Virus record (IMG/VR): IMGVR_UViG_2693429677_000001
Strand: one strand, 5' to 3'
Length of the DNA: 6,008 nucleotides
Source of the DNA: a virus
Lineage: Duplodnaviria; Heunggongvirae; Uroviricota; Caudoviricetes
This document shows, in pieces, positions 1 to 6,008 of this stretch. Below the pieces are notes generated by a model. That model made no database searches and was not told the origin of the DNA. It was given only the letters and a program-made list of their open reading frames with translations. Made by a program: the position numbers and the translations under genes. How positions within the stretch are numbered: the stretch's first letter is position 1; each line of letters begins with the position of its first letter.

Positions 1-1044
1 GAAACGTACAAACCGCAGTTACAGGAAGGCAGTGGTCGTACCCAGACTATCCGCATGATTCTGGTTGTCACGAATACCGAAGCCATCACGCTGAAAATCG
101 ACCCGTCGGTGGTACTGGCGACCCGTAAATACGTGGATGATGAAGTCCTGGAATTAAGGCTGTATGTGGATGACCAGATGAGAAACCACATTGCCGCACA
201 GGATCCTCATACCCAGTATGCACAGAAACATAATCCGACATTTACCGGAGAACCAAAAGCGCCGACGCCTGATGCAGGAAATAACACCACGCGGATTGCG
301 ACCACTGCGTTTGTACAGGCTGCTATTACCGCTCTGATTAACGGCGCGCCAGCCACGCTGGACACACTGAAAGAAATTGCCGCGGCCATTAACAATGATC
401 CGAAATTCAGCACCACCATTAACAATGCGCTGTCAGGTAAGCAGCCACTGGATGAGACGCTGACTCATTTGAGTGGAAAGGATGTTGCCGGTCTTCTCGC
501 ATACCTTGGTTTGGGAGAAGGCTCTGCATTACCGGTTGGGGTGCCTGTTCCGTGGCCTTCAGCCACTCCGCCAACAGGCTGGCTGAAATGCAACGGTGCC
601 GCTTTTTCTGCTGAAGAATACCCGGAACTGGCAAAGGCTTACCCGACCAATAAATTGCCTGATTTACGCGGTGAATTTATTCGTGGCTGGGATGATGGAC
701 GTGGAGTGGATGCGGGACGTGCCTTGCTAAGTCTTCAGGATGACTCTTTTGAAGCGCACAGGCATGAGTCCTTTTTTTACGCGGGTATTTATCGCAATGA
801 AACACCATTAAAAAATCTTCCAAGTTCAGACGAGATGCTGACTTTAAGTTCCACAACTAATGCCTTGTCCCCGGACAGTATTGATGCCACTAATTCGTTA
901 ATTGGTAATGATGATTACAACTGTCTGATTGAAGGAAATAAAAATAACAAACGAACGGCGACGGGGTTGAGTACCAGTATTGTCGGTGCAGCAGAGACAC
1001 GCCCACGTAATATTTCATTTAATTACATTGTGAGGGCTGCATGA
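1..1044 (+). CDS. Phage tail fiber protein, 5'-partial (gene starts upstream of window); copy 1 of the variable C-terminal region
   Basis: Frame is open from base 1 (ETYKPQLQEGSGRTQTIRMILVV...) to TGA at 1042-1044. C-terminus ...ETRPRNISFNYIVRAA resembles the conserved C-terminal motif of Mu S / P1 S / lambdoid Stf-type fibers. 4-bp ATGA overlap with the downstream tfa suggests translational coupling. The ORF track's ATG at 55 is an internal Met. Confidence 0.85.
   Translation, partial: ETYKPQLQEGSGRTQTIRMILVVTNTEAITLKIDPSVVLATRKYVDDEVLELRLYVDDQMRNHIAAQDPHTQYAQKHNPTFTGEPKAPTPDAGNNTTRIATTAFVQAAITALINGAPATLDTLKEIAAAINNDPKFSTTINNALSGKQPLDETLTHLSGKDVAGLLAYLGLGEGSALPVGVPVPWPSATPPTGWLKCNGAAFSAEEYPELAKAYPTNKLPDLRGEFIRGWDDGRGVDAGRALLSLQDDSFEAHRHESFFYAGIYRNETPLKNLPSSDEMLTLSSTTNALSPDSIDATNSLIGNDDYNCLIEGNKNNKRTATGLSTSIVGAAETRPRNISFNYIVRAA
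494..519. other. Putative 26-bp invertase crossover site (gix/pix/hix-like), copy inside repeat A
   Basis: TTCTCGCATACC-TT-GGTTTGGGAGAA: two 12-bp half-sites around a 2-bp core. The right half-site matches the TTnTCnnAAACC-type half-site of Gin/Hin systems (compare gix TTCCTGTAAACCGAGGTTTTGGATAA). Lies at the constant/variable boundary of the fiber gene (LGLGE). Confidence 0.5.
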
Positions 1045-1511
1045 TGTATAACGCCATCTTAAATAGTAAATTTATTGCCACAAAGGCAGGAGAGATTACC
1101 GTTTATAACTATGACAGTGAGACACGGGAGTATATTTCTGCATCAACTGAATATCTTGCTGTGGGTGTCGGTATCCCTGCATATTCCTGTTTAGATGCTC
1201 CTGGCACACATAAGGCTGGTTATGCAATCTGCCGTTCGGCAGATTTAAACTCATGGGAATATGTGCCAGACCATCGCGGTGAAGTTGTCTATAACACCGA
1301 AACGGGAGAATCAAAAGAAATCACAGCTCCGGGTGATTACCCTGAAAATACAACCACTACCGTCCCGTTAACGCCATACGATAAATGGGATGGTGAGAAA
1401 TGGGTGACGGATACCGAGGCACAGCATAGCGCCGCAGTAGAAGCGGCAGAAAGGCCGTTGGTGATGCGAATGGTGTCTTGCCGACACCAGACCCGGCACA
1501 GACAAAACTGA
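1041..1511 (+). CDS. tfa: Tail fiber assembly protein (Tfa / P2 gpG / Mu U-like), copy 1, 3'-disrupted: conserved C-terminal domain replaced by 19 out-of-frame residues at the duplication junction (likely pseudogene)
   Basis: Residues 1-137 (MMYNAILNSKF...AAVEAAE) are identical to the intact copy at 2719..3324. After base 1451 the frame runs into fiber-gene sequence and ends RPLVMRMVSCRHQTRHRQN*. The conserved tfa C-terminus (...LDYIDAVTATDTSTAPDVIWPELPEA) is missing. Confidence 0.6.
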   Translation: MMYNAILNSKFIATKAGEITVYNYDSETREYISASTEYLAVGVGIPAYSCLDAPGTHKAGYAICRSADLNSWEYVPDHRGEVVYNTETGESKEITAPGDYPENTTTTVPLTPYDKWDGEKWVTDTEAQHSAAVEAAERPLVMRMVSCRHQTRHRQN

Positions 1512-2722
1512 TTAACCAGAAACGCATCGCGCCGCTGAATCTTCTGAGTGTTGACCCGAACAACCAGAGCCAGATTATTGCGGAGCAAATCATCCCTGAG
1601 AACGAGGGCGGATTCTGGATCCGTGAGATTGGGCTTTATGATGATGAAGGCGTACTCATTGCGGTGGCGAACTGCCCGGAAACGTACAAACCGCAGTTAC
1701 AGGAAGGCAGTGGTCGTACCCAGACTATCCGCATGATTCTGGTTGTCACGAATACCGAAGCCATCACGCTGAAAATCGACCCGTCGGTGGTACTGGCGAC
1801 CCGTAAATACGTGGATGATGAAGTCCTGGAATTAAGGCTGTATGTGGATGACCAGATGAGAAACCACATTGCCGCACAGGATCCTCATACCCAGTATGCA
1901 CAGAAACATAATCCGACATTTACCGGAGAACCAAAAGCGCCGACGCCTGATGCAGGAAATAACACCACGCGGATTGCGACCACTGCGTTTGTACAGGCTG
2001 CTATTACCGCTCTGATTAACGGCGCGCCAGCCACGCTGGACACACTGAAAGAAATTGCCGCGGCCATTAACAATGATCCGAAATTCAGCACCACCATTAA
2101 CAATGCGCTGTCAGGTAAGCAGCCACTGGATGAGACGCTGACTCATTTGAGTGGAAAGGATGTTGCCGGTCTTCTCGCATACCTTGGTTTGGGAGAAGGC
2201 TCTGCATTACCGGTTGGGGTGCCTGTTCCGTGGCCTTCAGCCACTCCGCCAACAGGCTGGCTGAAATGCAACGGTGCCGCTTTTTCTGCTGAAGAATACC
2301 CGGAACTGGCAAAGGCTTACCCGACCAATAAATTGCCTGATTTACGCGGTGAATTTATTCGTGGCTGGGATGATGGACGTGGAGTGGATGCGGGACGTGC
2401 CTTGCTAAGTCTTCAGGATGACTCTTTTGAAGCGCACAGGCATGAGTCCTTTTTTTACGCGGGTATTTATCGCAATGAAACACCATTAAAAAATCTTCCA
2501 AGTTCAGACGAGATGCTGACTTTAAGTTCCACAACTAATGCCTTGTCCCCGGACAGTATTGATGCCACTAATTCGTTAATTGGTAATGATGATTACAACT
2601 GTCTGATTGAAGGAAATAAAAATAACAAACGAACGGCGACGGGGTTGAGTACCAGTATTGTCGGTGCAGCAGAGACACGCCCACGTAATATTTCATTTAA
2701 TTACATTGTGAGGGCTGCATGA
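1478..2722 (+). CDS. Phage tail fiber protein, second copy, 5'-truncated (constant region + variable C-terminal cassette Sv); no credible start codon
   Basis: In-frame coding from about 1452 (KAVGDANGVLPTPDPAQTKL...GGFWIREIGLYDDEGVLIAVAN...), which resembles the N-proximal region of P2 gpH-type fibers. The last 329 aa are identical to 55..1044. The 'M' at 1478 is a TTG with no Shine-Dalgarno; an in-frame TAG lies at 1427-1429. Stop at 2720-2722 overlaps the tfa start (ATGA). Confidence 0.65.
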   Translation: MPTPDPAQTKLINQKRIAPLNLLSVDPNNQSQIIAEQIIPENEGGFWIREIGLYDDEGVLIAVANCPETYKPQLQEGSGRTQTIRMILVVTNTEAITLKIDPSVVLATRKYVDDEVLELRLYVDDQMRNHIAAQDPHTQYAQKHNPTFTGEPKAPTPDAGNNTTRIATTAFVQAAITALINGAPATLDTLKEIAAAINNDPKFSTTINNALSGKQPLDETLTHLSGKDVAGLLAYLGLGEGSALPVGVPVPWPSATPPTGWLKCNGAAFSAEEYPELAKAYPTNKLPDLRGEFIRGWDDGRGVDAGRALLSLQDDSFEAHRHESFFYAGIYRNETPLKNLPSSDEMLTLSSTTNALSPDSIDATNSLIGNDDYNCLIEGNKNNKRTATGLSTSIVGAAETRPRNISFNYIVRAA

Positions 2723-3129
2723 TGTATAACGCCATCTTAAATAGTAAATTTATTGCCACAAAGGCAGGAGAGATTACCGTTTATAACTATGACAGTGAGA
2801 CACGGGAGTATATTTCTGCATCAACTGAATATCTTGCTGTGGGTGTCGGTATCCCTGCATATTCCTGTTTAGATGCTCCTGGCACACATAAGGCTGGTTA
2901 TGCAATCTGCCGTTCGGCAGATTTAAACTCATGGGAATATGTGCCAGACCATCGCGGTGAAGTTGTCTATAACACCGAAACGGGAGAATCAAAAGAAATC
3001 ACAGCTCCGGGTGATTACCCTGAAAATACAACCACTACCGTCCCGTTAACGCCATACGATAAATGGGATGGTGAGAAATGGGTGACGGATACCGAGGCAC
3101 AGCATAGCGCCGCAGTAGAAGCGGCAGAA
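1679..3129. repeat. Direct repeat copy B (perfect 1451 bp)
   Basis: Same as copy A, shifted by 1678 bp. The 227 bp between the copies (1452..1678) encodes fiber constant-region sequence. Confidence 0.9.
2172..2197. other. Putative left crossover site of the invertible segment (pixL-like)
   Basis: Identical to 494..519. Bases 2184..2198 (TTGGTTTGGGAGAAG) are a perfect 15-bp inverted repeat with 4066..4080. Confidence 0.6.
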
Positions 3130-3324
3130 GCACAGCGCCAGTCGCTGATTGATGCTGCAATGGCTTCCATCAGTCTGATTCAACTGAAATTACAGGCCGG
3201 GCGGAAGCTGACGCAGGCAGAAACCACCCGACTTAACGCTGTGCTGGATTACATTGACGCAGTGACGGCAACAGATACCAGCACTGCGCCGGATGTCATC
3301 TGGCCTGAACTGCCGGAGGCGTAG
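2719..3324 (+). CDS. tfa: Tail fiber assembly protein (Tfa / gpG / U-like), intact copy
   Basis: 201-aa ORF, translationally coupled to the upstream fiber gene. C-terminal ...LNAVLDYIDAVTATDTSTAPDVIWPELPEA parallels the C-terminus of the minus-strand tfa' (...LWLDYLDALELIDTSSAPDIEWPTPP), as expected for the two chaperones of an invertible fiber segment. Confidence 0.85.
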   Translation: MMYNAILNSKFIATKAGEITVYNYDSETREYISASTEYLAVGVGIPAYSCLDAPGTHKAGYAICRSADLNSWEYVPDHRGEVVYNTETGESKEITAPGDYPENTTTTVPLTPYDKWDGEKWVTDTEAQHSAAVEAAEAQRQSLIDAAMASISLIQLKLQAGRKLTQAETTRLNAVLDYIDAVTATDTSTAPDVIWPELPEA

Positions 3325-3715
3325 GCCATTCAATATCTGGAGCACTGGAGGTATCAATCAGTTCCAGTGCGTCCAGATAATCCAGCCACAAATTATATTG
3401 CGCCAGTTCCTCACTTTTCAGACGACCAATAGCCGCTTTACCTGGCCATTGTCTGCTGTTCATGTGCTCGTTGGCTTCATTAATAAGTTTTCTTTTTTTC
3501 AAATCCGCCAATGCAATAAGGTTTTCTTTTGATAAAGGTGGTTGCTCTGTCAAAACCGGATATCCCTCCTGATTGCTGACTATTTTCATGCCATTATCCT
3601 GACCATCCAGTAGTAACAGCCATTCATCCGTGGTTATCTCAACAGCATCTGAAGGTGCTTTATTTAAATCGGTAAAAAAACCATTTTCTTTTTGTGAATA
3701 GAAGTATCTGTCCAT
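3296..3715 (-). CDS. tfa: Alternative tail fiber assembly protein (tfa' / U'-like) for the inverted orientation
   Basis: 139-aa minus-strand ORF immediately downstream (on minus) of the alternative fiber cassette: TAA TAA ATG junction at 3713-3721. Conserved tfa C-terminal motif DYLDALELIDTSSAPDIEWP. Its 3' end overlaps the + strand tfa 3' end by about 29 bp. Confidence 0.8.
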   Translation of the reverse strand: MDRYFYSQKENGFFTDLNKAPSDAVEITTDEWLLLLDGQDNGMKIVSNQEGYPVLTEQPPLSKENLIALADLKKRKLINEANEHMNSRQWPGKAAIGRLKSEELAQYNLWLDYLDALELIDTSSAPDIEWPTPPAVQAR

Positions 3716-3718
3716 TTA

Positions 3719-4120
3719 TTAATCTCCAAAAGCAATCCAGTAAGCAAAAGGATTTACTCCTTGCTCAGTCACAGATGACATCAGGGAAAATTGCGATGGT
3801 GAAACAGGTAACGCTGCAAAACTAACCATTGTTGACACACCTGACCGTGCATTATCGTACGATGCAACAACACAATAATTGGTATTGCTGAAAGATATCG
3901 GCAGGGTGATATTTACAGGTGAGCCTAATGGCCCTGATGCTGATATTCCCATTTGAATGATGGTTCCATCAGGCAATTTTCTCCAGCGATTAGAACTCGG
4001 ATTTCTTTTCCAGGCTGACATATCCGGTATCTGATTTTCTCCTGTGCCCACATCCCTTTTCGCCGCTTCTCCCAAACCAACGTTTATGAAAATGCAGAGA
4101 TAACGGCTAACTGGCATCAT
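3719..4120 (-). CDS. Alternative tail fiber C-terminal cassette (Sv'-like); promoterless, expected to fuse in-frame to the constant fiber region after inversion
   Basis: Minus-strand ORF beginning inside the segment next to the right crossover site. Reading from the site gives ...NVGLGEAAKRDVGTGENQ..., sharing the GLGE junction with the + strand fiber (...AYLGLGEGSALPV...) exactly at the 15-bp inverted repeat. The true coding start after inversion would be the crossover point (about 4066), not the ATG at 4120. Confidence 0.7.
   Translation of the reverse strand: MMPVSRYLCIFINVGLGEAAKRDVGTGENQIPDMSAWKRNPSSNRWRKLPDGTIIQMGISASGPLGSPVNITLPISFSNTNYCVVASYDNARSGVSTMVSFAALPVSPSQFSLMSSVTEQGVNPFAYWIAFGD
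4067..4092. other. Putative right crossover site (pixR-like), inverted relative to 2172..2197
   Basis: TTCTCCCAAACC-AA-CGTTTATGAAAA; its reverse complement TTTTCATAAACG-TT-GGTTTGGGAGAA shares the core and right half-site with the left site. Located 55 bp upstream of the invertase start, at the 5' end of the minus-strand fiber cassette. Confidence 0.6.
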
Positions 4121-4147
4121 CTCCGGTTTTTATTCAGGGGGATGATC

Positions 4148-4741
4148 ATGCTTATTGGCTATGTACGCGTGTCAACAAATGACCAGAACACGGAATTGCA
4201 GAGTAATGCGCTGGAGTGTGCAGGATGTGAGCTGATTTTTGAGGATAAAATCAGCGGCTCGAAGTCCGACAGGCCGGGGCTGAAAAAACTGCTCAGGACA
4301 CTATCGGCAGGAGACACGTTGGTTGTCTGGAAGCTGGACAGACTGGGGCGCAGTATGCGGCATCTCGTTACGCTGATAGAAGAGTTGCGCCAGCGTGGTG
4401 TGAATTTCAGAAGCCTGACTGACAGTATTGATACCAGTACCCCAATGGGCCGTTTCTTTTTTCATGTCATGGGTGCCCTGGCTGAAATGGAGCGAGAACT
4501 CATTGTCGAGCGGACACGCGCAGGACTGGAAGCGGCCAGAGCCAAAGGTCGTATTGGTGGCAGACGACCGAAACTCACCGCGAGTGAGTGGGAGCAGGTC
4601 GGACGGTTGCTGGCTGCGGGGGAATCTCGTCAACGTGTGGCGCTGATTTTTGATATTGGCCTGTCCACGCTCTATAAAAAATTCCCCTCATCAGCGACAA
4701 AGAATAAATTGTGTCATCCCTTAGCCAACCGGGACAAATAG
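4148..4741 (+). CDS. pin: Serine DNA invertase of the Gin/Pin/Hin/Cin family
   Basis: MLIGYVRVSTNDQNT...DTLVVWKLDRLGRSMRHL...RSLTDSIDTSTPMGRFFFHVMGALAEMERELIVERT...GRIGGRRPKL...STLYKKF is near-identical in motif content to Gin (Mu) and Pin (e14), with the catalytic Ser in YVRVSTNDQ and a C-terminal HTH. ATG at 4148 has a GGGGG Shine-Dalgarno 6 nt upstream; the ORF track's ATG at 4142 abuts the SD and is unlikely. The symbol is a family-level guess; the exact orthologue was not determined. Confidence 0.9.
   Translation: MLIGYVRVSTNDQNTELQSNALECAGCELIFEDKISGSKSDRPGLKKLLRTLSAGDTLVVWKLDRLGRSMRHLVTLIEELRQRGVNFRSLTDSIDTSTPMGRFFFHVMGALAEMERELIVERTRAGLEAARAKGRIGGRRPKLTASEWEQVGRLLAAGESRQRVALIFDIGLSTLYKKFPSSATKNKLCHPLANRDK
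4165..4250. promoter_or_regulatory. Possible Fis-dependent recombinational enhancer (sis-like) within the 5' coding region of the invertase gene
   Basis: In Hin and Gin systems the enhancer lies in the first ~100-150 bp of the invertase coding sequence. The segment here (gtgtcaacaaatgaccagaacacggaattgcagagtaatgcgctg...) resembles the Hin enhancer region as I remember it. Individual Fis sites cannot be placed by eye. Confidence 0.3.
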
Positions 4742-4800
4742 CCTGACATCTCCGGCACAATTGAAAATACCACTCACCCATTAACCACGGAGTTAAACGG
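4742..4800 (+). promoter_or_regulatory. Intergenic region expected to carry the late promoter / RBS for the FI-FII tail operon
   Basis: 59-bp gap between invertase stop and FI start with an SD near 4788-4792. In P2 the PF late promoter (Ogr-activated, TGT-N12-ACA dyad near -55) sits upstream of FI. I could not find a clean dyad here; an imperfect TGTC-N17-GACA lies at 4722-4746. Confidence 0.2.
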
Positions 4801-5991
4801 ATGAGTGACTATCATCACGGCGTGCAGGTGCTGGAGATTAACGACGGCACCCGCGTCATTTCCACCGTATCCACTGCCATTGTCGGCATGGTCTGCACGG
4901 CCAGCGATGCGGATGCGGAAATCTTCCCCCTCAATAAACCGGTGCTGATCACCAATGTGCAGAGCGCGATTGCAAAGGCCGGTAAAAAAGGCACGCTGGC
5001 GGCATCGTTGCAGGCCATCGCTGACCAGTCAAAACCGGTCACCGTTGTCGTGCGCGTGGAAGACGGCACCGGCGACGACGAAGAAACGAAACTCGCGCAG
5101 ACCGTTTCCAATATCATCGGCACCACTGACGAAAACGGTCAGTACACCGGACTGAAAGCCCTGCTGGCGGCGGAGTCGGTTACCGGTGTTAAACCGCGTA
5201 TTCTTGGTGTGCCGGGGCTGGATACCAAAGAGGTGGCTGTTGCACTGGCATCAGTCTGTCAGAAGCTGCGCGCTTTCGGATATATCAGCGCATGGGGCTG
5301 TAAAACCATTTCCGAGGTGAAAGCTTACCGCCAGAATTTCAGCCAGCGTGAGCTGATGGTCATCTGGCCGGATTTCCTCGCATGGGATACGGTCACCAGT
5401 ACCACCGCCACCGCGTATGCCACCGCCCGTGCGCTGGGTCTGCGTGCCAAAATCGACCAGGAGCAGGGCTGGCATAAAACGCTGTCCAACGTCGGGGTGA
5501 ACGGTGTTACCGGCATCAGCGCCTCTGTATTCTGGGATTTGCAGGAGTCCGGCACCGATGCTGACCTGCTTAACGAGTCAGGCGTCACAACACTGATTCG
5601 CCGTGACGGTTTCCGCTTCTGGGGTAACCGTACCTGCTCTGATGACCCGCTGTTCCTCTTTGAAAACTACACCCGCACCGCGCAGGTGCTGGCCGACACG
5701 ATGGCTGAGGCGCACATGTGGGCGGTGGACAAGCCCATCACCGCAACGCTGATTCGCGACATCGTTGACGGTATCAATGCCAAATTCCGTGAGCTGAAAA
5801 CAAACGGCTATATCGTGGATGCGACCTGCTGGTTCAGCGAAGAATCCAACGATGCGGAAACCCTCAAGGCCGGAAAACTGTATATCGACTACGACTATAC
5901 ACCGGTGCCTCCTCTCGAAAACCTGACCCTGCGCCAGCGTATTACCGATAAATACCTGGCAAATCTGGTCACCTCGGTTAACAGCAATTAA
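4801..5991 (+). CDS. FI: Phage contractile tail sheath protein (P2 gpFI family)
   Basis: 396-aa ORF starting MSDYHHGVQVLEINDGTRVISTVSTAIVGMVCTASDADAE..., which I recognise as the N-terminus and length of P2 FI-type sheath proteins. GGAG-type SD about 8 nt upstream. GC-rich codon usage, distinct from the fiber cassettes. Confidence 0.92.
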   Translation: MSDYHHGVQVLEINDGTRVISTVSTAIVGMVCTASDADAEIFPLNKPVLITNVQSAIAKAGKKGTLAASLQAIADQSKPVTVVVRVEDGTGDDEETKLAQTVSNIIGTTDENGQYTGLKALLAAESVTGVKPRILGVPGLDTKEVAVALASVCQKLRAFGYISAWGCKTISEVKAYRQNFSQRELMVIWPDFLAWDTVTSTTATAYATARALGLRAKIDQEQGWHKTLSNVGVNGVTGISASVFWDLQESGTDADLLNESGVTTLIRRDGFRFWGNRTCSDDPLFLFENYTRTAQVLADTMAEAHMWAVDKPITATLIRDIVDGINAKFRELKTNGYIVDATCWFSEESNDAETLKAGKLYIDYDYTPVPPLENLTLRQRITDKYLANLVTSVNSN

Positions 5992-6003
5992 GGAGCCTGA
6001 CCG

Positions 6004-6008
6004 ATGGC
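6004..6008 (+). CDS. FII: Start of next late gene, probably tail tube protein (P2 gpFII-like); 3'-partial, only ATG GC in window
   Basis: AAGGAG Shine-Dalgarno at 5990-5995 followed by ATG at 6004 (M-A...), in the position FII occupies after FI in P2-like phages. Confidence 0.4.

Follow-up and report, generated by a model that had tools for sequence, protein, structure and literature searches.

The apparent tandem duplication in this stretch of DNA is best explained as a scaffolding artefact of a short-read draft assembly, situated in an ordinary P2-type invertible tail-fibre locus, and this reading is given a probability of about 0.68. The window, that is the whole stretch of 6,008 nucleotides that was analysed, corresponds to one entire contig of 6008 bp, CYBT01000060.1, which belongs to E. 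coli draft assembly GCA_001277775.1. A literature search by accession found no paper on this assembly. The reading is based on an N at the join, on the containment of one piece of the contig within the other, on base 1 being a contig end, and on the presence of the identical prophage in other assemblies with only one copy of the repeated sequence.

The first-pass annotation had described a perfect direct repeat of 1451 bp, and this was borne out. Bases 1-1451 are identical to bases 1679-3129 with 0 mismatches, and the identity at an offset of 1678 ends at position 1452. A perfect match of 1451 nt cannot have arisen by chance. The annotation had also described the DNA between the two copies as fibre sequence that lies just upstream of the repeated part. 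This is correct for 1453-1678, which corresponds to nt 96-321 of fibre gene H and in the single-copy parent immediately precedes the repeated part, the latter starting at H nt 322, but it does not apply to base 1452. When the window is compared with CYBT01000060.1 the sole mismatch is at this position, which is A in the window and N in the record, and the deposited contig reads ...gcggcagaa n ggccgttgg... around the join. Since the deposited base is an N, the join of tfa to the fibre gene is a scaffold gap of one N and not read-through sequence. The repeat identity does stop where the annotation had placed its junction, at 1451/1452, however, the site is a one-N gap between two scaffolded pieces. 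The left copy of the repeat starts at window base 1, which is the first base of the contig, so this copy is truncated because the record itself ends there, and not because of where the window was drawn.

The two pieces of the contig, A and B, are given in Table 1 together with the other features of the locus. Piece A is fully contained in piece B. A scaffolding artefact is expected to leave one piece that is a redundant, 100% identical copy of sequence in its neighbour, and to link the pieces by N instead of sequence; both are seen in CYBT01000060.1. Some scaffolders mark a join by convention with a single N. On both sides the join interrupts a domain: in tfa it is Caudo_TAP, as the piece A copy stops at aa 137 of the 201 aa, and in H, at about codon 32, it is the Phage_tail_fib N-terminal domain. 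The microhomology at the join is at most 2 nt, 'AA'.

Table 1. Features of the window, with positions numbered from its first base.
Feature	Position	Strand	Description
Scaffold piece A	1-1451	+	H nt 322 to stop (1-1044), then tfa nt 1-411 (1041-1451); exact copy of 1679-3129
Single-N scaffold gap	1452	.	'A' in the window, N in the deposited contig
Scaffold piece B	1453-6008		Begins with fibre gene H nt 96
Fibre gene H, start of piece B	1453-2722	+	nt 96 to stop; start codon and first 32 codons absent; Pfam Phage_tail_fib N-terminal and Collar
Left 26-bp crossover site in H (TTCTCGCATACC TT GGTTTGGGAGAA)	2172-2197	+	Copy in piece A at 494-519
tfa, complete tail-fibre assembly gene	2719-3324	+	Caudo_TAP, aa 79-200
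tfa', alternative tail-fibre assembly gene	3296-3715	-	Caudo_TAP; convergent with tfa, 29-nt overlap
Alternative fibre C-terminus	3719-4120	-	Gp53-like_C; joins the constant part of H upon inversion of the segment
Right crossover site	4067-4092	-	Inverted relative to 2172-2197
Serine DNA invertase	4142-4741	+	Resolvase and HTH_7 domains
Tail sheath gene FI	4801-5991	+	

Apart from the join, the sequence represents a P2-type invertible tail-fibre switch of the ordinary kind, carried by an E. coli P2-like prophage. Invertible tail-fibre switches are found in P2-like phages, Mu (G segment and Gin), P1 (C segment and Cin) and e14 (P segment and Pin). As in these systems, a constant 5' part of the fibre gene can be combined with either of two 3' tips, and a separate tfa accompanies each tip. 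The alternative tips and tfa genes are flanked by 26-bp crossover sites in inverted orientation, and an invertase with Resolvase and HTH_7 domains is adjacent. Both orientations have been captured in public assemblies, as two loci (L010 and L013) carry the segment 2199-4065 flipped, with inversion breakpoints at 2184-2198. The parent H protein has 454 aa, and of the tube gene FII only the first 4 nt are present before the contig ends. Nothing is unusual about the locus when it is compared with the known switches; the extra copy, if real, would add a third, directly oriented site at 494-519.

The presence of an invertase and of functional-looking sites raises the question of whether the join could have been made by the serine invertase of the locus itself at a secondary (quasi) crossover site. 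It was also found that the 16 nt at 1439-1454 are 88% complementary to 4055-4070, beside the right site. However, when the sequence up to 40 nt from either junction partner was compared with the 26-bp site, the highest score was 12/26, which is within the background of the window, while the three true sites score 26/26, and on this basis an origin from a quasi-site of the Gin/Cin/Hin/Pin type was rejected. In addition, the join is direct and not inverted, and its centre base is an N in the record. The judgement of the first-pass annotation that an invertase product is unlikely thus holds, and the chance of such an origin is very slight.

The junction was searched for in several sequence collections. 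A BLAST search with a 200-nt junction probe gave no contiguous match over the join in 5,426 complete E. coli genomes, 50,697 phage records and 72,556 plasmids. The exact 30-nt junction, with A, with any base or with 0-3 bases at the N, was absent from the GTDB representative genomes and from IMG/VR, and in the JGI metagenomes, which were scanned with a single base of any identity at the N, the exact junction was also absent. Exact look-ups of the junction-specific products (156, 414, 347, 422 and 357 aa) returned the source contig only, or nothing. The single-copy form of the identical prophage is present in at least four other assemblies. Four loci (L011, L014, L016 and L018) carry the same prophage, with 100% identity over 1-1451 and 99.9% identity from 1446 onward, and each has one H and one tfa; L011, which is DBKPQQ010000001.1 positions 340597-361016, serves as an example of the single-copy parent. 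At least 80% of the window is covered by 159 complete genomes and, among the matches listed, each spans about 4.4-4.6 kb, which corresponds to one copy. An element that is single-copy when assembled elsewhere is also what a scaffolding artefact predicts.

The first-pass annotation had left the choice between a recent duplication and an assembly error. Three observations favour an assembly error: the join is an N, the end of the left copy coincides with that of the contig, and other assemblies have the identical prophage in single-copy form. The zero divergence between the copies, which had been used as an argument, carries no weight because both copies may derive from the same reads.

The main alternative is that the prophage of the isolate does contain a very recent duplication, in which a unit of about 1677-1678 bp running from H nt 96 to tfa nt 411 was repeated head to tail. 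The duplication would have formed by illegitimate or microhomology-mediated recombination, with the unassembled junction bridged by read pairs and recorded as a single N. The direct order of tfa followed by the 5' part of H over a gap of nearly zero is what a scaffolder would be expected to derive from the everted read pairs of a tandem duplication, and the presence of the cassette twice in the record suggests extra coverage. The copies are identical, as a recent event predicts. The 'AA' common to tfa (GCAGAA) and H (GCAAAT, then GGCC) beside the N fits a microhomology of 2 nt if the N is a T. Head-to-tail order, identical copies and a possible microhomology of at most 2 nt are likewise features of microhomology-mediated bacterial tandem duplications; the differences are that the join here is an N and that one copy is incomplete in the record. 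A real duplication should give gap-free junction sequence, as a junction at full depth should assemble, yet the deposited contig has 'n' at window position 1452. A duplication also predicts that the left copy starts at H nt 96, whereas in the record the contig end cuts it at H nt 322. The junction was absent from every other genome and contig in the six collections searched, so that it has no counterpart in an independent assembly or genome, and the identical prophages are single-copy. Both breakpoints are located in zones where assemblies break for unrelated reasons. Furthermore, a duplication would leave a truncated tfa and an H copy that has no start, with no evident benefit. Taken together a real duplication is unlikely, although it is the strongest of the alternatives.

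The favoured scaffolding artefact can be described as follows. The contig consists of two assembled pieces linked by the single N, and piece A redundantly repeats an internal part of piece B, namely the variable receptor-binding cassette formed by the fibre C-terminus and the tfa N-terminus. The ends of piece A and the start of piece B lie in two conserved modules, of which one encodes the N-terminal domain of H and the other the C-terminal domain of tfa. Many E. coli genomes carry these modules in several of their prophages, and the tfa module is a common breaking point of de Bruijn assemblies. The redundant piece would then have been put in front of piece B by a scaffolder or a gap-filler; we infer both the placement and the type of program responsible. 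SSPACE and GapFiller are greedy and false joins are possible (PMC5320598, PMC3446322). Scaffold joins are recorded as N gaps, GapFiller fills them from both edges and closes them only upon overlap, and gaps that are not closed retain Ns (PMC5320598, PMC3446322). The contig resembles false duplications of the SSPACE/GapFiller type in its single N, the identical sequence on either side of the gap, the repeat-rich locus and its origin in a draft submitted to ENA. It differs from them in that the duplicated 1451 nt exceeds a typical paired-end insert.

Each of the three piece ends is within a conserved module of which an E. coli genome can have more than one copy. Window 3040-3190 has matches in 2,280 of the 5,426 genomes, at up to 7 places per genome, and 1453-1950 has matches in 926 genomes, at up to 3 places per genome. 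Contigs from other samples also start at many different codons in the tfa zone. Three k=31 Logan contigs start at 3100 (3129 minus 29), and it was considered whether the right end of piece A is a specific k=31 graph node. This was dropped after controls: 5 contigs from other samples start at 3100, and the control coordinates 3085, 3106 and 3115 gave 4, 1 and 11 contigs, so the zone is special and the coordinate 3100 is not.

A number of points speak against the artefact. The coincidence at 3100 is lost under controls, as described. The piece ends at 1679, 1453 and 3129 coincide with none of the common H/tfa mosaic boundaries found at the BLAST level among E. coli prophages, which are at about 1797-1825, 3026-3048 and 3139. 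For this strain, the piece ends could not be tied to any exact boundary. No concrete algorithmic path could be reconstructed by which a contained piece, in direct orientation, ends up upstream of the context it belongs to. A scaffolder that uses paired reads would require pairs leading out of tfa (up to nt 411) and into H (from nt 96), and pairs of this kind are the mark of a true tandem duplication. An assembler that printed the same 1451 nt twice may have had perhaps about twofold coverage.

It is also conceivable that the cassette occurs twice in the genome in a non-tandem arrangement, with a second prophage or a P1-like plasmid carrying an identical fibre-tip/tfa-N cassette whose contig was misattached in front of the locus. 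As regards the join, this is a sub-case of the artefact explanation. Fibre-tip/tfa modules are common, nearly base for base, to unrelated elements, and a P1-like contig (L021) shares window 3098-4087. Many E. coli genomes have several copies of such modules, and contigs from other samples hold such cassettes flanked by conserved modules. On the other hand, a de Bruijn assembler would collapse two identical copies of 1451 nt and not print both, and the record has no differing flanks for piece A. When a second prophage was modelled from the L023, M172-1 and K-12 alleles, the SNP positions failed to reproduce the piece ends. A second, non-tandem copy is considered improbable.

The display of the N as an A made a scaffold gap resemble a precise recombination junction, and windows from draft assemblies should retain their Ns and mark contig ends. 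The biological weight of the finding is small, as the locus is a P2-type invertible tail-fibre switch of the standard kind, and nothing but a scaffold join supports the 'duplication'. If real, the duplication would be a transient, RecA-unstable rearrangement of modest interest. The further proposal that a recent 1.7-kb duplication in a P2-like prophage has made a second direct crossover site, which would turn a two-site switch into a three-site one (two direct and one inverted), is more doubtful still than the duplication itself. If it is true, the invertase would be able to invert a larger, nested segment, or it could resolve the duplication as RecA can, and the contig would show a possible first stage in the origin of multi-site inversion systems of the p15B Min type.

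An exact look-up of the product of tfa' led to contig CYBT01000060.1 (6008 bp) of GCA_001277775.1, and alignment showed the window to be the whole of it; the gene products of this contig are labelled Escherichia coli. The sole difference between the two is at position 1452, where the window has an A and the record has an N (...gcggcagaa n ggccgttgg...). Because the record has an N at this position, the "junction" between tfa, the tail-fibre assembly gene, and the constant region of H, the tail-fibre gene, is not sequence: two scaffolded pieces (piece A, 1-1451, and piece B, 1453-6008) meet there across a gap of one N. With A written in place of N, the scaffold gap takes on the appearance of an exact junction. 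Self-comparison and a repeat search of the window confirmed the perfect repeat described in the first-pass annotation; every base of 1-1451 is identical to 1679-3129, and identity at the offset of 1678 stops at 1452. Of the two origins that had been offered for it, an assembly error is favoured over a very recent duplication. A scaffolding artefact is given a probability of about two in three, a figure that also covers the case in which a true second copy lies elsewhere in the genome and was wrongly scaffolded into this contig.

Features of contig CYBT01000060.1, with the genes that follow the first copy listed in order
Feature	Position	Description
First copy: fibre C-terminus, then truncated tfa	1-1451	ORF map
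Fibre gene, 5'-truncated		ORF map
tfa, full		ORF map
tfa', alternative tfa		ORF map; convergent
Alternative fibre tip		ORF map; minus strand
Serine invertase		ORF map
Sheath gene FI		ORF map
26-bp crossover site	494-519	Direct
26-bp crossover site	2172-2197	Direct, same orientation as 494-519
26-bp crossover site	4067-4092	Inverted

In EC14, a related complete genome that is 98% identical, the gene order is I, H (454 aa), tfa, tfa' (reverse), alternative tip (reverse), invertase, FI and the tube gene FII. The same P2-like prophage is found in other assemblies, and in four of these (L011, L014, L016 and L018) it is 100% identical to 1-1451 and 99.9% identical from 1446 onward, with one H and one tfa in each. 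Mapped on L011, piece A spans H nt 322 to tfa nt 411, piece B begins at H nt 96 (codon 32), and the contig ends 4 nt inside FII. The 3' ends of tfa and tfa' are convergent and overlap by 29 nt at 3296-3324; several Logan contigs of other samples terminate at 3321, within this overlap.

The junction is missing from all collections searched. A 200-nt junction probe had no contiguous match in 5,426 complete E. coli genomes, 50,697 phage records and 72,556 plasmids; the two halves turn up separately in thousands of records. The exact junction pattern is absent from the GTDB representative genomes and IMG/VR (with the N taken as A, any base, or 0-3 bases) and from the JGI metagenomes (a single scan with exactly one base of any kind at the N). 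Product look-ups found the truncated proteins created by the duplicated structure on CYBT01000060.1 alone. Microhomology at the join is at most 'AA' (tfa ...GCAGAA/GCAC vs H ...GCAAAT/GGCC). The join lies within the Caudo_TAP domain of Tfa (aa 137 of 201, domain aa 79-200) and within the N-terminal Phage_tail_fib domain of H, and since both partners are cut inside domains it ignores module boundaries.

This absence counts for the artefact, as do the N at the join, the containment of piece A as an identical copy in piece B, the single-copy state of the identical prophage elsewhere and the location of the breakpoints in repeat-prone modules. The left copy opens at record base 1, with nothing upstream in CYBT01000060.1, and is thus cut by the contig end at H nt 322, a position that a duplication model does not predict. 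False duplications at scaffold gaps are a known class, and the repeat is consistent with it. According to published pipelines, the greedy programs SSPACE and GapFiller may join sequences falsely, and their joins are N gaps that are filled from both edges and closed only upon overlap (PMC5320598; PMC3446322). Some points count against the artefact. No exact algorithmic route to such a join could be reconstructed. A paired-read scaffolder that joins tfa to the 5' part of H in direct order would need everted pairs, which a true tandem duplication would supply, and a cassette printed twice is a hint of higher coverage. A true tandem duplication whose junction went unsequenced is nevertheless unlikely; the H nt 322 cut, the N, the missing junction and the single-copy relatives all speak against it. 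The remaining alternatives are jointly very improbable. In a real duplication, the first copy of H would presumably be complete, with its 5' end outside the record, and the Tfa after it would be cut at aa 137 and end in an out-of-frame tail of 19 residues. The start codon and the first 32 codons would be missing from the second copy of H, the full downstream tfa could perhaps still act in trans, and there would be a third crossover site, directly oriented. Such an arrangement would be mildly interesting and unstable.

All three piece ends fall within conserved modules. The H N-terminal domain (1453-1950) has matches in 926 of 5,426 complete genomes, at no more than 3 places per genome, and the tfa C-terminal domain (3040-3190) has matches in 2,280 of them, at no more than 7 places in any one; a truncated remnant in K-12 is among the matches. 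Contigs in assemblies of other samples often start in this conserved C-terminal part of tfa (3040-3324), with 1 to 11 contigs at each of four codons tested. Between the two modules sits the variable receptor-binding cassette, and small contigs holding only such cassettes are common in other samples. That the piece ends are assembly-graph branch points is no more than plausible: the mosaic boundaries that BLAST resolves in E. coli prophages lie elsewhere (~1797-1825, 3026-3048 and 3139), and none of the alleles compared reproduces the piece ends. Three k=31 Logan contigs open at window-equivalent 3100 (3129 minus 29), which had suggested a specific graph node at the right end of piece A. This lead was dropped, since control coordinates 3085, 3106 and 3115 also yield contig starts (4, 1 and 11 contigs); the tfa zone is a general break hot spot and 3100 carries no weight.

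When all 26-mers of the window were scored against the three crossover sites, the true sites scored 26/26, and in the vicinity of the junction partners (up to 40 nt from either) the highest score was 12/26, inside the window background distribution. The join is therefore rejected as a serine-invertase product, in agreement with the first-pass annotation. The end of piece A (1439-1454, 16 nt) is 88% complementary to 4055-4070 beside the right crossover site; this is probably chance, given that it does not resemble the crossover site itself.

Nothing new is established by the locus or the repeat. P2-like, Mu, P1 and e14 elements have invertible tail-fibre switches, and the locus is a routine switch of the same class. 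It shows the defining features that were examined: the crossover sites are inverted, the invertase has the Resolvase+HTH_7 architecture, each alternative tip comes with a tfa of its own, and the segment is seen in both orientations. The first ~1000 nt of L021, a metagenome contig of a P1-like element with DarA and LydB genes downstream, match 3098-4087 in long blocks of exact identity. What the two share is the C-terminus of tfa, the whole of tfa', the alternative tip of the fibre and the crossover site, and one host-range module thus occurs in two unrelated phage backbones. In two further public assemblies with the P2-like prophage, L010 (9633-11532) and L013 (6888-8787), segment 2199-4065 is inverted with breakpoints inside the 26-bp crossover sites, and the tail-fibre switch is therefore active in natural populations.

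Follow-up and report, generated by a model that had tools for sequence, protein, structure and literature searches.

The tail-fibre flip switch that underlies the locus described here is already well known. In the Cin/cix system of phage P1 and the Gin/gix system of phage Mu, a serine invertase acts at 26-bp sites composed of 12-bp half-sites around a 2-bp core; one site lies at the boundary between the constant and variable parts of the fibre gene, the other beside the invertase gene, and the tip and chaperone genes are arranged in mirror-image order as Sv-U and U'-Sv'. Prophages Phi1, Phi2 and Phi4 of E. coli EC958 also carry invertible tail-fibre segments, with approximately 50% flipping in culture; these are switches of 2-3 kb with 26-bp sites of the same consensus (PMC4134206). 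p15B Min exemplifies a fibre locus whose Gin-family invertase has more than two sites to act on; six crossover sites are given for it in the review of Sandmeier (1994), as cited in PMC4134206.

The window, i.e. the whole 6,008-nucleotide stretch of DNA that was analysed, contains a prophage-borne locus with all of the P1 and Mu features listed above, including a TT core as in cix, and, as in p15B Min, more than two sites, which would allow four isomers. The locus differs from P1 and Mu in its host element, a P2-like prophage that carries the cassette between fibre genes H/G and sheath gene FI; in its shorter invertible segment (1.9 kb); and in its fibre tips, which have Collar and gp53-like domains, unlike the S tips of Mu and P1. 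The Mu sites are identical over 26 bp, whereas the two sites of the switch described here share only the inner half-site and core (15 bp). Unlike this window, the EC958 prophages and invertase-carrying P2-like phages such as pro483 and that of O157:H43 T22 (KC618326) have neither a 1,678-bp direct repeat nor a third site.

Crossover sites, invertase and fibre genes

An exact-match search located the 26-bp sequence TTCTCGCATACCTTGGTTTGGGAGAA twice on the plus strand, at 494-519 (site L1) and at 2172-2197 (site L2, the native left site, within the fibre gene at its constant/variable boundary), with 0 matches expected by chance. The sequence-only reading had placed a third copy of the same site at 4067-4092. 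A site is present there on the minus strand (site R), but its reverse complement, TTTTCATAAACGTTGGTTTGGGAGAA, matches the left sites at 21 of 26 positions, and for this reason a search with the left 26-mer allowing up to three mismatches did not recover it; the claim of one sequence present three times thus stood for the left pair only. Set out around their cores, L1 and its exact copy L2 read TTCTCGCATACC TT GGTTTGGGAGAA, and the reverse complement of R reads TTTTCATAAACG TT GGTTTGGGAGAA. The proposed perfect 15-bp core-proximal inverted repeat, TTGGTTTGGGAGAAG, was found at 506-520 and 2184-2198 versus 4066-4080; it ranks top among inverted repeats in the window, with an estimated 0.02 or so expected by chance per 6 kb. 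Core dinucleotides are TT at 506-507, TT at 2184-2185 and AA at 4079-4080, so that the left pair is direct and the right site inverted, as had been read from the sequence. R could formally pair with either left site, and the core-to-core distances (1,895 bp from the site at 2172 and 3,573 bp from that at 494) agree with the inversions of about 1.9 and 3.6 kb that had been envisaged.

Sites of this family follow a consensus of two imperfectly symmetric 12-bp half-sites and a 2-bp core, TTCTCNNAAACCNNGGTTTNNGAGAA. Each left site fits this at 19 of 20 positions and the right site at 18 of 20, compared with 17/20 for Mu gix and 17-18/20 for P1 cix when those sites are taken from reference records; the best remaining 26-mer in 7 kb reaches just 13/20. 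These scores mark the sites as true crossover targets for an invertase of the Gin/Cin/Pin/Hin type.

The invertase gene (4148-4741, plus strand) encodes a serine DNA invertase of this family with Pfam Resolvase (E = 2.1e-52) and HTH_7 (E = 5.2e-13) domains. Its product is 78% identical to P1 Cin over 186 amino acids and, among structures, matches Mu Gin (3uj3, E = 1.6e-92) and gamma-delta resolvase (E = 6.8e-34); these similarities place it in the Gin/Hin/Cin/Pin subfamily, closer to characterised invertases than to resolvases. At the 5' end of the gene, the plus-strand stretch 4166-4237 is identical at 55 of 72 positions to the enhancer annotated in the P1 record, lies 86-157 bp from the core of site R and contains two G-N13-C motifs 49 bp apart. 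The stretch is a putative Fis-bound enhancer; the same DNA also encodes a conserved protein segment, so that its conservation is not by itself proof of an enhancer.

Between L2 and R, the intact tail-fibre assembly chaperone gene U (2719-3324, plus strand; Pfam Caudo_TAP, E = 1.6e-31), cognate to fibre tip Sv, is followed in mirror orientation by the alternative chaperone gene U' (3296-3715, minus strand; Caudo_TAP, E = 1.3e-25) and the alternative tip Sv' (3719-4066, minus strand; Pfam Gp53-like_C), which is promoterless and start-less until flipped. Inverting the segment in silico yields an in-frame fibre fusion (...LLAYLGLGEAAKRDVG...); 15 genomes carry this fusion, annotated there as one tail-protein gene.

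Natural inversion and single-copy relatives

The window is matched in single copy over at least 80% of its length in 159 complete E. coli genomes, and both pro483 and KC618326 are single-copy with 92-96% DNA identity to it. The median number of matching places per matching E. coli genome is two. One relative, L002, equals the window apart from the repeat and shows the P2 late gene order V-W-J-I-H-G ... FI-FII-E-T-U-D-ogr, with the invertible cassette and the invertase gene between the fibre genes (H/G) and FI; in the window, FI (4801-5991, plus strand; Pfam Phage_sheath_1 and related domains) is the P2-type tail sheath gene that forms the context outside the switch. Ten relatives were scanned, and each has exactly two sites; the L2 sequence is at the equivalent position in every one of them, and the invertase protein is identical in eight of the ten (L002-L006, L008, L009 and, truncated, others).

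The segment between the left and right sites flips in nature, as had been proposed. Among complete E. coli genomes the fibre fusion was unflipped in 320 and flipped in 15; relative L015 differs from the window by a clean inversion with breakpoints at window positions 2198 and 4083, at L2 and R, and the pair L005/L008 likewise differ by a clean inversion with breakpoints at the sites.

Very probably, then, the locus is an ordinary tail-fibre switch for host range, worked by two sites in a P2-like (Peduovirus) E. coli prophage, with the third site a passenger. No observation spoke against the two-site switch. The invertase would act on the H site (2172-2197) and on the inverted site that lies just before the invertase gene (4067-4092), flipping 1,895 bp, and the constant part of H would carry one of two tips: Sv, accompanied by chaperone U, or Sv', accompanied by chaperone U'. 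The site at 494-519 would be carried along in a 1,678-bp direct repeat and would not be an evolved element. The suggestion that the system is more complex than a two-site switch found no support: the third site derives only from a repeat seen in one contig, and the ten relatives scanned have two sites.

The direct repeat and its junction

Positions 1-1451 are identical to 1679-3129 without a mismatch (an exact direct repeat of 1,451 bp with a period of 1,678), and because both left sites lie inside this repeat they are not independent. The window is the entire contig CYBT01000060.1 of draft E. coli assembly GCA_001277775.1; the left copy therefore stops at the contig edge and just 493 bp are known upstream of the site at 494. 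This incomplete copy (1-1451, plus strand), which is also 100% identical to L002 7532-8982, holds fibre gene H from approximately nt 322, site L1, the variable tip Sv and 408 nt from the start of the chaperone gene. The second copy of the 1,678-bp unit is complete (1453-3129, plus strand) and spans H nt 97 to chaperone nt 408; from 1456 to 6008 the window is identical to L002 7309-11861. The single-copy parental sequences L002 and L009 match the window identically on both junction flanks. At the junction itself a single untemplated A (1452, plus strand) links chaperone nt 408 (...GCGGCAGAA) to H nt 96/97 (GGCCGTTGG...). None of the simple joins of parental sequences that were tried reproduces this junction, each leaving at least one mismatch. 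Compared with the site consensus, the breakpoint in the chaperone gene scores 7/20, no more than background, and the one in H 10/20 (about the top 1% of background); by this measure the breakpoints are not crossover-site-like, and the junction would represent an illegitimate join with one untemplated base.

The repeat truncates genes on both sides of its junction. A chimeric chaperone open reading frame, U* (1041-1511, plus strand), combines 137 tail-fibre assembly residues with 19 out-of-frame residues from H and is without about half of the Caudo_TAP domain, which occupies residues 79-200 of the intact protein. The fibre gene fused to Sv, H' (1478-2722, plus strand), is truncated at its 5' end; judged against the H N-terminus of the parental sequence it is missing the first 32 codons and the native start, and its Pfam matches are to Phage_tail_fib at profile positions 42-150 only and to a Collar domain.

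The junction was not found in 5,426 complete E. coli genomes, in GenBank phages, PLSDB plasmids or IMG/VR, or in GTDB representative genomes or JGI metagenomes, and the junction-specific protein occurs in one database record only (CTU38770.1). Matches of 19 nucleotides to the junction in the GTDB representatives and JGI metagenomes were rejected as chance, the flanks being about 25% identical.

Whether the repeat is present in the cell or is a product of assembly or scaffolding is about evenly balanced. There is close to an even chance that it is such an artefact and that the cell has the standard two sites only, for example if a repeat node common to this and another P2-like prophage had been written twice and joined, or a scaffold gap misclosed. 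The contig is just 6,008 bp long and starts inside the repeat, its junction is a singleton across all collections searched and carries one base supplied by neither parent, and the region is repeat-rich for short reads, with a median of two matching places per E. coli genome. However, neither the contig start nor the junction coincides with a mosaic or repeat boundary in the relatives. De Bruijn-graph assemblers, moreover, do not normally output a sequence in two copies unless the reads contain junction k-mers, which argues that the junction was present in at least some molecules. That false duplications can arise in prophage tail-fibre regions is documented, but the type described is the integration of a contig in the alternative orientation (PMC4134206), after which the copies would be inverted and would meet at a crossover site; the copies here are direct and joined elsewhere.

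Recombination among three sites

Recombination of the three sites in silico produced four isomers, three of them with a matched fibre and chaperone. After the simulated 1.9-kb flip (L2 with R), the full-length fibre keeps its old tip while its cognate chaperone is present only in truncated form, a state predicted to be mismatched and probably non-functional, whereas the 3.6-kb flip gives a complete alternative fibre together with its own chaperone. If the duplication is real, it is the 3.6-kb and not the 1.9-kb inversion that would yield a working alternative fibre; the sequence-only reading, in calling the 1.9-kb flip canonical, had the labels functionally reversed. The four isomers encode just the same two fibre tips, and the duplicated L1-L2 segment brings no new coding cassette, being an exact copy of Sv with truncated chaperone and H fragments.

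A tandem duplication that is real in the isolate, or in a large subpopulation of it, with three sites in use and four interconvertible isomers, is a serious possibility although we put it somewhat below even. All three sites are of full strength by their consensus scores; 1.9 and 3.6 kb fall within the natural range (about 3 kb for the Mu G segment and 4.2 kb for P1 C); the enhancer-equivalent stretch adjoins R, which is common to both pairings; and most of the simulated isomers are matched. Against this, the junction has no independent observation in the collections searched, and the absence of any difference between the copies over 1,451 bp means that the event was very recent at best. Perfect tandem repeats of 1.7 kb are unstable in recA+ cells, and an arrangement offering no new specificity and one mismatched state is not expected to be kept by selection. 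As to how the third site behaves and what becomes of the duplication, we infer that the repeat, if real, would be a recent accident that homologous recombination would be expected to collapse. The invertase is not expected to delete it, as wild-type enzymes of the family are restricted to inversion, which for Hin means that both sites lie on one molecule (PMC3798978). With a real duplication, the three-site reading would be true in a physical sense, yet the arrangement would still be accidental; that the duplication is real with all three sites active, so that a two-site switch has just been turned into a nested inversion system of four isomers, we consider rather unlikely.

Three sites in one locus with a Gin-family invertase could also be those of a p15B Min-type system, evolved for multiple inversion, whose additional crossover sites would rearrange several fibre cassettes. 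The sites of p15B Min separate different coding cassettes and their arrangement is a stable feature of the element. The extra segment here is instead an exact, gene-truncating copy found once, none of the ten relatives has more than two sites, and the arrangement is conserved nowhere searched, making this reading very improbable. That the invertase itself made the duplication, by unequal intermolecular recombination between quasi-sites in H and the chaperone gene, is hardly credible: Cin use of quasi-sites has been reported (Iida and Hiestand-Nauer, 1987, as cited in PMC4134206) and the H-side breakpoint scores near the top of background, but the chaperone-side breakpoint does not rise above it, the join has no common core dinucleotide and contains an untemplated base, neither of which conservative site-specific exchange leaves, and the wild-type enzymes are restricted to intramolecular inversion (PMC3798978).

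Taking the locus as an ordinary two-site switch with a passenger site, Gin-family tail-fibre switches of this kind in P2-like prophages are textbook biology, with hundreds of E. coli genomes carrying them, and the lesson is that 'complex' site layouts in short draft contigs should first be checked against contig boundaries and single-copy relatives. If the duplication were confirmed, it would be a small natural experiment on which site an invertase chooses (the 1.9- or the 3.6-kb pairing, the putative enhancer lying next to the site that both use) and on the origin of multi-site inversion systems. With all three sites active, it would include a transient 'dead' state, its fibre tip and chaperone mismatched, and would offer a snapshot of how multi-site systems like that of p15B Min may originate, through duplication of a site-bearing segment followed by divergence.

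Crossover sites and genes of the invertible locus

The 26-mer TTCTCGCATACCTTGGTTTGGGAGAA is present as exact copies at 494–519 (L1) and 2172–2197 (L2), with a chance expectation of 0, and a right site (R) lies at 4067–4092, the reverse complement of which is TTTTCATAAACGTTGGTTTGGGAGAA. R has 21/26 identity to the left sites, i.e. it is another 26-mer. Common to R and the left sites is a perfect 15-bp inverted repeat, TTGGTTTGGGAGAAG, comprising the inner half-site and core dinucleotide plus one further base. L1 and L2 have TT as their core dinucleotide and R has AA; core-to-core spacings are 1,895 and 3,573 bp. The coordinates and geometry proposed in the sequence-only reading, together with its shared core-proximal repeat, were therefore borne out; its description of one 26-bp site occurring three times holds for the two left sites but not for R. 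Comparison with known gix and cix sites, which it had also proposed, was based on the site sequences contained in the reference records of Mu and P1. The window sites match the family consensus TTCTCNNAAACCNNGGTTTNNGAGAA at 19/20 and 18/20 positions, against 17/20 for Mu gix and 17–18/20 for P1 cix; no other 26-mer in 7 kb of parental sequence exceeds 13/20.

The locus begins with the phage tail-collar fibre gene H, the 3' end of which encodes a Collar domain, followed by a Caudo_TAP chaperone for tail-fibre assembly. Next, both on the opposite strand, come a second chaperone and a gp53-like fibre C-terminus without a start of its own, then a serine recombinase (Resolvase and HTH_7 domains) and finally a P2-type tail sheath gene. 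After an in silico flip, the reading frame of H continues through the site into the gp53-like C-terminus. The two chaperone genes overlap tail-to-tail by 29 nt (3296–3324), and their convergent 3' ends contain a 22-nt inverted repeat (82%; 3243–3264 and 3365–3386) that reflects the oppositely encoded, conserved C-terminal motif of the two chaperones (LDYIDA... and LDYLDA...); this represents a second, internal inverted homology within the invertible segment.

Against the sequence of the Mu Gin crystal structure the recombinase gives E = 1.6e-92, a far better match than to resolvases; its identity to P1 Cin is 78%. Within the invertase gene, the enhancer-equivalent stretch at 4166–4237, 86–157 bp from the R core, has 55/72 identity to the enhancer annotated in P1; as it is also coding sequence, this match is suggestive only and the enhancer is considered putative. 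On the defining features that can be tested by sequence, the switch belongs with the Gin/Cin/Pin/Hin invertase systems, with the enhancer and Fis dependence putative. The invertase could start at either of two in-frame ATG codons, at 4142 and 4148; gene callers and the Gin/Cin alignments favour the latter (MLIGY...). At its C-terminus the protein runs approximately 11 residues past the end of Cin.

The two-site switch in related prophages

In essence, the locus is a known and widespread prophage host-range switch. In contigs with an identical invertase the gene is surrounded by the full P2 late-gene order, and P2-like phages, among them pro483 and KC618326, match at 92–96%. In each of the ten relatives scanned there is a single left and a single right site (L001–L006, L008, L009 and L015 being scanned for both). 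This two-site switch flips in nature: the unflipped junction is found in 320 complete E. coli genomes and the flipped junction, joining constant H to the gp53-like tip, in 15, where it is annotated as one continuous tail-protein gene. Alignment of the related sequence L015 with the window switches strand exactly at 2198 and 4083, and L005 and L008, which share one invertase protein, show a sister cassette set in its two states. Site sequences are unchanged in either flip state among the nine closest relatives, as expected for identical inner half-sites. For prophages of E. coli EC958, a switch of this type has been described in which roughly half the molecules of one culture were flipped (PMC4134206).

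Invertase protein and crossover sites are unchanged in relatives L004, L005 and L008, which have another fibre-tip pair and other chaperone N-termini (window 2394–3043 and 3484–4019); within the segment, sharing with the window is limited to the chaperone C-terminal region (3043–3484, 94%). Cassette sets have therefore been swapped between otherwise near-identical prophages. Two draft contigs with the same invertase, L011 (1–110) and L010 (1–156), start within approximately 100–150 bp of R (window 4066 and 4019 onward); invertible segments typically interrupt assemblies in this way. L011 matches the window at 100% from 4066 onward and has an unrelated Collar-like cassette on its left; the inner edge of the site thus doubles as a boundary in the mosaic of cassette sets. 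In L011, the 96 bp to the left of the site fit neither window cassette, indicating a different cassette set rather than the flipped state of the same prophage. In contig L007 (AARDQA010000001.1 of E. coli assembly GCA_011902335.1), 9780–10010 corresponds to window 4119 onward. There, the place of the fibre genes ahead of the identical invertase and the P2 tail genes is taken by Mu-like early genes (transposase, Gam, GemA, Mor) with an IS21-family insertion. The right crossover site and the entire invertible cassette are absent and, with its breakpoint about 25 bp outside R, the arrangement is not a crossover product.

The direct repeat and its junction

Positions 1–1451 are repeated at 1679–3129 with 0 mismatches and a period of 1,678 bp; both left sites fall inside this exact direct repeat and are thus not independent. 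The sequence around L1 and L2 is the same over at least 493 bp on the left and 932 bp on the right, too far for short reads to distinguish the two. As the window is the entire contig CYBT01000060.1 (6,008 bp; NCBI assembly GCA_001277775.1), the left repeat copy starts at the contig edge, and an intact H start upstream of it is an assumption. The single-copy parents of the repeat are the related sequences L002 and L009; in L002, 7532–8982 corresponds to window 1–1451 and 7309–11861 to window 1456–6008 with no mismatch. At the junction, chaperone nt 408 (...GCGGCAGAA) is followed by an A, templated by neither parent, and then by H nt 96/97 (GGCCGTTGG...). Every simple join tried left at least one mismatch, and the sole homology is a patchy GCA-AA. 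Junction positions 1439–1454 are complementary at 14/16 positions to the inner flank of R at 4055–4070 (AGAAGCGGCAGAAAGG versus CCTTTTCGCCGCTTCT); this is probably coincidence, several such matches being expected in 6 kb by estimate, although the position is curious.

The 5'-truncated fibre ORF (414 aa, TTG start) was found by exact look-up in one place, CYBT01000060.1, its protein being CTU38770.1 of E. coli from that single contig. Exact-protein look-ups of the chimeric chaperone ORF at the junction (U*, 1041–1511; 156-aa and 155-aa forms) and of the 329-aa internal-start fibre gave no match. The junction was not found in any of 5,426 complete E. coli genomes, nor in GenBank phages, PLSDB plasmids, IMG/VR, GTDB representatives or JGI metagenomes; the 19 matches in 19-mer scans of the last two all fell in unrelated taxa with random flanks and are attributed to chance.

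We consider the case for an assembly artefact and that for a real duplication in the cell to be about evenly balanced. The contig is very short and begins within the repeat, the junction is a singleton with an untemplated base at the join, and the region is multi-copy in many E. coli genomes, those matching the window doing so at a median of 2 places; artefactual duplications in exactly such regions have been the subject of a published warning (PMC4134206). However, by our reasoning graph assemblers require junction k-mers in the reads, and no mosaic boundary is seen in relatives at either contig end or at the junction: a search at the contig start, junction and contig end, as for a mis-join via a second prophage, gave no clear pattern. 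The documented EC958-type artefact of inversion heterogeneity yields inverted copies joined at the site, whereas the copies here are direct and joined away from a crossover site, and it was rejected. Origin of the junction at a quasi-site was likewise dismissed, the parental breakpoints matching the site consensus at just 7/20 and 10/20 positions; they are not site-like, and the junction was therefore not made by the invertase.

Arrangements predicted for three sites

With the left copy assumed to continue upstream as in L002, in silico inversion between all oppositely oriented sites reached four arrangements. In the assembled order, a full-length H-Sv fibre (454 aa; Sv and Sv' being the alternative tips, with cognate chaperones U and U') is followed by the truncated chaperone U*, with intact U further downstream. 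The 1.9-kb L2 × R flip leaves Sv on the full-length fibre with only U* as cognate chaperone, and places Sv' on H', the start-less, N-terminally truncated copy of H; this isomer would be mismatched and probably non-functional. The 3.6-kb L1 × R flip produces a complete H-Sv' fibre (395 aa) with U' directly after it, and would be the functional alternative if the duplication is real. A further flip between L1 and the now-inverted L2 restores the canonical order H-Sv-U and leaves the duplicate inverted. The four isomers would bring no new specificity. The 1.9-kb flip had been taken as canonical in the sequence-only reading; in these models the 3.6-kb flip is instead the productive one.

RecA-dependent recombination would be expected to eliminate a perfect tandem repeat of 1.7 kb. 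Wild-type invertases of the Gin/Hin-type family carry out inversion only, between sites on one molecule (PMC3798978). As L1 and L2 are direct repeats, the enzyme itself should not delete the duplicate.

Like the multiple-inversion system Min of p15B, the window has more than two sites (three), but its extra segment is without a distinct cassette and the arrangement is conserved nowhere, and membership in that class was rejected. The nested, more complex system previously suggested is formally possible, although it depends on a singleton and possibly artefactual duplication. That a real and very recent duplication has turned the two-site switch into a four-isomer system is in our view a tentative and rather doubtful reading; if true, it would illustrate a possible origin of multi-site systems.

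Follow-up and report, generated by a model that had tools for sequence, protein, structure and literature searches.

A start-less second tail-fibre copy at the joint of an exact tandem repeat in the invertible fibre locus of a P2-like Escherichia coli prophage

Invertible fibre cassettes and the layout of the locus

Invertible tail-fibre cassettes of the Gin/Cin/Pin/Hin type include the G segment of phage Mu (S/U and S'/U'), the C segment of P1, the P segment of e14 and Fin of Fels-2. Multiple-inversion systems are represented by Min of plasmid p15B and by the R64 shufflon, the recombinase of which is a tyrosine recombinase. Canonical P2 is not known to have an invertase or an invertible segment. 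In Hin, an enhancer complex bound by Fis aligns the 26-bp sites for inversion, and in both Mu and Hin the Fis-dependent recombinational enhancer lies in cis, inside the invertase gene (PMC3798978). The G-segment invertase is the subject of a crystal structure paper (PMC3575834).

The window analysed here is the whole of a 6,008-bp draft contig of E. coli, CYBT01000060.1 (assembly GCA_001277775.1), and its genes belong to the late tail region of a P2-like prophage (Table 1). Its single-copy relatives share with phage P2 the order V-W-J-I-H-G ... FI-FII and the Pfam content, with H as the fibre and G as fibre assembly. Unlike P2, the window has the H-G pair partly duplicated. The likeness to the Gin/Cin/Pin/Hin cassettes includes a Gin-like serine invertase (E ~1e-92), 26-bp inverted sites sharing TTCTCCCAAACC-AA, a constant 5' fibre part outside the segment with alternative 3' ends and chaperones inside it, and the presence of both segment orientations in public assemblies. 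It differs from those cassettes in that the left site occurs twice, in direct orientation, giving three sites rather than two. The locus is a standard Gin/Cin/Pin-type invertible tail-fibre system in a P2-type tail operon.

Table 1. Features of the 6,008-bp window, with positions counted from its first base
Feature	Position	Strand	Remarks
Direct repeat, copy 1	1..1451	+	Begins at base 1 of the contig; corresponds to L002 7532-8982; 100% identical to 1679-3129
Tail-fibre gene (P2 H-like), copy 1	1..1044	+	PF12571 and PF07484 matches; enters the contig at codon 108
Left crossover site, copy 1	494..519	+	TTCTCGCATACC-TT-GGTTTGGGAGAA
tfa' (truncated tail-fibre assembly gene)	1044..1511	+	136 native codons, then 19 out-of-frame codons of fibre DNA; TGA at 1509-1511
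Duplication junction, orphan A	1452..1452	+	Templated by neither parent; native Met32 ATG becomes AAG
Tail-fibre gene, copy 2, start-less fragment	1453..2722	+	Without codons 1-32, native SD and ATG
TTG start of the deposited 414-aa CTU38770.1	1478..1480	+	SD duplex of -2.8 kcal/mol, equal to the background median
Direct repeat, copy 2	1679..3129	+	Identical to 1..1451
Left crossover site, copy 2	2172..2197	+	Identical to 494-519; flipped isomer L011 joins exactly there
tfa, full-length tail-fibre assembly gene	2722..3324	+	200 aa; own SD (GAGGG)
Alternative tail-fibre assembly gene in the invertible segment	3296..3715	-	Caudo_TAP match
Silent alternative fibre C-terminal cassette	3719..4120	-	Gp53-like_C; first ~14 codons lie beyond the crossover site
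Right crossover site, inverted orientation	4067..4092	+	TTCTCCCAAACC-AA-CGTTTATGAAAA
Gin-type serine DNA invertase	4148..4741	+	PF00239, PF02796; PDB 3uj3 and 4m6f
Tail sheath gene, P2 FI-like	4801..5991	+	Given for context

The invertase has the domains PF00239 (2e-52) and PF02796 (5e-13), and its residues 1-182 match two PDB entries named 'DNA-invertase', 3uj3 (E 1.5e-92) and 4m6f (E 4e-91), which we take to be Mu Gin. The exact protein is present on many contigs that have a single H-G copy. The left sites (2172-2197, and likewise 494-519) and the right site (4067-4092) are 26 bp long, inverted relative to each other, and share the same central dinucleotide; the window has precisely three occurrences of the 14-nt half-site with its core, where 0.06 would be expected. 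Within the segment are two alternative fibre 3' ends in opposite orientations, each with its own Caudo_TAP chaperone. In copy 1 the 3' part of the fibre gene is complete and has the Collar-type variable end. A scan of the window for promoters and terminators gave matches no more frequent than in shuffled controls.

In L011 (GCA_002232395.1) the reverse complement of window 2184-2294 is joined to window 4081 onward at 100% identity. L008 has the Gp53-like cassette joined to the constant fibre part, about residues 1-276, and encodes a 394-aa fibre. To judge from such public assemblies, between which both orientations are found (L008, L011), inversion of the segment does occur in nature.

The repeat and its joint

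The window contains a perfect direct repeat of 1,451 nt, in which positions 1-1451 equal positions 1679-3129 with a period of 1678 and zero mismatches; chance origin of an exact repeat of this length is not an issue. Two prophages with a single copy, L002 (GCA_053435595.1) and L009 (Logan assembly of SRR33736427), match window 1453-6008 at 100% identity over 4,556 nt. The entire window can be composed, again with zero mismatches, of bases 7532-8982 of L002, one A, and bases 7306-11861 of L002. The single-copy fibre gene of L002 (7211-8575, 454 aa) starts 95 nt before the breakpoint, and the comparison with a full-length homologous fibre that an earlier note on this DNA had proposed locates the break at the third base of codon 32. 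From there the unit that is duplicated extends to the end of tfa codon 136. Since the unit starts at codon 32, copy 2 lacks the N-terminus, as the earlier note had claimed in describing the second copy as 5'-truncated and the fibre N-terminus as lying outside the duplicated unit; the distance is 32 codons. What copy 2 lacks relative to L002 and L009 is native codons 1-32 (MTVKYYAILTNQGAARLANATMLGSKLNLTQM) together with the native SD and ATG.

The period of 1,678 bp consists of 1,677 templated bases and one orphan A. At this position, 1452, the tfa parent has G and the fibre parent has T, and the A is either a one-base insertion or the outcome of 2-nt AA microhomology plus a T-to-A change. It destroys the only ATG possible at the start of the fragment, that of Met32, and fibre-derived sequence restarts at 1453, the third base of native codon 32. 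The joint thus leaves a chaperone gene cut after codon 136 and a fibre copy without its first 32 codons, SD and ATG.

The joint resembles those of other tandem duplications: the repeat is perfect and head-to-tail, the joint shows no more than 2 nt of microhomology and a single untemplated or mutated base, one gene is without its 3' end and another without its 5' end, and the first in-frame start has been annotated automatically. It differs from them in that the repeat happens to contain a recombination site, and is otherwise in no way distinctive. Truncated copy 2 is an ordinary duplication-joint pseudogene, and no new mechanism is called for. The two copies show zero divergence, indicating that the event is very young. 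The invertase was considered as the maker of the joint and rejected, its site motif being found only at the three expected places and at neither breakpoint. The breakpoints lie 0.7-0.9 kb from the crossover sites and bear no resemblance to them, which shows that the invertase did not make the joint.

Parts of the window match 3,651 of the 5,426 complete E. coli genomes, and 159 genomes cover at least 80% of it. The whole-window matches among these genomes are single-copy arrangements only, with a record span of ~4.56 kb, and P2-like sequences occur at a median of two places per matching genome. A 301-nt query across the junction found no place with at least 80% coverage in the complete E. coli genomes or in 50,697 phage records. 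One half or the other of this query matched in 2,429 of the 5,426 genomes, and half of it matches KC618326.1, 'Escherichia phage P2' (host E. coli O157:H43 str. T22), at 98%. Exact junction patterns of 43 nt and 24 nt had no match in genome, viral and metagenome contig collections. The joint is seen on one 6,008-bp draft contig only and is absent from the 5,426 complete genomes, the 50,697 phage records and three contig collections, both of which speak against a real duplication.

The best explanation, held with modest confidence, is a recent and probably unstable head-to-tail duplication of 1,678 bp, with copy 2 as a dead by-product and the TTG-started ORF as an artefact. The duplication would fall in the H-G region, that of the fibre and its chaperone, in a P2-like E. 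coli prophage with a Gin-type invertible fibre cassette, and its joint would give rise to two dead products, a chaperone gene cut after codon 136 and a start-less second fibre. The joint would be present in the sequenced DNA as part of a RecA-unstable duplication, formed presumably by illegitimate recombination at no more than 2 nt (AA) of microhomology. Copy 1 would be the working fibre gene, with its 5' end on another contig, and would be served by the intact tfa with its own SD. From L002 and L009, copy 1 is presumably a complete gene. A graph assembler should write a 1.45-kb node twice into one contig only if reads link the end of the node back to an earlier point, and this favours a real joint.

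A substantial possibility, short of being the probable one, is an assembly artefact, in which the genome has one H-G copy and the assembler, scaffolder or gap-closer has written the 1,451-nt stretch twice. An artefact would fit a contig that is the whole window and whose repeat starts at base 1, a joint that has one orphan base and is unique across all collections searched, and the single copy in the identical prophages L002 and L009; the median of two P2-like places per matching genome makes repeat-induced graph tangles plausible. The same subjects can be described from the side of a real duplication, against which it counts that copy 1 begins exactly at the contig end, that a single untemplated base is also what a filled one-base scaffold gap looks like, and that two 100%-identical prophage assemblies hold a single copy. 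However, no simple way was found for a k-mer-graph assembler or pair-based scaffolder to duplicate 1.45 kb without reads bridging tfa codon 136 to fibre codon 33. A mixture of orientations of the invertible segment was also rejected as a cause of mis-assembly, since the breakpoints are 0.7-0.9 kb away from the crossover sites. Overlapping ends of a circular contig were rejected as well, the right end of the contig being unique.

A second P2-like prophage with the 5' part of the fibre gene in common would account for the start of the contig at codon 108. Variant SNPs of the L004, L005 and L008 type imply k of ~84 at the left end of the contig and ~93 at the right end (L002 7532 and 11861), and because these values are inconsistent, the explanation stays a guess. 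A literature search by accession numbers for the assembler behind the contig found nothing. If the repeat were an artefact, the start-less copy would exist only in the record, and the statements on the fragment and its TTG would hold for the record. That copy 2 is a start-less fragment and its TTG start an artefact is the same whether the duplication is real or not.

Reading frame and candidate starts of the second fibre copy

On re-reading, the fibre frame is open from 1430, just after the TAG at 1427-1429, to the stop at 2720-2722, in agreement with the earlier note. It reads RRSRSGRK-AVGDANGVLPTPDPAQTKL...GGFWIREIGLYDD... from 1430. In-frame start candidates were listed for 1430-1760 and scored by the pairing energy of the best duplex with the 16S anti-SD. 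There are just three, TTG 1478, GTG 1664 and ATG 1733, which correspond to native fibre residues 41, 103 and 126. The duplex at TTG 1478 has -2.8 kcal/mol and bad spacing, and -2.8 kcal/mol is also the window-wide median over all positions. GTG 1664 scores -3.8 kcal/mol and ATG 1733 +0.4 kcal/mol, compared with -5.4 to -9.4 kcal/mol for the annotated starts of the other genes in the window. ATG 1733 is indeed the first in-frame ATG, as claimed earlier; GTG 1664 had been overlooked among the start candidates. No in-frame start codon with a ribosome-binding site was found at the 5' end of copy 2 (1430-1760), whether at the TTG, the GTG or the ATG.

TTG 1478 is a gene-caller artefact, the first start codon that an ORF caller meets, and the earlier suspicion of an artefact in the ORF track extends to the databases, where the same start has been used. 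The 414-aa product from TTG 1478 is CTU38770.1, which carries the database name 'phage tail fiber protein [Escherichia coli]'; an exact-sequence look-up places it on one contig only. The earlier note had also suggested confirming the true N-terminus from sequence that precedes the window; the record has none, the contig being no longer than the window.

The missing residues belong to the domain found at the N-terminus of phage tail-collar fibre proteins, PF12571. The full-length protein covers profile positions 1-150 with its residues 1-150, and copy 2 matches positions 33-150 only, with all three candidate starts inside the domain. No sequence match to a solved structure was found for the fibre N-terminus; the Collar and receptor-binding part of the fibre matches T4 gp12- and gp37-type chains.

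A natural domain boundary in 1452-1678, with residue 33 onward as an independently expressed fibre module, is hardly credible. The sole hint of it is the native internal Met32 immediately before AVGD, and in copy 2 this codon has been destroyed (AAG). PF12571 is one domain over residues 1-150, and a break at profile position 33 of 150 does not make a domain boundary. The inspected single-copy relatives with the fibre gene within the fetched locus (L001-L006, L008 and L009) each encode the fibre as a single ORF of 394-454 aa directly after gene I. As far as sequence analysis can do so, these points refute an independent module.

The truncated chaperone gene tfa' keeps the first 136 of its 200 native codons, the break falling precisely at the end of a codon, and what remains covers positions 1-87 of the 131-position Caudo_TAP profile. 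It then runs through 19 out-of-frame codons, and this joint-specific tail reads AAVEAAERPLVMR... before the TGA. The chimeric product, in 156-aa and 155-aa versions, gave no record by exact-sequence look-up.

Low-level translation of a real copy 2 is improbable, though less so than an independent module. It could come about in three ways: re-initiation at TTG 1478, which lies 31 nt before the tfa' stop (1509-1511), by ribosomes that terminate there; a -1 slip on the A-run of CAA-AAC-TGA (1503-1511); and initiation at the internal GTG 1664 or ATG 1733. The fibre frame is -1 relative to tfa' and the two overlap at 1430-1511, so that a -1 shift would connect them. An AAAA run (1504-1507), the sole run of note in the overlap, lies directly before the tfa' stop, and a marginal AAGG is found 10 nt ahead of GTG 1664. 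However, the SD scores are those of the background, and no slippery heptamer of the form X_XXY_YYZ occurs in the zero frame between 1425 and 1511. The expression by frameshift or read-through that the earlier note had allowed for would need a -1 shift, and a programmed -1 frameshift from tfa' into fibre copy 2 was rejected because the canonical heptamer is missing from the overlap. The joint also appears accidental, and the zero divergence between the copies suggests that it is too young for selection to have produced a recoding signal. Any product would be short of between 40 and 125 of the 150 residues that make up the N-terminal domain. Such an N-truncated fibre would be unable to dock on the baseplate and might poison trimers. 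Re-initiation at TTG 1478 may give trace levels of a fibre without 40 residues of its N-terminal domain.

CTU38770.1 is a truncated fragment with an arbitrary TTG start, and the main value of the finding lies in annotation and data quality. Pipelines for counting receptor-binding proteins or predicting host range would take in two fibre genes, of which no more than one is functional. Repeats that reach the edge of a short draft contig call for caution in their biological interpretation.

Crossover sites of the two fibre copies

The earlier note took copy 2 to be the copy wired to the invertible segment. Copy 2 does carry a site (2172-2197), and the connection is not exclusive. The left crossover site is within the duplicated unit, so both fibre copies carry it in identical form, and copy 1, presumably the complete one, can recombine with the right-hand site (4067-4092) too.

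Given a real duplication and an invertase that acts on one or the other of the identical left sites, the two-state switch would become a system of three sites and four isomers. This is a tentative suggestion, drawn from the arrangement of the sites and doubtful as it stands. With segments a (507-2184) and b (2185-4079), the isomers would be (a,b), (a,b'), (b',a') and (b,a'). By site orientation alone, two of them would restore wild-type expression from complete copy 1: in one, the intact tfa would follow immediately on a full-length H that ends in the Collar-type part, and in the other an H ending in the Gp53-like part would be followed by the chaperone that belongs to it. The contig itself shows a third isomer, with untranslated DNA ahead of the intact chaperone, which would be 1.2 kb downstream. 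In the remaining isomer, a Collar-type fibre would have only the truncated chaperone in sense orientation. Since a Hin-type enhancer complex aligns sites for inversion, loss of the duplication is more likely to proceed by homologous recombination between the 1.45-kb repeats.

With three sites, nested inversions and four isomers, a real duplication would resemble Min of p15B and the R64 shufflon. Unlike these systems, which have several evolved and diverged cassettes, the extra segment here is exact, probably transient, and provides no new coding end. If the duplication is real, the locus would be a natural three-site substrate for a Gin-type invertase and a small example of how extra cassettes may enter invertible fibre loci. 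A working three-site switch would, if true, be a snapshot of the possible beginning of multi-inversion, shufflon-like fibre systems.

Contig composition and chromosomal setting

The draft contig CYBT01000060.1 (GCA_001277775.1; 6,008 bp) is the entire window 1-6008, and its record holds nothing upstream. Its first base is the start of the 1,451-nt repeat, and its exact composition, in coordinates of the identical single-copy prophage L002, is 7532-8982, an A, and 7306-11861. At L002 17038-20594 this prophage is closed by an Ogr/Delta gene, beyond which lie genes for a U32 peptidase, parDE, a DUF1508 protein and a response regulator. This flank resembles the yegQ-yegP-baeR neighbourhood of E. 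coli, in which K-12 retains a P2 remnant (ogrK). Unlike L002, the variants L004, L008 and L010 adjoin cation-efflux and pfk genes.

The locus L007 (9421-9971; GCA_011902335.1, AARDQA010000001.1) corresponds to window 4119, and its homology to the P2-like prophage begins 27 nt rightward of the right-hand crossover site. In place of the invertible fibre segment, Mu-like early genes stand ahead of the same invertase and sheath region: an rve transposase, an AAA protein, Gam, an IS21 insertion, GemA and Mor. The arrangement suggests either a rearrangement or a transposable phage that may have inserted beside the switch.

Segment orientation and convergent chaperone genes

The fibre segment lies in the opposite orientation in two public assemblies of the same prophage family, L011 (1-140; GCA_002232395.1) and L008 (7275-9970; GCA_044470415.1). 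The L011 contig breaks inside the invertible segment, as would be expected if both orientations were present in the culture.

The tail-fibre assembly gene tfa (+) and the alternative tfa (-) are convergent and overlap at their 3' ends (see table), and this overlap is kept in all single-copy relatives, for example at L002 9149-9177.

The silent fibre cassette

Features of the invertible fibre locus in the window
Feature	Coordinates	Strand
Overlap of tfa and alternative tfa 3' ends, 29 nt	3296-3324	
Silent alternative C-terminal fibre cassette, 133-aa ORF	3719-4120	-

The 133-aa ORF is named a stand-alone "gp53-like domain-containing protein" in many genomes. Its initial codons, about 14 of them, lie outside the invertible segment, and its Shine-Dalgarno sequence is passable (-5.4 to -6.6 kcal/mol). 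Treating this gp53-like ORF as a stand-alone gene is a second artefact that annotation systematically produces at invertible fibre loci.

Follow-up and report, generated by a model that had tools for sequence, protein, structure and literature searches.

A probable P-type tail-fibre inversion switch in a P2-like Escherichia coli prophage

The stretch of DNA analysed here (the window) is the entire 6008-bp contig CYBT01000060.1 of the draft assembly GCA_001277775.1. It carries tail-fibre and fibre chaperone genes on both strands, a serine DNA invertase gene and the tail sheath gene FI. The features are collected in Table 1.

Table 1. Features of the 6008-bp window.
Feature	Position	Strand	Evidence or remarks
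Duplicated block, copy 1	1-1451		Exact match to 1679-3129
Tail-fibre gene, copy 1 (P2 gpH-like)	1-1044	+	ORF and gene call; 5' end cut by the contig start
Crossover site A	494-519	+	Extra left-site copy from the duplication; direct orientation relative to B
Truncated tfa, copy 1	1044-1511	+	136-137 native residues, then 19 out-of-frame residues from fibre sequence
Duplication joint	1451-1453		tfa nt 408 (1451), untemplated A (1452), fibre nt 96 (1453)
Tail-fibre gene, copy 2	1453-2722	+	First 95 nt (31 codons) and native start missing
Crossover site B	2172-2197	+	Left-hand boundary of the 1.9-kb invertible segment; TT core at 2184-2185
Sv, variable fibre C-terminus in the expressed orientation (174 aa)	2198-2722	+	Collar domain; 54% identical to e14 StfE
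tfa, intact TfaE-type tail-fibre assembly chaperone (200 aa)	2722-3324 (start 2719 or 2722)	+	90.5% identical to e14 TfaE
tfa', alternative chaperone (139 aa)	3296-3715	-	Caudo_TAP; 53% identical to e14 TfaP
Sv', silent alternative fibre C-terminus (115 aa)	3719-4066	-	Gp53-like_C; 33% identical to the StfP C-terminus
Crossover site C	4067-4092	-	Right-hand boundary, in inverted orientation; TT core at 4079-4080
Pin/Gin-family serine DNA invertase (197 aa)	4148-4741	+	Resolvase and HTH_7 domains; Ser9 present
Candidate recombinational enhancer	4193-4255	+	Two Fis-like 15-mers (4193-4207 and 4241-4255); inferred
Homologue of the P2 pF late-promoter activator-binding site	4704-4732	+	Overlaps the invertase 3' end
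FI, tail sheath gene	4801-5991	+	ORF, domain and P2 alignment

In fibre copy 1, which is identical to nucleotides 322-1365 of the fibre gene of a natural prophage (L004), the constant part ends at 493 and the variable part Sv starts at 520. The constant N-terminus is in frame with either C-terminus: fusion at ...GLGE gives a 454-aa fibre with Sv or a 395-aa fibre with Sv'. When the segment is flipped in silico, the alternative 395-aa fibre is indeed produced in frame and is followed by its own 139-aa chaperone; each C-terminus has a Caudo_TAP chaperone of its own. The 3' ends of tfa and tfa' overlap by 29 nt. A preliminary description of the locus had considered the two cassettes to be unrelated in sequence and about 175 and 116 aa long. 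The lengths are indeed unequal, each figure being one residue too high. Sv and Sv' are unrelated (BLASTP E=41), but the two chaperones are homologous, since both belong to Caudo_TAP and they share 34% identity across their C-terminal 68 aa. Unrelated and unequal cassettes, singled out as a notable point, are normal for the family, as in StfE and StfP of e14. It had also been proposed to predict the receptors from homology with characterised fibres. The collar domain of Sv matches the solved structures of T4 gp37/gp12 and of another short tail fibre, and neither the distal tip of Sv nor any part of Sv' has a match among solved structures. Because these matches are limited to the Sv collar, no receptor can be named.

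The cassettes Sv-tfa, on the plus strand, and tfa'-Sv', on the minus strand, are bracketed by sites B and C. Site B reads TTCTCGCATACC-TT-GGTTTGGGAGAA and site C, on the reverse complement, TTTTCATAAACG-TT-GGTTTGGGAGAA. These two 26-bp sites are inverted, have 21/26 bases and the central TT in common and are imperfectly palindromic (half-site symmetry of 10/12 for B and 8/12 for C). A 14-nt sequence made of the core and a half-site is present in three copies in the window, where chance would give 0.09, and 0/200 shuffles reach that number. In all 15 relatives with both flanks, exactly two inverted sites surround the cassettes. Scans for sigma-70 promoters and terminators gave matches no commoner than in shuffled sequence, and a search of Rfam gave 0 matches. 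A 14/16 complementarity between 1439-1454 and 4055-4070 shrinks to a 9-nt exact match beside site C and was taken as chance.

The invertase gene adjoins site C. Its product has the organization of small serine recombinases, with an N-terminal catalytic domain containing Ser9 and a C-terminal HTH (domain matches Resolvase, 2.1e-52, and HTH_7, 5.2e-13). Residues 1-182 align to the Gin structures 3UJ3 and 4M6F (E=1.5e-92 for 3UJ3), with conservation of YVRVS, and the protein is 85% identical to PinE and 77% identical to Gin. Systems of the Gin, Hin, Cin and Pin type use a Fis-dependent cis enhancer, normally found inside the 5' end of the invertase gene. In the window, a candidate enhancer may be placed at nucleotides 46-60 and 94-108 of the gene, which are the positions of a 48-bp-spaced pair in Mu gin; the Fis motif is degenerate and the first 15-mer ends with T rather than C. 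In comparison with pinE, identical residues are encoded by identical codons in 53/73 cases within the first 240 nt and in 32/81 cases later, an excess that mosaicism could explain. By analogy with Gin and Hin, inversion would probably require Fis bound to this enhancer in the 5' end of the invertase's own gene.

Homology to phage P2 resumes at about 4709-4721, at the 3' end of the invertase gene, and both the pF region and FI align with P2. The full P2-like gene order, V-W-J-I-H-G ... FI-FII-E-E'-T-U-D-ogr with pF upstream of FI, is visible in sequence-identical loci. The locus is thus part of a P2-like tail module, as had been proposed.

Natural isomers argue for inversion. Related loci carry the segment either way round, and the breakpoints coincide with the crossover sites. 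One locus (L013), 100% identical to the window across 4066-6008, displays 130/130 nt identity to the flipped right junction predicted for the same genotype. Two others (L010 and L007), with an identical invertase, are isomers whose breakpoints fall within the site, and the annotation of a further one (L020) shows the flipped architecture, fibre and alternative chaperone, as predicted. Among complete E. coli genomes, the flipped fibre junction was found in one piece in 15 cases and the orientation of the window in 320. For the P segment of e14 and for tail-fibre segments of P2-like prophages, sequencing and PCR have demonstrated inversion (PMC4272514).

With the sites, genes, frames, domains, orthology to e14 Pin/P and both orientations of the genotype directly observed, it is very likely (probability of about 0.9) that 2172-4092 is an invertible P-type segment of a P2-like (Peduovirus) E. 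coli prophage, flipped by the adjoining Pin/Gin invertase. The preliminary description had already read the region as an invertase-driven switch of the fibre C-terminus, with two convergent cassette pairs between inverted crossover sites beside a Gin/Pin-type invertase. All these elements lie where it had placed them, with coordinates right to the base, the flip is in frame and a flipped assembly exists in nature. Its attribution to the well-known family of Mu G, P1 C and e14 P also holds: judged from sequence, the switch is of an already known kind, orthologous to the P segment of e14 in E. coli. In the proposed mechanism, the invertase would pair the two inverted sites, cut at the central TT/AA dinucleotide and rotate the strands, so that the 1.9-kb segment would flip. 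In the orientation seen, the constant part of the fibre, ending with ...LAYLGLGE, is joined to Sv with its collar-domain tip, and the TfaE-type chaperone comes next. In the flipped state, that constant part would instead be joined in frame to Sv' with its Gp53-like tip, and the TfaP-type chaperone would come next. Particles would then differ in which of the two receptor-binding tips they bear, a bet-hedging strategy for host range. We infer that the two tips recognize different receptors and that the switch is active in the source strain.

Other readings of the segment may be envisaged. The genes and sites could persist as a locked fossil in which inversion no longer occurs. Decay has indeed affected some relatives, one of which (L016) has the same cassettes and a 3'-truncated invertase gene, reduced to its first 461 nt, and stfE of K-12 is annotated as a pseudogene. 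In the window, however, the invertase, whose disruption had been named in advance as a ground for rejecting the switch, is full length with its catalytic serine. Both sites have the same core and the identical genotype is found in both orientations. Such a fossil state appears highly improbable here. It may also be imagined that the switch is mainly an anti-phage device of the host, as reported for e14, and does not primarily serve the host range of the prophage itself. The orthologous e14 P segment is inverted by PinQ, and the resulting chimeric fibre protein, StfE2, blocks adsorption of phage T2 (PMC12529663); the 54% identity of Sv to StfE makes the parallel conceivable. Yet e14 is a defective remnant, whereas sequence-identical relatives of the window carry the switch in a complete P2-like structural module, from the capsid genes through Ogr, where the fibre is a virion component. 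We consider a mainly defensive role to be unlikely.

Upstream of the segment, the window contains a 1678-bp tandem duplication and a third crossover site, which the preliminary description does not mention. Positions 1-1451 are 100% identical to 1679-3129, with a tandem period of 1678 bp. The left crossover site is thereby doubled, site B sitting in the 5'-truncated second fibre copy. At the joint, tfa is fused out of frame to the fibre gene (1451/1452). The truncated tfa copy keeps Caudo_TAP profile positions 1-87 of 131, and in fibre copy 2 the Pfam Phage_tail_fib match begins only at profile position 42. A site-specific origin of the joint was considered and rejected: the closest 26-mers around the two breakpoints agree with the crossover sites at no more than 12/26 positions, as do 4% of the window's 26-mers overall, and the joint is not at a core dinucleotide. 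The joint looks illegitimate or artificial. The duplication is either recent and real or a product of assembly, private to this 6-kb draft contig, and in both cases it leaves the 2172-4092 switch itself unaltered.

If the duplication is real, the locus would be a three-site, four-state switch, with A and B direct and C inverted. The two copies are exactly identical with a clean joint, and collapsing the duplication in silico reproduces the natural prophage L004 exactly; on the other hand, A1452 is templated by neither parent, and a one-base scaffolder gap filled later would, from the general behaviour of such pipelines, give the same picture. De Bruijn assembly would normally demand read support for a new joint. 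The contig also begins at the repeat boundary and traverses the 226 nt of 1453-1678 twice, which may fit path extension through a true loop, but the window is a complete 6008-bp contig of a draft assembly. A 120-mer spanning the joint had no match in 5,426 complete E. coli genomes, and exact searches for the joint were equally negative in species-representative genomes, viral contigs and metagenome contigs. A P2-like prophage of EPEC does possess a three-repeat, four-variant switch (PMC4272514), and the four states of the present locus could be simulated with their reading frames; against this, the duplication truncates both genes and brings zero new cassettes. On balance, a real three-site switch is a plausible reading to which we give somewhat less than even odds. 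Such a locus would pass between four arrangements through inversion of 3.6 kb (A x C) and of 1.9 kb (B x C). State 1, the one observed, would have an intact fibre-Sv beside truncated Tfa, the intact tfa lying 1.7 kb downstream; state 2, an intact fibre-Sv with the sole intact tfa on the non-coding strand; state 3, intact fibre-Sv' and Tfa'; and state 4, intact fibre-Sv and intact Tfa. Inversion B x C alone would then leave the intact fibre unchanged, because the fibre copy bearing site B would be 5'-truncated, and this argues against a simple B x C switch in that case. RecA recombination over the 1451-bp repeat would collapse the locus to the common form.

It can be proposed, tentatively, that a real duplication represents a newly arisen intermediate on the way to multi-cassette inversion loci. 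Illegitimate duplication of a crossover site, a variable tip and a chaperone would have created a third site and a four-state switch, two states of which part the intact fibre from its intact cognate chaperone. Later replacement of a cassette could yield a three-specificity locus like that of EPEC. As it stands, the window falls outside the multiple-inversion systems (the EPEC three-repeat locus, p15B Min), its third site lying in an exact duplicate that supplies no new C-terminus.

The invertible segment itself is a textbook host-range switch, with near-identical copies in hundreds of sequenced E. coli genomes, and has little discovery value. In annotation pipelines its parts receive generic names ('recombinase family protein', 'gp53-like domain-containing protein'), and the orphan Sv' ORF and the invertase can now be assigned proper roles. 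The contig also calls for caution: short draft contigs across invertible phage regions can hold duplications mimicking extra recombination sites. If real, the duplication would offer a small, concrete example of how extra cassettes and sites join such switches.

Among known systems, phage P2 (NC_001895) has the FI sheath gene and the pF late promoter region in common with the window, but fun(Z) lies between its fibre operon and pF, and it has neither invertase nor alternative cassettes. The G segment of Mu (S/U, S'/U') resembles the window in its constant fibre N-terminus with alternative C-termini, a chaperone for each and the invertase immediately downstream, and the 26-bp sites of the window are 17/26 identical to gix. 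In contrast, the core dinucleotide is TT in the window and TC in gix, the segment measures 1.9 kb as compared with about 3 kb in Mu, and Sv, Sv', tfa and tfa' have no BLASTP similarity to Mu S, S', U and U' at E<=1e-3. In P2-like prophages of EPEC E2348/69, an invertase and inverted repeats switch the fibre C-terminus; sequencing and PCR revealed coexisting orientations, and a locus with three repeats has four variants (Goldberg et al., 2014; PMC4272514). That locus, likened here by description, has three different C-termini, whereas the third site of the window is a duplicate without a new cassette. The e14 P segment of K-12 (stfP-tfaP / tfaE-stfE / pinE) is alike in gene order and logic. Besides the identities of the invertase, both chaperones and Sv given above, the right crossover site is identical at 26/26 positions and the left one at 23/26, and both loci show a 29-nt overlap between the convergent chaperone genes. 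Sv' is weakly related to StfP (33% over 84 aa). The e14 segment is annotated in K-12 in the opposite orientation, lacks the extra 1678-bp repeat of the contig and belongs to a defective lambdoid element, whereas the window holds the same kind of switch in the intact tail module of a P2-like myovirus.

The sequence corresponds to the whole of contig CYBT01000060.1 (6008 bp) in draft assembly GCA_001277775.1. Both of its ends fall in conserved P2-like genes, at nt 322 of the fibre and 17 nt beyond the sheath stop, which suggests that the contig was ended by repeat boundaries from another related prophage of the same genome. Rfam searches gave zero matches in the window, and promoter and terminator consensus scans returned counts at or below those of shuffled sequence.

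Genes and crossover sites of the window
Feature	Position	Strand	Basis or sequence
Tail-fibre gene, 5′ end cut by contig start	1-1044	+	ORF map; Pfam Phage_tail_fib N-domain and Collar
Crossover site A	494-519		from the duplication; direct orientation to site B
Short tfa-like ORF	1041/1044-1511	+	ORF map
Second fibre ORF	1478-2722	+	ORF map and Pfam scan
Crossover site B	2172-2197	+	TTCTCGCATACC-TT-GGTTTGGGAGAA
tfa	2719/2722-3324	+	Pfam Caudo_TAP
tfa'	3296-3715	-	Pfam Caudo_TAP
Orphan ORF	3719-4120	-	Pfam Gp53-like_C domain
Crossover site C	4067-4092	-	reverse complement, TTTTCATAAACG-TT-GGTTTGGGAGAA
Invertase	4148-4741	+	Pfam Resolvase and HTH_7
Tail sheath gene	4801-5991	+	ORF map and Pfam scan

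The locus had been read in the preliminary description as an invertase-driven tail-fibre switch, and this reading is supported by an in-frame flip in silico, by natural isomers and by orthology to the e14 P-segment system. The inverted repeat then noticed is real and resolves into two 26-bp sites, B and C, each near-palindromic internally, which have 21 of 26 bases in common and the same central dinucleotide. The 14-nt core with the right half-site is present in three copies in the window, versus 0.09 expected, and no other 26-mer of the window is more than 15/26 identical to a crossover site. When 2186-4078 is flipped in silico, ...LAYLGLGE joins AAKRDVGTGEN...AFGD in frame, giving a 395-aa fibre directly followed by a 139-aa chaperone. 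The annotation of a related locus, L020, has this flipped order (395-aa fibre, 139-aa tfa on the + strand, 200-aa tfaE and Sv ORF on the - strand, invertase). An uninterrupted copy of the predicted 600-nt flipped junction (97-98% identity) is present in 15 complete E. coli genomes, and the window-orientation junction in 320. Contig L013 (GCA_002232395.1) is 100% identical to window 4066-6008 and its first 130 nt agree with the predicted flipped right junction at 130/130 positions, which is the most direct natural evidence of the flipped state. Loci L010 and L007 encode the identical invertase protein; their cassettes are related and lie in opposite orientations, the breakpoints being within the site. 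Every relative that covers both flanks has two, and only two, inverted sites. Sequencing and PCR have shown that the e14 P segment inverts, as do tail-fibre segments in EPEC P2-like prophages, one of these loci having three repeats and four variants (PMC4272514). The switch system is already known, and the genotype is common in E. coli.

Draft assemblies L012 and L013 start ahead of site C, by 143 and 97 nt respectively; L017 stops within the constant part of the fibre, some 150 nt upstream of site B. Such breaks in or beside the invertible segment are consistent with short-read assembly being confused by mixed orientations or repeated cassettes.

The preliminary description overlooked that 1-1451 is the same, base for base, as 1679-3129, which makes a tandem repeat with a period of 1678. 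At the joint (1451-1453), tfa nt 408 (…GCGGCAGAA) is followed by a single A at 1452 and then by fibre nt 96 (GGCCGTTGG…). This A is encoded by neither parent; at that position the relatives have T in the fibre gene and G in the tfa gene. The joint does not keep the reading frame; in copy 1, tfa is cut short and ends in 19 foreign residues, and copy 2 of the fibre is without its first 31 codons. Collapsing the repeat gives exactly the natural prophage L004. Away from the joint, L004 and the related loci L011 and L018 are 100% identical to the window, as is L017 where covered (346-1451 and 2024-6008).

This candidate duplication is the sole unusual feature of the locus. The joint was found neither in 5,426 complete E. 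coli genomes nor in species-representative genomes, viral contigs or metagenome contigs, and is unique to this contig in the collections searched. Its formation by the invertase was rejected because the breakpoints are unlike crossover sites. We would put at about 0.4 the probability that the duplication is real. In de Bruijn assemblers a new junction requires read support, which would argue for a real joint, and the shape of the contig (starting at a plausible repeat boundary, crossing the joint and re-entering the block) would fit path extension through a true loop. An assembly artefact would be suggested by the short draft contig with phage repeats at its bounds, by the exact identity of the copies and by the lone orphan base, the trace expected of a filled one-base scaffold gap. 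With a real duplication, inversions between A and C and between B and C would give four states, as simulated: states 1 and 2 would have an intact fibre-Sv beside a truncated chaperone, state 3 fibre-Sv' with Tfa', and state 4 fibre-Sv with intact Tfa.

The two cassettes had been described as unrelated. This holds for the tips (Sv, 174 aa, and Sv', 115 aa, without similarity) but not for the chaperones; since these are 34% identical over their last 68 residues, only the tips deserve the term. The 3′ ends of tfa and tfa' overlap by 29 nt, as in e14. A 22-nt inverted repeat, 82% complementary (3243-3264 / 3365-3386), reflects the homologous C-termini (LDYIDA / LDYLDA) that these convergent genes encode. 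Within the tfa coding sequence lies a near-perfect 20-nt palindrome, AATCTGCCG-TT-CGGCAGATT (2904-2923, copy at 1226-1245). In a comparison with solved fibres, of the kind proposed earlier as a guide to receptors, the sole match is the collar domain at the start of Sv (T4 gp37, gp12 and another short tail fibre). As distal Sv and the whole of Sv' match no solved structure, no receptor can be named. In e14, StfE2 is reported to block T2 adsorption (PMC12529663); by analogy, a host-defence role of the switch is conceivable, although an intact virion module makes it less likely.

Related cassettes and invertases are found in other settings. In locus L016, the same Sv-tfa-tfa'-Sv' set (9513-11912, about 93% identical) follows a 279-aa collar fibre, and the surrounding baseplate module is a different, non-P2 one (Phage_Wedge1, Baseplate_J, Sheath_initiator). 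With its 3′-truncated invertase gene, L016 looks like a locked copy, and it is evidence that cassettes move between phage types. In locus L009 (GCA_011902335.1), the fibre and cassettes are absent; Mu-like early genes (transposase, Gam, GemA, Mor) with an IS21-type insertion (about 1-9970) precede the identical invertase and P2-like sheath-to-ogr genes from 9971 onward. The breakpoint, near window 4119, is outside the crossover site.

Residues 1-182 of the invertase, which has the catalytic serine motif YVRVS, align with crystal structures of Gin (E=1.5e-92). The ORF extends 15 residues past this alignment; Gin itself extends 11 past the same point. A candidate Fis-dependent enhancer in the invertase 5′ end, as expected of the family, is only weakly supported, by Fis-like motifs at homologous positions and by a surplus, over the first 240 nt, of synonymous codons identical to those of pinE. 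Loci of identical sequence have the complete Peduovirus structural gene order. Canonical P2 carries fun(Z) in the slot between the fibre operon and pF. The ORF end (4704-4741) lies in, and overlaps, the homologue of the late promoter pF of P2 and its activator-binding site; homology to the pF region restarts at about 4709-4721, so that the last invertase codons overlap the activator-binding-site homologue. The invertase is 85% identical to PinE of e14 (E. coli K-12) and 77% to Gin of Mu. Identities to e14 proteins are 90.5% for tfa (TfaE), 54% for Sv (StfE), 53% for tfa' (TfaP) and 33% for Sv' (StfP C-terminus). The right crossover site of e14 equals site C (26/26), and at its left site 23/26 bases agree with site B; Mu gix has a match of 17/26 and another core, TC. 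From these invertase, cassette and site identities, the element is orthologous to the Pin/P-segment system of e14, placed in a P2-like tail module.
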